A stretch of DNA of 64,000 nucleotides, from positions 27,579-91,578 of the forward strand of contig CAZQLW010000001.1 in NCBI GenBank assembly GCA_964594395.1, in the 5' to 3' direction. The translations under genes and the position numbers were made by a program. The notes under the pieces were generated by a model that was not told where the DNA came from, ran no database searches, and was given only the letters and a program-made list of their open reading frames with translations. The first letter of the stretch is position 1. Every line of letters starts with the position of its first letter. Below are positions 1 to 64,000 of this stretch, in pieces. Source of the stretch: an uncultured Methanosarcinales archaeon. Lineage in GTDB: Archaea; Nanobdellota; Nanobdellia; Woesearchaeales; GW2011-AR9.

Positions 1-59
1 TTAAAAATACGTTATAGTTTTTTTTAAATTAAAATTATAATATTTTTTTTAAATTTTAT

Positions 60-284
60 TTATTTTATTGGTTTGTTAATACATAATGAGTAGTCTGTGC
101 CTGGATTTTTACAAATGTCTTCTGTTTTTTCAATGTGGTCGTTACAATCAGTATTCTCAAAACAATCAACACTAGCAATAACTGTACTTCCAGAGATTCC
201 ATCATTGTTTGAAACTAATAAACCAACGGTGGCGATAACAACAATTAGAAGTACTAGTCCAATAACCGGTTTTAGTCTGTACAT
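60..284 (-). CDS. small secreted/membrane-anchored Cys-containing protein (hypothetical)
   Basis: 74-aa ORF with N-terminal hydrophobic segment (VIGLVLLIVVIATVGLLV) followed by a Cys-containing hydrophilic tail; no recognisable domain. Confidence 0.3.
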   Translation of the reverse strand: MYRLKPVIGLVLLIVVIATVGLLVSNNDGISGSTVIASVDCFENTDCNDHIEKTEDICKNPGTDYSLCINKPIK

Positions 285-342
285 AATTACACCTCTCTTT
301 TCTTAATAAATGATGAAAAGTAGAATAGAAATAAATACTTTT

Positions 343-795
343 CTATTCTACGTACATCTTAAGTCTGTTTGGATCAAATTTCCAATTATCAGGTAATTTT
401 TTAGTTTTCTGATAATATTTAACTAACCTTCTAATTTTTGAGTTAGTAAGTTCTAATCCTCTTTTAGCAACTTGATCATGGTTATTCTTATCTTTATGTT
501 GCTTAATAGCGATCATTTTCTTGATTAAGTTCAATAAATCTTCAGGTAATTCTTTACTCAAATTATTTTCTTCTAATATTGTACTAATCTTCTTATTAGT
601 TATACTTTTAACGCTATGGATACCATAAGCGTCCCTTAATATTGAACCAATTTCTGAACTACTTTTGTCCATTTTTCTATATTTGACAATAAGCTTTTCT
701 ACTTCCTTACTCTTATAAGGTGCCCAGGAAGGGTTTTTTTTAATTGGTTTATTACTTCTACTTTTTCCTTTATCTCTTGAATGCATCCTAGCCAT
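343..795 (-). CDS. rps15: 30S ribosomal protein S15 (uS15, archaeal S13e-type)
   Basis: N-terminus MARMHSRDKGKSRSNKP and overall 150-aa basic protein typical of archaeal/eukaryotic uS15 (S13e). Confidence 0.85.
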   Translation of the reverse strand: MARMHSRDKGKSRSNKPIKKNPSWAPYKSKEVEKLIVKYRKMDKSSSEIGSILRDAYGIHSVKSITNKKISTILEENNLSKELPEDLLNLIKKMIAIKQHKDKNNHDQVAKRGLELTNSKIRRLVKYYQKTKKLPDNWKFDPNRLKMYVE

Positions 796-932
796 TTTAT
801 TTTCTACCTTCTATGTTATTTTTTTAAGGAAATAAAGAATTATCTCTATCTCCAGTATACGTAAGCCGTAACCGACGTATCTCTCGATTTATGGTTAAAA
901 TATGACTTTGATTTATAAATTTAACGGGAAAT

Positions 933-2084
933 TTGTTTATTTCTTTCCCAGTTTCCAATAAATATTTAAACTTAAACAACTCTTATCTGTTAATGGCAAG
1001 TGTACTTGACTATTTCACGCAAGGAAGTCGAATTTTCTTAACTAGCTGGAAAAACAGGTTCATCAAAAAAAAGTATGAAGGGAACGCTGATTCTGTCTGT
1101 CAACAAATTGTTAAAGATTGCTGGAACGGACGCTATTTTCAAACTTCAACAGGAAATTTTCCTCAGTTTTGGACCAGAGATTTTGGTTGGTGTACTCAGG
1201 CTTTGATTAAACTTAAGTACGAAAATGAAGTTCATCAGACTTTAAGGTACGCTCTTAATAGATTCAAAAAGTATAATAAAATTACTACTTCTATCACTCC
1301 GGGAGGTAAACCCTTTGATTTCCCGGTTTTTGCAGTAGATTCATTACCTTGGCTTATTCACAGCATAAAAATATCCAAATTTCCTTACCATGAACATAAA
1401 GCTTTCTTAAACAGAGAAATTAAGAAGTTTTTTTTTGAAGTTATTGATTCACAAACTGGACTTGTCAACCCGGAAAAACAGTTCTCTTCAATTAAAGATT
1501 TTGCAATCAGGAAGAGTTCTTGTTACGATAATTGTTTAGTGGCAATGCTTGCTAACGACCTTAAAAATATGAAATTGTTTAACCCCTTTAGAAAGTATGA
1601 TTATCCTTCATTAATCAGAAGACATTTTTGGAACGGATTATACTTTTATGATGATTTGTCTAAACAGGAATATGTTGCTGGTGATGCTAACTTGTTTCCG
1701 TTCATTTTTGGAATTATTAATGATCAGCAAATGCTTAAATCAGTTTTAAGAAAAGTTCAACAAGTTGAACTTGATCAGCCTTTACCGTTAAAGTACACTC
1801 AAAGTAGGGATAAAATTAATTTTATTTGGGAAGAATTTTTTCTAAAGAATTATGAAAGTGATTCTATCTGGACCCATATGGGGCCGCTTTACATTAAAAT
1901 GGTAAAAACAGTTAACAAAGATTTAGCTCATGAAATGAAAGATAAATATAAAGAAATGATTGAAAAACACGGAAATTATCTTGAAGTATTAAAATTAAAG
2001 GAAGGTCAAGCTAAACCTTACAGTACATTTTTCTATTATTGTGATTCTGGAATGCTTTGGGCAGCTAATTATTTAACTTTGTAA
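933..2084 (+). CDS. six-hairpin (alpha/alpha-toroid) glycoside hydrolase-like protein (GH15/GH63/debranching-enzyme-like)
   Basis: Motif GNFPQFWTRDFGW resembles the WTRD/WxRD motif of glucoamylase/GH63/GDE-type six-hairpin glycosidases. The true start may be the internal Met at about 993. Confidence 0.45.
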   Translation: MFISFPVSNKYLNLNNSYLLMASVLDYFTQGSRIFLTSWKNRFIKKKYEGNADSVCQQIVKDCWNGRYFQTSTGNFPQFWTRDFGWCTQALIKLKYENEVHQTLRYALNRFKKYNKITTSITPGGKPFDFPVFAVDSLPWLIHSIKISKFPYHEHKAFLNREIKKFFFEVIDSQTGLVNPEKQFSSIKDFAIRKSSCYDNCLVAMLANDLKNMKLFNPFRKYDYPSLIRRHFWNGLYFYDDLSKQEYVAGDANLFPFIFGIINDQQMLKSVLRKVQQVELDQPLPLKYTQSRDKINFIWEEFFLKNYESDSIWTHMGPLYIKMVKTVNKDLAHEMKDKYKEMIEKHGNYLEVLKLKEGQAKPYSTFFYYCDSGMLWAANYLTL

Positions 2085-2122
2085 TTAATTCTTTGTTTGT
2101 AAAGATTATAAAAGAAAAAAAT

Positions 2123-2180
2123 AAATCTTGCCCTGGGGGTTTTTACCAGGGGTGGTGGTTAGAACGAAAGGGCAAGATTT
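2123..2180. terminator. 12-bp perfect-stem hairpin (AAATCTTGCCCT...AGGGCAAGATTT) in convergent intergenic region
   Basis: Perfect inverted repeat 2123-2134 / 2169-2180 with a G-rich 34-nt loop. A competing inner stem CCCTGG/CCAGGG exists. It lies between the stops of the convergent glycosidase and ftsZ genes. Confidence 0.3.
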
Positions 2181-2206
2181 TGAATGTGAATGTAAAAATT
2201 GAAGAG

Positions 2207-2234
2207 TACAGCTTGCAAATCTCTACAAGCTGTA
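2207..2234. terminator. 9-bp stem hairpin (TACAGCTTG...CAAGCTGTA)
   Basis: Perfect inverted repeat 2207-2215 / 2226-2234 with a 10-nt loop. It is the second hairpin in the same convergent gap and could be a bidirectional terminator or part of a small RNA. Confidence 0.3.
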
Positions 2235-2287
2235 GATTCTATCAACCTCTTTTTCCCACTGAAAGTCAATGGGTACTTGACTTGTTC

Positions 2288-3391
2288 TTATACTAACTCA
2301 ATCCCTAACTCCTTACTTAGAGTTTGAGCCCGTTTCTCAGCATGTTGCTGGTTAATTTTTCCTAAGATCCAAGGAGAGTTAACGCCTGTAATGATTGTCA
2401 TCACAGTTAGTTTACCTTTCATCTCATCAGTTACTCGAGCTCCCCAAATTACATTAGCATCATCATCTAATGATTCTGTTACTAATTCTCCAATTCGGGA
2501 TACTTCATCAAGAGTCATGTCTGTTCCGCCGGTTACATGAATTAAAGCTCCTGTAGCTCCTTCATAGCTAATATCTAATAAAGGATTGCTTAACGCACCT
2601 TTTACAGCTTCTTCAACTCTATTGTTAGTATCTGAGCTACCAACTCCAATTGCTGCAACTCCGCCGTTAGTCATGATTGCTTTAACATCTGCATAGTCTA
2701 AGTTAACTAAACTTGGTACAGCAATAGTTTCAACAATACCCTTAATCATTGTTGCAATTAACTCATTAGCAACTGAGAAAGCTTGTTGAATTGGTAAGTT
2801 ACCAGCAATTTGTACTAATCTATTGTTATCAATCACAATAACTGTATCACAAACTTGTCTTAACTGTTGTAATCCAAATTCTGCTTTGTCACATCTTGCT
2901 CGTTCAATATTAAAAGGCATCGTAACTGTTCCAATTACAATTGATCCGGTATCTTTAGCAACCTGTGCTACTACTGGACTAGCTCCTGTTCCGGTTCCGC
3001 CACCCATTCCAGCGCAAACAAAAACCATATCTGAACTTTTCAAAGAATCCTTAACTTGATTAAGGGATTCCTGTGCTGCTTCTGCTCCTCTGTTTGGAAA
3101 TCCTCCGCATCCAAGTCCACGGGTACAATCTTTACCAATTAAAAATTTTCGATCAGAACCGGTAATGTTAAGATGTTGTTGATCGGTATTAGTGGCAATT
3201 ATTTCTGCTCCTTTAATTCCTTTCTTGTAAAGCCAGCCAACCATATTGTTTCCTGCTCCACCAACGCCAATAACTTTAATATTAGCTTGCATATCATTTA
3301 CGCCCGCCTCGGGCATGTTCTGCATGTTCTCAAACGCTTTTTCCACGATAAAATCCATTTTTTCCACCACCTCAGTGTTTTTCACCCTCAT
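2288..3391 (-). CDS. ftsZ: cell division GTPase FtsZ
   Basis: Tubulin/FtsZ signature GGGTGTGASPVVA and GVGGAGNN glycine loop. Start placed at MRVKN; the six-frame ORF extends to 3430. Confidence 0.9.
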   Translation of the reverse strand: MRVKNTEVVEKMDFIVEKAFENMQNMPEAGVNDMQANIKVIGVGGAGNNMVGWLYKKGIKGAEIIATNTDQQHLNITGSDRKFLIGKDCTRGLGCGGFPNRGAEAAQESLNQVKDSLKSSDMVFVCAGMGGGTGTGASPVVAQVAKDTGSIVIGTVTMPFNIERARCDKAEFGLQQLRQVCDTVIVIDNNRLVQIAGNLPIQQAFSVANELIATMIKGIVETIAVPSLVNLDYADVKAIMTNGGVAAIGVGSSDTNNRVEEAVKGALSNPLLDISYEGATGALIHVTGGTDMTLDEVSRIGELVTESLDDDANVIWGARVTDEMKGKLTVMTIITGVNSPWILGKINQQHAEKRAQTLSKELGIELV

Positions 3392-3663
3392 GTGTGTTGT
3401 TTTTTGGAATATATATATTCCAGCACACAAAAGATTATATATATGTTTGTATTACTTTCTCTTAGAATTAACGTTACCAAAACACCATACCAATACCTAA
3501 TTTAAACGAAGAGAATTAACTTTTGTACATACCAAACAATCAATTTCGTTGCGAGGTTACCAAGCTCTCAACAAAAACACCCTAATTTAGTTTCTTAGAA
3601 AGTTACGTTACTATATAAAGTTTTCTATTTTTCAGAACTTACTTTTTTGATTGCATTTAACGC

Positions 3664-4335
3664 TTATTTTTTATCTTCACTAATTTTTTCTTTCACTTTG
3701 TCGACGACAAAATTAGTTGTTTGTTCTAAAGAAGTTTTTACTGCACTAGCTTTCCTAGCAAGAATTGTTGCAATATCATTAACATATTTTGCTGGATCTC
3801 TGATTCTATTTCTCCACTTATGAAAGTAAACTAAAGTTTCTAAAGGATATTTTGGAGGTTTATCAGGAATTTCTTTAGGATAACCTAAAGCAATGATCGC
3901 TTGTGGCCTTATTTCTTCGGGAATCCCTAATAAAGATTTAACTGCCTCCTCATCAAACCCACCTATCCATCTTGTCCCTAGGCCTAAAGAATGGGCTTCT
4001 AAGAGCATATTTTGGATTGCTGCGGCACAATTTTGAACGGTATAAAGCCGTTCTCCTCTCAAACCATAGTAGCGTTCACCTTTATCTGGTTCAGCACAAA
4101 TTAAGATTAAAGCACCTGCTTGAATAATTTCATATTGTTCGTAAGAAGATTGAGCAATTTGTTGTTTTAAGTCTGATTCTAAGATAACTACAAATTTCCA
4201 GTTTTGAATATTTCCGCAACTTGGAGCGTGTCTTCCTGCTTCTATAACCCGAGAAATCTTTTCCCAAGATACAAATTTAGGAAGGAAATACTTAATTGTT
4301 CTTCTTGATTTGATTAAATTTAATATATCTGTCAT
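3664..4335 (-). CDS. nitroreductase-family flavoprotein
   Basis: N-terminal RRTIKYF...AGRHAPSCGNIQNWKFVV pattern is typical of the NfnB/NADH-oxidase nitroreductase fold. Confidence 0.75.
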   Translation of the reverse strand: MTDILNLIKSRRTIKYFLPKFVSWEKISRVIEAGRHAPSCGNIQNWKFVVILESDLKQQIAQSSYEQYEIIQAGALILICAEPDKGERYYGLRGERLYTVQNCAAAIQNMLLEAHSLGLGTRWIGGFDEEAVKSLLGIPEEIRPQAIIALGYPKEIPDKPPKYPLETLVYFHKWRNRIRDPAKYVNDIATILARKASAVKTSLEQTTNFVVDKVKEKISEDKK

Positions 4336-4440
4336 AAAAGCACCACTTTTTTAAAAGTAAGTATTCTTTTTAACTATATATATTTAACGTTTTCATCTTA
4401 ATTTAAACCAAGATTCCAGATTTGAAAACCAATTTCATTT

Positions 4441-5016
4441 TTGAAAAGACATTCCAAAATAGAAAACAATATAAATCAAAAGAAAATCTTACTGAGTATG
4501 GTAAAGAGGGGTGTACTGATTAAACTTATTGATCAAAAGAAAGCAGCAATTCTTCAAGTGATTACTAATTCAAAAGAAGAAATGTATTTGAAAGAAATTG
4601 CTGAAAAAAGTAATGTTTCTATTACTTCAACTTTTAGAATTCTTAAAGAACTAGTTGAATTAGACATTCTGGGAAAGAAAGAATGGAAAACCAGTAAAGT
4701 TTACTATTGTCAAAAAAATGCAAAAGTGGATTTTCTGAAAGACATTTTTACTGAAACATATGACGGATTAAATGAATTTGTTAATTTGGTTAAAGATTTT
4801 CCTGAAATTGAAAATATTATCTTACATGGGGTTAAGAAGAAAAGTAAAGCTAACTTGCTTTTGATTGGCCAGGATATTGATGGAAATAAAGTTGAAGATG
4901 CTTGCCAACAAGTAAGGGATAAAGGTTTTGATTTAAGTTACCTTACTTTAACTAAAAGCCAATATGCTCAAATGGCTAAAATGGGCTTATATTCTGGAGA
5001 AAAGAAAGTTCTATAA
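4441..5016 (+). CDS. winged-helix transcriptional regulator (hypothetical)
   Basis: Helix-turn-helix-like segment LKEIAEKSNVSITSTFRILKELVELDIL near the N-terminus. Confidence 0.45.
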   Translation: MKRHSKIENNINQKKILLSMVKRGVLIKLIDQKKAAILQVITNSKEEMYLKEIAEKSNVSITSTFRILKELVELDILGKKEWKTSKVYYCQKNAKVDFLKDIFTETYDGLNEFVNLVKDFPEIENIILHGVKKKSKANLLLIGQDIDGNKVEDACQQVRDKGFDLSYLTLTKSQYAQMAKMGLYSGEKKVL

Positions 5017-5078
5017 TTTTGTTTAAATTGTTGATAAGTAAAAAAATAAAGAAAAAAAGTTAAAAATTTGTTATTTAC

Positions 5079-6020
5079 TTATTTACTACTTATATCTACT
5101 GTTTTTTTATGTGTAGCCATTAGTTTATTATCCGCATCATACAATGTTAAGATAATTTCTACATTAGTTAAATCACCAGCACTTAATTCACTATAAGCGA
5201 AACCTTTTGGGACAATAGCACTAGATGATGCTAAAGATTTTGCTGGAATCTTCTTTGAAGTTGCGGGTAAAGGAACATTTTTTTCGATATCAGAATAACC
5301 TTCAACAGTCATGATAAAATAATCTGGTTTAATTATTCCTTCTTCACTATTTTTAATAGTATACCCAACATTTGTTATTTTTCCCCATGTACCTTTCCAA
5401 TCAAACTTAACATCTTTAATTGCTAGTCCAACTTTACTATATTTAGTGATGATCACTTCTTCTGCTTGAACATCTTCTTCAACTGTAGCGGTTTCTTCTT
5501 CACTAACTTCTTCTGTAGTTTTAGTAGTATTATTTGTTATTGCTGCTGTTATTTCATCACTTTCAGTAGTTATTGGATCTGATTTATCTACTGTTTCAGG
5601 ACTACTTTCTTCAGAACCAGAAAATAAACTTGTAAAAAATCCACTTACTTTAGTTGAAAACGATGGGTTTGTACCTTCTGTAGCAAGGTTATCTACGACC
5701 TCTGCAGTAGTACTTTGTTCAATAGTACAATCTCCTACGCTGAACCTTCCTACAAAGAATATCACTGTAAAAAGTAAAATGATTATTAAATATTTTAATA
5801 TTTGTCTAGGTTTGAATTTAATATCAAACTCTTCATCTAATACTGATTGATGATGTTTTTTATGACTTTTTACCGGTATTTGTACTTTTTTTACTTTACG
5901 TTTAATCGGTTTAACGTTTTCTTCTTCAATTTCTTGGTTAGAAATTGGGCTTTCTTCTTCTTCCATCTCTTCTGATAAAGGTTCATTTTCTCTTTGAAAT
6001 TCTTCTTTTTTAAACTCCAT
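5079..6020 (-). CDS. membrane protein with acidic N-terminal tail and Thr/Glu-rich extracellular region (hypothetical)
   Basis: Highly acidic N-terminus, single TM (YLIIILLFTVIFFVGRF), low-complexity Thr/Glu-rich segment. Confidence 0.4.
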   Translation of the reverse strand: MEFKKEEFQRENEPLSEEMEEEESPISNQEIEEENVKPIKRKVKKVQIPVKSHKKHHQSVLDEEFDIKFKPRQILKYLIIILLFTVIFFVGRFSVGDCTIEQSTTAEVVDNLATEGTNPSFSTKVSGFFTSLFSGSEESSPETVDKSDPITTESDEITAAITNNTTKTTEEVSEEETATVEEDVQAEEVIITKYSKVGLAIKDVKFDWKGTWGKITNVGYTIKNSEEGIIKPDYFIMTVEGYSDIEKNVPLPATSKKIPAKSLASSSAIVPKGFAYSELSAGDLTNVEIILTLYDADNKLMATHKKTVDISSK

Positions 6021-6042
6021 TTTTATTTTTATCCTCCTTTTG

Positions 6043-6237
6043 TTAAATTATAAAAAATATTATTGATAAAATGATTAGAAATAATCCTCCTCCCATGGAA
6101 CCAAAAGCAATTTGTTCACCTAAAGTTAAATTTTTAAAATTTTTAAGCTTATTAATTAGAAAATTTGTCCCATCAGTTATTTTTTGATTAAAAACTGCTA
6201 ACTGTTGGTTTAATTTGCTGGTATCTATTCCACTCAT
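6043..6237 (-). CDS. small C-terminally anchored membrane protein (hypothetical)
   Basis: 64-aa ORF with C-terminal TM (GGGLFLIILSIIFFII). Confidence 0.3.
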   Translation of the reverse strand: MSGIDTSKLNQQLAVFNQKITDGTNFLINKLKNFKNLTLGEQIAFGSMGGGLFLIILSIIFFII

Positions 6238-6309
6238 TTTTAAGTTAACTAATATTAAGTAATATAAAAATTTATTGTTTTGAAGCTTTTAATAAAACTA
6301 CTATGAAAA

Positions 6310-7773
6310 TTATTTTAAAGCTTTATTAACATCTTTCTCTTTCCAGCCAGAACTTAACAAAGTTTCTTTAATTTTTTGGCCAGAAATTCCTTTCTTCATT
6401 TCTTTTTCAATATAATCTTTAATCTTGGAAGGTTTATTTTTTTGAGGTTGAATTACTAAGAAATAAACTAATACGCCGATAATAATTAACAAAATTAATG
6501 ATCCAATTATGATTAACGGCATTTTTATTCCATCCCAAATACTAACAGAGCCAGCCCATTCAGACGTTGTTGATTCTTCAACTTTAACTTCTGATTCTAA
6601 ATCAGTTTCATACTCTTGACCTTCAGATCCTAAATCTAACTGATTTTCGTCTTTTAAGATGGTTGAATCTTCTTCATCACATGATTTCTCAAGATCTGGT
6701 TTTAATTTAGTTGTTTCACAAAAATGTTGATCAGCACAAGTTCTTGTTTGTTTATCATTCTGGCAGTCATTCCATTTACCACAAACCCAATCTTCAACAC
6801 ATTTTTGACAATCTTGGGTTTCTGTCTTTGTTGCTAGGCAATCATTTTTATCTGTACAGGTTTTGGTTTGTTTAAGTTCTTTATTACAATATGACCAGCT
6901 TGTACAGATTAAATTTGGTTTACAGCTGGAAGTTTTAGAAGTTGTACTTTTAACAACTTTTTTATTTTCGTCCAAAAAGTCTGTTACTTCTGTCCTGATT
7001 TTAGTAACATCATCTATTAAATTTTCAAGGTCCTCAATTAAAGTTTCATTTTTTGGAGATTCCTGTTTAAGCAAATTTGTGTAATCTTTAGCTTGATTTT
7101 TAAGAGATTTCAAATCTCTTCTTAATTCTTGCAAGCCATCTTTATAATCTTCGAAAGTTTTCTCTTCTTCTTCTTCTTCTTCTAAGTCTTCATCTTCTAA
7201 GTCTTCATCTTCCTCTTTTAAGTCATCATCTTCATCTTCATCTTCATCTTCATCACTGGTTACATTTACATTTTCTTCAACTTTAACACCTTTCAGTTCC
7301 AAATAGCCTTCTTTATATTCATCATAAAATTCTGAATAGTTATCCAATTGTTCTTCAAACCATTCATAACTATAATTTATTGGTTCGGTAGTAACTGTTG
7401 TTACTATTTCTTCTTCAACTTCTACTACTTCTGTTGAACAACCTGGGGAATTAATACAGATTTTTACTGTTTTTGAAGTACCATCAGCACATTTAACTTC
7501 AAGATTATAAGAACCTGAATAAGGGTCAGAATTTGTATTATAATAAGTATCCCAGCTACCGTAACCCTGCTCAACAACAATTAAGTCAGTATAAATGTTA
7601 GACATTAAAAATAATGAAGTCCTTGCACAATCAGAAATGGATATCTCTACTATTTTATTAGAAGAATATTCGTCCTTATCAGTTTCAATTTCAACCGCGT
7701 TAACTAAACTTACAAGGATTAAAATTGTCAAGATCAAGAAAAGTATATTTTTAAGAGTCTTCATCATATTCAA
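6310..7773 (-). CDS. secreted surface protein with poly-acidic tract, Cys-rich repeats and C-terminal TM anchor
   Basis: N-terminal signal peptide. (D/E)n tract encoded by a GAA/GAT microsatellite-like run. Repeated C-x-W-x-C...C-x-D-x-x-C modules. C-terminal TM followed by basic tail. Confidence 0.5.
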   Translation of the reverse strand: MNMMKTLKNILFLILTILILVSLVNAVEIETDKDEYSSNKIVEISISDCARTSLFLMSNIYTDLIVVEQGYGSWDTYYNTNSDPYSGSYNLEVKCADGTSKTVKICINSPGCSTEVVEVEEEIVTTVTTEPINYSYEWFEEQLDNYSEFYDEYKEGYLELKGVKVEENVNVTSDEDEDEDEDDDLKEEDEDLEDEDLEEEEEEEKTFEDYKDGLQELRRDLKSLKNQAKDYTNLLKQESPKNETLIEDLENLIDDVTKIRTEVTDFLDENKKVVKSTTSKTSSCKPNLICTSWSYCNKELKQTKTCTDKNDCLATKTETQDCQKCVEDWVCGKWNDCQNDKQTRTCADQHFCETTKLKPDLEKSCDEEDSTILKDENQLDLGSEGQEYETDLESEVKVEESTTSEWAGSVSIWDGIKMPLIIIGSLILLIIIGVLVYFLVIQPQKNKPSKIKDYIEKEMKKGISGQKIKETLLSSGWKEKDVNKALK

Positions 7774-9220
7774 TTACATAAGTTTCGTTAAGGTATACTG
7801 TCCATTTACTGGGATCAGGAATATCGTAAACTTCAACAGTCTTTTTAGAGATTTGATCAGAGTTTGGTACATCTGCACTAAGATACACGTTCTCGTATTT
7901 TTCTAAAGCTAAAGATTTTGTTCTACTTATAGATAAGATAGAATTATCTTTGTCATAAGTTGTTATAATTACCCAAAATGGTTTTTTAGTATCTGCTTTT
8001 GCTTTAATTGTAATTCCTTCTTTATTCCATTCTGATGCACTGACTAAAGCTGGATTTTCAATACAAGCACCTTTAACGCAAGTCATTTTCTCTGGGCAAG
8101 TTATTTCTTCTTTTACGATTCGTCCATTTTCTGCACAAGTATGTTCAATCACTTTTGTACCGCTACAACCATCTTCATAAGTAGTAATAGAATCATAATA
8201 ATTTTTACCTTGCTTTTTTAGTTCTAATCCGGTAATGTTACCGGTAACATGGATATTATCACTATCTGAATCAGTACAACCATTAAAACAGTCAGGGTAA
8301 TGATGATAACCATAATAATAACAACCATTAGAACAAGTAGTTTCTTTAACACTTAATCCTGTTTCAGAACAAGAAAAATCTACAAATGTTTGATTATCTT
8401 TACAAAAATCATGGACCTTTTTATTAATAATGTCGGTTTTATCATTGAATAAAGAAAAATTAACCATTCCTTTCATCCAATTAAATTCTGAATTTTGGTT
8501 ATCAACACATTGAAAACATGCACCTTTAGTACAAGAATAATCTTCTGGACATTCAATAATTTCAGAAGTTAAATTATTTTCTGTACAGGAATACTTTTTA
8601 ATTGAATCTTTTGATTCACAACTGTTCTCATGAAGTGTTTTACCTTTTTGGACAAAAGCAGGTTCAAAATTAATATTAATTGTAGAATATTTATCTTCAT
8701 GGTTTTTAAAATTTGGATTATTGAAAAAAGATAAAATTTTGTTTTTTGAATTTGGTCCGTAAAGTTGACTACATTGTGAACCAATAATATCTTCCAACAT
8801 TAAGTTTCCCCAATAAAAAGAATAATCTTCTCCAACGATTAAAGCCTGTTCATCTTCAAACTCGTCATTATATTCCCAATTGTATTGAAAAATACAAGTT
8901 CCACCATCTTCACCAGTAATATCATTAACCTTAATGTTAATTATATCGTCATTAAAATTAATCATTCCCATTTTATTTTTTGGAATAAACAATTCACTTT
9001 TTTGACCATTCTCGGAATTAAACTTAAAAACACATACTGGTGAAGTATCAGTTGCGTTTTCGGTGTAATAACCTTTACCAACGAACGTATCAGTAAAAAA
9101 TAGTAAAGAAACAAGAACAATAATTGCTACTAACGAGATTGCTAAAATGAGATATGGTTTCTGCTTGTTAGTTTTAGAAACAGTTTTAACTACCCTTTTC
9201 TTCACTCTCTTTTTTACCAT
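7751..9220 (-). CDS. membrane-anchored Cys-rich extracellular protein
   Basis: Basic N-terminus plus TM, then many Cys including repeated CPEDYSCTKGACFQC / CPEKMTCVKGACIE modules. Confidence 0.5.
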   Translation of the reverse strand: MVKKRVKKRVVKTVSKTNKQKPYLILAISLVAIIVLVSLLFFTDTFVGKGYYTENATDTSPVCVFKFNSENGQKSELFIPKNKMGMINFNDDIINIKVNDITGEDGGTCIFQYNWEYNDEFEDEQALIVGEDYSFYWGNLMLEDIIGSQCSQLYGPNSKNKILSFFNNPNFKNHEDKYSTININFEPAFVQKGKTLHENSCESKDSIKKYSCTENNLTSEIIECPEDYSCTKGACFQCVDNQNSEFNWMKGMVNFSLFNDKTDIINKKVHDFCKDNQTFVDFSCSETGLSVKETTCSNGCYYYGYHHYPDCFNGCTDSDSDNIHVTGNITGLELKKQGKNYYDSITTYEDGCSGTKVIEHTCAENGRIVKEEITCPEKMTCVKGACIENPALVSASEWNKEGITIKAKADTKKPFWVIITTYDKDNSILSISRTKSLALEKYENVYLSADVPNSDQISKKTVEVYDIPDPSKWTVYLNETYVIEYDEDS

Positions 9221-9276
9221 ATCATAAAATGAATATTTTATCGTTTATATAATTTTTCTTTTATAAGAAAGTAATT

Positions 9277-9372
9277 TGTCCGCTTTGCCAAATGAGGCAC
9301 ATGGTACACTAATCAAAAATAATTAATTGGTACCATAATCGTGCCGTGCAAGCTGACAGATTACTTTTTTTT
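9277..9372 (+). repeat. structured roughly 95-nt element, copy A (nested stems GGCAC/GTGCC and ATGGTAC/GTACCAT) followed by T8 run
   Basis: Homologous to 10255-10350 in inverted orientation. Nested hairpin predicted. Ends in TTTTTTTT (9365-9372). Confidence 0.5.
9365..9372 (+). terminator. oligo-T tract (archaeal-type terminator signal) following structured element copy A
   Basis: Eight consecutive T residues immediately 3' of the hairpin element. Confidence 0.3.
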
Positions 9373-9409
9373 GTTAAAATTAAATTAAAATAATAAGAAA
9401 AAGAACAGT

Positions 9410-9841
9410 TTACTTTTTATCTTCTGCTGGCTTTTCTTCAGCTTTTTCAGGAGCAGCTTCTTCACCTAATGATTTAGCTCCCTCTTTAACAATTTTAAGG
9501 TTAACTTGTCTGATGATTTTAGTAACTCTTTCACCGCAAACAGTTTTCCTTTTTAGAATTCCACCCTGGGTTTTCTTGTCTCTTTTCTTACCACTAGAGC
9601 CGACACCTTTACCTTTGATTAAAATTCGTTTTCTTGGAATTTGAATTCCGCTTCTCATTGGAAATCCACACTTATCTGAACCGCCAGTGATTATAAATTC
9701 ATAACCGTCAAATCCTAAATCTTTACCAGAAATTGTTTCTCCAATCCTTTTTTTCAAAAGATTATCCGCTTCCGGACTTTTAATTTCTTTTTGATGTGTT
9801 TTACCATCTTTTGCGCCAATTACGCATTTAAAGTCTACCAT
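9410..9841 (-). CDS. rps6e: 30S ribosomal protein S6e (eS6)
   Basis: ITGGSDKCGFPMRSGI matches the conserved S6e core (I-x-GG-x-DKQGFPMKQG). Confidence 0.8.
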   Translation of the reverse strand: MVDFKCVIGAKDGKTHQKEIKSPEADNLLKKRIGETISGKDLGFDGYEFIITGGSDKCGFPMRSGIQIPRKRILIKGKGVGSSGKKRDKKTQGGILKRKTVCGERVTKIIRQVNLKIVKEGAKSLGEEAAPEKAEEKPAEDKK

Positions 9842-10020
9842 TTTAGTTTATCTCCCGAGACTCAAGAACCTAACGATTCACGCCCAAATAGGGTTATCTC
9901 AGCTATGTTTAAAGTGTATTTTGATGGTGGTTTATAAATTATTTGTTAATTTTTTTAAATTCAGTAAAAACAGCTAAAGCTAGCAATACCTAGAAGAAAT
10001 TGTTTATTTTTTTACTATGT

Positions 10021-10206
10021 TCATTGTGGTTGTTCAAGTCCATTTAATTCTTCTGAGAGCGTGGAATGCTCTTCTCTTAGTTTACCTAGTTGAATTTTTT
10101 TGAACTCATTGATTTGGTTCCTACCCGCGTCCCACTCTAGCGGTTTTATCTTTTTGTCTAGGTTAAACAACTGTTCTTTTATTTCTGAAATACGTTCTTG
10201 GGACAT
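10021..10206 (-). CDS. small coiled-coil protein (hypothetical)
   Basis: The six-frame ORF runs to 10293, but its first 29 codons overlap repeat copy B. Likely start is MSQERISEIKEQLFNL at 10206. Confidence 0.35.
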   Translation of the reverse strand: MSQERISEIKEQLFNLDKKIKPLEWDAGRNQINEFKKIQLGKLREEHSTLSEELNGLEQPQ

Positions 10207-10254
10207 AAATATATACTTAGATAAGGAAATATATAAATGTTTGTGCTTATTATC

Positions 10255-10350
10255 TGTAATATGTCTGCTTGCACGGCACCTATTATAACGCATAAAAAAT
10301 TTATTAATTTGATTCTAGTGCGTTATGTGCCTCCATTGGCAAAGCCGACA
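10255..10350 (-). repeat. structured roughly 95-nt element, copy B (inverted relative to copy A; inner stem ATAACGCA/TGCGTTAT)
   Basis: Reverse complement aligns with 9277-9364 over about 90 nt. The outer GGCAC/GTGCC stem is conserved and the inner stem differs by compensatory changes. Confidence 0.5.
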
Positions 10351-10366
10351 TATTATATGCAGTTTA

Positions 10367-10693
10367 TTATTCAATTAAGTCTGCTTCAAACATTAAATAG
10401 AAATTAGCTTTCTCATCCAACCCTAATTTATACTCGTTACTTTCTATTTTTTTTAAAAAATGATTATAATCTTTTAGTTTTCCTTTACAAAGAAATTGTT
10501 CACCTATAATCACTGCAGAAATATCGACATCATGTTCAAACATATGGTTCCAAATTTGGACCACTTTGAGACTTAAAGATTTATCAACATCTAATCCAGC
10601 AATCTTGACTGGAAATGCTCTAGCAGTACCCGGTTTCTCTTTCAAATACTGATTACCAAAATTTTCTTTGTAAAACTGATAATCAAGAGTCAT
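10367..10693 (-). CDS. hypothetical protein
   Basis: 108-aa ORF with good coding appearance and no recognised motif. Confidence 0.35.
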   Translation of the reverse strand: MTLDYQFYKENFGNQYLKEKPGTARAFPVKIAGLDVDKSLSLKVVQIWNHMFEHDVDISAVIIGEQFLCKGKLKDYNHFLKKIESNEYKLGLDEKANFYLMFEADLIE

Positions 10694-10785
10694 GAATTAT
10701 TGTGTAAAGCATATAGAATATAAATATTTAGGGTATGGAGTGGTAATAACAAAAGTTTTATATTCTTCTTTAAATTGATTTACCC

Positions 10786-11526
10786 ATGGCTGATTATGAT
10801 AAAATTGCAAAACAATATCTTGAAAGGAGAGCTGATAAATCTCGTTTTGATTATAATCGTGACATAGAAGTTCCAGCAATGATAAAAATGGTTGGTAACG
10901 TGAAAAATAAAATTATCCTCAACATGGGTTGTGGTTTTGGTGATCATTCTCAGAAATTGTTTCAAAAAGGTGCTAAGAAAATCATCGGTTTGGATTTAAG
11001 TAAAGAATTAATTAAGTTTGCTAATGAACAGAATATTCCTAACTGTGAATTTGAAGTTGGAAATATGGATCGGAAACTAAAATATAAAAGTAATCATTTT
11101 GATTTAGTTATTTCAGGGCTTGCTTTACATTATGTAAAAAATGTTAATCAATTATTTTCTGAAGTTAACAGGATTTTAAAGAAAAACGGAACTTTTGTTA
11201 TTTCTACCGGTCATCCCATTTTTGATTTGTTATGTGAAAGTCCAAAATTTAGGATTCAAATTAAAAGAATTGGCAATAAAAGAATAGTTGAAGGAGATTA
11301 TTTTGATCAAACTCCAAAATTAGCTAATTTAGGTTCTCTTGGAAAAATTAAAACATATAGTTATACTTTTGAAACCCTAATAAAATTAGGTTTAAATCAT
11401 GGGTTTGAATTAATTGATTATGTTGATGCTAAACCAGTTCCCGGTTCTAAGAAGTACGATTCTGAGAAATATAAATTAACTACAACTTTGCCAACATTTA
11501 TTTTTTTTAAATGGAAGAAGAAATAA
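10786..11526 (+). CDS. class I SAM-dependent methyltransferase
   Basis: Motif I ILNMGCGFGDHS and motif-II-like DLVISGLALHY. Confidence 0.7.
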   Translation: MADYDKIAKQYLERRADKSRFDYNRDIEVPAMIKMVGNVKNKIILNMGCGFGDHSQKLFQKGAKKIIGLDLSKELIKFANEQNIPNCEFEVGNMDRKLKYKSNHFDLVISGLALHYVKNVNQLFSEVNRILKKNGTFVISTGHPIFDLLCESPKFRIQIKRIGNKRIVEGDYFDQTPKLANLGSLGKIKTYSYTFETLIKLGLNHGFELIDYVDAKPVPGSKKYDSEKYKLTTTLPTFIFFKWKKK

Positions 11527-11536
11527 GGGAGTAACC

Positions 11537-11544
11537 TTTAAAAA
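11537..11544 (+). promoter_or_regulatory. TATA-box-like element (TTTAAAAA) about 25-32 nt upstream of leuS start
   Basis: A/T box at the position expected for an archaeal promoter of a leaderless transcript. Confidence 0.25.
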
Positions 11545-11568
11545 CATTCTATCATTCTCATCTATATT

Positions 11569-14382
11569 ATGGACTGGAATAAAATCCAAGATAAATGGCA
11601 AAAGAAGTGGGCGAAAGCAGAGTTAGGTAAAGCTACTTTTCAAAAAGATAAAGAAAAGTTTATGATGATTTTTGCATATCCAGGAGTTTCGGGATATTTA
11701 CATGTTGGGCATATGCGCGGTTTTTCTTACACTGACGCTATTTGCCGGTACCAAAGGTTATTAGGTAAAGAAGTTTTGTATCCAGTAGGGACGCACGCTT
11801 CCGGGAATCAAGCGTTAGGATTTGCAAACAAAGTTAAAAATAATGATGAAACTTGGATTAATTACTTGAAAAATAACGGCTGTCCAGAAGAAAAAATTAA
11901 AGAACTTACTGATCCTAACAAAGTTGTTGAATATTTTAACCAAGTTTATATTAACGATTATTGGAAAAAGTTCGGTTTCATTTGCGATTGGGACAGGTTT
12001 ACATCTACTGTTAACCCTGATTACCAAAAGTTTATCCAATGGCAGTTCAAAAAGTTACAACAAAAAGATTTACTTATCCAGAAACCATACTTTGCTACGG
12101 CCTGTCCAAATTGTGGGCCAGTAGCTGTTGACCCAAGTGAAACCGACATTTCTAAAGGTGGTAACGCTGAAAAGAACGAGTACACTTTATTAAAGTTCAA
12201 GTATGGCGAAGATTATTTAGTTGCCGCTACTTTAAGACCAGAAACTGTTTACGGTCAAACTAATTTATGGATTAATCCTGAAGCAGAATATGTTCGAGTA
12301 GAAGTTGAAGGAGAAAACTGGATCATGAGCCGGGAAGCTGCAGATAAATTAAAGTATCAAAAAGATGACGTTATTTTGAAAGAAGATGTTGATCCAGAAC
12401 AGTTCATTGGCAGAAAAGTTTTAGCACCAGCGATTGATCGAGAAATAATTATTCTCCCAGCAGAATTCTGTAATCCAAAAGTTGGGTCAGGGATAGTAAC
12501 TTCTGTCCCAAGTGATGCTCCGTATGATTATGTTGCTTTAAGAAGTTTACAAGCAGACTTTGAAACTATCAGAAAATATAAACTTGACCCTGAAGAAATT
12601 AAAAACATTAAATTTATTCCGATAATTAAATCTAAAGGTTACGGCGATTTTCCGGCAAAGGAAATTGTTGAAAAGTTAAACATTAAATTTTTAGATGATC
12701 CAAAGTTAGAAGATGCTACTAAAGAAATCTATAAAGCTGGTTTTCATACCGGAATAATGGTCGACAGTTGCGGTAAGTATGCTGGCAAGAGAGTTGAAGA
12801 AGCTAAAGAACTGATGAAAGCAGAAATGCTTGAAAAGAATAAAGCAGACATTTTTTACGATTTATCTGAAGAAGTTGTTTGTAGGTGTGGTGGAATAGTT
12901 GTTATCAAACGGATTGATGACCAGTGGTTCATTAAATATTCTGATCCGGAACTTACTGAAAGAAGTAAAGAACAAGCTAAAGAGATGAAAATTTATCCAA
13001 ATGAATATCACGATAATATGCCAAACGTCTTAGATTGGTTTTCAGACCGTGCTTGTGCCAGACTTGGAAATTGGTTAGGCAGTAAATTACCTTTTGATGA
13101 CCGTTGGACCGTTGAACCAATTAGTGATTCAACTTTGTACCCAGCATATTATATTGTTGCAAAATGGATTGAAAACAAAACACTTCAAGTTGAAGATTTA
13201 ACTGAAGAATTTTTTGATTATGTCTTTTTAGGAATTGGTGAGGGTAAAGATTCCTGGCAAGAAATAAAAGAAGAGTTTGATTACTTCTATCCTTTAGATA
13301 TTAACCTTGGCGGTAAAGAACATAAAACTGTTCACTTTCCTGTTTTTATAATGAACCATGTTGCTATTCTTCCGGAAGATAAATGGCCACGCGGAATTTT
13401 TGTTAATTGGTGGGTTACTGGCAAAGGTAGTAAGATTTCTAAAAGTAAAGGTGGCGCTGTACCTATCCCTGAAGCTGTAGAAAAGTATGGTGTGGACGCA
13501 ATGCGGTTATATTATGCTCATATTGGTAGTCCACATATTGATGTTGTCTGGACAGAAGAAATTGTTATGAATTATAAAAATGCGTTGGAAAGGGTTTACA
13601 GTTTGGTTGAAAATCTTAAATCTCTTGAAAGAACAAAAAGTCAAACTATTGATTCATGGTTATTATCAAGAGCTAATGAACATATTAAAAAGATTAACCA
13701 GGAAATGAAAAGTTATAATCTTCGAGAACTTGCTTCAATAGTTTACTTTACTTTTTATGACGATTTACGTTGGTACTTACGTCGTGGCGGAGATAATAAG
13801 AAAACTGTTAAAGAAGTTTTAGACGTTTGGATTAAATTAATGAATCCGATAACCCCTCATTTAAGTGAGGAACTTAATAGTACTAAAGAATTAGTTTCTG
13901 TCAGTTCCTGGCCAAAAATTGATGAAGAAAAAGTTAGTTTGAAATCTAGTGCTGGTGAGGATTTAGTGAGGACTGCGATTGAAGGGATGAGAAATGTTCT
14001 TAAATTGGCTAAGTTAGAGAAAGCTAGTAAGTATACCTTATTCGTTTCAGAACAATGGAAATACGAATTGTTTAATCTAGTTTCTCAAGAAATTAACGTT
14101 ACTCGTAATGTTGGTGAGGTTATGAAAAAGGTTCTTGCAGAAGAGGGAATGAAAATTAAAGGTAAAGAAATTGGTAAACTTGTTCCTGCTTTGATTAAAG
14201 ATGTTTCTAAATTGCCTAAGATGGTAACTTCTCAAGAAGATGAACTAAAAATTATGGGAGAAGCTCAACAGTTTTTAGAGAAAGAATTCTCTTGTACTAT
14301 AGAAATTGTTAATGCTGATCAGAGTGAAGAAGTGAAAGCTAAATCTGCAACGCCTGGTAAAGTTGGAATATTGGTTGAGTAA
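11569..14382 (+). CDS. leuS: leucyl-tRNA synthetase (archaeal/eukaryal type)
   Basis: Class I HIGH-type motif (YLHVGHMRG) and KMSKS motif (KISKSKGG). 937 aa. Confidence 0.9.
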   Translation: MDWNKIQDKWQKKWAKAELGKATFQKDKEKFMMIFAYPGVSGYLHVGHMRGFSYTDAICRYQRLLGKEVLYPVGTHASGNQALGFANKVKNNDETWINYLKNNGCPEEKIKELTDPNKVVEYFNQVYINDYWKKFGFICDWDRFTSTVNPDYQKFIQWQFKKLQQKDLLIQKPYFATACPNCGPVAVDPSETDISKGGNAEKNEYTLLKFKYGEDYLVAATLRPETVYGQTNLWINPEAEYVRVEVEGENWIMSREAADKLKYQKDDVILKEDVDPEQFIGRKVLAPAIDREIIILPAEFCNPKVGSGIVTSVPSDAPYDYVALRSLQADFETIRKYKLDPEEIKNIKFIPIIKSKGYGDFPAKEIVEKLNIKFLDDPKLEDATKEIYKAGFHTGIMVDSCGKYAGKRVEEAKELMKAEMLEKNKADIFYDLSEEVVCRCGGIVVIKRIDDQWFIKYSDPELTERSKEQAKEMKIYPNEYHDNMPNVLDWFSDRACARLGNWLGSKLPFDDRWTVEPISDSTLYPAYYIVAKWIENKTLQVEDLTEEFFDYVFLGIGEGKDSWQEIKEEFDYFYPLDINLGGKEHKTVHFPVFIMNHVAILPEDKWPRGIFVNWWVTGKGSKISKSKGGAVPIPEAVEKYGVDAMRLYYAHIGSPHIDVVWTEEIVMNYKNALERVYSLVENLKSLERTKSQTIDSWLLSRANEHIKKINQEMKSYNLRELASIVYFTFYDDLRWYLRRGGDNKKTVKEVLDVWIKLMNPITPHLSEELNSTKELVSVSSWPKIDEEKVSLKSSAGEDLVRTAIEGMRNVLKLAKLEKASKYTLFVSEQWKYELFNLVSQEINVTRNVGEVMKKVLAEEGMKIKGKEIGKLVPALIKDVSKLPKMVTSQEDELKIMGEAQQFLEKEFSCTIEIVNADQSEEVKAKSATPGKVGILVE

Positions 14383-14414
14383 AGTTTATTAATACTAATT
14401 ATTTAACAGTTCTT

Positions 14415-14927
14415 ATGAAAAAGAAAGAGATTATTATTGCGATTACAATTGCGATCATTTTTGCATTATTTATTGGTTATGGGATAGAAGTTTTTGATCC
14501 CAGTCCAGACCGAGATGACTTTTGTCCTGAAAAATTATATGACATTGATAATGAAGAAGAATGTTTAGATTCTAAAGGTAATTGGGGTAGTAATTCTAAT
14601 CAGCCCAGAGTTCCAGAAAAAGAAACAGTAGTTGAAAAAGAATTCTGTTCACCAATAAAGGAGTGTTATGATGATTACGATACAGCAAGAACTCAACACG
14701 ATAAAATAGTTTTTATTGTTGGTATCATTGTCGGACTATTAGCAATATTTACTGGAGTACTTCTTAAGAAAGATGCAGTAAGTACTGGAATACTTAGTGG
14801 TGGGATTTTATTAATCATTTATGGTACAGTAAGATACTGGGAACATGCTAATGATACTTTGAAATTTGTTCTTCTTGGAATTGTTTTAGCAGTACTAATT
14901 TGGATTGGTTACAAGAAACTAAAATGA
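14415..14927 (+). CDS. membrane protein with extracellular Cys-containing loop (hypothetical)
   Basis: N-terminal TM, acidic Cys-containing segment, two C-terminal TMs. Confidence 0.4.
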   Translation: MKKKEIIIAITIAIIFALFIGYGIEVFDPSPDRDDFCPEKLYDIDNEEECLDSKGNWGSNSNQPRVPEKETVVEKEFCSPIKECYDDYDTARTQHDKIVFIVGIIVGLLAIFTGVLLKKDAVSTGILSGGILLIIYGTVRYWEHANDTLKFVLLGIVLAVLIWIGYKKLK

Positions 14928-15376
14928 AAAAAGTACCGTTAAAAGTAAAAGATTTTAACAGGGATATTGAACATTACGGGATAAGTTATCATAAGAAAGA
15001 TTTAGCAATTTTGGTTGAAGATGATAAATATAAATTTGTCTTGATTAACAAAGAACTAGCATTCTTTTATTATGAAAATAAAATCGTACCAACATTGAAA
15101 TTGTTACAACAGAAAATAATTCTTAAAAAAATTGTTGTGGATATGGGAGCAATAAAATTTGTGGTTAACGGTGCAGACATTATGCGGCCAGGAATTGTTG
15201 AAATTGAAGAGGGAATTGCCAAAGATGATTTTATTGTTATTGTTGATGTAAACAATAATAAACCTCTTGCAGTAGGAATCGCTTTGTTAAACTCAGAAGA
15301 TATGCGTTCTGCTACTGCTGGGAAAGTTATCAAGAATATCCATCATGTTGGAGATGAACTTTGGAGATGGGAATGA
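14924..15376 (+). CDS. PUA-domain protein (Nip7-like)
   Basis: C-terminal DMGAIKFVVNGADIMRPGI is PUA-domain-like. Start at the ATGA overlap with the upstream stop. Size is consistent with archaeal Nip7 homologues. Confidence 0.55.
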   Translation: MKKVPLKVKDFNRDIEHYGISYHKKDLAILVEDDKYKFVLINKELAFFYYENKIVPTLKLLQQKIILKKIVVDMGAIKFVVNGADIMRPGIVEIEEGIAKDDFIVIVDVNNNKPLAVGIALLNSEDMRSATAGKVIKNIHHVGDELWRWE

Positions 15377-15714
15377 TAACTAACAAAACAACCAATCAAA
15401 TAATCTCCAACAAAGAAATTATTTGTAACAACGTTTTCTCACAATCTCTCGGGTTAATGTTTTCCAAAAGAAAAAATTTGATTATGGTCTTCAATAAAGA
15501 AAGAAAAATATCTTTGCACAACTTTTTTGTCTTCTATCCCATTGATGTTTTAATTCTAGATGAAAATAAAAAAATTATCGAAATTAAAGAAAATTTCAAA
15601 CCGTTTACATTCTGGAATTCTAAAAATAAAGGGAAATATTTGATTGAGTTAGGTAAAGAAGAAAGTAAAAAGATGGTTGATTTCGGAAATAAATTGAGTT
15701 TTTATTCTAAATGA
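15373..15714 (+). CDS. DUF192-family protein
   Basis: SLGLMFSKR matches the GLM(F/G)R core motif of DUF192 (COG1430). ATGA overlap with the upstream gene. Confidence 0.5.
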   Translation: MITNKTTNQIISNKEIICNNVFSQSLGLMFSKRKNLIMVFNKERKISLHNFFVFYPIDVLILDENKKIIEIKENFKPFTFWNSKNKGKYLIELGKEESKKMVDFGNKLSFYSK

Positions 15715-15941
15715 GTGGTAAGAAAACATTATATATTTGCTCTATTCTATAATGATACTGCCAGTCAAAGATAAATTTAGGGGGAGTTGAGCTTAGAAAA
15801 TCCATATGGTTCGCTTAAATGCTATAAAACTACCCCAAGCATCAGATTTGTCTGGTGGTTATTTTTCTTCTCAAAAAACAATAAATTACTTAAATCAAAA
15901 AATAATTCTTCTTAAAAAAGATGAAAAAAAAGAGGGCTTGA

Positions 15942-16589
15942 ATGAAAAAAGAAACAATTTTAGTTTTCGGTGCACATACTGACGATTTTGTTATTGGTGC
16001 TGGTGGAACAATTGCTAATTATATTAATGAAGGTAAAAAAGTTTATTCAGTAATATTTTCTTTTGGTGAACTTTCTCACCCTTGGATGAAAGAGAAGATT
16101 ATCAAAACTATGCGGGGCAAAGAAACTTTAGATGCTGGTTCTTTGTTAGGTGTGAAAACTATTTTTTTAGGACTTGCTGACCAAAAAATATCTGAAGATT
16201 ATATTAAGAACAATACAGAAGCTGATTTATTAAAATTAATAAGAAGGATCAAACCAGTAAAAATATTTACTCACAGTATTGAAGACCCTCACCCTGACCA
16301 CCGTACTGTTAACAAAATCACGATGGAACTTTATAATAAAGTTGGATTTAATCCTAAACCAGAACTTTACGTTTATTCTGTCTGGAATCCGGTTTCTTTT
16401 AAAACTAATTGGCCATCATTATATGTTAATATTACTAAAACGTTTAAACTTAAATTAAGAGCATTAAAAATTTTCAAAAGTCAAAAAATTCATGTGGCTT
16501 ATCCTTTATTCCTGTTAATTTTTAAAGCAATCAAGAACGGGTTGAAAATCAAAACATTGTTTGGAGAGCAATTTTACAGAATAAAATGA
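15942..16589 (+). CDS. PIG-L/LmbE-family N-acetylglucosaminyl deacetylase
   Basis: N-terminal VFGAHTDDFVIGAGGT corresponds to the AHPDDE metal-binding motif of LmbE/PIG-L deacetylases. Confidence 0.7.
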   Translation: MKKETILVFGAHTDDFVIGAGGTIANYINEGKKVYSVIFSFGELSHPWMKEKIIKTMRGKETLDAGSLLGVKTIFLGLADQKISEDYIKNNTEADLLKLIRRIKPVKIFTHSIEDPHPDHRTVNKITMELYNKVGFNPKPELYVYSVWNPVSFKTNWPSLYVNITKTFKLKLRALKIFKSQKIHVAYPLFLLIFKAIKNGLKIKTLFGEQFYRIK

Positions 16590-16708
16590 TTAATATAACA
16601 AATGTCGTGGGGTTAAACATAGTGAAGCCCCACTTGAATGAATTTGGTATCAAACGTTTGGCTTGCCCAAAGGTTTGTTTTGGGAACAATTTTATCGAAT
16701 AAAATAAA

Positions 16709-17872
16709 ATGACTGAAAAAATAAAATTATTATTAGTAGCGGACACATATTATCCAAAAGTAGATGGTACACTTAGATTTTTGGAAGAGTTCATTAAACG
16801 TGCTCATTCTAATTTTGAAATTTCTTTACTTGTTCCTGATTTTGGTAAAAAATCTCACCGGTTAAAGAAAAGTTGGCTTAAAGAAATAATTTTTGTTGAA
16901 CCTTCAAAATATATTCAAGTCTCTGGTTATCCAAACATGAAGCTTTCTTTAAAAAATTTAAAAAAAATAAAAAATGCTTTACAAAATGCGGACTTAGTTT
17001 TTGTTCAAGGGCCAGCTTTAATCAGTTATTTAAGTTTATATTTAAGTCGTAGGTATGAGAAAAAAACTTTATTTTATACTCACACTATTTCCTGGGACCT
17101 TTTTGCTAAATTTTTCCCTCCGATATTGAACAAGTTATTTTTGAATTTTATCAAAAAGATTTCAATTTACCTTTACAACCGTTGTGACGAAATTATTGTC
17201 CCTTACCAAGATTTAAAAACAGAACTGGTTGAGAAAGGTGTTAATACTAAAATGGCTGTTGCCCGTTTAGGTGTTGATATAGATCTCCTTTCTCCTTCTC
17301 ATAATAAAAAAGCAAGTAAGGAAAAAATTCATATTGGTAAAAATAAAACTGTAATTGGTTACATGGGAAGAATTTCTAAAGAAAAAAATGCAAAAATTTT
17401 ATTAGAAGCTTTCCGTAAATTGCCTAACCAAGAAAAACTTTTACTTTTAATGGTCGGTGATGGCCCTGAAGAACAGTTGAAAGAATTTAAAGAAACTAAA
17501 AATTGTAAAATTACTGGTTTTGTTGACGATGTCCATAAGTACCTTAAAGCGATGGACATTTTTGTTATGCCCAGTTTAACAGAAACTACTTCTTTAGCAA
17601 CTTTAGAAGCTATGTCTACGGGATTACCGGTAATTGTTACCAAAGTAGGTTTTATGAAAAAGTATGTTGTTAAAAATCATAATGGGATATTTTTTCCACG
17701 TAATAGTGCAACATTACTAACTATTAAGATTGAACAGTTGCTTAAAAATGAAAATTTGAAATTGAATTTAGGTAAAAATGCACGTAAAACTATTGCTTAT
17801 TCATTTTCTTGGGAGCGTTCAATCAACAAAATTAAAAGGATTTTATTGGAAGAATTTTATCGTGAACAATAA
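16709..17872 (+). CDS. GT4-family glycosyltransferase
   Basis: GT-B C-terminal motif region (GYMGRISKEK ... MPSLTETTSLATLEAMSTGLPVIVT) typical of GT1/GT4 enzymes. Confidence 0.75.
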   Translation: MTEKIKLLLVADTYYPKVDGTLRFLEEFIKRAHSNFEISLLVPDFGKKSHRLKKSWLKEIIFVEPSKYIQVSGYPNMKLSLKNLKKIKNALQNADLVFVQGPALISYLSLYLSRRYEKKTLFYTHTISWDLFAKFFPPILNKLFLNFIKKISIYLYNRCDEIIVPYQDLKTELVEKGVNTKMAVARLGVDIDLLSPSHNKKASKEKIHIGKNKTVIGYMGRISKEKNAKILLEAFRKLPNQEKLLLLMVGDGPEEQLKEFKETKNCKITGFVDDVHKYLKAMDIFVMPSLTETTSLATLEAMSTGLPVIVTKVGFMKKYVVKNHNGIFFPRNSATLLTIKIEQLLKNENLKLNLGKNARKTIAYSFSWERSINKIKRILLEEFYREQ

Positions 17873-17932
17873 CAGAGCATATACTTTATATGGGTAAATC
17901 TTAAAAAGAAACATTGAAAAACTTAAATTAAA

Positions 17933-18166
17933 ATGGAAAACATTGTATTTACTGGGGAAAAGAATTCAAATGGCGAAGAGCTTGATCCTGAACAAGAAGC
18001 TTTCATGAGTGGTTACACTGAAGATGAAAAGGTTGAAGAATGTGCAGAATGTGGAGCAGCGATTCGTCCAGACAAAAAAGTTGTTAAAGAAATTAATGGT
18101 GAAAACTTAGTTTTCTGTTCAGAAGAATGTGCTGCTGAATTTGCAGAAAGTGCTTCTGAAGAATAA
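17933..18166 (+). CDS. small acidic TRASH/L24e-like zinc-ribbon protein
   Basis: C-x2-C-x21-C-x3-C (CAECGAAI...FCSEEC) matches the TRASH/L24e ribbon pattern. The protein is strongly acidic. Confidence 0.45.
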   Translation: MENIVFTGEKNSNGEELDPEQEAFMSGYTEDEKVEECAECGAAIRPDKKVVKEINGENLVFCSEECAAEFAESASEE

Positions 18167-18190
18167 ACTTTTTTTGTCTTTTTTATTAAT
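18167..18190 (+). terminator. T-rich tract downstream of small Zn-ribbon gene
   Basis: TAAACTTTTTTTGTCTTTTTTATT immediately after the stop codon. Confidence 0.3.
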
Positions 18191-18203
18191 TGTATTCTTA
18201 CAT

Positions 18204-19913
18204 TTACTTCTGCAAAGCTTTCTCAATTTTCGGTAAGCTCCAACAGTTCAGGATGTTTTTCTTTTCTGCCCAACCACGTCGAGCACAAAGTACTGCTAAA
18301 GGATAATGTTCTAAACCGCTAAAATTATGAGCATCAGTACTAATCGCAACTTTACAACCATGACCAAGAGCGGATTTAACATTTTCACCATTAAGGTCCA
18401 TCCGTTTAATTGAAGAATTGATTTCTAAAAAAACATTTTGTTCTTTAGCAACAGAAAATACCTTATTTAAATTTATTTTAAGTTCAGGCCTTTCGTTAAG
18501 TAAACGATGAGTTGGATGGCCAAGAATATTTATCGGATAATTCTCTAATGCAGAACAAACCCTTTTAGTCATTTTCTCTTCAGACATTTTTGTTGCCATA
18601 TGGATAGAAGCTATTACCACATCCAACTCTTTCAACTTTTTTACTGGTAAACCTAAACTTCCATTTTTAAGAATATCGATTTCAACTCCCGAAAATACTT
18701 TAATTCCTACTTTCTTCCTTACCTTTTCAATTTCTTTCAAATAACCAACCAATCTTTTTTCATTTAATGGATGAGCAATAGTAATATCTCCAAAATGGTC
18801 GTTAAAAGAAATAAATTTAATTCCCATCTGTTCAGCTTTCTGGGCCATCTCCAAAATTGTTTTTGTACCATCACTCCAGTTACTATGATTATGAAACAGT
18901 CCTTTAACATTTTTGTTAACAATTAACTTCGGCAATTCTTTAACTAAAGCTGCTTTAATCTCACCAGTATTTTCTCTTAATTCTGGTGCAATATATTGCA
19001 TTCCTAACTTTTGATAAATGTTTTCTTCTGTTCTTCCAGCAATCCATTTCTTTGATTTTAATTTAAACAAACCGTATTCACTAAGTGTATAACCTTTCGA
19101 TAAAGCAATTTTTCTTAATTCAATATTATGTTGCTTGTTACCAATAAAATATAATAAAGCAGAACCAAACTCTTTTTCTTTAACAACTCGAAGATCTACT
19201 TGCAGGCCATTACTTAACCTGATTGAACTTCTTGTAGTTCCCTGAGAAATAACTTTCTTTACATCTGGTAGAGATACAAAAGTTTCAATAACCTTATTGG
19301 GTTTTGAAGAAGTTACCAAAAAATCTAAATCGCCAATAGTTTCTTTTCCCCTTCTAAAAGAACCAGCAACTTCAATATTTTTAACATAACTTAACTTTTT
19401 AAAATCGTTTACAATCTCGTTAACAATTGGTTGAAGATGAGCATAAAGAAACCGTTTTGGTTTAGATTTTACAAAATTTATCCCTTCAACAAAGTTGTGT
19501 TCAGTTTCTTCTCCAAACCCTTTCAGTTTGACAAGTTTTTTTTGTTTAATTGCTTTCTGAAGGTCTTTAACATTTTTAATTTTTAATTTTTTGTAAAGGT
19601 ACTTGATTTTTTTTGGTCCTAGTCCAGGAATTCTACCTAATCCCTCAATATCAATTTTAGTTTTTTTCTTTAACTTTTGGTAATACTTTAATTTTCCCGT
19701 TTCAATAATTTCTTTAATCTTTTCGGCGATATGTTTACCTACTCCGGGAATGTTTTCTAATTCGCCACGATTATAAATATCTTTAATATCTTCTGATAAT
19801 GATTCAATTGCTCTGGCAGCGTTCCGATATGCCCGAGGTTTAAATTGTACTTCTTCAAGCTCAAGAATGTTGGCAATATTGTTCAGGATTTGTGCTATCT
19901 CTAAGTTTTTCAT
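18204..19913 (-). CDS. polX: family X DNA polymerase with C-terminal PHP domain
   Basis: N-terminal Pol-beta-like 8-kDa/HhH region (IAQILNNIANILELEE...AYRNAARAIE). Nucleotidyltransferase motif GSFRRGKETIGDLDFLV. C-terminal PHP His-rich segment (HNHSNWSDG). Confidence 0.85.
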   Translation of the reverse strand: MKNLEIAQILNNIANILELEEVQFKPRAYRNAARAIESLSEDIKDIYNRGELENIPGVGKHIAEKIKEIIETGKLKYYQKLKKKTKIDIEGLGRIPGLGPKKIKYLYKKLKIKNVKDLQKAIKQKKLVKLKGFGEETEHNFVEGINFVKSKPKRFLYAHLQPIVNEIVNDFKKLSYVKNIEVAGSFRRGKETIGDLDFLVTSSKPNKVIETFVSLPDVKKVISQGTTRSSIRLSNGLQVDLRVVKEKEFGSALLYFIGNKQHNIELRKIALSKGYTLSEYGLFKLKSKKWIAGRTEENIYQKLGMQYIAPELRENTGEIKAALVKELPKLIVNKNVKGLFHNHSNWSDGTKTILEMAQKAEQMGIKFISFNDHFGDITIAHPLNEKRLVGYLKEIEKVRKKVGIKVFSGVEIDILKNGSLGLPVKKLKELDVVIASIHMATKMSEEKMTKRVCSALENYPINILGHPTHRLLNERPELKINLNKVFSVAKEQNVFLEINSSIKRMDLNGENVKSALGHGCKVAISTDAHNFSGLEHYPLAVLCARRGWAEKKNILNCWSLPKIEKALQK

Positions 19914-19963
19914 CTTACCTCTTTTAACAAATAGAAGTAAGTTTTGCTATATAAAATCTTCTG

Positions 19964-20527
19964 CTAATGATACTTCTTAGCTTCTTCACAACGTTCCTCG
20001 GCAACTTTTGCTAAACTTTCATACTTCTTTTTAACTCTGTTTTCATCTGAACTAGAAGCCATAAATTCAAAATATTCTTTGATAACATTTTCTGTCTCTG
20101 CTTCAGACTTATACCCCGCAGCATGAGCAAATTCGTGTGCTAAAACATATTCAGTAGTATCTTCATGATTTAAATTGTACTTGTTAGCTAGTTCACCAAT
20201 TCTTTCAGTAAAATCTTTTCCGTTATAATTGCTCAGGATAATCCCTTCAATCCCGTCATGTAAAACTGCTGCCACCACATTTTCCCCTAAATCTCCTGCT
20301 CCGTAACCTTTAATTTCAATCGGTTTTTTACTTCTTGTTCCCAGATATTGAACTAAACTTTTCCCTTCATCAGAAGAAAGATAATTTTCTACTATGCTTT
20401 CCATTTGTTTAGCTTGACTAAGATGTTGATTTGGTTGATCACTAGAATAGAGATTAACATTTTTATTGTTATCAATAACTGCCATCCCCATAGCATAAAG
20501 TTCCGGTTGAGACGTTTTTGTATTCAT
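19964..20527 (-). CDS. hypothetical protein with HExxH motif (possible zincin-like metallopeptidase)
   Basis: LAHEFAHAAG motif. Otherwise unrecognised. Confidence 0.3.
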   Translation of the reverse strand: MNTKTSQPELYAMGMAVIDNNKNVNLYSSDQPNQHLSQAKQMESIVENYLSSDEGKSLVQYLGTRSKKPIEIKGYGAGDLGENVVAAVLHDGIEGIILSNYNGKDFTERIGELANKYNLNHEDTTEYVLAHEFAHAAGYKSEAETENVIKEYFEFMASSSDENRVKKKYESLAKVAEERCEEAKKYH

Positions 20528-20648
20528 AGCAGTATAGAAGGCAAAGAGGTTTATATCTCTTACTAACGAAAGTGCGACAAAAATATCAAAAAGATAGATA
20601 TCATTAAGAAAGGAAATATTTAAATATCCCTCTACTTTACCAGAGGCT

Positions 20649-21317
20649 ATGGCAAAAAAAGAGAAAGAAGTTCCAGAAGCGGTTAAAGAGTTTTATGATC
20701 GGCATGACAAAATGGAAAAACTTTTGGCTAATACCAAAAAAGTTCATTCTGATGCTTATAGTGTTGCTGCAGATGTACTAAAGAAAGATGATGATGCAGA
20801 GTTTGACCCTAAGTTATTAGATGATGTTAAATTTCAAGATAAATTTTTAGACAAAATGATGGACCATTACATTAATTTTGCTATGGCTAAATTGAATATT
20901 AAAGAAAAACCTAAAAATGAATTTGAAGAAGATGTTATCTTACAAAAATATATTGGTGTTACTAAAGCAGAGATGCGTAAAATTTTAAGACAAAATAAAA
21001 GTGGTTATACTCAAGAAACACATGAAAAGAAAAGAGATGAGTTGATAAAAAAACAACAAAAAGAATTAATTCCTCTACGTCATGGTCACATGGACAAATC
21101 TAACATTGAGGATATTTTGAATCATACTAAATCCGGAAAGTATTTTGTTAAAGATAATGTTGAAACTGTTGATTCTGTTGTAGATTTATTAGACTTGTAT
21201 CGTGGAAAAGGTGAAATTGCTTTATCTGATCTTGTAAAAATGGTTCCAGACTTATACTTAACTGAGGGAGCTAAAAAAGAAGCAAAAGCTTTGAAAGATC
21301 AATACAAAAAAGCATAA
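20649..21317 (+). CDS. hypothetical Lys/Glu-rich protein
   Basis: 222-aa ORF with no recognised motif. Confidence 0.35.
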   Translation: MAKKEKEVPEAVKEFYDRHDKMEKLLANTKKVHSDAYSVAADVLKKDDDAEFDPKLLDDVKFQDKFLDKMMDHYINFAMAKLNIKEKPKNEFEEDVILQKYIGVTKAEMRKILRQNKSGYTQETHEKKRDELIKKQQKELIPLRHGHMDKSNIEDILNHTKSGKYFVKDNVETVDSVVDLLDLYRGKGEIALSDLVKMVPDLYLTEGAKKEAKALKDQYKKA

Positions 21318-21326
21318 TTTTTTCTT

Positions 21327-22463
21327 TTATTTTAAGAATTCTACTTCAATTTCTAACTGGTCAGCAGTAGGATATTCAACCACAATTGCTGGAAGTAAGC
21401 CAAAACTAGCAAATTTGTTCCTATTTTTTTTAAGATTCTTTTTAGATAATAAAATTCTTGGCTTATCTGAATCTAATAAAATTTCATTATCTTTCAGTTT
21501 CAGTTTCTTTTTAACCTTTTCAAATAAAGGTTCTAATTTTTTAACAAACATTTCTTTATCAATCTCTGCTAACTTCTCTCGGTAACCAAACCCTGGCTTT
21601 AATTCTTCTAAATATAAAGCACCTCGGGTTAACATTCCCTCTTTATCAACAATATCAAATTTGTGGTGAGAATGTTTAGCTTCCCGTTTAATTCTTTCAG
21701 CAAGTTGAGTTGCATCTTTAAGTTTAGCAGTACACAAATGAACATTAAGTTTGTAATTTTTCTCTTTAACATATTCAATCAATTTTAAGCCAAGTTCTAC
21801 ACTACCTGCAACTCCGTAACTTAGTTGATCTTTAACTTTAAAGTTCATCTCTAACAACTTTGATTGTTTATTATCAGCAACTTCTAATTCGTTTAAGTTT
21901 AGAAAATCTACTTTATCAACAACGAAATCAATCATCTTTTTAGAAATTTTATCCTTGCCAGGAATGAGTGGAACTTCTACACCTACTTGCCAGGGAAATT
22001 TTCTTGCTAACTCTAACTTGTTCCATGCTTGTTCAGAGTTTAAGTCTAAATGAAACCTGATTTCGTCTAACCCTGCTTGGGATAATTTTTGTAAATTATC
22101 TTCAGAAACTAATCTTAAAGAAGTGTAAAGGTGAATATGGAACTGGTTTCCGAACTTACTTTTTAACTTTTTAATGTAACGGACAGTTCGATCAATCTTA
22201 ACTAAAGGATCGCCACCAGTTATTCCTGCCCCTTGAGCTTTCATTAATTCTGCTTCTTTAATCAAATCTTCAGAATTGTTAATTTGCCTTTCATTAGCAA
22301 AAGTTACATCTTTTTGAAATTTTTGTTCAGATACTGGACAAAAATAACAGTTTCTGGGACACAAACCCGTAATGAAAATTACTAATTTTTCTCCTTTTAC
22401 ACAATATTGGCATCCTTTAGCTAATTCTCCAATATTGTACGAAAAATACTTGTTTTCTTGCAT
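21327..22463 (-). CDS. radical SAM domain protein
   Basis: CxxxCxxC cluster motif (GLCPRNCYFCPVS) near the N-terminus. Confidence 0.7.
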   Translation of the reverse strand: MQENKYFSYNIGELAKGCQYCVKGEKLVIFITGLCPRNCYFCPVSEQKFQKDVTFANERQINNSEDLIKEAELMKAQGAGITGGDPLVKIDRTVRYIKKLKSKFGNQFHIHLYTSLRLVSEDNLQKLSQAGLDEIRFHLDLNSEQAWNKLELARKFPWQVGVEVPLIPGKDKISKKMIDFVVDKVDFLNLNELEVADNKQSKLLEMNFKVKDQLSYGVAGSVELGLKLIEYVKEKNYKLNVHLCTAKLKDATQLAERIKREAKHSHHKFDIVDKEGMLTRGALYLEELKPGFGYREKLAEIDKEMFVKKLEPLFEKVKKKLKLKDNEILLDSDKPRILLSKKNLKKNRNKFASFGLLPAIVVEYPTADQLEIEVEFLK

Positions 22464-22519
22464 TAACCTATTTTTTTTGAGAAATCTTTATAAAACTATT
22501 CCCTCATCGGCTAGTTAAA

Positions 22520-22807
22520 ATGGACTTATACAAAACTGTAAAATTTTCTGATCTTGAAAGTTGGATCAATTCTGGAGTTATTCCACCACAACAAGAATTT
22601 GTTAATAATCCTATCGATGCAGTAACTGTTTGTGAAAGAGCTGTTAATTTTGATGAAGATATTTCTTTAGTGTTAAAAGTTGGTTATGAAGAACATCTTT
22701 TTGATAAACAAACTTCAGAGTGTTATAACAATTGGAGATTGGTCAGTTTAAGTGAAGTTGATTATGATATTTTAACACCAAGAGAAGCACTTAAAATTAA
22801 TAAATAA
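22520..22807 (+). CDS. hypothetical protein
   Basis: 95-aa ORF, no motif. Confidence 0.3.
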   Translation: MDLYKTVKFSDLESWINSGVIPPQQEFVNNPIDAVTVCERAVNFDEDISLVLKVGYEEHLFDKQTSECYNNWRLVSLSEVDYDILTPREALKINK

Positions 22808-23273
22808 CTGCTACCACAACACCTTTAACTTGTGGAAACCTAATTTTGAAAGGATCTTTGAAGCGGTTATTATCACCTTTAACAGTGTAATAAGTTCCTT
22901 TACTATCTTTTCCTTTTTCAATTACTCTATGAATAAGAATACCGTAACTTGTTTGGTATGATATTACATCTCCTACGTTAATTGCTTCTGGACCTTGAGG
23001 CATGATTTCAATTGCGTTAGATTCTTTATCAATGAACGGGTCCATAGAATTAGTATCAGTGAAACCTGACCAGCTCGCATTTTTTATATCGAGAATTATT
23101 CGATCTTTGTAAACTTTAATTTGTTCTTCTTTAATCCAGTCACCGGGAGAATAAATTTCCTGCCCACCGAAAAAACTTGCTGGGATTTGTTTATCTGAGA
23201 ATGATATAACTGCTAAAGATGAAAGTATAAATAGTACAAAAGATAAGACTAAAATCCTCTTTGGCCACCCCAT
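22797..23273 (-). CDS. type I signal peptidase (S26/Sec11-like)
   Basis: N-terminal TM anchor. TNSMDP resembles the catalytic Ser box (SGSMxP). C-terminal IHRVIE...TVKGDNN matches the archaeal/eukaryal SPase box E (TKGDNN). Confidence 0.55.
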   Translation of the reverse strand: MGWPKRILVLSFVLFILSSLAVISFSDKQIPASFFGGQEIYSPGDWIKEEQIKVYKDRIILDIKNASWSGFTDTNSMDPFIDKESNAIEIMPQGPEAINVGDVISYQTSYGILIHRVIEKGKDSKGTYYTVKGDNNRFKDPFKIRFPQVKGVVVAVIY

Positions 23274-23370
23274 GAGTAACTATTTTAGAGTAGTTGGTTA
23301 TTTAAAGATATAGCAAGTTGGAAGGTTATATTAAATTAATCATTTTTGAATGGCTGTTCTAAAAATAAAT

Positions 23371-23841
23371 TCACATAAAACTTTCTAAACTTAAATTAAT
23401 AATCCCTTCTTTTGCTTGAATTTCTTTAAAAGATGGATCAATCTTGATAAAAAGTTGGTTGTTACAGAAATTTCTGGTTAATGGGATTCCTTTACTTACT
23501 AAACTTGAAACGCAGTCAGGAATTACAGATAATGGTAATTTAGATTTGTTAGCAATTTCTTCAAATGATAAAGCTGATTCTTCAGTATAAAGTGTTAAGA
23601 ACATTTTCTTTTCAGTATGATCTAATGGAGAAATTATTGGTTTTGGTAATGGCATGCCGAGACCTAATTGAACATTATCCATCCTTTGATTAATTTTTTC
23701 AATCTTTAAATCTAACTCTTGTAAATAATCAAACATTGATTGGATTTCAGAAGTGTTTTCGTTAATGCCTTGAAGATGTTCTTCTAAAGCTTGCTTAATA
23801 CGTTGAAATTCTCCGCGAATGTTTCTAACTAAATTTGTCAT
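23371..23841 (-). CDS. coiled-coil protein with C-terminal wHTH-like segment (hypothetical regulator)
   Basis: Heptad-rich N-terminus. C-terminal SFEEIANKSKLPLSVIPDCVSSLVSKGI resembles an HTH. Confidence 0.4.
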   Translation of the reverse strand: MTNLVRNIRGEFQRIKQALEEHLQGINENTSEIQSMFDYLQELDLKIEKINQRMDNVQLGLGMPLPKPIISPLDHTEKKMFLTLYTEESALSFEEIANKSKLPLSVIPDCVSSLVSKGIPLTRNFCNNQLFIKIDPSFKEIQAKEGIINLSLESFM

Positions 23842-24078
23842 TTTAAATGAAATATGGCAGATTCTAAAATCTACCTTTTATTTCTACCACCCACCGAAAA
23901 TTAACAAATCTTTAAGGTTTAAATATGTTTCTATTTTGGAAAGTATATCATTTTTGAGTGGTCAGAAAAGGTTATTAAAGAAATTAATTTTCTGAATGGT
24001 TCAACTTGAAAAATAATTATTAATTGTTTTTAAAAACTGATAAGCTTTTTAAACAACTCCATCTTCTTCTTATTATTT

Positions 24079-24699
24079 ATGGTCAGATCAAAGAAAGATT
24101 TAGAAGTACAGTTAAGTAAATTGAAGAACTTTGAAGAGCCATCTTTAGAACTGGAACAGTATCCAACCCCGGACAAAATTGCAGCAGATTGGGTCTGGCA
24201 AATGGCTTTACGCGGAGAAGTTGCGGGAAAGACTTTCTTAGATGCAGCTTCCGGTCCCGGTATTTTAGGAATTGCTTTATTGTTAATGGGTGCAAAGAAA
24301 GTTTATTTTATTGATTTGGATGATAAAGCAATGAAATTATGTATAGATAATTATAATCAAATAAAAGAAGAGTATGAAATTGGTGAAGCAGAATTTATTA
24401 TTGAAGACATTTCTTTGTTTGATCAGGAAGTAGATATAACTGTTCAGAATCCACCGTTTGGAACTAAAACTGAACATGCAGATAAAAAGTTTTTAGAGAA
24501 AGCGTTCGAAGTATCTAAAATAGTTTACAGTATGCATAAGTATACAACTAAATCTTTTGTTGAAGCTATTTCTAAAGATTTCGGTTTTGAGATAACTAAC
24601 TTGGTAAGGTACGATTTTCCGATTAAAGCTACGTTCATGCACCATCAGAAACCAGTACAGTTAATAGACGTAGGACTGTGGAGAATGGAGAAAAAATAA
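24079..24699 (+). CDS. predicted N6-adenine RNA methyltransferase (COG2263/METTL5-like)
   Basis: SAM-binding motif DAASGPGILGIA...FIDLD and catalytic VQNPPFG (NPPF) motif. Confidence 0.65.
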   Translation: MVRSKKDLEVQLSKLKNFEEPSLELEQYPTPDKIAADWVWQMALRGEVAGKTFLDAASGPGILGIALLLMGAKKVYFIDLDDKAMKLCIDNYNQIKEEYEIGEAEFIIEDISLFDQEVDITVQNPPFGTKTEHADKKFLEKAFEVSKIVYSMHKYTTKSFVEAISKDFGFEITNLVRYDFPIKATFMHHQKPVQLIDVGLWRMEKK

Positions 24700-24700
24700 A

Positions 24701-25012
24701 ATGTTTAAAGAAATTATTAAATGGGACATTTATGAAATTAGAACTATTTCTACACCCATAAATGGAGTTATGCTTCGAGGAAGAATAAGAAAATTTTGTT
24801 TAGAGAAAAACAGAAATGTTCTTGCAGAAAACACTGAAGATATTGAAAAGTCTGTCAGATTTGCAGTTCCTACAGGAGAGGATTCTCTTGAAATTGAAAA
24901 TTTATTAAAAAGTTTCTTACCAGACGTAACTATTGAATTAGTTAGGAAAAATGTTCCTAATCCGGTCTTATCTAAGTTAAAAGTAAACATTGAAAGTAGG
25001 TATACTTTGTGA
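24701..25012 (+). CDS. hypothetical protein (weak acylphosphatase-like pattern)
   Basis: 103-aa ORF translationally coupled to the methyltransferase. Weak resemblance to acylphosphatase-like folds only. Confidence 0.3.
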   Translation: MFKEIIKWDIYEIRTISTPINGVMLRGRIRKFCLEKNRNVLAENTEDIEKSVRFAVPTGEDSLEIENLLKSFLPDVTIELVRKNVPNPVLSKLKVNIESRYTL

Positions 25013-25079
25013 TCTTTAACTTCTACTATCCTTAAAATCACCATCAACTTTATAAATAAAATAAATTCTTTAGCTTATT

Positions 25080-26108
25080 ATGATCTGTTTTATTGCTTTA
25101 ATCGTCTTTGGTATCCTGGGAATTTTCTCAGCTACACATAGAAAAATCGCTATTGAAGCTTTTGACTGTGTATTTCGTAGAATTACGTTAAGAAAATGTA
25201 CCACTGGATTAGATGTCAGGTTAAAAAGTAAAATTGCTGGTAAACTCTTACTTAAAACTCCAAAATTAGGAAAATTAATCTATAAAAATTTTGAAATATT
25301 TTCCTGGCTATTTACAGTTTTATTAATCCTGAGCATAGTTTGGACTGGGATTTCAGGTTACAATTATTACGTTTACGGAAATTGTAACGGCCCTAGTGTA
25401 GAAGACCAGGGCGGATTATGTTTATTTGATCCTACCGGAAGTAATGCAGAAATTTCCACTTGTGGTAATGAAGATATTGCTCAACAAACTATCGGTTTTG
25501 AACCTACTTTGAATAATGTTGATTTATCATTATTTCCAACATATAAACCTCAAGAAAGTAAAGATAAATTAGTTTATGTGGGCTGTTACACTTGTGTTAA
25601 TACTAGAAAAGTTAATCCCACGATTAACAAACTTGTCTCTGAGAATAAAGAAACTTTAGAGTTTACTTTTATCCACCTTCTTTTAACTAAAGAACAGGAA
25701 CATATCTCTAAAATTGAAAATTGTTTATGGGAAAAGAGTGAAGGTGACTTTTGGCGGTTCCATAATGCTTTAATGCAATTTTCTATTGATAAAGTTAAAG
25801 ATAAAAATAATGTTGTAAAACTTTTAGATGTTATCAAAGAAACAGATAAAGAAGATATTTTATCATGTTCAGAATCAAAAGAAGCTGATGAATTGTTAAA
25901 TTTACAATTGAACGAAATTAAAAAGATGAACCTGGAAGGCACACCAACAATTTTTGTTAATGATCAAGTATTCATTGGACCAAAACCGTTACGTGTTTAT
26001 GAGAAACAATTAAGTACAGATATTGATTGGTTCGGCATGGGGTTAATAGGTTTAGGCGTTCTTATTGTATTAGTTATGATTTATTTTGCTGTATTTAAGA
26101 GGGATTAA
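25080..26108 (+). CDS. membrane-anchored thioredoxin-fold (DsbA-like) thiol:disulfide oxidoreductase
   Basis: Two N-terminal TMs with Cys pairs, a CxxC-like CYTC active-site candidate, a DsbA-like GTPTIFVND cis-Pro loop, and a C-terminal TM. Confidence 0.5.
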   Translation: MICFIALIVFGILGIFSATHRKIAIEAFDCVFRRITLRKCTTGLDVRLKSKIAGKLLLKTPKLGKLIYKNFEIFSWLFTVLLILSIVWTGISGYNYYVYGNCNGPSVEDQGGLCLFDPTGSNAEISTCGNEDIAQQTIGFEPTLNNVDLSLFPTYKPQESKDKLVYVGCYTCVNTRKVNPTINKLVSENKETLEFTFIHLLLTKEQEHISKIENCLWEKSEGDFWRFHNALMQFSIDKVKDKNNVVKLLDVIKETDKEDILSCSESKEADELLNLQLNEIKKMNLEGTPTIFVNDQVFIGPKPLRVYEKQLSTDIDWFGMGLIGLGVLIVLVMIYFAVFKRD

Positions 26109-26109
26109 A

Positions 26110-27369
26110 ATGTTAGAATCAATCTTCGGAAAGAAAATAGATTTCAATGAACTAAGAAAAGATTTTACTATTCTAAATAGAACTATTAACGAGAAACCAA
26201 TAATCTATTTCGATAATGCTTGCATGTCATTAAGGCCGAAACAAGTTTTGAAAGTAATGAACGAGTATTATAACAAGTTTCCCGGCTGTGCTGGAAGAAG
26301 TAACCACACAATCAGCGAGGAAGTTAATAAAGCGGTTAATAATGCTAGAGAGAAAGTTGCTAAATTTTTCGGTGCAAAACCAGAAACTGTTGTTTTTACT
26401 AAAAATTGTACAGAAGCAATTAATTTGGTTGCAAATGCTTTTCCGTTTGATAATGGTGATGTTGTTTTAACTTCAGATAAAGAGCACAATTCAAACTTGC
26501 TACCTTGGTTAAAATTACAAAAAGAATGGAAAATTAAACATGACATTATTGAATCAGGACCAAAGAACGAGTTTTCTATTGATAATTTGATTACTAAACT
26601 AAACGAACATAAAGGTAAAGTTAAATTGGTAAGTATTGTTTATACCTCTAATTTGGATGGCGTTACTAATCCGGTGAAAGATATTATTAGAATCTGTCAT
26701 AAACATAAAGTTAAAGTCTTGCTGGACTGTGCACAAGCTGCATTACATCACGAGATTAATGTTAAAAAAATTGATGCAGACTTTATCGCTGTATCTGCTC
26801 ATAAAATCCTGGGTCCGAACGGTGTTGGGGCTTTGATCAGCACAAAAGAAAATTTGGAAACGCTTAAACAGTTCTTGGTTGGCGGTGAAACAGTATCTGA
26901 TTCAACTTATGAAGACTATACTCCGGAAAAGATTCCTGAAAAGTTTGAAGCTGGATTACAAAATTATCCGGGAATAATTGGCTTTGGTGAAGCAGTAAAA
27001 TATTTAGAAAATATTACCATGAAAAATGTTCAGAAACATCTTTTGCATTTGAACGAGATTGCTACTACAGGACTGTCTGAAATTGAAAATGTTCAAATTC
27101 TTGGTCCGAAAGAAGCAAGTAAACGGTCAGGTATAGTATCGTTCATTATTAAAGACAAAAATATTCATGAAATGTCATTATTGCTTAACAACACTTACAA
27201 TATTATGGTTAGGTCAGGAGCACATTGTGTTCATTCTTGGTTTAACCGGGAAGAGAATGAAAAGTCTGTTTTCAAAGATGGAACTGTTAGGGCAAGTTTT
27301 TCTTTCTACAATACCGAAGAAGAAGTTAACGAGTTTGTTAAAGCGGTAAAAGAAATTAGTGAGTTATGA
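26110..27369 (+). CDS. cysteine desulfurase / class V aminotransferase (SufS/CsdA-like)
   Basis: PLP-lysine motif SAHKILGPNGVGAL and fold-type I arrangement. Start at the Met following the upstream stop. Confidence 0.8.
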   Translation: MLESIFGKKIDFNELRKDFTILNRTINEKPIIYFDNACMSLRPKQVLKVMNEYYNKFPGCAGRSNHTISEEVNKAVNNAREKVAKFFGAKPETVVFTKNCTEAINLVANAFPFDNGDVVLTSDKEHNSNLLPWLKLQKEWKIKHDIIESGPKNEFSIDNLITKLNEHKGKVKLVSIVYTSNLDGVTNPVKDIIRICHKHKVKVLLDCAQAALHHEINVKKIDADFIAVSAHKILGPNGVGALISTKENLETLKQFLVGGETVSDSTYEDYTPEKIPEKFEAGLQNYPGIIGFGEAVKYLENITMKNVQKHLLHLNEIATTGLSEIENVQILGPKEASKRSGIVSFIIKDKNIHEMSLLLNNTYNIMVRSGAHCVHSWFNREENEKSVFKDGTVRASFSFYNTEEEVNEFVKAVKEISEL

Positions 27370-27423
27370 ATCGCTATGTTTATGGGGAAAGTTTAAATAT
27401 TATTATGCTCATCTACTCTTAAA

Positions 27424-27612
27424 ATGGCAGTTACACTAGAAAAACTTGATAAGGATATTAAAGAGATTAAATTAGAATTAAATAGAATATCTCATCTTCT
27501 CAAAGAAGATTTTGAGTTGAGTAAAGAAGTAAAAGAAGAGTTAAAGAAGGCCAGAGAAGAACCTTTGTCTGAGTATGTTGACCACAAAGAAGTTTTAAAA
27601 GAATTCACATGA
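27424..27612 (+). CDS. putative antitoxin (small coiled-coil protein)
   Basis: 62-aa ORF whose stop overlaps the RelE-like start (ATGA). Confidence 0.45.
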   Translation: MAVTLEKLDKDIKEIKLELNRISHLLKEDFELSKEVKEELKKAREEPLSEYVDHKEVLKEFT

Positions 27613-27872
27613 TGCCATACTCAATTAAATGGCGTAAGAAATCTCTTGATCAATTAAGGAAATTACCTAAATCTGTTTCTAAAAGAATTGTTATTAAGAT
27701 TAATTTAGCAAGAGATAATCCTAAACGTTTTTTTGAAAAACTTGTTAATGATCCAGGATATAAGATTAGGGCTGGAGATTATCGGGCAGTGGTTGATATT
27801 ATTGAAGAAAAAAAAATAATTGCAATAAGGTTTGTAGGGCATCGCAGGAATATTTATCAACGCCATTTATAA
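27609..27872 (+). CDS. RelE/ParE-family toxin
   Basis: 87-aa basic protein. C-terminal YKIRAGDYRAVVDIIEEKKIIAIRFVGHRRNIY matches the RelE/StbE pattern (R.GDYR.I..I.......I..I.HR...Y). Confidence 0.7.
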   Translation: MMPYSIKWRKKSLDQLRKLPKSVSKRIVIKINLARDNPKRFFEKLVNDPGYKIRAGDYRAVVDIIEEKKIIAIRFVGHRRNIYQRHL

Positions 27873-27940
27873 TAAACCGTTTAACTATAAGTTTTTTATT
27901 ACACAATTATTATAATCTTTAACCATTTCTAATTAAAATA

Positions 27941-28456
27941 ATGAATTTCTATGATACTTTAGTAAACCCAGAATCACGTTTCCCTTATTTAGAAAATATT
28001 AGTTCACAAATAAATAATGAGTATGTTTCAAAAATAAAGTATATTAACAAAGTAACAGATTATTGTATGGATATTGATTGTCATCCAAGTTGTAGGAATT
28101 TTCTGGTTTCAGGTTTGAAATCAAAAGTTAATGTTTATCCGTTCACATTCGAGAACGATTTTGTTCAAACAGAAACTGATTTTTTATCAATATTAATTGA
28201 TCATGAATGTTTTCATGCTTTGGAATATTATAATAATCCTCGAATGATCGTTCCTACAAAAAACTTAAGCCTTTTTGACAAAGCAAATTTCATTATTGAT
28301 TTAGAGTTACGGGCATATAATAACCAGATCCAAGCAATAAATAATGGGAGAAATGTTTCTAAGAAATTTTTAAGCAATTTAGAATCAAGAATTCTAAGAA
28401 AAAAAAAATTGAAAAATTCATTTAAGCAGGAAAACATAATCTTCTCAATTGCTTAA
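27941..28456 (+). CDS. hypothetical protein (HExxH present)
   Basis: 171-aa ORF with HECFH. No other recognisable features. Confidence 0.3.
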   Translation: MNFYDTLVNPESRFPYLENISSQINNEYVSKIKYINKVTDYCMDIDCHPSCRNFLVSGLKSKVNVYPFTFENDFVQTETDFLSILIDHECFHALEYYNNPRMIVPTKNLSLFDKANFIIDLELRAYNNQIQAINNGRNVSKKFLSNLESRILRKKKLKNSFKQENIIFSIA

Positions 28457-28514
28457 TTCTTAAATTTCTAACTATAAATTTATATACAACATATACATTT
28501 TAGGTAAAACGACA

Positions 28515-29393
28515 ATGGAAAATAGTTTATTTACATTAATTTCGACTAAAGGCAAATACTATTCGTTAGATGATTATATTAACGGCGGGAGGCATTCTTC
28601 AGTTTTTAAGGGTTATTGTTCAAATGATGAAAAGAAAGAACACCCTTTAGCAATAAAAGTTCTTCAACCAGAAATGGAAACTAAAAAAGCTGCAAATATG
28701 ATTGCTAGGGAAGTATACTTTTTACAGAAAACTGAAAGTGATAGTGTTGTTAAGTACATTGACCATTCTTTAACAATCGAAGAACCATATTTAGTGATGG
28801 AATTTGTTCCTAACACCCTTAATGATTTGGTAAAAAAAAATTCTATCACTCAGGAAGTGGTGACTGATTATTTACAACAAATTCCAGAAATCTTGATGAA
28901 TTTAAAAAAATCTAAAGTTTTACACTGTGATTTAAAATGTTCTAATTTAGGTTATAATGATAGAAAAATTAAACTTCTTGATTTTGGGGTTGCAATACTT
29001 TTTGAACATTCATTTTTTAGAAGAGTTAAAGAAGTACCTAACTACAATTCACCGGAATTAAGAGATGATTCATGGGTGACTTCAACTTCTGATATTTATA
29101 GTGCTGGAAAAGTATTAGAGTTTATGCTTACTGGGAAACTGGAAGAATCAGCAGAAGATTCACTTGATAATATTGAATTAATTTATAATAAAAATTTACC
29201 TGATTCATTTAAAACTATCTTTTCTTCAATGGTTGATGAAGATTTTGCTGTTCGACCTAACCCGCAACAATTAAAAGAGATGGCAAATGTTGCTGTTGAA
29301 GATTTAAAAAAAGATACTTATTTTACTCCAGAAGTTTTCACTTTTATTAATAAAGAAAAATTATCATCTTACCCTGCTGACTTATTTTTTTAG
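28515..29393 (+). CDS. eukaryotic-like Ser/Thr protein kinase
   Basis: VAIK-like LAIKVL, catalytic loop HCDLKCSN, DFG (LLDFGVA), APE-like SPE, and DIYSAG (DxWSxG) motifs in canonical order. Confidence 0.7.
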   Translation: MENSLFTLISTKGKYYSLDDYINGGRHSSVFKGYCSNDEKKEHPLAIKVLQPEMETKKAANMIAREVYFLQKTESDSVVKYIDHSLTIEEPYLVMEFVPNTLNDLVKKNSITQEVVTDYLQQIPEILMNLKKSKVLHCDLKCSNLGYNDRKIKLLDFGVAILFEHSFFRRVKEVPNYNSPELRDDSWVTSTSDIYSAGKVLEFMLTGKLEESAEDSLDNIELIYNKNLPDSFKTIFSSMVDEDFAVRPNPQQLKEMANVAVEDLKKDTYFTPEVFTFINKEKLSSYPADLFF

Positions 29394-29629
29394 TTCTTAC
29401 TTAAAATTCTGACCATTTTATAACCAGCAACAACTAACCAGATTATGTTCAATGCTAAGAAGGGCCAGGCAACTAATGTATAGGCGTAATATGATAACAA
29501 TCCTGCTCCAAAGAGGTTAAATAAATTGTATTTAATTGTGTTTTGGTTAAAACTTTTTACAAACTCGTCAAGAATGAAAGCTGTGAGAATAAAAATCATT
29601 CCTACAATTCCAATGGTTAGGTTTAGCAT
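29390..29629 (-). CDS. small 2-TM membrane protein
   Basis: 79-aa ORF made mostly of two hydrophobic helices. Confidence 0.35.
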   Translation of the reverse strand: MLNLTIGIVGMIFILTAFILDEFVKSFNQNTIKYNLFNLFGAGLLSYYAYTLVAWPFLALNIIWLVVAGYKMVRILSKN

Positions 29630-29644
29630 TTTTTATTTTTATTT

Positions 29645-30244
29645 TTATTTTGACGGGGTTTTTCTTAATTGTGTCTGTTTGGTTAAAGCTACAAAGTGTC
29701 TTCCAATTTGTCGAACAATTTTTTGCTGTTTCTCAGAAGTTTTTAATAAACTTTTCAAATATTTTTTGTGCGGTAAATCCATAAAAAATATTATTTGGTC
29801 AAGTGATAAGTTTTGATGTAACAACTCGCTTACCTCCTCATATTGTTGTTGAAGGTCGTTAACCTTTTCAGAGAATGATTTTACTTCATTAATAGTGCTT
29901 TTAATGCTCATAAAATCATCGTTAAGCATTTGATTAGAAAGTACTTCAGACCTCATCTCATCACCGTTAAACGTTGACAATTTCATCTCAATTAAATAAC
30001 GTGAATAATGTTGAAGTTTATTGTTAATAACTTGACTTTCTTCAATATCTTTAAACGTGCTTTGTAATTGTAACAGTTTTTGATTAAGTTCTTTTTTTGT
30101 ACCCTTATCTAATTTTTTTAGAAACGATAAATGTAAATTAGTATTTTTTCTAAAAGGTTTGATCCAACTGTCTTTAAAGTTTTTAAGATCCTTTTCAATA
30201 TTTGGCAAACTGTGTACCTCTTTTCTAATTTCTCTTAAATCCAT
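29645..30244 (-). CDS. coiled-coil protein (hypothetical)
   Basis: 199 aa, heptad-rich and K/E/Q-rich. Confidence 0.4.
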   Translation of the reverse strand: MDLREIRKEVHSLPNIEKDLKNFKDSWIKPFRKNTNLHLSFLKKLDKGTKKELNQKLLQLQSTFKDIEESQVINNKLQHYSRYLIEMKLSTFNGDEMRSEVLSNQMLNDDFMSIKSTINEVKSFSEKVNDLQQQYEEVSELLHQNLSLDQIIFFMDLPHKKYLKSLLKTSEKQQKIVRQIGRHFVALTKQTQLRKTPSK

Positions 30245-30275
30245 TGTTAATCGTATCCTCTATAATTATAAAAAA

Positions 30276-30893
30276 TTATTGTTGTACTTGATCTTTTTTT
30301 GAATTTTTATTGATATGTTTAAGTTCTTTAACATTTTCAACAAATTCTGGAATGACGTCCTTGAAAACTTTACCTACTGCCTTTAATTCTGTACCAACAT
30401 CTTTCATTTGAGTATCATAATCTTCCAACTTTCCAAGAACTCCCTGATGTAATATTTTGAAATCTTCTTTAAGTTTGCCTAGTTCACTTTCTAACTTTTT
30501 GTTTTTATCTTCAAATTCTTCTTTCCAAGCAACAATCTTTTTCACTTCAGCAATTAGTTCATCCCACTTTTCGTCAATCATTCCTTCAGTAATTTCTTCA
30601 ATTCGTTCATAGATGTTACCTTCCTGATCGGCTGTTGGGGCTGCAGGTTGTGGTTCTCCTTCTACTCCTGGTTGTGCTGGGGGCATAGCCATTCCTGGCT
30701 CGTTAGAAGTATTAACTTGTGATGGAGAAGCTGAAGCGTCTGCTTGAGCAATCGCTGCTTGAATTTGATCAGGGGCAATTTTTTCCTTTTTAAGTTCTTC
30801 AATGATTAAATTATCTGTTAAACCGCTTTTTCTTAATTCTAATACCTTGTTAACTGGAGGGCCAGCTTGTTGAAATAATGCCATTATTATCAC
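30276..30893 (-). CDS. coiled-coil protein with Pro/Ala/Gln-rich linker (hypothetical)
   Basis: 205 aa with low-complexity PAQPGVEGEPQPAAP linker and an acidic coiled-coil C-terminus. Confidence 0.4.
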   Translation of the reverse strand: MIIMALFQQAGPPVNKVLELRKSGLTDNLIIEELKKEKIAPDQIQAAIAQADASASPSQVNTSNEPGMAMPPAQPGVEGEPQPAAPTADQEGNIYERIEEITEGMIDEKWDELIAEVKKIVAWKEEFEDKNKKLESELGKLKEDFKILHQGVLGKLEDYDTQMKDVGTELKAVGKVFKDVIPEFVENVKELKHINKNSKKDQVQQ

Positions 30894-30920
30894 CTGCGTT
30901 TTTGTTTTTTTTATTTATTG

Positions 30921-31388
30921 TTAATTAAACGGAACATGCTTTTCGTTTTTTGGATCGTTTTTAATTTTACTTTTTTCACCTTTCTGAATATCTTCTTTAA
31001 TTAATAAAATTTTTGTTTCTACTGCTCGGTCTAAATCTTTCTGAGTTACAAAATTTAATGGACTCCACAAGTCTAAATATTTTTTTAAAGTTTCTACCTC
31101 TTCCATTCCTGCAGTTTTTTTCAACTCTTTAATGATGAGGTCCATTTTTTCTAAGGTTTTTTCATGTTTATGTTTAATTTCTAAAACATCTTCATTAATT
31201 GTTTTAACTTCTTTTGTTAAACTATTTGACCTTTTGATAAAGTCAGTTTTTAATGAATCTACTTCTCTTAAAAGGTTGTTAACTTTACTTTCTAACGCTT
31301 TTACCCAGATGTAAAGTTTAGAGTTGTCAAATCCAGACTTTTCTTCAACTTTTACCGGCTTAGGTTTCCCACCAAGATTTAAGTCCAT
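30921..31388 (-). CDS. coiled-coil protein (hypothetical)
   Basis: 155 aa, heptad-rich. Confidence 0.4.
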   Translation of the reverse strand: MDLNLGGKPKPVKVEEKSGFDNSKLYIWVKALESKVNNLLREVDSLKTDFIKRSNSLTKEVKTINEDVLEIKHKHEKTLEKMDLIIKELKKTAGMEEVETLKKYLDLWSPLNFVTQKDLDRAVETKILLIKEDIQKGEKSKIKNDPKNEKHVPFN

Positions 31389-31466
31389 ATTTACTTAAAT
31401 AAAGAATACAATATAATAAAGTTATGTGAGTACTTCTGAGGAGTATTTGTATTTTGAAGAAGATAA

Positions 31467-31790
31467 ATGTTTATTAACGGAATAAATTTAACCATTAAAA
31501 TGACAAAAGATTACTTAACTGTGATTATTGATTATACAGTAAATGGTCCATTTAAAATTAGTGGAGATTGCAATGATACGGGTAAAATTGAAGTTCTAGA
31601 AACCTTTCTGAGAAACCAAATTGGTGCCGGACCAGACCCCCGTAAACCAGATTATAAAGAAACTTATCAAATCTCTCTTCAATGGCATCCAAGTAATGAT
31701 AAAATTGTAGCTAGCTGTAACACTGGTAATTATGGATTAAGGGATGGAATTCTACAAGATGTTTTGAGAAAAACTTTAAGAGAGACATAA
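31467..31790 (+). CDS. hypothetical protein
   Basis: 107-aa ORF, no motif. Confidence 0.3.
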   Translation: MFINGINLTIKMTKDYLTVIIDYTVNGPFKISGDCNDTGKIEVLETFLRNQIGAGPDPRKPDYKETYQISLQWHPSNDKIVASCNTGNYGLRDGILQDVLRKTLRET

Positions 31791-31807
31791 TCAGAGCAAA
31801 TTACTGC

Positions 31808-31916
31808 CTATATTACATAAATGTCGCACACATTACAAAAATGTAACATCTCTTTAATCAAAACATTTATATACTTATATTACATAAATGTCAGATATGT
31901 TACAAAAATGTAGTAT
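31808..31916 (+). repeat. tandem direct duplication (about 42 nt x2, 66-nt period) of the promoter/5'-end region of the MNT gene
   Basis: CTATATTACATAAATGTCGCACACATTACAAAAATGTAACAT versus CTTATATTACATAAATGTCAGATATGTTACAAAAATGTAGTAT. The second copy contains the MNT start codon. The first copy opens a short 30-codon ORF. Confidence 0.5.
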
Positions 31917-32433
31917 TTTGCAAGTTGCAGGTGTTTTCTTTAATGAGCCGACTAAAGACCATTATTTGACAGAAATCAGCCAGAAAGCTAATCTGGCCCA
32001 TACTGCGGTTAAGAAACATCTTTCAGAACTTAAAAAATTATCTATCATAACAGAACATCATGAAAAAAAAGGCAAAAGAACTTTTCCGATTTACAAAGCA
32101 AACATTAACGATAAAGAATACAAAAAACAAAAGAGAACTTCTAATTTAATCCAGTTACAAGAATCGAAATTAATTGAGTTTCTAAAAGACAATTTAATGC
32201 CAAATTCAATTGTTCTTTTTGGAAGTTATCAAAAAGGAGAAGATATTGAAGATAGTGACATAGATTTATTTATTGAATGTAAAAAAGAAGAAATAAACCT
32301 CAATAAATTTAAAAAGTTACTAAACAGAAACATTCAATTGCATTTTAAAGATAATTTTAAGACATATCCTCAAGATTTAAAGAATAATATTATTAATGGT
32401 TTAATTTTAGTAGGCTATTTGGAGGGTTATTAA
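31888..32433 (+). CDS. minimal nucleotidyltransferase (MNT) with N-terminal wHTH
   Basis: Pol-beta-superfamily NTase motif LFGSYQKGEDIEDSDIDLFIE (GS...DxD) preceded by an HTH-like segment. Confidence 0.7.
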   Translation: MSDMLQKCSILQVAGVFFNEPTKDHYLTEISQKANLAHTAVKKHLSELKKLSIITEHHEKKGKRTFPIYKANINDKEYKKQKRTSNLIQLQESKLIEFLKDNLMPNSIVLFGSYQKGEDIEDSDIDLFIECKKEEINLNKFKKLLNRNIQLHFKDNFKTYPQDLKNNIINGLILVGYLEGY

Positions 32434-32834
32434 TGATTATTAACACGCAACCAGATAAAGCAAAAGCAAAGTCTTTAACTGAGATGGCTAAAATCACATT
32501 AGAACGTTTAAAAGAAACTAATAAAGAAAAATATCCCTCTAATACTTTAACAGATTATTATGATATTATTAGAAAATTAATGGAGGCTTTAAATGCCTTA
32601 GATGGTGTTAAAATAAAAGGGGAAGGGGCACATTTTCAAATAATTGATTATGTTTGTGATAAATACAAACTTCATATTTCTACTAAAGAGTTTATTCAAG
32701 ATTTAAGAGATTATAGGAACAGAATCTCTTACGAGGGATTTAACGTTAAAGATAGTTTTATTGAATCTAATGCCTCTAAGATAGAAAAGATTATTAGTTT
32801 GTTATTAAAATTAATAGATGAAAAAATAAATTAA
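32433..32834 (+). CDS. HEPN-domain protein, partner of MNT
   Basis: All-helical 133-aa ORF immediately downstream with TAATG overlap, in typical HEPN/MNT operon architecture. An R-rich segment (RDYRNRISYEG) sits at the expected position of the HEPN motif, but the conserved His is not evident. Confidence 0.5.
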   Translation: MIINTQPDKAKAKSLTEMAKITLERLKETNKEKYPSNTLTDYYDIIRKLMEALNALDGVKIKGEGAHFQIIDYVCDKYKLHISTKEFIQDLRDYRNRISYEGFNVKDSFIESNASKIEKIISLLLKLIDEKIN

Positions 32835-32849
32835 ACTTTTAAAATAAAA

Positions 32850-35147
32850 ATGATGGTGTTGACAGATAAAAAGTGTTTTGAGTACGAAACTTTCCATGAA
32901 GGAGAGAATAAGATCCTTAAGGTTTCTTTAGAAAAATGTACTTTCCCTCCATCGATTGAGTATAGTGAATTATGTATGGCCAAAATAATCGATGCCTTAT
33001 TAGAAGTTACGGGAGTAACAATCATTACACTTTCACAATTAAGAGAATATGAATACGATTATCCGCAGGTTAAACTTCTTCTTGAACTGGCTTTACTTTA
33101 CAAGAAAATCAATAAAGATGAACGGTACGCTTATTCTGCTTTAGTTACTGACCCTTTACATGAACGGTACATCCGAGGAAGTTATGCAGAATTTCAACGT
33201 ATAATTTCTAAAAGGTTAAAAGAAGATCCGTTCGCAGCTTTTGTTGAACTGAAACGTCTTGAACGGAGAGAAAAAACTAAACTTAACAATCTTATTGATC
33301 AACGGCACGCCACTTCTCAACAAAAGTTTGTTCAAATCATGGTTGACGTTATCCATACAATTGAACAGTTAACAATTATTAAGTTTTTAATGCCGCACAC
33401 TAAAGATTATAAGTTAGGGGAGAGAACAATTTATGGGATAGTTTTACACCCGACAACTAAGCCCGACTTTATGTATACCAAGCTAGTCATCGCTTACCCA
33501 GAAGGTAATTTGAAAGAAAGTTATAATTTCGGGTCTGATAGTGATAAGTGTGAAGTTAACATTTTTGATTTTAATGATAACATTAAAACCCTTTACCATC
33601 TTACTCCGCCAGAATTTAAGTATGACGAAGAAGTGTACGAACTTCTTGATGATGCTAAACGAATCATGTCTGAACATAAGCCAACACGTGAAGAATTTGT
33701 TGACCCTGAACGGATGAGAGAAGTTTTTTTTAACATTGGTAAGGATTTGCTTAACGATTTACTTGAACATAAAAAAATGAAACTTTCTGATGATAAAGTT
33801 GAAGATCTGGCCAGAGCATTATTACGTTACACTGTTGGATTTGGATTAATTGAACTTCTCCTTTCCGATCCGAAAGTTCAGGACGTTAACATTAACGCGC
33901 CTAACGGAGAATTGCCAATTTTTATTGTTCACCAGGATTATGGTGATTGTTACACTAACATTTATCCTACTCGGGAAGAAGTTGATAGTTGGGCAACAAA
34001 ACTGAGATTAATTAGTGGTAGACCTTTAGACGAAGCTAATCCCATCTTGGATACAGAACTTAAAGTTGAAGGGTTCAGTTCAAGGGTTTCAGCAATTACT
34101 GCACCGTTAAGTCCGAACGGTCTTGGATATTCGTTCAGGCGACATAGAGATCACCCTTGGACTTTTCCGTTATATATGCAACCAAAAATCAGGTACATGA
34201 ATGCACTTGGTGCTGGTTTGATAAATTTCCTGATTGATAATAATGCAACTATCCTTGTTGCTGGTACTCGTTCCTCTGGGAAAAGTAGTCTACTTGGCAG
34301 TTTTCTTGTAGAAATGTCCAGGCGGTCAAGGATTATTACAATTGAAGATACTTTTGAACTTCCACAAGAATCGTTACGTATTTTAGGCTATAACATTGAA
34401 TCTTTAAAAGTTGCTTCTGCTTTATCATCTCCGGGAAGTGAAGTTGATCCTTCTATAGGAATTAGAAGTACCCTGCGTTTAGGCGATTCAGCAATTTACG
34501 TGGGTGAAGTTAGAAGTACTGAAGCTATTGCCCTTTTTGAAGCAATGCGGGTCGGTGCTGCTGCAAACGTTGTTGCGGGAACGATTCATGCAGATTCGCC
34601 TTATGGGGTTTATGACCGGGTTGTTAACGATATTGGTGTTCCAAAAACCAGTTTTAAAGCGATTGACATTATTGTTGTTACTAATCCAGTAATTTCGGGA
34701 CTGAAAAAGTATAAACGAATCCTTAAAATTACTGAAGTTAGAAAACTCTGGGATGAAGATCCGTTGAAAGAGAACGCTTTCGTAGATTTAATGGTTTATG
34801 ATCCAAAAACTGACCAGTTGGAAATTACTGACGATTTGATTAACGGCAATTCTGACATCTTGAAACGGATGGCCGGTAAAGTTAAAGAGTTTGCTGGTGA
34901 TTGGGATGCTGTCTGGAATAATATCTTGTTAAGGGGCGACTGTAAAATGGCAGTGGTAGAGTTATTTAACGAGACTAAAGACGAATCTATTTTGGAAGCA
35001 GAGTTTGTTACTAAAGCTAACGATATGTTTCATTTAATTTCTAACCGGATTAGAGAACAAACAGGTAAAATGGATAATAAACGAATCCTGTTTGAGTATA
35101 AAGAATGGTTAAATAAGGAAGTTAAGAAGAAAGACGAGTTTGAGTGA
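32850..35147 (+). CDS. FlaI/VirB11/GspE-family secretion ATPase with long N-terminal extension
   Basis: Walker A VAGTRSSGKSSLLGS followed by IEDTFEL, Asp/His boxes, and FlaI-type N-terminal domain (DPKVQDVNINAPNG). Confidence 0.8.
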   Translation: MMVLTDKKCFEYETFHEGENKILKVSLEKCTFPPSIEYSELCMAKIIDALLEVTGVTIITLSQLREYEYDYPQVKLLLELALLYKKINKDERYAYSALVTDPLHERYIRGSYAEFQRIISKRLKEDPFAAFVELKRLERREKTKLNNLIDQRHATSQQKFVQIMVDVIHTIEQLTIIKFLMPHTKDYKLGERTIYGIVLHPTTKPDFMYTKLVIAYPEGNLKESYNFGSDSDKCEVNIFDFNDNIKTLYHLTPPEFKYDEEVYELLDDAKRIMSEHKPTREEFVDPERMREVFFNIGKDLLNDLLEHKKMKLSDDKVEDLARALLRYTVGFGLIELLLSDPKVQDVNINAPNGELPIFIVHQDYGDCYTNIYPTREEVDSWATKLRLISGRPLDEANPILDTELKVEGFSSRVSAITAPLSPNGLGYSFRRHRDHPWTFPLYMQPKIRYMNALGAGLINFLIDNNATILVAGTRSSGKSSLLGSFLVEMSRRSRIITIEDTFELPQESLRILGYNIESLKVASALSSPGSEVDPSIGIRSTLRLGDSAIYVGEVRSTEAIALFEAMRVGAAANVVAGTIHADSPYGVYDRVVNDIGVPKTSFKAIDIIVVTNPVISGLKKYKRILKITEVRKLWDEDPLKENAFVDLMVYDPKTDQLEITDDLINGNSDILKRMAGKVKEFAGDWDAVWNNILLRGDCKMAVVELFNETKDESILEAEFVTKANDMFHLISNRIREQTGKMDNKRILFEYKEWLNKEVKKKDEFE

Positions 35148-35223
35148 TAATTTTTGATAAATATTTAACATTATCTTTTTAGTTACAAAAATAATTTAAA
35201 CCAGCACATTCTCAAATTAAATA

Positions 35224-36816
35224 ATGGTAGATAAAGGTACTTGTTTAAGGTATTATAAACGTGAAGATGTCCAGAAAGCGATGGTTGAACATGCTCAAAA
35301 TAAAGAGCTTGGTGTTCGTTATGGCGATGGTTTTGGTAAACGGCCAGACGTTTTAATGTATCCTCAGGATGTTTTAGAGTTAGCTAAACAGGGGGTAACT
35401 TCTTTTCATGTTAGTGAAGAAGTTTGGGAAAATCCGTTAATTTTAAACAGTGATATGAACAGAAGAGAACAAGACGAGTTACGTATTGGTTGGGATTTAG
35501 TTCTTGACATTGATTGTCCTGATTGGGAAATATCTAAGTTAACTACCTATTTGTTTATCAAAGCTTTAAAAGAAAATGGGATTAAAGAAATTTCTTGCAA
35601 GTTTTCTGGAAATAAGGGGTTCCATATCGGTGTTCCGTTTGAAGTGTTTCCTAATGAAGTTGTTGGAAAAAAAACAAAAGACATTTTTCCTGAAGGACCA
35701 AAAAAAGTTGCTCAATATTTGTTAAACACTATCACTACTCGTTATGTTCAAGTAAAAGATAACAAAATATTTTTTGATAATGATTATTCTTTTAGTTTAT
35801 CTGAATTGAAAGAAAAGTTTGGTGAACAGCAATTTTTAATTAACCAGTGTGCTAGTTGTCAAAAAGAAATAAAAAAAATTAAAGAAGAAGTGATAGAATT
35901 TATTTGTCCTAAATGTGAGGAGAGGGTAGTTGCTGACCAGGAATTTCTTAAATGTAAAAAATGTAATATCTTGATGAACAAAATGGAACAAACAAAATCT
36001 TTATGTCCCTGCGGTTCAAATGAATACAATTCTATTTTTGACCCTTTATCTATTATTGAAGTTGATACTATTTTAATTTCATCACGTCATTTGTATCGGA
36101 TGCCATACTCGTTACACGAAAAATCTGGATTGGCAAGTTTACCAATAATTCCTAAACAAGTGATGGATTTTGAAAAAAGTATGGCTCACCCTGATAAAAT
36201 TGTAGTTTCTGGAATTAAGTTTCTTGATAGGAACGTTTTGAAAGAATCTGCAAGGATGTTGTTAGTTAACGCTCTTGATTTTGAAGTCAAGATTGAAGAG
36301 GATCGAGATTTTGGTAAAGAAGTTAAGTTTGAAGAACTAAAAATTGAAAGTCCGATTAATGAAGAGTTTTTTCCACCATGTATTAAAAAAGTTCTTGATT
36401 CTGGCTTGGAAGATGGTAAGAAACGGGCAATTTTCATTTTAACAAATTTTCTTGGCAAGATTGGTTGGAACAAGAAAGAGATTGAAAATTATCTTTTAAA
36501 ATGGAACAAAGAAAAGAATTCTGGGAATTTACGTGACAATTATATTGTTAGTCAGATGAAAAGTTTTACTGCTGGTGCAAAATTACCGCCGAACTGTGAT
36601 AATGAAGCTTATTATACGGGAATTGGTATCTGTTTACCTGATACTTTATGTAAAAAAATTAAAAATCCAGTAAATTATACCATTATCAGATGGAAAAGAC
36701 ATTTAAGGGATAGAGAAGAAGATAATCGTCAAAGCAGTAAAAGTAAAACTAAAGAAAATAAAAGTGAAGATAATAAGAATTCTGAAAAAAATAAAAAAGA
36801 AGAAAAATTTGAGTAA
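35224..36816 (+). CDS. priS: DNA primase small subunit PriS fused to a PriL-CTD-like FeS domain
   Basis: PriS catalytic motifs DLVLDIDCPD and SGNKGFHIGVPF, and a Zn-ribbon (CxxC...CxxC). The C-terminal FFPPCIKKVL...PNC...ICLPDTLC resembles the PriL C-terminal 4Fe-4S domain. Confidence 0.75.
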   Translation: MVDKGTCLRYYKREDVQKAMVEHAQNKELGVRYGDGFGKRPDVLMYPQDVLELAKQGVTSFHVSEEVWENPLILNSDMNRREQDELRIGWDLVLDIDCPDWEISKLTTYLFIKALKENGIKEISCKFSGNKGFHIGVPFEVFPNEVVGKKTKDIFPEGPKKVAQYLLNTITTRYVQVKDNKIFFDNDYSFSLSELKEKFGEQQFLINQCASCQKEIKKIKEEVIEFICPKCEERVVADQEFLKCKKCNILMNKMEQTKSLCPCGSNEYNSIFDPLSIIEVDTILISSRHLYRMPYSLHEKSGLASLPIIPKQVMDFEKSMAHPDKIVVSGIKFLDRNVLKESARMLLVNALDFEVKIEEDRDFGKEVKFEELKIESPINEEFFPPCIKKVLDSGLEDGKKRAIFILTNFLGKIGWNKKEIENYLLKWNKEKNSGNLRDNYIVSQMKSFTAGAKLPPNCDNEAYYTGIGICLPDTLCKKIKNPVNYTIIRWKRHLRDREEDNRQSSKSKTKENKSEDNKNSEKNKKEEKFE

Positions 36817-36949
36817 ATTTTATATAATCTGACTTCTTTGAATCTAGAATTATGACTAAAACGTCTATGAACAATTATCATTGGCATTATTAATTCTTAT
36901 TACATTAGTCATTAAACTATAACATTACAATTTTTTTGGAGGTTAAAAA

Positions 36950-37609
36950 ATGAAAGATAAATATTTGATATTTGATATGGACGGTACGTTATACCAATTT
37001 GATAAAGGTAGGAACAAAGATTTTGGTAGTTCTATCTTTTATTCTGATTTAAGACAAAACATTTACCAATTGTTTGTTAAAGAGTTTGGATTTACAGAAT
37101 CTGGTGCAATCAATGAATATAAAAGAATAAAAGAAACATATTCTCATATTAGTTTGGGTGTTGAAAAAGAGCATGGTTTTAATAGATACCAATTCTTTGA
37201 AAACACCTGGAATTTAAATCCAGAAAACTATATCGGTAAAAATATGGCGCTTAAAGATATTTTTAAAATTTTAGATGGAAGAGTAGCAGTCTTAACAGCT
37301 GCACCAAGAATATGGGCAGAAGCTGCTTTGAAATATTTAGGTATTTATGAATTTGTTAAAGATAAACTATTTACTGGCGAACCAGATTTAAGAAAACCTA
37401 ATCCGGAAATTTTTGTTAAAGTAGCAAAATCTTTAGGTACAGCTCCAGAAAATGTTTATTCAATCGGTGACCAGGAACATTCCGATATAATTCCTGCAAA
37501 ACAGATTGGAATGAAAACTATCATTGTTGGTTCAAAGAGCGAACATGCAGATTATCAGATTAATACTATTAATGAACTTATTCCAATAATTGGAGGTAAC
37601 TTAAAATGA
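36950..37609 (+). CDS. HAD-superfamily hydrolase
   Basis: Motif I LIFDMDGTLY. GGAGGT Shine-Dalgarno-like sequence upstream. Confidence 0.7.
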   Translation: MKDKYLIFDMDGTLYQFDKGRNKDFGSSIFYSDLRQNIYQLFVKEFGFTESGAINEYKRIKETYSHISLGVEKEHGFNRYQFFENTWNLNPENYIGKNMALKDIFKILDGRVAVLTAAPRIWAEAALKYLGIYEFVKDKLFTGEPDLRKPNPEIFVKVAKSLGTAPENVYSIGDQEHSDIIPAKQIGMKTIIVGSKSEHADYQINTINELIPIIGGNLK

Positions 37610-38670
37610 ATCCTTTAGTAAAATTATGTCAGGATTTAATAAAAATAAATTCTGTTACAGGTAATGAAAAAGAAATCCTTCTTTTTATTGAAGAAATGTT
37701 AAATAAGGAAAAGATTGAATTTCAAAGGATTACCTTGTCTGAAAATCGTTGGAACATATTTGCGGTTAAAGGTAACAAAAGGCCGGGAACACTTTTCTGT
37801 GGACACTGTGATACTGTTCCTTTCAATGATTTGTGGACTAGAGAACCATTTCATGCAGAAATTGAAGGAGACAAATTGTTCGGCCTAGGCTCTTCGGACA
37901 TGAAATCCGGATTAGCAGCAATCATTTACGCTTTCATAAATACCGATTCAGATAATCTTAACGGTTTATTAATTACTGTTGGTGAAGAATCAGGTAATTT
38001 TGACGGGATGAAAGCTGCTACCAAAACAGATTTGTTAGAAGATTTTAGTGAAGCTATTGTTGCCGATACTTCTGGAATGGAAATAGTAGTTGAACAATCA
38101 GGAGTATTTGAAGTTGAAGTTACAATTACTTCTCCCGCTAGACATACTCGTGACTTTTATGACAATATTAATCCTATCCATGAAGCTGCGAAATTAATCA
38201 CAATGATAAATGATAACTTTTCAAAGATTAATTTAGTTTCAAAATTGGGTAATAGACCAATTTTATCTATTAATCAGATTAAGGGTGGTTTCGCTAATAA
38301 TATTGTTCCCTCACAAGTATCTTTTTTTATTGACCGTCGTGTGTCTCCTTTAGAAAAATTGGAAGATGTAGAACGGTTTTTTATTCAATGTTTTAAAGAA
38401 GTGCCAAACCTAAAATGGGAACTAGTTGAAAAGTTACCTTCAGTAAATAACGTTGATTCAAAACTTGCAAAAAAGTTAGTTTCACTTTCAAAATTAGAAG
38501 TCACGTCCTCTGCAGGAGTTTCAGAAATAGTTTTTTTGATTGAAAAAGGTATTGATGCGGTATTTTTCGGCCCTGGTACTAAAGGTGAAGCACATAAATC
38601 TAATGAATCAATTTTTGTTAAAGATATCATCAGATACAACGAAATTATAAAAAAAATAATGGAGCGATAA
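37606..38670 (+). CDS. M20-family metallopeptidase/deacylase (ArgE/DapE-like)
   Basis: CGHCDTVP (GHxDVVP) metal-binding motif. Translationally coupled to the HAD gene. Confidence 0.75.
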   Translation: MNPLVKLCQDLIKINSVTGNEKEILLFIEEMLNKEKIEFQRITLSENRWNIFAVKGNKRPGTLFCGHCDTVPFNDLWTREPFHAEIEGDKLFGLGSSDMKSGLAAIIYAFINTDSDNLNGLLITVGEESGNFDGMKAATKTDLLEDFSEAIVADTSGMEIVVEQSGVFEVEVTITSPARHTRDFYDNINPIHEAAKLITMINDNFSKINLVSKLGNRPILSINQIKGGFANNIVPSQVSFFIDRRVSPLEKLEDVERFFIQCFKEVPNLKWELVEKLPSVNNVDSKLAKKLVSLSKLEVTSSAGVSEIVFLIEKGIDAVFFGPGTKGEAHKSNESIFVKDIIRYNEIIKKIMER

Positions 38671-38672
38671 AA

Positions 38673-39590
38673 ATGAAACAGAAAATAATAATTGATACTG
38701 ACCCCGGACATGATGATGCATTAGCAATCATGTTAGCAGTAAAATCAAACTTGTTTAATATTGAAGCAATAACTACCGTAGCAGGAAACTCTACCATTGA
38801 AAATACTACTAGGAATGCTAGATATGTCATGAAACTTTTGAATAAAGAAGATATTCCTGTTTATTCAGGTGCAGATAAACCTTTGAAAAGAGATTTAGTT
38901 CAAGCAGTAGTGCACGGCAAGTCCGGATTAGACGGAATTGATCCTATAAACGAAGCCAAAATAACTGGTAATGCAGTAGAAAAGATAATTGAAATCGTTA
39001 AAAATAATCCTAATGAAATTACGTTAGTGACGTTAGGACCGTTAACTAACGTTTCTCAAGCAATAATTGAAGCACCAGAAGTGATGAAACTTGTTAAAGA
39101 GATTGTTATTATGGGTGGTGCAATAAAAGTTCCAGGAAACAAAAATAGAGTAGCAGAATTTAATATCTTTGTGGACCCTGATGCTGCAGACATTATTTTT
39201 AAATTTTCGATTAAGAAAACTCTTGTCCCTTTAGATGCTTGTAACCATGTTAAATTATTTTTGGAAGATTTTGAAAAAATTGAAAATGTAACTTTGCGTG
39301 AACCAATTATTAAGATGATAAAGCCTTACATTGACAATATTGAAAAAGATGTTGGTGTTAAAGCTGCATTAATGTATGACCCTTTAACAGTTTATGCATT
39401 AATTAATCCCGGTGCTTGTAAAAAGAAGGGTTACAATCTTGTTGTTGAAACTAAAGGTGAGCATACTTTTGGGATGACTGTAGCAGAATTAAGGAAAGTA
39501 AATGATAGTTTTCCAAACATTACAGTAATAGAAATGATTAGTGAAAAAGAATTTAAAAAAGATTTTGTTAAATATTTATCCGCCGCTTAG
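38673..39590 (+). CDS. inosine-uridine-preferring nucleoside hydrolase
   Basis: N-terminal IIIDTDPGHDDALAI matches the DxDxxxDD signature of IU-NH. Confidence 0.85.
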   Translation: MKQKIIIDTDPGHDDALAIMLAVKSNLFNIEAITTVAGNSTIENTTRNARYVMKLLNKEDIPVYSGADKPLKRDLVQAVVHGKSGLDGIDPINEAKITGNAVEKIIEIVKNNPNEITLVTLGPLTNVSQAIIEAPEVMKLVKEIVIMGGAIKVPGNKNRVAEFNIFVDPDAADIIFKFSIKKTLVPLDACNHVKLFLEDFEKIENVTLREPIIKMIKPYIDNIEKDVGVKAALMYDPLTVYALINPGACKKKGYNLVVETKGEHTFGMTVAELRKVNDSFPNITVIEMISEKEFKKDFVKYLSAA

Positions 39591-40133
39591 GAATGCTACA
39601 GCAAAAATGGCGATCAGGAAAATTATTACTAAACCCATCACTTTTGGATGGAATAATGTTGCTCTGGCACTGCCCATGAAGTCTTTCTGAGCAACTCCTC
39701 CTTCATCAGTAATGGTAACATTACCATCTCCGTCAAAAGCGGCATCTGTAAATGATTGGCCTAAAACTGTACCTAAAGATGCAACCAGAAGAACTATACC
39801 TACACCGATAAGTGTCCATTGTAATGTTTTATCGCCAAGTGCACCCCTGATATCTGATTCTTGGGCACCAAAAATTTGGAAAATCAGTAAGATCAATATA
39901 AAGAAAATAATAATTACTGTAAACCAAGGGACCATGAAATTTAGGACGCTAACTAATGTATCAGATAATAAGACCATAAATGCTATTACTACTGCAACGA
40001 TAGCATTAATTTGTAATGATTCACCTAACGCTTTAGTTTTTTGTAACACTGCAAAGACGAGTGCAAAAACTAATAATACTGGAAAAATAACGTCAAACGA
40101 TTTCAATAAACTTAAATCTAATACAGTCGCCAT
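39576..40133 (-). CDS. 4-TM membrane protein, paralog 1 of a tandem triplet
   Basis: Shares the FLLVFxIVFAVLQKTxxLG N-terminal helix with the two genes downstream. Confidence 0.45.
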   Translation of the reverse strand: MATVLDLSLLKSFDVIFPVLLVFALVFAVLQKTKALGESLQINAIVAVVIAFMVLLSDTLVSVLNFMVPWFTVIIIFFILILLIFQIFGAQESDIRGALGDKTLQWTLIGVGIVLLVASLGTVLGQSFTDAAFDGDGNVTITDEGGVAQKDFMGSARATLFHPKVMGLVIIFLIAIFAVAFLSGG

Positions 40134-40136
40134 TAT

Positions 40137-40718
40137 TTATTTTTTCTCCACTAGTTTACCTAGTCCTTTTCCTAAATCTTTTAATGCATCAATACCTTTC
40201 CCTTCTCCTGGTTCTTTAGTAATGAACCAGACAATGACTCCAAAGACAAGGATGATAATCATTAATTCAGTAACCTCGGCCGACCACCAATAAAATATGT
40301 TAGATGGACCTACCCAAAGGTTTAATGCTGAGCCGAAAATGTAAACTACAAAAACTATTGCTATTAAAGCAATGATTGGTGATGCGGATGCTGCAAAATC
40401 AGCTCCAAAAATACCCATTAATAATAATAACATGATTGCTGCTACTGCAACTAAAGAAATGCTTGGTAAAGTTTCGTTAAGAACCATTACGGGATCATAA
40501 CCGAGCGGATAATAACCAATCATGTGAGGGACAACAAACATTAATCCTAGCACAAGTGCTACCACCACATTAAAATTCTTTTTTCCATCACCTAAAATAT
40601 TTGTTTTTTGTAGAACTGCAAAAACAATTACGAATACTAACAGAAATGGTAATAAAAAATCCATCACCCCATAAGTTTGAAAATAACCTGCCAGATTAGC
40701 AAAACTTGTACCTACCAT
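40137..40718 (-). CDS. 4-TM membrane protein, paralog 2
   Basis: DFLLPFLLVFVIVFAVLQKTNILG, paralogous to the neighbours. Confidence 0.45.
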   Translation of the reverse strand: MVGTSFANLAGYFQTYGVMDFLLPFLLVFVIVFAVLQKTNILGDGKKNFNVVVALVLGLMFVVPHMIGYYPLGYDPVMVLNETLPSISLVAVAAIMLLLLMGIFGADFAASASPIIALIAIVFVVYIFGSALNLWVGPSNIFYWWSAEVTELMIIILVFGVIVWFITKEPGEGKGIDALKDLGKGLGKLVEKK

Positions 40719-40768
40719 TTTAAATTAACCTCCAATTGAAAATTTTAATTTTATCCATTTTAATTTTT

Positions 40769-41362
40769 TTATTCTTCTTTCTTTTTTTCTTTTTTTGTGT
40801 TTGGATCCTTAATAATGTAAAACATAAATCCACTAATAACTAAAAGGAAAATGATTGATGTTGCCCATTGAGCATCCCAATTTTGAAATACTGAAAAGAT
40901 AATTTCTAAAACTGAATAAGATTCTCCGGGATTAGTTTCTATTTTAATAGCGTTCATAAAAATTGCGACAACACCGATGAACATAAAAATGATGAATGCT
41001 TTTGTCCATCCAGGAATTTTATCTATTCCTACAAATTCTTGATCACTGAAAAACACTCCTACTAACATTAAGAAACAAATTGCCAATATTAATAGTAAAA
41101 CTACGTTTGCCATTACTTCGTTAATAACTGATACTAGTTGTGTTGAAGCAATAACAAGGAACGACATGATAAACGCAACCATAGAATTAAGGTTTTTCTT
41201 GGTTAACTCTCTCCCATCAATTTTTTCTACCCCTAAAATTTTAGTCTTTTCAAGGATAGCAAAAACAATTGTAAATACTAATAAGAAAGGTAAGATTATG
41301 TCATAGACTCCTAAATCACCTAAAAATTCTATCACTCCACGAAATCCGCTTGCTTCTACCAT
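40769..41362 (-). CDS. 4-TM membrane protein, paralog 3
   Basis: DIILPFLLVFTIVFAILEKTKILG, paralogous to the neighbours. Confidence 0.45.
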   Translation of the reverse strand: MVEASGFRGVIEFLGDLGVYDIILPFLLVFTIVFAILEKTKILGVEKIDGRELTKKNLNSMVAFIMSFLVIASTQLVSVINEVMANVVLLLILAICFLMLVGVFFSDQEFVGIDKIPGWTKAFIIFMFIGVVAIFMNAIKIETNPGESYSVLEIIFSVFQNWDAQWATSIIFLLVISGFMFYIIKDPNTKKEKKKEE

Positions 41363-41512
41363 CTAATTTATCCTCTTTTTATTGTATTAAATTAAAAGAT
41401 TATAGTATATAAATGTTTCTAAACGTTTCTTCTTTAACTGTTTTTTTTGAACCTAAAAAAACGAAGTCTTTAAATATTAGTTTATTTTGTCTAAATTTCG
41501 AGGTGGAAAAAG

Positions 41513-42943
41513 TTGAGGTGTAAATTATTTATTTTAATATTATTGATGTTTTCATTACTTTCTATTACTGTTTTAGCTGCAGATACGGAGGTAACAGTAA
41601 CTCCATTAGAGAATCATATTACTACGGCTGAACAAGCTACATTTAAAGTTACAGTTAAAAGTACAGGTAACGAGTTTCAAAGTTATACTGTTTATGCTCT
41701 GGAATTAGGTTGGATTATTGATCCACTTCCCCAGGATAGAACTTTTGATTTAAACCCGGGAGAATCAAAAACTACTATTGTTACAGTTAAACCTACTGAA
41801 GACTTTAAGCCTGGTGCTTATGCTCCAACGTTATATGTTGATAGTTATCGGGGAAATAATTATAAAACTTATACTAAAAGTTTAAAATTGTACCTTAGTC
41901 CAGAAGGACAAATTGAATATTTTCCTTCTTTAACAGTTACAGTTGATATGGACGAAAAAATTAACCCCCAAGAACCAGTTCCTATCAAACTTTTCATTAA
42001 TAGTCGAAATCCTTTAAATTTAACCAATTTAAAATTAAAAATTCAAAGTGATATGTCTGAATTTCAAAAAGATGTTATTATAGATATTCCACCGTTAGAA
42101 AAGAAAACCGTAGAATTCACTATTGTTCCTAGCGAATTTCAGCAACCAAAAGATTACACACTTTTCTTTGTCTTTGAACATAAAGGTCAGACAGTTAAAG
42201 TTGTTGAGAAAAAAATTGAAGTAGTTTCATTATTACCTGAATTTTCAGTTAATATTGTTGAAGATATAATCTTTTTTAAACAATTTAAACAAGTTTCAAT
42301 AACTAATCCTGGTAATGTTTTGAATAAGCAAGAAGTTAAAATCCCCGTTTCTTTTTGGTCGTCTTTGTTTATTAAAAGTCCTGGTAGTGAGTATAAAACT
42401 ATTGAGGGTAGTAAATTTTTGGTCTGGAAACTTTCTCTAACTCCTAACGAAACTATTAGTGTAAATTATGTAGTGAATTATAGGATATTATTTTATTTGT
42501 TACTGGTTATTCTCATTTTTGGCAGTTTTTATTGGTATGTTCAAACTCCGATTGTTGCTAAGAAGTCAGCAATTACTACTAAAAGTGATGAAGAGGGTGC
42601 TTTATCAGAGATTAAAGTTACTTTAGAAGTTAATAATAAGTCTGGTAAACCACTTAAAGGCGTAAAAATTACCGATCTTGTTCCCGGAATTGCTAATGTT
42701 GAAAAAAGTTTAGAATTGGGAACGTTAAAACCTCAAGAAGTGAGACATGTTAAACAGGGTACAAAAGTAATTTGGTCTTTAGCAGAGATTGATTCACATG
42801 AACATCGTTTAATTACGTACAAAGTTAAAGCTAAACTTAACATTGTGGGAACTTTTAGTTTACCACGAGCTATTGTTGAGTTTGAGAAAGGTAAAGGAAA
42901 GAAAGGTAAATCCTATTCAAATATATTTCGTTTGAGTAGTTAA
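41513..42943 (+). CDS. secreted/surface protein with signal peptide and internal TM (hypothetical; TTG start in the supplied ORF)
   Basis: Signal peptide ending AADTEV with a GAGGTGG Shine-Dalgarno-like sequence upstream. Beta-rich repetitive body. A TM around residue 330 splits two extracellular-looking parts. Confidence 0.5.
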   Translation: MRCKLFILILLMFSLLSITVLAADTEVTVTPLENHITTAEQATFKVTVKSTGNEFQSYTVYALELGWIIDPLPQDRTFDLNPGESKTTIVTVKPTEDFKPGAYAPTLYVDSYRGNNYKTYTKSLKLYLSPEGQIEYFPSLTVTVDMDEKINPQEPVPIKLFINSRNPLNLTNLKLKIQSDMSEFQKDVIIDIPPLEKKTVEFTIVPSEFQQPKDYTLFFVFEHKGQTVKVVEKKIEVVSLLPEFSVNIVEDIIFFKQFKQVSITNPGNVLNKQEVKIPVSFWSSLFIKSPGSEYKTIEGSKFLVWKLSLTPNETISVNYVVNYRILFYLLLVILIFGSFYWYVQTPIVAKKSAITTKSDEEGALSEIKVTLEVNNKSGKPLKGVKITDLVPGIANVEKSLELGTLKPQEVRHVKQGTKVIWSLAEIDSHEHRLITYKVKAKLNIVGTFSLPRAIVEFEKGKGKKGKSYSNIFRLSS

Positions 42944-43045
42944 GTGATATACTCACTGGACTATAAAAACATTTATATAGAAGTGGCAGTCTTTATAGAG
43001 TTAAAAAAGAACAAGTTATAATCAAATATAAGAGAGGGTGTGAAA

Positions 43046-43438
43046 ATGAAAGATTTTTTATTACAATTAAAGGATAAATTTGCAAAACCAATTGAGGACG
43101 ATGAAATAATTGAGGAACAATCTGAGGAATATCTTGAGTTAGGTTCATCTCCAACTAAAGAAGAACAGGCTAAGATTATTGTTCGTCCGTTCGTAATTGA
43201 AGAGTTTGAAGATATTAAAGAAATTTTGGACGTTCTTAGAGAAGGTTCAACAATTGCTTTAGTTAACATTCGACCTTTAAAAGAAAAGGACTTAATTGAG
43301 TTAAAAAGGGCGATTTCTAAATTACGAAAAACTTGTGAAGCTATTGATGGTGACATTGCCGGTTTTGGTGAAGATTATGTTGTAGCAGTACCTTACTTTG
43401 CCCAAATTTTTCGGAACAAGCCAGTTAATATTGAATAA
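43046..43438 (+). CDS. sepF: cell division protein SepF (FtsZ-anchoring)
   Basis: IIVRPFVIEEFEDIKEILDVLREGSTIALVNIRPL...GDIAGFGEDYVVAVP matches the SepF domain. The ATG at 43046 is preferred over the GTG at 43040. Confidence 0.7.
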   Translation: MKDFLLQLKDKFAKPIEDDEIIEEQSEEYLELGSSPTKEEQAKIIVRPFVIEEFEDIKEILDVLREGSTIALVNIRPLKEKDLIELKRAISKLRKTCEAIDGDIAGFGEDYVVAVPYFAQIFRNKPVNIE

Positions 43439-43484
43439 TTTTTTTAATTTTCTTTTTCTTTTCGCTTTTTTTAATAGAAAAACA

Positions 43485-43492
43485 TTTAAATG
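43485..43492 (+). promoter_or_regulatory. TATA-like box (TTTAAATG) about 27-33 nt upstream of the first GCCGAGG acceptor copy
   Basis: Position is appropriate for an archaeal promoter driving the tRNA-Ser region from 43518. Confidence 0.3.
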
Positions 43493-43586
43493 ACATTCTT
43501 TTGATAGATTTGTTCATGCCGAGGTCGCATACTCTAAAGCAATTGCATCGCTTTTGGTCGCGCCCTCTCTGTTCATAAACATTCAC

Positions 43587-43704
43587 GCCGAGGTCGCATA
43601 ATCTGGTACATTTTTGCTTAATCATGGCACAAATGCAGAAAATTGCGCTAGCCTGCTAAGCTGGTTTCCTCACGGATATCTGGGTTCAAATCCCAGCCTC
43701 GGCG
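43587..43704 (+). tRNA. tRNA-Ser(GCU) candidate with roughly 33-nt insertion (putative non-canonical intron) in the D-arm region
   Basis: Acceptor GCCGAGG/CCTCGGC plus discriminator G. T-arm CTGGG-TTCAAAT-CCCAG. Anticodon arm CTAGC-CUGCUAA-GCTGG. Long variable arm (15 nt). D-loop-like AATCTGGTA. Total 118 nt implies an insert between the D-loop and anticodon stem. Confidence 0.45.
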
Positions 43705-43789
43705 TTGTGAAACTAGCCGGGGATGGTTCCAGAAACTTTGTTTCTGATATCAGCCTCGGCGTTTCTTTTTTAATTTTTTTTAAATAGAA

Positions 43790-44248
43790 TTAACAATTTC
43801 TTATATTTTCAACAATTAACGCCTTTTCAACACAAATCTGTTCTTTATCATAAAGTTTAATTTTTGGCGTTATTTTTACCTGCCTAATCGCTCCGCCAGA
43901 AGCGAAATTGTAAGCAACACTACCCATATAAGTTCCTGCTTTACCGATCTTAGCGTTGTTCAATTCTGTTGATTCAGCTTTTAATGTTCCGATAACGTTA
44001 ATAATTAAACCTTCAATATTAATGTTCACTCCATTTTCTATTGTAAACATAATTTGTTGCGTTGCAACGTTATAACATGCAACTTTTTGTCCGCCAATTT
44101 CAGATAAATGTAACCCGATTTCTATCGGGCATTGTGCTTCTAATTCGACTTGAGCTTGTCCAAAGTTCATGATTACTATTCCTAGAGCTACTGCGAAAGA
44201 AATTAAAAGTAATGTTGCTACTAATGGTGCTATCCCTCTTTTGTTCAT
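43790..44248 (-). CDS. archaeal type IV pilin-like protein (class III signal peptide)
   Basis: N-terminus MNKRG|IAPLVATLLLISFAVALGIVIM shows the basic-Gly cleavage context followed by a hydrophobic helix, typical of archaeal prepilins. Confidence 0.55.
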   Translation of the reverse strand: MNKRGIAPLVATLLLISFAVALGIVIMNFGQAQVELEAQCPIEIGLHLSEIGGQKVACYNVATQQIMFTIENGVNINIEGLIINVIGTLKAESTELNNAKIGKAGTYMGSVAYNFASGGAIRQVKITPKIKLYDKEQICVEKALIVENIRNC

Positions 44249-44296
44249 AATTTAATTATGAAAGAGAAAGGAATATATAAGTTTTTGGATGGTAGC

Positions 44297-44875
44297 TTAC
44301 CAATTATTATCTAGAACTCTTTGCCAAACTTCTTCAGTTGATTTTGTCCATTCAACGTTTAACCTTTCAAATTCAATTGGTGACCAAATTACTAATTGTG
44401 GGGCTGAATAACTGTCATCATATTCAAAAAAAGGAACTTTGGATTCCCAATACTTTTTATAAGCTCGATTCAGGGATCCTGCTATTGGTCCTTTTCGAAG
44501 TTCTCTTTCAACATGGGCCCTATCAACAACATAAGCTTTATCTTTTGGCTCTAATTCAAAACTTAGAAGTATAGTTTCTTCTTCTCTACAGATATCGTGC
44601 ATTAATAATTTCCATAAATGGGGGAATTCTGAATTTTCTAACCATGAATTTGGTTCTGATTCAAGTAAACTTTCAACGACTTTATTATATGCTTCATTTG
44701 GAAATCCTTTTAAATTTGGATGAACAAACATTTTACTTGGAATCAATCCTCGGAAATCATTAAAAGGAGTCCTGAAATTTCTATCTACTCCATTCGTATG
44801 CATAGATTGATATGCTTTTTGATTAGTGTAATGGTATCCAATCATTTTATTTTTGTTATTCATTTTTATCTTCAT
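44297..44875 (-). CDS. hypothetical protein (no recognised domain), first of two overlapping genes
   Basis: 192-aa ORF rich in W/Y/H. ATGA overlap with the upstream gene. Confidence 0.4.
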   Translation of the reverse strand: MKIKMNNKNKMIGYHYTNQKAYQSMHTNGVDRNFRTPFNDFRGLIPSKMFVHPNLKGFPNEAYNKVVESLLESEPNSWLENSEFPHLWKLLMHDICREEETILLSFELEPKDKAYVVDRAHVERELRKGPIAGSLNRAYKKYWESKVPFFEYDDSYSAPQLVIWSPIEFERLNVEWTKSTEEVWQRVLDNNW

Positions 44876-45480
44876 TCTTTAACAATGTCATCTAATGATT
44901 GTTTATCTGCTTCTTGTTCTGGGGTTTTTGATCCAAAGAATCTTCTGAATCCATCCATTGAAAATTTTCCTGCAGGTGCTAACCACCAACTATTTTTAAA
45001 AAATTCCCATCCTGCTTTACCCACAGTTTCAATTTCAAAATCAACTTCTGTGTCTAAAGCTGCTCTGATACCTAATGCACCTGCAATTTGTAACCAATAT
45101 AATTGAGTTTGAACTAAGTTATGCGCGACTAATTCTGCAGTATAACGTTTAGGAAGAGAACTTTCAGGAGTAACATTTCCTTTTTTATAAGTCCAATCTC
45201 GAACTACAGTAAAAATGGGTGAAGTTACAGAATGTACAGCTAAACTTAATCCTCTTGCCATTAATGAAGTTCCTGGAAGCATCCCCACTTGAGAATCCAT
45301 ATACATTCCTAACACAACTTTATTAGCGGCTAATCCTGTCCAATCACCAACAAACTTGTAAGTCTTGTTATCTTTCATCCGTTCGTATCGTTTAGTTCCC
45401 ACAATATCTTCCATAGTAATATCATATGTAAGAATTTCATATGCACGTGAATTACGAACTTTATCTGGAATTAGCTTCAT
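44872..45480 (-). CDS. hypothetical protein (no recognised domain)
   Basis: 202-aa ORF co-oriented and translationally coupled with 44297-44875 and followed by the pilin gene. Confidence 0.4.
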   Translation of the reverse strand: MKLIPDKVRNSRAYEILTYDITMEDIVGTKRYERMKDNKTYKFVGDWTGLAANKVVLGMYMDSQVGMLPGTSLMARGLSLAVHSVTSPIFTVVRDWTYKKGNVTPESSLPKRYTAELVAHNLVQTQLYWLQIAGALGIRAALDTEVDFEIETVGKAGWEFFKNSWWLAPAGKFSMDGFRRFFGSKTPEQEADKQSLDDIVKE

Positions 45481-45589
45481 AGTCTAAAAAATCAAACTTT
45501 CTTTATAAACATTTCTCTTAAAACACCACTCAAAAGTAACAAAACATTTATAAAGCAGTTCTATTCTTGACTTTATATTATTCAAAAGG

Positions 45590-46234
45590 GTGAACATATT
45601 GGACACATTTGAACTAAAACGAGAGCAATCAAGGCTAGCACAGAAAATTATTCTTAGAGATGATTTTAGTAGAATTAAAACTATTGGCGGGATTGATTGT
45701 GCTGTTATTGGTGATAAAATTTTAGCTTACGTAGTAGTTTGTGAATTTCCTTCCATGGAAGTAATTGAAAAAAAGAAATATTTTCTTACTAATCCTCTTC
45801 CATACAAGCCAGGATTTCAAGCATACCGAGAAATGCCGGCAATGATTGAAGCGTTTAACAGTTTAGAAAACGAACCTGATTTGATTTTGGTTAGTGGCAC
45901 AGGTATTGCCCACCCCAGAAAAATTGGAATTGCATCACATTTGGGATTGGCACTAAACAAACCTACTATCGGCGTTACTCAGAAATTAGTTTTCGGTAAA
46001 GTTGATAAAAGTAAAATTATACTTTATAATGATATTGTTGGTTTTGAAATTAAGACCAGAGAACACGCCAACCCAGTTTATGTTTCTCCTGGTCATTTAG
46101 TTTCTTTAGGGTCGACGTTAGATACAGTTTCTAAGGTTATTAAGTTTCCACATAAGATGCCGGAACCTTTACATCTTGCCCACAAATTTGCTAGAAAGAA
46201 AGCAAAGAAGTTAATGGCAGAAGTTAGTGAATAA
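45590..46234 (+). CDS. nfi: endonuclease V
   Basis: IGGIDCAV..., YKPGFQAYREMP and GTGIAHPRKIGIASHLG match the conserved EndoV motifs. Confidence 0.8.
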   Translation: MNILDTFELKREQSRLAQKIILRDDFSRIKTIGGIDCAVIGDKILAYVVVCEFPSMEVIEKKKYFLTNPLPYKPGFQAYREMPAMIEAFNSLENEPDLILVSGTGIAHPRKIGIASHLGLALNKPTIGVTQKLVFGKVDKSKIILYNDIVGFEIKTREHANPVYVSPGHLVSLGSTLDTVSKVIKFPHKMPEPLHLAHKFARKKAKKLMAEVSE

Positions 46235-46296
46235 AAATTAATAATCTCATTTCTTTATCAAAATATTTAAATAACCTTGCCTATTAGTTCTCGTCT

Positions 46297-47820
46297 ATGG
46301 CAAAAAAATTAAAGTTGGATGAAAGTAAACTAAACAAACTTAAAGATTTATTAGAAAAAGGGATCAATCCGTACCCTTACACTTACAATCAAGCAAATCA
46401 TGCTAATGATATTAATGTAAAATATTCTAGCTTAAAAAAAGAAGAACATACTAAAGATGTAGTTTCTGTTGCTGGAAGAGTAATGTTAAAAAGAGTTATG
46501 GGTAAAGCTAGCTTTTTTCATCTTCAAGATCAGTCTGGAAGAGTGCAACTTTACTTATCTAAAGACCTTCTAGAAAATTATAAAATTTTTGCTAAAAAAG
46601 TTGATATCGGCGATATTATTGGTGTGGAAGGAAAAATTTTCAAAACGAGAATGGGCGAAGTTACTATTGAAGTTAGTTCTGCAGAAATATTATGCAAGTC
46701 AGTAATGATGTTGCCTGAAAAGTACCACGGTTTGAAAGATATTGAATTAAGATACAGACAAAGGTACGTTGATTTGTTCATGAGTCCAGATACAAAAAAA
46801 GTTTTTTTAAACAGAACAAAGATGATTAAAGTTATCCGTGAATATTTTGACCAGAAAGATTTTTTAGAAGCAGAAACTCCACTTTTACAAACAGTTTATG
46901 GTGGTGCAAACGCTCGTCCGTTTGAAACGCATATTAATGCTTGGGACATGAAAATGTTTTTATCAATCTCGCCAGAACTTTATCTTAAACGATTACTTGT
47001 TGGCGGTTTTGAAAAAGTTTACACTATCTGTAAAAATTTTAGGAACGAAGATGTTGACCCTACTCATAACCCAGAATTTACGATGTTAGAAGTTTATGAA
47101 GCTTACGTTGATTATCGGACGATGATGCAATATTTAGAAGAAGTGATTGAAAAATGTTGTTTAGCAATTAATGGATCAACAAAAGTCAATCAAACATATC
47201 GTGGTGAAAAAGTTGTAGTTGACTTTAAAGCACCTTGGAAAAGGTTATCGATGATTGATGCAATTAAAAAGTATGCTAAGATTGATGTTTCCAAAATGAC
47301 TGAGAAACATATTAAAGAAGTTGTTGACAGTCATAAGATCGATTATGAAGGTAAATTTAATTGGGGTCTGGGAGTGCAATTATTATTTGAAGAATTGGTA
47401 GAAGATAAACTTGTCCAGCCAGTACATATCATTGACCACCCTAAAGAATCAACTCCACTTTGTAAACCTCATCCTAAAGATGATCGGTTAATTGAAAGGT
47501 TTGAATCGTTTTGTTTAGGGATGGAACTTAGTAACGCTTATTCAGAATTGAATGATCCTGTTTTACAAAGGAAATTGTTAGAAGATCAAGCGGAACAATT
47601 AAGGGCCGGTGCTGATGAAGCTCATCCGATGGATGAAGATTTTGTTAATGCGATGGAATATGGAATGCCACCTGCTGGCGGGTTAGGGTTTGGCGTTGAT
47701 CGAATTGTAGTTATTCTTACTAGTCAGGATTCTATTCGAGATGTAATCTTTTTTCCTACAGTAAAACCTATTTTAGACGACGAAGATAAAGATAAAAAAA
47801 AGAAAAGTAAGAAAAAATAG
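46297..47820 (+). CDS. lysS: lysyl-tRNA synthetase, class II
   Basis: N-terminal OB anticodon-binding domain. Class II motif 2 region FESFCLGMELSNAYSELNDP. Motif 3 GMPPAGGLGFGVDRIVVILT. Confidence 0.85.
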   Translation: MAKKLKLDESKLNKLKDLLEKGINPYPYTYNQANHANDINVKYSSLKKEEHTKDVVSVAGRVMLKRVMGKASFFHLQDQSGRVQLYLSKDLLENYKIFAKKVDIGDIIGVEGKIFKTRMGEVTIEVSSAEILCKSVMMLPEKYHGLKDIELRYRQRYVDLFMSPDTKKVFLNRTKMIKVIREYFDQKDFLEAETPLLQTVYGGANARPFETHINAWDMKMFLSISPELYLKRLLVGGFEKVYTICKNFRNEDVDPTHNPEFTMLEVYEAYVDYRTMMQYLEEVIEKCCLAINGSTKVNQTYRGEKVVVDFKAPWKRLSMIDAIKKYAKIDVSKMTEKHIKEVVDSHKIDYEGKFNWGLGVQLLFEELVEDKLVQPVHIIDHPKESTPLCKPHPKDDRLIERFESFCLGMELSNAYSELNDPVLQRKLLEDQAEQLRAGADEAHPMDEDFVNAMEYGMPPAGGLGFGVDRIVVILTSQDSIRDVIFFPTVKPILDDEDKDKKKKSKKK

Positions 47821-47828
47821 GTTTTTAA

Positions 47829-48257
47829 TTAGTCATCTAGATAATGAAAAACTTTTTTAAGTTCTTCTTCAATTTCGCCATCGTAAAAAATGTTATAAGT
47901 CCATTCATGCATTCTAAATTCAACAATTGAACTTTTATTTTTTAAATTAATAATGAAATGTTTTGATTCTTTTATAAAATCTAGACAAGACTCTGGATCT
48001 AAATCATTTAATATAATTCTATCTTTTAATATTTCAAGATTATTTCCATATTTCTCTTTAAGTTCATGAGCAAATTTCAAGAAAAAATGATCAGAACTAA
48101 TCATTGGGCTTTTTACATCGTCAAATTTTGGTTTAAATAAAGTTAATTTTACTTTAAGATTGTTATCACTAATAAAATTAATGATTTTTTCCATCTCTTC
48201 AATGTTACTTCCGCCAGTATAATCTAATATTTTCATTTTTACTTTTAAAAAAATCAC
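47829..48257 (-). CDS. hypothetical protein
   Basis: 142-aa ORF, no motif. Confidence 0.35.
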   Translation of the reverse strand: MIFLKVKMKILDYTGGSNIEEMEKIINFISDNNLKVKLTLFKPKFDDVKSPMISSDHFFLKFAHELKEKYGNNLEILKDRIILNDLDPESCLDFIKESKHFIINLKNKSSIVEFRMHEWTYNIFYDGEIEEELKKVFHYLDD

Positions 48258-48343
48258 CTGTTTATAAATTTAAAAAAAATGTGGACGGCAGATAAGCAGA
48301 AATCTTTGGATTTCTTTACCTGCCTTCATTATTTTAAAAAAAA

Positions 48344-48480
48344 TGTGGACGGCAGGGTTCGAACCTGCGTAGACACTAAGTCACAGGGTGTCTTTTAATC
48401 ATAGCAGTTAAGCTCATTACACCCGTGAACGGCTAGGATTACCCTAAGCCCTGCCCGTTTGACCACTCCGGCACGTCCAC
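48344..48480 (-). tRNA. tRNA-Leu(UAG) with 53-nt canonical-position intron
   Basis: Minus-strand acceptor GTGGACG/CGTCCAC plus A73. D-stem CCG/CGG with 11-nt loop. Anticodon stem CAGGG/CCCTG with loop CUUAGG|intron|A. Long variable arm. T-arm GCAGG-TTCGAAC-CCTGC. Confidence 0.7.
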
Positions 48481-48504
48481 TTAATATTGGGTAAATTAGG
48501 GTTT

Positions 48505-48517
48505 TGTTTTATATATC
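48505..48517 (-). promoter_or_regulatory. TATA box (ATATATAAAA on minus strand) about 27-36 nt upstream of tRNA-Leu 5' end
   Basis: A/T box at canonical archaeal distance from the mature 5' end. Confidence 0.4.
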
Positions 48518-48603
48518 TTACGGTGATTTATATCATTTAAGAAAAGAAAACTTTAATAATGATTAATGTTCGAAACAATAAAAACAAAAATGGGGGATTA
48601 AAA

Positions 48604-49155
48604 ATGTCTAAAACTGTTGAAAATTTAAAAACTGCTTTTGCTGGCGAATCACAAGCAAGAAACAAATATACTTATTTTGCTAAAGTTGCTAGGAAAGAGG
48701 GGTTCCATTACATTGCAAAAATCTTTGAAGAAACTGCAATGAATGAAATGCAACACGCAAAGGATGAATTTAAACTTCTTAACGGAATCGGGGATACAGA
48801 AGCTAACTTGAAAACTGCAATTGAAGGTGAGCATTACGAAACAACAGAAATGTATCCCCAGTTTGCTAAAGAAGCTGAAGAAGAAGGTAACGAAAAAGCG
48901 GCAAAGCTATTCCGAGAGATTGCTAAAGTTGAGAAAGAACACGAAGATCGTTACAAACAATTATTGAAAATGGTTGAAGCTGGTAATGTTTTCAAAAGAG
49001 ATAAACCGATTAGATGGAAGTGTAGCAAGTGCGGTTATATTCATAGTGGTGAGGAACCTTTAGAAAGGTGTCCAAGCTGTAAACATCCACGAGAATATTA
49101 CGAACCTGAATGTTTGTGTTTCAGCAAAGACTGTGAAGTTTGTTGTGGAAAATAA
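48604..49155 (+). CDS. rbr: rubrerythrin
   Basis: N-terminal MSKTVENLKTAFAGESQARNKYTYFA ferritin-like diiron domain and C-terminal rubredoxin-like CxxC...CxxC. Confidence 0.8.
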   Translation: MSKTVENLKTAFAGESQARNKYTYFAKVARKEGFHYIAKIFEETAMNEMQHAKDEFKLLNGIGDTEANLKTAIEGEHYETTEMYPQFAKEAEEEGNEKAAKLFREIAKVEKEHEDRYKQLLKMVEAGNVFKRDKPIRWKCSKCGYIHSGEEPLERCPSCKHPREYYEPECLCFSKDCEVCCGK

Positions 49156-49161
49156 ATAAAG

Positions 49162-49845
49162 TTAATTTTCTTTTTTTAATTTCTTTATTATTTCAGGGCA
49201 CAATTTTTCTGCATCATTGTACATTTTACTGTACATAATGACATTATCTCGTGCATAATTTCCATTTCCTACGTTTGCTAAAACGAATCCTTTTAATTCT
49301 GCTTCTTTTTTAAATCCTAAACCTGTAAATATTTTTTGAGTTGCTGTATGGAATGTTGCACAGTAAACAGAAGCATGTTCAGTACCAGAATTTTTCACTA
49401 TTTCTTCAACATAATTTGTTAATAATCTACAATAACCTTTTCCTCTTTTTTTAGGGGATGTTACTGTTAGTGAAAATTCAGTGCTCATATTTTTTTCAGA
49501 TGTAATCAAAGCCCATGCTGAAACCACTTGATCTTTTTCTTTTAGTAAAAATAATTTCATTTCTTCAAGAAGGGCTTTATATCTTCCTGGAAATAAGATG
49601 TCTTCGTAAACTCCTCCAAAAAGTTCTGGAAACCCTATCCTGTATAACTTTGCTGTTTGTTCAATCTCATCATAATTTGTTGTTGCTAAATTTTTAATTA
49701 CTAAATTTTCATCTATTGTTTTTTCTTCAGTTGTCCAAACTATTTTTCTATCATTTAATTTTCTAATTTTTAAAGATGGTGAAATATTTTTCCTATCATT
49801 AATTTTTAACATTTCTGAAATAATCTTTTCATCTAAAGTTAACAT
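49162..49845 (-). CDS. GNAT-family N-acetyltransferase
   Basis: Motif A-like VTSPKKRGKGYCRLL (R/Q-x-x-G-x-G/A). Confidence 0.55.
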   Translation of the reverse strand: MLTLDEKIISEMLKINDRKNISPSLKIRKLNDRKIVWTTEEKTIDENLVIKNLATTNYDEIEQTAKLYRIGFPELFGGVYEDILFPGRYKALLEEMKLFLLKEKDQVVSAWALITSEKNMSTEFSLTVTSPKKRGKGYCRLLTNYVEEIVKNSGTEHASVYCATFHTATQKIFTGLGFKKEAELKGFVLANVGNGNYARDNVIMYSKMYNDAEKLCPEIIKKLKKEN

Positions 49846-49883
49846 TTTTATTTCCTCCTAATCAAAATGTAAAAATAAAAAAA

Positions 49884-50150
49884 TTATTTTTTGTATAGTT
49901 CAAATATTTTTTCTAACTGTCCTACGCTAAGATCTTCCAATTTGAACCCCACTCCAGTCAGTTCATCAACTAGTTCTGCTTTTTTTTCAAGTTCTGATCC
50001 AGTTTCTTCTGCTGTTTTTGGTTTTACATCTTCTGGTTTTTTGTCTCTCGTATAGCCACTTGGAACAGACCCACCACAAAAACTTGGCATAAAATACTTA
50101 TGTGCAAACACTGCGGTCATTACTATTCCCATTACTACTATTTCTATCAT
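49884..50150 (-). CDS. small membrane-anchored acidic protein
   Basis: 88 aa with N-terminal TM and an acidic C-terminus. Confidence 0.3.
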   Translation of the reverse strand: MIEIVVMGIVMTAVFAHKYFMPSFCGGSVPSGYTRDKKPEDVKPKTAEETGSELEKKAELVDELTGVGFKLEDLSVGQLEKIFELYKK

Positions 50151-50281
50151 TTTATTTTACCTCCATTTTATTTTTGTTCGTTTCATAACTTAAGGGGGGT
50201 AAATGGCTATATAAGTATTACGGGATAATATTCGGAAAATAAGCGAAATATTTATAAATAATTGAATATTCTACGAAAATA

Positions 50282-50731
50282 ATGAAAAACATTCAACCAA
50301 AATTAATTAACCTCTTTAAAGAAGGTTATTGTACCCCTCAAATAGCGAGGGTAGCAAAAAAATTGAAAGAACCATCTACTACCATCCATTACAATATCAA
50401 AAAATTAGAGAAAGAGAAAGCTATTCGCACTTACAAAGCAGTATTTGATTATAAGAAAATTGGCGAAGGTTTTTGTGCTTATGTTCTGATTAACTTATCT
50501 CCTGATGAATATGGCGACCCTGAAAGGATTGGTAAAGATTTAGCTAAACATTCAGAAATAGAGAGTGTTGATGTTATTACTGGTGATTGGGAGATTATTC
50601 TTAAAGTAAGAGTAAAAGATCAAGAAGAATATTATCAATTTATGAAAAATGTAATCTCTCGGAAAGGAGTTACAAAAATAAAAAGTTTAACCTCTTTAAA
50701 GCAGGTTAAAACTGAATTTGTGGTGTTATAA
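50282..50731 (+). CDS. Lrp/AsnC-family transcriptional regulator
   Basis: N-terminal HTH followed by a RAM-like C-terminal domain (CAYVLINLS...). Confidence 0.7.
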   Translation: MKNIQPKLINLFKEGYCTPQIARVAKKLKEPSTTIHYNIKKLEKEKAIRTYKAVFDYKKIGEGFCAYVLINLSPDEYGDPERIGKDLAKHSEIESVDVITGDWEIILKVRVKDQEEYYQFMKNVISRKGVTKIKSLTSLKQVKTEFVVL

Positions 50732-50734
50732 AAA

Positions 50735-51004
50735 ATGAGAAAATTAAGCAATATGGAATTAGAAATTAAAAAGATTAAACAAAGGAATAAACGAGTAGAA
50801 GCAGATAAAGCTTGGGAAATAAGTTTTTTTCGTCGGATAGTTATTGCTTTAATGACATATTTTTTAGTCGTCTTATTTTTATGGACAATTGATATTGAGA
50901 ATTGTTGGCTTAACGCTATTGTGCCAACGCTTGGTTTTGTTTTATCAACGTTAAGTTTACCTTTTATCAAAAAATGGTGGACTAACCAAAGGTACAATAA
51001 TTAG
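50735..51004 (+). CDS. small 2-TM membrane protein
   Basis: 89 aa, coiled N-terminus plus two TMs. Confidence 0.3.
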   Translation: MRKLSNMELEIKKIKQRNKRVEADKAWEISFFRRIVIALMTYFLVVLFLWTIDIENCWLNAIVPTLGFVLSTLSLPFIKKWWTNQRYNN

Positions 51005-51076
51005 CTTTTAAATTTAAAACAATAGTTTACTTTACAATTAATTTAATAAACAACAAATTTTTCTTTAGTATAAATT

Positions 51077-52330
51077 ATGATTAGTAACAATAATAATTTT
51101 ATTCGTGTAAATGCAGATTTGCATATGCATGGTCTTTATTCTTCTGCAGTTAGTAAACAGATGATTCCTAAAGTTATAGCGCAACAAGCCCCTAGAAAAG
51201 GGTTACATCTTGTTGGAACTGCAGACATTCTTCATAGTAAATGGCAGCAACTGATTAAAGAGCAATTAAAACCGACGGAGCAGGAAGCAATTTTTGCACA
51301 TGAAAACAAAACAAAGTTTATTCTCCAAACAGAAGTTGAAGATAACAATCGTGTTCATCAAATAATTTTCTTTCCCTCAATGTCTAAAGTAAACGAAGTT
51401 AGAGAAGCGTTTCAAAATAAATGTAAAAATTTGGATTCTGACGGAAGGCCAAATATTTTATTAAACGGTACAGAGATTGCCCAAATTTGTTTAGATGCTG
51501 GTTGTTTAATTGGTCCTGCTCATGCTTTTACGCCATACTTTGGAATTTACAGTAAATTTAATTCTTATAAAGAATGTTACGGAGATTTATGGAGAAAGAT
51601 TAATTTTATGGAATTGGGTTTAAGTGCAGATACAAATATGGCTGATCGGATTTCTGAATTGCACAATTTAACTTTTTTAAGTAATTCAGATTGTCATAGT
51701 CCTTGGCCAAACAAATTAGGACGAGAATTTAACACTTTTTTGATGCAAGAAATATCTTTTAATGAACTGGAAAAAGTTTTCAAACGTGAACAGGGCAGAA
51801 AATCTGTACTTAATGTTGGTTTAAATCCTTTAGAGGGCAGGTACCATAAAACACGTTGTCGAGGTTGTTTAACTTTTTTTGAACCAAAAGATGCTCTTTC
51901 TTTAAATTGGAAATGTCCCGGTTGTAAAAATTTTATTAAAAAAGGCGTAGATTTTGGGGTTTCGGAATTAGCCTCTCTAGAAACGGGAGTACATCCTGGT
52001 CATCGTCCTGAATATAAGCACATTATTCCTTTAAGTGAAATTATTGCTCTAGCTATGGGGATAAAAGATGCTTGGTCTGTAAAAGTACAAAATGAATGGA
52101 AACGGTTTGTTTCTCGGTTTGGAAATGAAGTTAGAGTTTTACTTTACGCTCAATATGAAAAAATGGAAGGGCTTAACCCTAAAGTTGCTGAGTTTGTGCA
52201 ATATTTTCGTGAAGGGAAGATTAAGTATGTTCCTGGCGGTGGCGGAGTTTACGGTAAACTTGTTCCGCCTGGAGAAGCAGTAGAGATTAAAGAGTTTAAA
52301 GAGAAACAGAAAACGCTTGGAGAATTTTAA
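51077..52330 (+). CDS. endonuclease Q-like protein (PHP-type N-terminal domain plus Zn-ribbon)
   Basis: DLHMHGLYS and GPAHAFTP motifs, LSNSDCHSP, CxxC...CxxC (CRGC...CPGC), and C-terminal PGGGG, as in archaeal EndoQ (TIGR00375-like). Confidence 0.55.
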   Translation: MISNNNNFIRVNADLHMHGLYSSAVSKQMIPKVIAQQAPRKGLHLVGTADILHSKWQQLIKEQLKPTEQEAIFAHENKTKFILQTEVEDNNRVHQIIFFPSMSKVNEVREAFQNKCKNLDSDGRPNILLNGTEIAQICLDAGCLIGPAHAFTPYFGIYSKFNSYKECYGDLWRKINFMELGLSADTNMADRISELHNLTFLSNSDCHSPWPNKLGREFNTFLMQEISFNELEKVFKREQGRKSVLNVGLNPLEGRYHKTRCRGCLTFFEPKDALSLNWKCPGCKNFIKKGVDFGVSELASLETGVHPGHRPEYKHIIPLSEIIALAMGIKDAWSVKVQNEWKRFVSRFGNEVRVLLYAQYEKMEGLNPKVAEFVQYFREGKIKYVPGGGGVYGKLVPPGEAVEIKEFKEKQKTLGEF

Positions 52331-52339
52331 TTTGTTTGA

Positions 52340-53551
52340 TTAATTCTTATCTTTTTTTATGGGTTTAAAAATAGTGGAAATTTTTTCTAAAAATCTTCTC
52401 TTTTTGGTTTTCTTTTCTTTTAGAACATTTGTCCTTGTTTCTTTAACAATTTCCTCAGAATTTTGATTTTCTAAACTTTCAACGTTATTAAGGTTGTTTT
52501 TGTACTCTGCTAATCTTAATTTTTCAGCAGCAACTTTCTCTTTTCCGTATCCTAAATTGTTAGCAATTTGAATCCTTGCTAATAAGTAATTCTCATCAAT
52601 TTTATCTAAAGCATAATGGCAAATGAAAGTTGTTTCTTTCATAAAATCGTTTAACATTTCTTTGGTTCTTTCTTTTTTGTAAGGGTTTTCCATTTTAATG
52701 AAAAGTTTTGTTACTAATTCATTAATGTTCAGACCATGGTCTACAGCCTTTGAAAACATTTTTTCGGGTAAATAATCTGCTCCCAGTGTAATTGCTGTAT
52801 TTTTGTTCGATCTTAATGCAAAACCATAAATTTTTTCTTTACGCCCGATAACAACTTTTGCTTTTTCAATGTCTTCATCACCTAACCTTTTTTCTGCAAC
52901 TTTCAATGCATGATAAGGATTTTTTTGTAATGAATCATTAAACTCTGTCATTACCTGTTGATAATTTAATTCTTTCTGTTTGTTAATATATTCTTTTAAT
53001 TCTAAACTTTTTTGTTTATTTTCTTTTGAATAAACTTTTTTTCTTTTTTCTTTCTCTTTAGTTTCAAAATTAAGTTTAACTCTAGGGTTGTGGGTGATAT
53101 CGACTTGACGTAAATAAGTGTCTTCAATCTTATTTTCTAGATCTGGTGAGACTCTATTAAAAAATAATTTTCTTGATTTTTCAACTTCTTCATAACTTGA
53201 ATCTGGTTGATTAATTGTCTGAAGTGAAGATAATAATCTTTCAACATTATTTTTTGAAATGAATCGATGACCTACTCCTTCAAGTATTTCAGAAAATCTT
53301 AAACATTCTTTACCATTACTAACGTATTTTATTGTTTTAATGCCCATTTCTTTAAGTTGATGTTGATAAGTTTGAGCAAGCTGGTTATATTGGTTATAAG
53401 TTGGACTTTTTTCTAGTTCTTCGACTTTTGTCCCTAGGTTATAATTTGAATTTGTTCTTAAATTATGTGTTGATTCCATCATTTTATTATATTTTATGAG
53501 TAGGTATATAAACCTTTTGGTTATTTTGTAACTCAGTAGTGGTATCAACAA
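52340..53551 (-). CDS. hypothetical protein (403 aa, K/E/N-rich)
   Basis: Long ORF with no recognised motif. Confidence 0.35.
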   Translation of the reverse strand: MLIPLLSYKITKRFIYLLIKYNKMMESTHNLRTNSNYNLGTKVEELEKSPTYNQYNQLAQTYQHQLKEMGIKTIKYVSNGKECLRFSEILEGVGHRFISKNNVERLLSSLQTINQPDSSYEEVEKSRKLFFNRVSPDLENKIEDTYLRQVDITHNPRVKLNFETKEKEKRKKVYSKENKQKSLELKEYINKQKELNYQQVMTEFNDSLQKNPYHALKVAEKRLGDEDIEKAKVVIGRKEKIYGFALRSNKNTAITLGADYLPEKMFSKAVDHGLNINELVTKLFIKMENPYKKERTKEMLNDFMKETTFICHYALDKIDENYLLARIQIANNLGYGKEKVAAEKLRLAEYKNNLNNVESLENQNSEEIVKETRTNVLKEKKTKKRRFLEKISTIFKPIKKDKN

Positions 53552-53737
53552 TGAAAAAGTTATTACATAGAAAGGAATTACTTCTTATTGAAAAAATGAG
53601 GCGAAAGACAGTTTTGAGTTTATTTGTTTTTTTATTTTTTCTAAACTTTAACTTGAATTAAACTTTTCGTAACATATATAAACTACAAAATATTCATTTT
53701 ACTAAATAATCATAAATTAAATAGAGGTATAAATAAA

Positions 53738-56700
53738 ATGAAAAAAATCATTGTTGTAAGTTTAATTGTGTTCTGCTTGTTGTTAAGCAATATTGCTTTG
53801 GCTGAAGAAGTAGCTGAAGAAAGTTCTTGTACTGGATTCTGGGGAAAAGTAAGTTGTGTGCTTTTCGGAGACCCGGTTAAGAAAGATCAAGCTAAACAAG
53901 CTCTTGCTGGTCAAGCAGGAAGAATGAGAGATGTTCAAACTCGTGATTCTGCTCCTGAAGTTGAAGAGCTTGAAGATGTAAAAGAAGTACCTGATGCAAA
54001 AATAATAACTTTACCTGAAAAAGAAGAAATTAAATGTGTCGATACTGACGGTGGAAGAAATTTTGAAGTTAAAGGTCGGATAAAAGGCGCAGATCCAAAA
54101 AATCCTGATCAAGAAATGAATGAAGAAGACAGATGTTCTTCTGATACCAGAATTATTGAATTTGAATGTAAAGATGATTCTTTAATTACTTGGAACGGTT
54201 ACGATTGTCCTAATGATGGTGTTTGTCGTGATGGTGCTTGTGTTGAACGTGAAGTTGAAATTCTTCCAGCAACTAATGAAGAAGAAAAAGAAATGCTTCC
54301 TGCAACTAATGATGAAGAAAGTGTTCGAGAAGTAGAAGAAAAAGTTGTTGTTGAAGAGAAAAAAGTAATCTGTAGAGATACTGATGGTGGTTATAATGTT
54401 GACAAAAAAGGGACTATTACTGGCCTGAACATTGATAATAATGAAGTGACTTATACCGATTTTTGCCGAACTTCTCAAAGTGAAACAAGGCTTGATTCCT
54501 GTAGCGGTGCTCGTTGTAGAATTAAAGAATGGGGTTGTACAAACAATATTGTTGGTTCAAACGTTTTATCATGTAAATATGGTTGTGGGGATGGTGCTTG
54601 TTTAGCTGCTAGTAGAAGTACTGGTAGTGCTGTTGAAGAACCAGTTGTTGAACCTATTGAAGAAAAAACGTTAGACTGTACAGATTCTGACCGGGGCCAA
54701 AATATTTATTTGAAAGGTGAAACTTTTAAGCCTGGTGAAGGAACTTTAAAAAATACAAAGGGATTATATTTTGTTGATACTGCACGCGGAAGAACTTGGT
54801 CTGATGCTTGTCAATTAAAAACTGAAACTGGTTATTCAAGCATTGATGAGGGTAGGTGTAGTGCCGGTGTTGATTGTTATGTAATAGAATTTTCTTGTAA
54901 CGCTGACAGTATTAGAAAAGCTTGTCCTAACGGTTGTGTTGATGGTGCTTGTTTAAAAACTTCTCGAACTGTTGTTGTTGAGAAAGAAGCTGAAGAAGTT
55001 GAAACCGTTTTTGAAGCGAAAGAAACTAGATGTGCTGACGGTAAAGATAATGATAATGATAACAAGATTGACTGTTTTGATGCTGATTGTTCTCCTGCTG
55101 CTGGAGAAATTTATCAAGCCGGTGATGATTGTACTTTAACTAATGATGTACCTACTTGCTGTTTATATCATAGTAGAAAAGCAGGAACTTTTGTTGAATC
55201 TTTCGATACTGAATCAATGTGTCTTGGTGCTGGAAGATTCCCAGTAATTAATGAACGAGTTTGTGAAAGAATGCTTGAACAGAAAGGATATGTTTACATT
55301 GAAGATGAGGAATTAGAATTAGAAGTTGTTGAAGTAGAAGTGTCTGAAACCAGTGGTAGTAATTATGAAAAGTATAAAGAAGTTTTATCTTCTTGTGAAA
55401 GAGAAGGAAATATTTTTGATCACGTAACCGATACTTGTTTAGAATCTTGTCCGCGAGGAACAAAACGTGTTGCATGGGGTCCTGGAAAAGCACTTTTTAG
55501 TTGTCTCCCTGAAGAATCTCCTGGCTGTACTGATACCGATGAAGTAGAAAGAGAGTATCAAAAATATTTCCATGTTAATTATGAAGTTAAAGGCACAACT
55601 ACTGGTATTAATGTAAAAACTGGTGAATTTGGCAGTACGACCGATTTCTGTTCTGATGAAAATACCATTAGAGAATTCTTTTGTTCATATCACGGCCCTG
55701 ATAAATATTTAACCAGTACTGGTCATGGTCATACCTGTCCAAATGGTGGTGTTTGTGAGGATGGTGCTTGTCTTCCTGGAACTGAAGTTGAAGATTCTGA
55801 TTTACCTCCTGGATTAGAAGAATTACCTCCTGGATTGGCTAAAAAAGATAAAACTCCTCCGGGCTGGGAAAAAGGCGAAAAATCTGGTTGGGAAGAAGTT
55901 ACTGAAGTAACTGAAGAAGCAGCAGAACCTTACGCTGATGACTGTAACGGTTGTGAAAGTAATGGTAAATGTTTACCTTTTGGAACTCGGAAAGTTGTTG
56001 ACGAAGTTGCTAGTTTTTGTGATTTAGAAGGGAGATGGGCTAGCCAAGCTTCTTTAAGTGCATCATGTCAAAACGATTACGAATGTCAAACTAACGAGTG
56101 TAGTAACGGTCAGTGTGAAGATCTTGCTAAGAAGTTAGAAGAAACTGAGAACGCTTTGAATAAGTTGTTAGATTTTGTAAAGAAATTCTTTGGCGTTGAA
56201 GAAGAAACTTTTGTCATTGAAGAAGATTTCGGGATTATTGAGTATGGCGCAACTAAAGAAGATTCCACTGGTGATTTTAAGATGTTGAATAATCCTAGTG
56301 TTGGTTATGAAGGGTATTACAATAATCTTTACGTACTTGTTCAGGATCATGAAAAAGATATTAACGAAAAAGTTTTTATTGGACAACTTTTAGAAGACTT
56401 GGATGAACTCGAACTTCAAGATATGAACGAGTTTGGTCAACATTTCTATTGTACTGATGATAATTATGATCAGTATGTATGTACTTGGTTCAGTGGAGAC
56501 ATTTTTGTAGCTCTAATCATCAATAATTTTGAAGAATTTATTGATTTGGAAGGCATGGAACAATCTTTTGAAGATATGTTATTAGCTTACTTGGAGAAAT
56601 TCCCTTCTTCAATAACTTTAAACATTGAAGATTTCAGTGATGTTGAAAAGGAAGAGATTATGCCTGAAGTAGAAGTTGAGGAAGAAGAGGAAGTGATGAG

Positions 56701-57301
56701 CCTTCTAAATGCTATTAAGTATCGGTTGTTTGAAGGAGATAAAGCAAAAATAGGTTATCATCTTCAATTTTATAATGAAAATGGTGTAGTTGCTGCTTTC
56801 GGAATAAATAAAGTAATTGATGAAGAAACTTTAGAAGTTGAATTGTCTGGGAAAGATTATGGTGATTCATTTAAAACCGTTAATGTGGGAGACGTTGTGG
56901 AATTGGTTACTGATGATGAAAGTGAAACTTATTCTATTTATGTTGATACCATCTCTTCATATAATCCCGGTAATGCTGTTGTTGATGTTGCAATTAATTC
57001 AGATTCTGGCGTGGTGAAAAATAGATTATTTGTGGATGATCAGAAGAAAATTGGCTATCATTTACAATTTTATGATCAGTCAGCAGCAGTTGCTGCATTT
57101 GGGGCTAATAATATTCTTGATGCAGAAACCTTAGAGATTGAATTAAGTGGTAAAGAATACGATGATAAAATCATGGATGTTGAAATGGGAGATACAGTAG
57201 AACTAATGACTAGTAATGAAAATGAAAACTATTTTTTATCAATTGAGCGGTTTGGTGATAATATTGTTGATTTAGCAATTCGTAAAGAAACTATTGAATA
57301 A
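53738..57301 (+). CDS. giant secreted Cys-rich surface protein with repeated CxDxDGGxN...C-P-N-G-x-C-x-DGAC modules and C-terminal tandem roughly 100-aa repeats
   Basis: Signal peptide. At least five repeats of the ...CPNDGVCRDGACV / CPNGCVDGACL / CPNGGVCEDGACL module. Two near-identical C-terminal repeats (KIGYHLQFY...). Confidence 0.6.
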   Translation: MKKIIVVSLIVFCLLLSNIALAEEVAEESSCTGFWGKVSCVLFGDPVKKDQAKQALAGQAGRMRDVQTRDSAPEVEELEDVKEVPDAKIITLPEKEEIKCVDTDGGRNFEVKGRIKGADPKNPDQEMNEEDRCSSDTRIIEFECKDDSLITWNGYDCPNDGVCRDGACVEREVEILPATNEEEKEMLPATNDEESVREVEEKVVVEEKKVICRDTDGGYNVDKKGTITGLNIDNNEVTYTDFCRTSQSETRLDSCSGARCRIKEWGCTNNIVGSNVLSCKYGCGDGACLAASRSTGSAVEEPVVEPIEEKTLDCTDSDRGQNIYLKGETFKPGEGTLKNTKGLYFVDTARGRTWSDACQLKTETGYSSIDEGRCSAGVDCYVIEFSCNADSIRKACPNGCVDGACLKTSRTVVVEKEAEEVETVFEAKETRCADGKDNDNDNKIDCFDADCSPAAGEIYQAGDDCTLTNDVPTCCLYHSRKAGTFVESFDTESMCLGAGRFPVINERVCERMLEQKGYVYIEDEELELEVVEVEVSETSGSNYEKYKEVLSSCEREGNIFDHVTDTCLESCPRGTKRVAWGPGKALFSCLPEESPGCTDTDEVEREYQKYFHVNYEVKGTTTGINVKTGEFGSTTDFCSDENTIREFFCSYHGPDKYLTSTGHGHTCPNGGVCEDGACLPGTEVEDSDLPPGLEELPPGLAKKDKTPPGWEKGEKSGWEEVTEVTEEAAEPYADDCNGCESNGKCLPFGTRKVVDEVASFCDLEGRWASQASLSASCQNDYECQTNECSNGQCEDLAKKLEETENALNKLLDFVKKFFGVEEETFVIEEDFGIIEYGATKEDSTGDFKMLNNPSVGYEGYYNNLYVLVQDHEKDINEKVFIGQLLEDLDELELQDMNEFGQHFYCTDDNYDQYVCTWFSGDIFVALIINNFEEFIDLEGMEQSFEDMLLAYLEKFPSSITLNIEDFSDVEKEEIMPEVEVEEEEEVMSLLNAIKYRLFEGDKAKIGYHLQFYNENGVVAAFGINKVIDEETLEVELSGKDYGDSFKTVNVGDVVELVTDDESETYSIYVDTISSYNPGNAVVDVAINSDSGVVKNRLFVDDQKKIGYHLQFYDQSAAVAAFGANNILDAETLEIELSGKEYDDKIMDVEMGDTVELMTSNENENYFLSIERFGDNIVDLAIRKETIE

Positions 57302-57374
57302 TCTTTTTTTCTTTTTCTTTTTTTCTCTTTAAAAAACATACATTTATATAACTAAAAATATTACTTTAACCCTC

Positions 57375-58568
57375 ATGAAAGGGTCGATGAAGCTGTTTAA
57401 GGTGTTTGGGATAGATATCAAGTTACATTTTAGTTGGTGGTTCGTATTTATTCTTATTGCTTGGATGTTATCAGGTTCATTTTTTCCACAATTTTTTCCA
57501 GGTCACACTCTGATAATGTATTGGACAATGGGGATTACTGCTTCTTTACTACTATTTGTTTCAGTATTATTACACGAACTCTCACATTCTTTAGTTGCTA
57601 AAACTAAACATATTGGGGTAGAGTCAATAACTTTATTCTTTTTCGGCGGTGTTGCAGGAATTACTCGAGAAGATATGAAACCAAGTTCAGAGTTTCAGAT
57701 GGCCATTGCCGGACCTTTATTTTCGTTCTTACTTGCCGGAATTTTTTTTTTAATTCACAAATATGATGTTCATTTTTTCATTACTGCGATAACTGATTAT
57801 TTATTCAAATTGAACTTAATTTTAGCTATTTTCAACATGATCCCTGCATTCCCATTAGACGGTGGAAGAGCATTAAGAGCAATTTTGCATGCTTACTATA
57901 AAGATTTGAAAAAAGCTACCCATATTGCTGCTACTGGCGGTAAATTTTTTGCTGGTTTTCTTGTTTTCCTAGGAATATTTTCGTTAATCAGCGGTGCCGG
58001 TAACGGGTTATGGTTCATTTTCTTAGGAGCATTCTTATATTTCATTGCTGGGATGAGTAATGAACAAGTTGTTATCAAAGATGTTCTGCGAGATATCAAA
58101 ATTAAAGAACTGATTCATAAGAAAGTTATTAAACTTAAACCAAAAATGTTATTTTCAGATTTTGTTAAAAAGTATTCTAACACTGAACATGAAACTTTTT
58201 TAGTTAAGGATAAACATTTTTCTGGTATCTTAGACACTAAACGAATTGAAAAAATGCCGTTTAAAATGCAGGGGATGTTAAAACTTGAACAGGTATCATT
58301 ACCATTTTCACAAGTAAAAACATTAAAAGCTGATGATAATGCTTATACAGCATTTCGTAGTTTCATGGAACAGAATTTGGAAATTTTACCTGTGATGAAC
58401 CAAGGTAAATTTTTAGGTATTGTTACAAGGAAAAGTGTTCTTCACAGAATGGTTTGGGGTTTAAAGTATGGGATTCCTGGAAAAGTTGGTAATAAAATAG
58501 CTTCAAGGATTGAGAAGAAAATTTCTAAAAAGAAAAAAGTTAAGAAGAAAGTAAAGAAGAAAAAGTAA
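57375..58568 (+). CDS. site-2 protease (M50 family) with tandem CBS domains
   Basis: HELSHSLVA (HExxH) in a TM helix. FNMIPAFPLDGGR (LDG motif). C-terminal CBS pair. Confidence 0.8.
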   Translation: MKGSMKLFKVFGIDIKLHFSWWFVFILIAWMLSGSFFPQFFPGHTLIMYWTMGITASLLLFVSVLLHELSHSLVAKTKHIGVESITLFFFGGVAGITREDMKPSSEFQMAIAGPLFSFLLAGIFFLIHKYDVHFFITAITDYLFKLNLILAIFNMIPAFPLDGGRALRAILHAYYKDLKKATHIAATGGKFFAGFLVFLGIFSLISGAGNGLWFIFLGAFLYFIAGMSNEQVVIKDVLRDIKIKELIHKKVIKLKPKMLFSDFVKKYSNTEHETFLVKDKHFSGILDTKRIEKMPFKMQGMLKLEQVSLPFSQVKTLKADDNAYTAFRSFMEQNLEILPVMNQGKFLGIVTRKSVLHRMVWGLKYGIPGKVGNKIASRIEKKISKKKKVKKKVKKKK

Positions 58569-58636
58569 AAAATATAAATGATTGCATTATTTTGTAATAA
58601 GTTATTGTCTAAATTTAAAATGAGGTGTAAGATACG

Positions 58637-60202
58637 ATGAAAAAAAAATTAATTATTGTTGGATTGTTAATAGTATCATTATTTTTGGTAAGTTGTGCTA
58701 GTGAAGAGATTTCTGAAGAAGAAATTAATGAAGATTTGAACGGATTGTCTGATCAAGATTTTGTTGAAGTTCTTGCTGATGATGATTCTGCTCTGGCTGG
58801 TCAAGCTACTAGAAGAGTTTCTACTACAGCTTCTCGTGTAAAAAAGAAAATTGAGAGAGTAAAAGTATCTTGGACATGTGAACAAGATCAAGGTGTAGTA
58901 ACAATGACTTCTTCATTAGGTTACAAGCGTGTACTTAACGTTAAACATTGTGTTGGTGATAAACTTTACAAGTTTTTCTGTGACAGTAACGATTTAAGTT
59001 GGAAAACTCCTGTAGAAGTTTGTGAAAATGGTTGTGAGGACAATAAATGTGTTGTTAAAGAAAAGCCAGTAGTAATAAAAGAAGAACTGGTAATGTGTAA
59101 CGTTGATTGTAAAACTAAACCCTTATCAGAATGTACAGAACTTGGCGGTGCAGAAGTTGCTGTTGATGAGTACGATTTATGGTGCAGTCCTGGCTGTTGT
59201 AAAATTGAAAGCGATGATTTTTGTAGTTTTGGGTTGAAAAAGTTTGAATGTAAACAGAAAGTAAAAAACGTTTTAGGTAATGTTCGTGAAGAAGATTACA
59301 TTTTTGACCATTTGAACATGAACTCAGCATCTTGCGATTCTCAATATTGTAATCCTGTAGAGGAACCAGAAGTTGAAGATGAATCTACTGTACCTACTAA
59401 ACCAACAAACACTTCTGCTGTTTCATTCGGTGGCGGCGGTGGTGGTAGTGTATCTACCTGGTGCGATTCAATTGAAGTTGAACTTGTTGATGGAGAAACT
59501 TTAGCAGACGCTAACTCTTTAGTTGATGGTGGTGAATTAACAACACTTTTTGCTCCTGGCGAGTTTGAAAATAGTAAAGGGACTTTCCTTTACCGACAAA
59601 ATCTTAATTTTGATAATAGTTCAAAATCTGTTACTTACGTTGAAAATGATGATGATGAACTTGATAACCATTTTTTAGTTGATAGTGGTGATCTTATTGC
59701 TACCTACAAATTAACTTTTGATACTGCTGTTCAAAGTGATATCGCTAGTAGTGTTTACAGTAATTTGGTTGAAAGTGAAATTACACTTTTTGCTGAAGAG
59801 TATACCATAACTAATGCTGTAAAAATGGATGGAGACAATAGTATTGAATTAACTTTAATTGGTGATGATGACCAGATAATGGTTTTAAACGACAATGATT
59901 TTACTGATAATTCTGTTTCCGGTACAATGTTTATCAACGAAGAACAAATTGACGGAAATGATGTTCAAATTGACGGTAGTATTGGTGGCGGAGCATTTAA
60001 CTTAGCATCAATTAAAGTAGATATTGTTGCTCAAGATAGTTTTTATGTTGCTGCTGAAAAAACATTAACTGACGCAATACTTAGCCAAGGAGAAGAAACT
60101 GAAGCTTTAATCAGCGATAATTGGAACATAAGATTTAACAGTTACAATTCTGATTCTGGAACTTCGGTGATTGAAATTGGTAAATTGTGTGCATTAGAAT
60201 AA
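58637..60202 (+). CDS. lipoprotein-like secreted Cys-rich protein
   Basis: Signal peptide with lipobox-like LVSC. CENGCEDNKCV module similar to the giant protein. Gly6 linker. Confidence 0.5.
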   Translation: MKKKLIIVGLLIVSLFLVSCASEEISEEEINEDLNGLSDQDFVEVLADDDSALAGQATRRVSTTASRVKKKIERVKVSWTCEQDQGVVTMTSSLGYKRVLNVKHCVGDKLYKFFCDSNDLSWKTPVEVCENGCEDNKCVVKEKPVVIKEELVMCNVDCKTKPLSECTELGGAEVAVDEYDLWCSPGCCKIESDDFCSFGLKKFECKQKVKNVLGNVREEDYIFDHLNMNSASCDSQYCNPVEEPEVEDESTVPTKPTNTSAVSFGGGGGGSVSTWCDSIEVELVDGETLADANSLVDGGELTTLFAPGEFENSKGTFLYRQNLNFDNSSKSVTYVENDDDELDNHFLVDSGDLIATYKLTFDTAVQSDIASSVYSNLVESEITLFAEEYTITNAVKMDGDNSIELTLIGDDDQIMVLNDNDFTDNSVSGTMFINEEQIDGNDVQIDGSIGGGAFNLASIKVDIVAQDSFYVAAEKTLTDAILSQGEETEALISDNWNIRFNSYNSDSGTSVIEIGKLCALE

Positions 60203-60220
60203 AACTTTATTTTTTTTCTT

Positions 60221-61003
60221 TTAATTTTTTTTAACCATTCCGCCACCAGCCGGTAAGAATTTAATAATGTCATCTAAATCTCCACCTTTAAGTTTTGATT
60301 TGATTTTTTTAGCAAGACTACTTTTCTTTTCTTTTCCAGAAATAACTTTTACAAAATTTTTTGTTCTCTTTTTAATCGCGTTTATTGGACCACCAATTAT
60401 TTCTTCATTAAGCAATCCAATTGCATATTCTAATTTTGGATGTAAATAAGTTGTTTTTCCTCTCACCATAAAACTTCCTTTACTCATATACTCGCCAGAT
60501 TGTGCTTCTTTACTAACCTGTTCTGGTTTAACATAAAAAACGTCTGCGGTTGTATGGCCAAGTTTCCATGCTTTTGAATATACTGCTACTGCTTGTGCAG
60601 TTTCTTCAATAGTTATCTCAGAAGCTTCTTGACCGTTTTTAATAACAAAGAATGGGCTTCCTGCCATATCTGTATGGAATACTAAATCTTCTTTTTCGGT
60701 ATGTTTCTTGATCACAATTTCGTTAGAGGTAGCGTCTTTTCCACCAATGCAAAGAAAATCTTCTGAAGAAATAAACCAGTGAAATTTTTCGTACCATTCT
60801 CGCTTTTTTTCTTTCTTTTCAAGTTTTTTAGTTTCTTCAGCCATAAACTTATCTTCATCTTTTTTTAGTTTTTCAAGTTTCTTTTTACTTTCAATCAAAG
60901 CTTCTTTTGCTCCTGCTAACTTTTTCTTAGCTTTTTTTGCTAGGTTGAAGTAATTGCCAGCATTTTCATCCACCGATTTTGTTAAATCAAACTCAATTTC
61001 CAT
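60221..61003 (-). CDS. NFACT-R (DUF814) domain protein, Rqc2/FbpA-like
   Basis: Coiled-coil N-terminus followed by EWYEKFHWFISSEDFLCIGGKDATSNEIVIKKH...DLVFHTDMAGSPFFVIK, a DUF814 pattern. Confidence 0.55.
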   Translation of the reverse strand: MEIEFDLTKSVDENAGNYFNLAKKAKKKLAGAKEALIESKKKLEKLKKDEDKFMAEETKKLEKKEKKREWYEKFHWFISSEDFLCIGGKDATSNEIVIKKHTEKEDLVFHTDMAGSPFFVIKNGQEASEITIEETAQAVAVYSKAWKLGHTTADVFYVKPEQVSKEAQSGEYMSKGSFMVRGKTTYLHPKLEYAIGLLNEEIIGGPINAIKKRTKNFVKVISGKEKKSSLAKKIKSKLKGGDLDDIIKFLPAGGGMVKKN

Positions 61004-61115
61004 AATAATTTAATATTTTTCGCAATCATTAAAAATGTTTGTTTTTATTGATTATCACTGAGAAGTGATAAAAATATCAAAAAGTTTATAAATATACATA
61101 CGCTTTTGTTATATA

Positions 61116-62918
61116 ATGTCGCTAGATGAACAATTATTAAAAATCATGAGAAAAAGGGAAGGCTCAATTTTAGTAGTTGATGATCGGTGCGATCTTAGAC
61201 ATGGCCAGATTGCTTTAGATCATGTTGATAATGAACGTGCTATAGAAAATTTTGCTAAGCAGGAACTAGGTATTAATCATTTTACTTTTATTCGTGATTT
61301 CTTTCATAATCAAATTAGTGACGATAATGATATTTATCGGATTTATCGGGATCATCTTCCTAATCCTGATGTAATCTTAGTAAATTCTAATTTTGGTAGT
61401 TTTCCTAATATTAAAGATATTCTTACGTCTTATTCTACGGTAAAAAAATTAAAAGACGATTTTCCAGATAGTGAAGTGATACTTTATTTGCCGAAATTTA
61501 ATGATGAAGTTATTAATGGAGCTTTTGATGCTTCATTAAACCTAATTGGTTCAAGTTTAGATTTAGATGATATTATTGTCGAAAAAATTAGAGAAAATGA
61601 CTTTCCTACTTTAATGCATCTCTTATGTTACAAAATGACCGGAAAAATGTATGGGAGCACATCTGAGAGGTCTTTATCTTCATTACAACATGAATATAAA
61701 AATGATATGTGGGATAGTTATTTACCTTTTATTGACCGTTCTCTTAACGCAGGTAACACTCAAACTAGAATGCGCTACAATTTTTTAGTTTTAAGTGATC
61801 GGGAAAAGACTTTGTTAGGGGATTATTTGCCAGCAACTTCGCACAGAGTTTTAGTTCAAGATTTAAATGAAAATTTAGATTTTAAATGTTTAGAATCTTG
61901 TTCAGCAATTTTTGTTGATAATGCTTGGAATCCTGGCTGCTCTGGAACTTTAGGTAAAGGTATTGAAAGATTAAGAAGATTAAAACAAGAATTAGGAGAA
62001 CGAAGAATCCCCATAATTTATCAATCTGGACACCCGTTAAGTGCTTTTAGTCAGACAGAAAAGGAAGAATTAGAAAGTTTAGGTGCAGTTTTGGCTACTA
62101 AAGATTTATTTCCTAAAGTTTGCCAAGGAAAAGATGTAGCAGTTAAAGAACATTTAGTTTCAGAAATTGCTGGAAATAATCCGATTTTAGGGAGGTATTT
62201 ATCTCAAGTTTATAATTTTGGTAATGGTCAAATGATTGGGGATAATGGTCTTTTTGTTGTTTGTTCAAAGATTGTTGATGAAAATAACGAAGTAGATGAT
62301 GATAAAATTACTTTGTTTGAACAATTAAACATAAACGCAGACGATTATAATCATCGGATGTACGTTTTATCGATGTTACATACTGAACTAAAGTCAGAAC
62401 TTAATAATCCTAATTTAAAACCAACTGTAAAACAGTTTTTTTCATATTCAACTTTAGAAAACGTTTTGGGTGATAAAATTAAACATTTTGAAAAAGTTTA
62501 TACTAATATTACTAAGAATAAAGAACATTATCGGAAGAGGACCATTGCTCATAATGATGCTAAAGAAGATAACTGGTTCAAAGGAATGGTTTTAGGGGAT
62601 TTTTCCAATGCTGCTCCGGGAACCGAATATAAAGATTTAGCGAGAGCTTTACTTGACGAGAGTAATAGTTTTGAATTGGCTAAAAATGTTGATTCAGTTA
62701 GTGGATATATTGACAATTATCTTTTGTTAAGAGAAAATGTTGACTCCGAATTTGCTGTTAACAAAGATCAGTTTAAGAAAAGAGTTTACGAATGTATGCT
62801 CACAGAAAGTTTAAGATTAGCTAAGTTTAGAAATGGGTGTTGGAAAAAAGAAAATACTGTTGAAGGCTATTTAGCTGTTGCTAATGTCTATCATGATTTA
62901 CTCCAACAAAATTCCTAA
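61116..62918 (+). CDS. hypothetical protein (600 aa)
   Basis: Long ORF with no recognised motif. Confidence 0.35.
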   Translation: MSLDEQLLKIMRKREGSILVVDDRCDLRHGQIALDHVDNERAIENFAKQELGINHFTFIRDFFHNQISDDNDIYRIYRDHLPNPDVILVNSNFGSFPNIKDILTSYSTVKKLKDDFPDSEVILYLPKFNDEVINGAFDASLNLIGSSLDLDDIIVEKIRENDFPTLMHLLCYKMTGKMYGSTSERSLSSLQHEYKNDMWDSYLPFIDRSLNAGNTQTRMRYNFLVLSDREKTLLGDYLPATSHRVLVQDLNENLDFKCLESCSAIFVDNAWNPGCSGTLGKGIERLRRLKQELGERRIPIIYQSGHPLSAFSQTEKEELESLGAVLATKDLFPKVCQGKDVAVKEHLVSEIAGNNPILGRYLSQVYNFGNGQMIGDNGLFVVCSKIVDENNEVDDDKITLFEQLNINADDYNHRMYVLSMLHTELKSELNNPNLKPTVKQFFSYSTLENVLGDKIKHFEKVYTNITKNKEHYRKRTIAHNDAKEDNWFKGMVLGDFSNAAPGTEYKDLARALLDESNSFELAKNVDSVSGYIDNYLLLRENVDSEFAVNKDQFKKRVYECMLTESLRLAKFRNGCWKKENTVEGYLAVANVYHDLLQQNS

Positions 62919-63818
62919 CATTGGCGAAGTGATTAAATAGATTAATCTGGCCATTTCTCCGAAATAATAGATGGTAATTGATTCTTTCCCTACAACTTTT
63001 TCTAATTGCTTGTAAGTATCTTGATAGAGGAGACTTCGTGCTTGGTCATTAACTTTTTCTAAAGCATCGAGATCTTTTTTGAAAAATCCGTGATAGAGGT
63101 TATCAAATTCAGTTTCTAAATTGTTGAAAATAGAAATACTTTTTTTTGACATTTTTAGTTTTTTTTGTTTATCTAAAAATTGGTATAAATGTAATGAATT
63201 TCCTTGGATTAATAATAAATAGACGTACATGTTCCAATGGAATGGTATTTTCTCTTCTGTAAATTTCTTTTTGGAAATATTTCTCCGACAGAAATTGTTA
63301 TACTGGCCAACTTTAAACGTTAATTGTTTTAATTGTTGAAGGTTGTTAAATTTTCCAGAAATGAAATCGTTTCTAACCAATTCAAACGATTCTTTTATCA
63401 ACAGAAACATTCTCCTGACAAGAGTCTCTTGTTTCTCTCCACTGGGTTCAGCAACATTTTCTAAAATCAAATAATTTTTACCTTTCTCGGTAACTTCTAC
63501 TCCGAGCAGAAAGTTTTCTACTGCACTTTCCACATAATCTGCTTGATCTTTGTTTTCGCAGATAACCTTTACTTTATCGTAACCTAGTCTGTATAAATCA
63601 CTAAGGTTAGTTCGGATAAATGTTTCTCCATTAGAATGGATTTTTAAAGTAGTTTCTTTCTTTTTTGTTTTAGTTTCTGCACTTAAAAGTAAACCCTCTT
63701 CCATTTCTATGATGTCAATTTCATCTCCTGGATGAAGGTTTTTCTCATCAATCCATTTTTTTGGCAGGTAGATGGTTCCTCCACCGCCTCCGCCCTGCTT
63801 AATGATTTTTCTTTTCAT
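62898..63818 (-). CDS. AbrB/SpoVT-like swapped-hairpin N-terminal domain protein with PhoU-like helical C-terminus
   Basis: N-terminal IIKQGGGGGGTIYLPKKWIDEKNLHPGDEIDIIEMEEGLLL matches the AbrB/MazE swapped-hairpin pattern seen at the N-terminus of archaeal PhoU-type regulators. Confidence 0.4.
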   Translation of the reverse strand: MKRKIIKQGGGGGGTIYLPKKWIDEKNLHPGDEIDIIEMEEGLLLSAETKTKKKETTLKIHSNGETFIRTNLSDLYRLGYDKVKVICENKDQADYVESAVENFLLGVEVTEKGKNYLILENVAEPSGEKQETLVRRMFLLIKESFELVRNDFISGKFNNLQQLKQLTFKVGQYNNFCRRNISKKKFTEEKIPFHWNMYVYLLLIQGNSLHLYQFLDKQKKLKMSKKSISIFNNLETEFDNLYHGFFKKDLDALEKVNDQARSLLYQDTYKQLEKVVGKESITIYYFGEMARLIYLITSPMLGILLE

Positions 63819-64000
63819 TTTAGCTTAGATTACTTTTATCTTATTTAAACTTTGCGTTAGTTCATATTCCGGATATGATTAATATGAGAAAGATATTAAT
63901 ATCTACTAGGTTCTTACTATGACGTAATAATTGAAAAGAACTCCTAAATATGAAACTTACAATCTTAAATGTGAGCTTTTAGGAATGAATGGGTTATTGT

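Follow-up and report, generated by a model that had tools for sequence, protein, structure and literature searches.

Short copies of tRNA ends are usually taken for debris of mobile-element integration. Partial tRNA genes that arise in this way are pervasive in Archaea (PMC9897764). Such fragments border archaeal and bacterial mobile elements, at SSV-type and pNOB8-type att sites and in tycheposon islands. In Caldiarchaeum, the tRNA-Thr gene gained a 5′ fragment and an intron together with a 1.8-kb insert that bears a recombinase (PMC3293823), and in Prochlorococcus serial integration yields arrays of partial tRNAs (10.1101/2020.12.28.424599). A second kind of disruption is represented by the noncanonical bulge-helix-bulge (BHB) introns of Thermoproteales, Nanoarchaeota, and other DPANN archaea, which are processed by EndA and RtcB. 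The site between tRNA positions 20 and 21 is among the noncanonical intron positions listed for Archaea, and split tRNAs occur in Nanoarchaeota (PMC4090602). Endonucleases with an L3 loop accompany many disrupted tRNA genes in DPANN archaea (PMC5829648). In the literature searched, neither a dedicated survey of tRNA introns in marine Woesearchaeota-like archaea nor a description of hairpin modules built from copied tRNA ends was found.

The locus described here combines an intron of the known kind with flanking end copies that are folded into hairpins. It lies in a window of 64,000 nucleotides, the whole stretch of DNA that was analyzed, and all features given below are on its + strand. The window encodes aminoacyl-tRNA synthetases, a fused primase, and SepF, whose homologs come from Woesearchaeota; this gene content marks the host as a Woesearchaeota-like DPANN archaeon. 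The contigs stem from metagenomes of the marine water column, such as JGI 3300007510, 3300008627, and 3300009008. Positions 43587 to 43704 are a real type II tRNA-Ser(GCU) gene of this archaeon, contiguous and split by an intron. Exon 1 (43587–43607) comprises tRNA positions 1 to 20 and exon 2 (43642–43704) positions 21 to 73, as assigned from the fold and from ARAGORN run on the spliced sequence. The parts listed in the initial annotation are present in the sequence. The acceptor stem pairs GCCGAGG (43587–43593) with CCTCGGC (43697–43703), the anticodon arm CTAGC-CTGCTAA-GCTGG (43648–43664) carries the anticodon GCU at 43655 to 43657, and a variable region of 15 nt (43665–43679) is followed by the T arm CTGGG-TTCAAAT-CCCAG (43680–43696) and the discriminator G43704. 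Once 34 nt are removed from the D loop, the gene displays all properties of a type II tRNA-Ser (7-bp acceptor stem, TTCRANY T loop, long variable arm, serine anticodon, and G73).

Folding of the 119-nt precursor gives a cloverleaf whose D arm is extended (z = −3.7, equaled by 0 of 200 shuffles). At this locus, no call is made by default ARAGORN or by Rfam at the gathering threshold, and in an E-value search the Rfam tRNA model matches only partially (43635–43696, 25.3 bits against a gathering score of 29). An empty ARAGORN result had been proposed beforehand as grounds for discarding the gene. The default run is indeed empty, but this is because the program has no model for D-loop introns, and after deletion of the 34 nt the resulting 84-nt RNA is called as tRNA-Ser(gct). 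The spliced D arm GCATAATCTGGTATTGCG agrees with the uninterrupted D arms of homologs such as L008 and L017, and the spliced tRNA is 81 to 86% identical to three intron-less tRNA-Ser(GCU) homologs from Woesearchaeota. The only other tRNA in the window is an intron-containing tRNA-Leu; adding about 10 kb of the genome on one side and about 6 kb on the other brought no further tRNAs to light.

The intron itself (43608–43641, 34 nt) is located between positions 20 and 21 of the D loop in the minimum free energy structure, which bears out the earlier suggestion of an insertion of roughly 30 to 34 nt at a noncanonical position in the D arm. Its H helix is formed by TCTG (43602–43605) and CAGA (43636–43639), the 5′ bulge is GTA (43606–43608), and the h′ helix pairs CATTT (43609–43613) with AAATG (43631–43635). 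The 5′ splice site is canonical in its H helix (UCUG/CAGA), bulge (GUA), and h′ helix (CAUUU/AAAUG). At the 3′ site, AAA (43640–43642) faces the unpaired TAA (43599–43601). This 3′ splice site sits in a 3 × 4 internal loop and not in a clean bulge, and the motif is therefore the relaxed one: the strict hBHBh′ form, with two opposite 3-nt bulges and a 4-bp helix between them, is absent, whereas the HBh′ form recognized for noncanonical introns is present, and excision of the intron restores the tRNA exactly. A BHB at the junctions, on which the initial annotation had made its reading depend, thus does form, in its relaxed version. The boundaries can be moved by 1 nt with an unchanged product because an A is repeated at the junctions.

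Two other Woesearchaeota, the closest relative L068 and L030, carry an intron at the same 20/21 site, with unrelated sequence and the same geometry of H helix, bulge, and h′ helix. The H helix shows a compensatory change from UCUG/CAGA in the window to CCUG/CAGG in L068 and L030, and the h′ helices are unrelated in sequence; this comparison covers three sequences only (window, L068, and L030). The likeness to the archaeal noncanonical BHB introns extends to the listed position, to the 4-bp helix with a 3-nt 5′ bulge and an intron helix beyond it, to a sequence that is free to vary while the motif is kept, and to intron content that differs between close relatives. The difference is the 3′ site of the window, which is placed in an internal loop. 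The intron is an ordinary one of the archaeal endonuclease type, and nothing else about it is unusual.

The flanks of the gene are less ordinary. A repeat search finds a direct repeat of 23 nt at 43513 to 43535 and 43582 to 43604 (91% identity, spacing 69), in agreement with the 5′-end copy that had been noticed 69 nt upstream. A second direct repeat of 22 nt lies at 43685 to 43706 and 43742 to 43763 (82% identity, spacing 57, final 13 nt exact), and an inverted repeat with 21-nt arms at 43716 to 43736 and 43740 to 43760. Only terminal segments of the tRNA are copied (19–23 nt on the 5′ side, 13–22 nt on the 3′ side), and each copy is paired with an inverted complement, forming one hairpin on each flank. 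At least 11 metagenome contigs from independent assemblies carry the entire 352-nt intergenic region at 100% identity, so that an assembly artifact is excluded. Within 200 nt of a tRNA, 10-nt copies of its ends occur exclusively on the side of the end that they repeat: 15 lie upstream, 7 downstream, and none on the opposite side. When 271 nt are folded together, the upstream unit (U1) and the downstream unit (U3) each pair with themselves, U1 and U3 do not pair with each other, and the cloverleaf stays intact.

U1 is 69 nt long. Its 5′-end copy, ttcaT followed by GCCGAGGTCGCATA (43513–43531), corresponds to tRNA positions −5 to +14 and repeats 43582 to 43600. In the hairpin (43521–43567), GAGG.TCGC from the copy pairs with GCG.CCTC, and AAAGC/GCTTT forms an inner stem. 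Folded alone, the U1 of the window is weak (z = −1.9), with one U·C mismatch in the outer stem, and its tail shows no significant similarity when tested as decayed tRNA sequence. The unit is missing from the closest relative L068 and from L097. These two, the latter truncated, were the only informative genomes on the route through SepF synteny; in SepF homologs of about 80% identity (P0003, P0004, and P0006), no tRNA follows SepF.

The architecture of U1 is shared by 19 other distinct units in Woesearchaeota. The outer stem is conserved, the inner stem covaries, the loop is variable, and an internal loop and a bulged base complete the hairpin. When 14 of these 20 units (that of the window and 13 from other contigs) are aligned, 97.1% of cells are paired and four pairs are changed on both sides. 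The covariation score of 0.209 compares with 0.065 in shuffles (0 of 500 reach it) and at most 0.057 in slid controls, in a set that holds only about four independent stem types. U1-type units are thus a structured hairpin family with compensatory changes across lineages. In other Woesearchaeota, the family forms arrays of one to six units with a 105-nt period 5′ of tRNA-Ser genes, and every unit is preceded at a fixed distance by its own AT-rich, TATA-like spacer. Array size varies (five units in L108 versus three in L109, with flanking sequence alike), and spacer types are swapped between two tRNA-Ser loci on one contig. In L111, L112, and L116, intact 5′ copies bear the GCTGAGG of the resident tRNA, which indicates a local, recombinational origin; other copies there have decayed to gctaaagg. 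A metagenome scan for the U1 pattern gave 11 loci, and in all nine that were displayed the pattern lies upstream of a tRNA-Ser gene. In GC-richer archaea, arrays of complete acceptor-stem minihelices flank tRNA-Ser on both sides, one of them adjoining the SRP RNA.

On the 3′ side, U3 is a trailer hairpin (43709–43765) of about 23 bp in all, built from GAAAC/GTTTC, GCCGGGG/CCTCGGC, TGGT/ATCA, and CAGAAAC/GTTTCTG. Its fold reaches z = −5.7 (0 of 200 shuffles match). The 3′ arm contains an exact 13-nt copy of the tRNA 3′ end, CAGCCTCGGCGTT (43751–43763), which runs from the end of the T stem through the 3′ acceptor strand and the discriminator to 2 nt beyond it. The initial annotation had described this region as a degenerate copy of the 3′ half without a T arm. 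The recurrence of the 3′ end and the missing T arm hold, but the sequence 5′ of the 13-nt copy bears no significant tRNA likeness. Trailer and U3 are identical to L068 at 57 of 57 positions, compared with 92 of 113 in flanking noncoding DNA (p = 1e-4).

A unit of like build lies 3′ of the tRNA-Leu gene. It matches L068 at 41 of 41 positions versus 36 of 61 in its flanks (p = 2e-7), the changes falling in loop and trailer; both conservation tests, for Ser and for Leu, rest on a single sister genome. At tRNA-Leu, a T8 run comes before the unit, and the unit lacks a 5′ acceptor strand; a “minihelix” is therefore not a shared property of the two units. A homology test of the two U3 interiors was not significant. 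Both contain an enriched AGAAAY...RTTTCTG stem, which carries no weight because the pattern was defined after both sites had been seen.

A TATA-like box, TTTAAAT (43486–43492), is centered about 29 nt 5′ of the first GCCGAGG (43518) and is the presumed promoter of the whole island. The block ttaatagaaaaacatttaaatg...gatagattt is kept in L068, where it directly abuts the tRNA. The spacer between U1 and the tRNA, TCTGTTCATAAACATTCAC (43568–43586), is 19 nt long and too short to hold a promoter of its own; its motif ATAAACA/ATAAGCA recurs 3′ of U1-type hairpins in other lineages. A T-rich run, TTTCTTTTTTAATTTTTTTT (43762–43781), is presumed to be the archaeal oligo-T terminator of the unit. The tRNA-Ser gene itself has no T run after its 3′ end, and the strongly folding, G+C-closed U3 hairpin is directly followed by TTTCTTTTTT, as in hairpin-plus-U-run or archaeal oligo-T terminators. 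U3 differs from these in that its 3′ arm copies a tRNA end, and at tRNA-Leu a T8 run already lies 5′ of the unit. A simple terminator scan passed over U3 because its stem is interrupted. Hairpin terminators are not general in this region, and archaeal termination is not known to depend on a hairpin.

Taken together, the island is probably one transcription unit for a functional tRNA-Ser(GCU) with a D-loop intron, whose flanks are retained partial duplications of the tRNA ends folded as hairpins. Transcription would start behind the TATA-like box and terminate in the T run that follows 43762. The 5′ splice site would be presented in the precursor by the 3-nt bulge between UCUG/CAGA and the intron helix, and the 3′ splice site by the AAA of the internal loop. 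As in the known pathway, a splicing endonuclease and an RNA ligase would remove the intron and restore the D loop AAUCUGGUA. The tRNA ends would be freed from the 69-nt leader and the trailer of about 60 nt by RNase P-type and tRNase Z-type activities, where the presence of RNase P is likewise presumed. Leader and trailer are not halves of a tRNA; each hairpin consists of a short direct copy of the adjacent end and its inverted complement, with an interior unrelated to the tRNA. The duplications may stem from recombination events at class II tRNA gene ends, which are highly repeated, and, retained as local hairpins, they would keep the additional acceptor strand from rivaling the genuine acceptor stem. 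U3 may additionally give the transcript a hairpin-plus-oligo-T end. U1 would be a recent and dispensable gain, and U3 older and under constraint. The family-wide conservation of U1 together with its promoter-like spacers may signal a mobility mechanism, or a function of a more specific kind, outside this explanation.

Such a function is the subject of the first alternative, in which the hairpins are themselves functional, either as small RNAs that mimic tRNA ends (acceptor-stem decoys or substrates of tRNA enzymes) or as recombination sites, folded and attC-like in shape, of miniature cassettes targeting class II tRNA genes. This is unlikely, although it would account for the fixed distance between U1 units and their TATA-like spacers, the periodic arrays of varying size, the exchange of spacer types between two tRNA-Ser loci, the conserved hairpin architecture with its covarying inner stem, the minihelix arrays of GC-richer archaea, and the conservation of the U3 units. 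Opposed to it are the degenerate U1 of the window and its absence from the sister genome, the tRNA-Leu unit without a 5′ acceptor strand, the U3 interiors that are not significantly alike, and the post hoc nature of the AGAAAY/RTTTCTG motif. Among seven array-adjacent genes, Pfam finds no recombinase, and Rfam, applied to the array-bearing loci, finds only tRNAs and one SRP RNA, with no family that matches the hairpins. The resemblance to integron attC sites is one of shape only (outer stem, unpaired spacer, extrahelical base, inner stem, and variable loop), joined by the tandem arrays of variable length beside a fixed site. RYYYAAC/GTTRRRY boxes and an IntI-like gene are both missing, and the “cassettes” are promoter-like spacers of about 55 nt without ORFs. 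A broader form of the idea is likewise unlikely: the hairpins might constitute an unrecognized class of elements of class II (Ser and Leu) tRNA genes in DPANN and neighboring archaea, that is, modules of a tRNA end and its inverted complement, some with their own promoter, which multiply, shrink, and move between paralogous loci and act as cassette recombination sites or as expressed end mimics (for instance, as decoys of integrases, nucleases, or enzymes of tRNA processing). Of this system, the window would contain a single young unit on the 5′ side and two 3′ units under constraint.

A second alternative treats U1 and U3 as remnants of the attL/attR type, left by integrative elements that recombined at the 5′ and 3′ ends of the tRNA and were later deleted almost entirely. 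As at att sites, direct repeats of a tRNA segment enclose the inserted DNA (23 nt at 91% identity; 22 nt at 82%, of which a core of 13 nt is exact), each repeat copies the tRNA end on whose side it lies, and the presence or absence of U1 and the intron content differ between genomes that are closely alignable over shared intergenic DNA, a pattern also seen in the tRNA-Thr of Caldiarchaeum (PMC3293823). As in described integration borders, arrays occur. Nevertheless, this reading is rather improbable. Only 41 to 50 nt lie between the copies, the two inserts being 50 and 44 nt long, and no mobile element or recognizable remnant such as an integrase or foreign genes is found there. Among 83 genome loci, no tRNA-Ser is separated from its end copy by an insert of kb scale. 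No Pfam integrase is encoded by seven array-adjacent genes of L014, L108, L111, and L017 or by three genes of the window, which have housekeeping functions instead, and neither the U1 pattern nor the tRNA 3′ end has a match in the viral contigs scanned. U3 is constrained and not decaying, the U1 hairpins covary, and the DNA directly 5′ of the window tRNA contains no promoter, which a 5′-integrating element would need to supply. Compared with known integration-border partial tRNAs, the copies are 13 to 24 nt long and 41 to 105 nt from the gene, and each is joined to an inverted complement in a covarying or conserved hairpin. Of the earlier suggestion of a decayed integration with att duplication, the scar-like orientation stands and the support is otherwise weak.

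It is very improbable that the flank copies are parts of a split, nested, or trans-spliced tRNA, be it as exons of an outer tRNA, with the first copy as the real exon 1 followed by a second intron of 69 nt, or through a BHB stem between leader and trailer. The first copy is placed exactly where a leaderless tRNA would begin behind the promoter, and GCCGAGG at 43518 is able to pair with CCTCGGC at 43754. However, U1 and U3 are self-paired in the 271-nt fold, and U3 has no T arm and an interior that is not tRNA-like. L068 has U3 but not U1, and thus the flanks are not one outer gene. Since a 69-nt intron would have the identical sequence at both of its junctions, its 4-bp BHB helix would need to be self-complementary; GGUC is the one candidate seen by inspection, and the helices next to it fail to form. 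Leader and trailer, paired through TTCAC/GTGAA, give one 3-nt bulge with no second one 4 bp away. Drawn by hand, neither the second intron nor the leader–trailer BHB yields a consistent motif, and the reading as a whole is largely refuted. Split and permuted genes of Nanoarchaeum equitans, Caldivirga, and Thermofilum are similar in that fragments have promoter-like upstream sequence, and the DPANN host would fit. Split tRNAs of the Nanoarchaeota type consist of separate half genes with complementary trailer and leader and a BHB at the junction, whereas the gene described here is complete and contiguous, its fragment junctions hold no BHB, and the U1 tail pairs with U1 itself and not with a partner transcript. 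Two further proposals of the initial annotation find no support in these observations: an extended leader–trailer processing helix, as the flanking units do not pair with each other and no BHB was found at the tRNA ends by hand, and a relic of split-tRNA organization, as the gene stands contiguous behind one promoter and L068 has it without the upstream copy. Equally remote is a pseudogene disabled by the D-arm insertion amid duplication debris, which would agree with the silence of standard detectors on the unspliced sequence and the sub-threshold Rfam score but not with intact stems throughout, an insertion that forms a splice motif, exons 100% identical to L068 next to a different intron interior, an intron site kept with a compensatory change in three species, and a locus that is invariant in at least 11 assemblies.

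For annotation, the consequence is that both tRNA genes of the window escape default ARAGORN, which fits the published view that the tRNA sets of DPANN archaea seem incomplete owing to disrupted genes (PMC5829648). The tRNA-Ser(GCU) of Woesearchaeota-like archaea (window, L068, and L030) adds a lineage with a conserved 20/21 intron. The end copies found here are built into hairpins that show covariation between lineages and exceed the surrounding noncoding DNA in conservation, and elsewhere they occur in variable arrays. If the flanks are functional, they would either add a new level to the architecture of tRNA transcripts in genome-reduced archaea or represent a tiny recombining element of a new kind. 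Either outcome, if true, would be relevant to the question of how disruption and rearrangement of tRNA genes come about.

The features initially annotated for a tRNA-Ser(GCU) candidate are all present on direct reading of the plus strand: the acceptor stem GCCGAGG (43587-43593)/CCTCGGC (43697-43703) with discriminator G43704, the T arm CTGGG-TTCAAAT-CCCAG (43680-43696), the anticodon arm CTAGC-CTGCTAA-GCTGG (43648-43664) with anticodon GCU, and a variable region of 15 nt. With default settings ARAGORN reports no tRNA anywhere in the window, and Rfam returns nothing at the gathering threshold; once thresholds are relaxed, its tRNA model hits 43635-43696 with 25.3 bits, slightly below the cut-off of 29. 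Folding the 119-nt stretch gives a cloverleaf with an extended D arm (z = -3.7). In the predicted fold this arm contains a D stem (GCA/UGC), the 4-bp central helix H of a BHB (bulge-helix-bulge) motif (UCUG, 43602-43605/CAGA, 43636-43639), a 3-nt bulge on the 5' strand (GUA, 43606-43608) and the intron helix h' beyond it (CAUUU/AAAUG), while AAA on the 3' strand (43640-43642) faces unpaired U13-A14-A15. Of a BHB at the junctions, the model thus recovers the H-bulge-h' half and places the 3' site inside an internal loop, so that the motif is relaxed. In the classification of Marck and Grosjean, the relaxed motif is reportedly the usual form at non-canonical positions. By established enzymology the endonuclease cuts each 3-nt element behind its second base, and this rule predicts removal of 43608-43641; shifting the cuts by one base gives the same product. 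The suspected non-canonical D-arm intron is thereby defined as 34 nt at position 20/21, and ARAGORN reports the product after its removal as an 84-nt tRNA-Ser(gct).

The spliced tRNA shares 81-86% identity with three intron-less tRNA-Ser(GCU) genes; many Woesearchaeota tRNA-Ser genes among the loci from a 3'-end pattern search have the same D arm, GCATAATCTGGTATTGCG, without interruption. Two further species, the closest relative (contig L068, CAZXEM010000020.1) and L030, carry an insertion at exactly the same D-loop site; the precursors fold alike, the intron interiors are unrelated, and an exon U to C change in the H helix of L030 is matched by an intron A to G change. Among the non-canonical intron sites listed for Archaea is position 20/21 (PMC4090602), and DPANN endonucleases with an L3 insertion are associated with more tRNA gene disruption (PMC5829648). 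The whole 352-nt intergenic region is identical across at least 11 independently assembled contigs (JGI, ENA, Logan) and is therefore genuine genomic sequence. For this part of the locus, a contiguous tRNA-Ser(GCU) gene with an intron is the reading, with high confidence. From the fold, the product, the relatives, the listed site and the endonuclease literature, the gene is regarded as functional and its intron as an ordinary representative of a known class, albeit one that has been little surveyed.

Intron content differs between very close genomes, since L068 has additional introns: one of 47 nt at the canonical position 37/38 of its tRNA-Ser(GCU) (reverse strand, ~2150-2310), which lacks the upstream copy, and one in the anticodon-stem region of a tRNA-Leu (plus strand, ~1160-1300). 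Such differences between close genomes were reported for Caldiarchaeum (PMC3293823). C/D-box-like motifs (TGATGA ... CTGA) occur in Aenigmarchaeota tRNA-Ser introns (L027, L052, L069, L064, L004) and in the tRNA-Ser leaders of L002 and L080; in either setting they lie beside sequence that can pair with the region of the anticodon loop in the same tRNA. They recall the C/D-box guide of the euryarchaeal tRNA-Trp intron.

The gene content is that of a cellular DPANN host: the window has genes for aminoacyl-tRNA synthetases, a family X polymerase, SepF and a fused primase with small-subunit and large-subunit domains in a single ORF (35224-36816). Such fusion characterises Nanoarchaeota and further DPANN lineages and serves here as a taxonomic hint only. 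Those SepF homologues for which a source is named come from Candidatus Woesearchaeota, Nanoarchaeota or Candidatus Nanoarchaeia by their labels, the G+C content is ~30%, and the gene downstream of tRNA-Ser begins with an archaeal pilin-like signal.

The tRNA is flanked by an upstream unit of 69 nt (U1), with a copy of the tRNA 5' end and a hairpin, and by a trailer hairpin (U3, 43709-43765) whose 3' arm is a copy of the tRNA 3' end. The duplicated acceptor-stem fragments seen in the initial annotation are recovered by a repeat search as direct repeats of 23 nt (43513-43535 and 43582-43604, 91% identity) and 22 nt (43685-43706 and 43742-43763, 82% identity, the final 13 nt exact), together with an inverted repeat with 21-nt arms within 43716-43760. 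Beyond the terminal copies, the U1 tail (43532-43581) and the U3 interior (43705-43750) are no more tRNA-like than shuffled sequence, which disqualifies the flanks as tRNA halves. The reading of U3 as a degenerate 3' half without a T arm therefore fails beyond the last 13-22 nt, and with a contiguous gene and copies that are not halves, the idea of a split-tRNA relic is dropped. An extended leader-trailer processing helix also finds no place: in a 271-nt fold U1 and U3 each form their own hairpin rather than pairing with each other, the cloverleaf is undisturbed, and a possible pairing of leader TTCAC with trailer GTGAA, which leaves G73-U-U as a bulge, lacks the second bulge that a BHB would have 4 bp away. 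If the first copy were exon 1 and the 69 nt a second intron, both junctions would lie in identical sequence; a BHB would then need a self-complementary central helix, and on inspection the neighbouring helices do not form.

L068 has the same gene order as the window (SepF, tRNA, downstream pilin-like gene region) and aligns closely over the SepF end and the shared intergenic DNA. It shares the window's promoter block, which ends ...gatagatttattcac and in L068 is joined directly to GCCGAGGTCGCATAATCTGG, so that the window differs by a 69-nt insertion bounded by the 19-nt repeat ttcaYGCCGAGGTCGCATA. In the relative L097 (SepF identity 88%) a tRNA lies directly behind the promoter, with neither end copy nor D-loop intron; in more distant relatives the locus is without a tRNA. 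Because L068 and L097 lack the upstream copy, U1 would most simply be a recent gain, with loss in the relatives through recombination between the repeats as a tenable alternative.

Units of the same type are found upstream of Woesearchaeota tRNA-Ser genes with various anticodons, as one to six tandem copies with a period of ~105 nt (L108 3137-4005, L109, L111, L014, L017/L051, L019, L025, L113-L118). Each has an AT-rich spacer of ~55 nt with a TATA-like box, then GCCGAGGTCGCATA, a C and a hairpin closed by GTCGCGACCTC, the complement of tRNA positions 4-11. The number of units varies while the flanking sequence stays constant (five in L108, three in L109), and spacer types are swapped between two tRNA-Ser loci on one contig. 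Where the resident tRNA has GCTGAGG (L111, L112, L116), intact units have GCTGAGG too and others of these arrays have decayed to gctaaagg. Fourteen distinct units, the window's included, fit one structure with 97% of cells paired. Of the five inner-stem pairs, four have changes in both partners, and none of 500 shuffles and no slid control attains the covariation score, in an alignment that holds only ~4 independent stem types. The window copy is a degenerate, probably recent example of this family; it keeps the architecture, with inner stem AAAGC/GCTTT, and is set apart by a single mismatch in the outer stem, weak folding (z = -1.9) and a 19-nt spacer too short for a promoter.

U3 folds into a hairpin of ~23 bp (z = -5.7) with TTTCTTTTTT directly 3' of it; no T run follows the 3' end of the tRNA itself. 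The Ser trailer and U3 are identical to L068 at 57/57 positions, compared with 92/113 in adjacent non-coding DNA (Fisher p = 1e-4). A tRNA-Leu(UAG) gene on the minus strand (48480-48344), missed by the default ARAGORN run and found with the intron option, has a 53-nt intron adjoining the anticodon. A second copy of its last 12 nt plus T8 lies 64 nt downstream, where it forms the 3' arm in a hairpin of 16 bp (region 48261-48355). The unit is also present in L068, where stems and copy are identical at 41/41 positions and the loop, preceding trailer and following DNA at 36/61 (p = 2e-7). By these comparisons with L068, both tRNA genes of the window carry a conserved hairpin with a copy of their own 3' end, and U3 is constrained. 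In about 10 kb past one end of the window and about 6 kb past the other, no additional tRNA turned up.

In GC-richer archaeal MAGs, tRNA-Ser is flanked by arrays of minihelices that contain the entire acceptor stem (GCCGAGG...CCTCGGC), differ in their inner hairpins and are separated by spacers of 21-25 nt (L003, L012, L035, L072, L029, L082, L007, L022), with up to six upstream and one or two downstream; the L035 array (1621-2483) begins just past the SRP RNA gene (1335-1601). The unit adjoining the tRNA ends ...CACCTCAGCG-YTCATAAGCA...CTCAC, which the window counterpart ...CCCTCTCTG-TTCATAAACA-TTCAC resembles. For the tRNAs that ARAGORN detects in the whole set of retrieved loci, end copies of 10 nt lie on the matching side in 15 cases upstream and 7 downstream, and on the wrong side in none. 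Another pass, for exact 12-nt copies within 300 nt of a tRNA, also caught an array of tRNA-Met 3' fragments in L032 (~6495-7000). There, at least two tandem repeats come after a tRNA-Met whose CCA is encoded, each repeat ending in a 25-nt T-loop-to-CCA copy and the same T-rich trailer with hairpin; end-copy arrays thus extend beyond Ser and Leu.

The flanks are short end copies, each paired to its inverted complement, with a lineage-specific U1 and covarying related families. One transcript would span the locus between the TATA-like box (43486) and the T run that follows 43762; splicing endonuclease and ligase would excise the intron, and RNase P-type and tRNase Z-type cuts would mature the tRNA ends. 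The copies may arise when isoacceptor genes for Ser and Leu, whose ends are identical in many cases, recombine with one another. Complementary arms would be kept because they lock the surplus acceptor strand into a local hairpin, and U3 may supply a hairpin-plus-oligo-T end to the transcript. This specific role of the flank hairpins is offered tentatively. That they are instead autonomous functional or recombining elements is unlikely. True mobile-element scars, in line with the initially suggested decayed att duplication, are quite improbable. Att duplication is well documented in Archaea (PMC9897764, PMC3293823), and likewise for partial-tRNA arrays (10.1101/2020.12.28.424599), and the repeat orientation and presence/absence polymorphism fit it. 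However, the other hallmark of the model, an element or its remnant between the repeats, is absent: the copies lie only 41-50 nt apart, no kb-scale insert separates a tRNA from its end copy in any of the 83 genome loci searched, viral-contig scans yielded no contig with the sites, and U3 shows conservation, not decay. Nor is an integrase among the array neighbours that Pfam identifies in L108, L111 and L017 (Na+/H+ exchanger, FKBP isomerase, ribosomal protein L31e and proteins of RNase H-like, HD-domain and HIT type).

A description of end-copy hairpin modules was not found in the literature searched and, as far as that search shows, they have not been described previously; the intron-containing tRNA itself is a known kind of gene. 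Compared with the window's own U1 copy, the U3 units here, which are constrained, and the covarying arrays of related genomes give the stronger signals.
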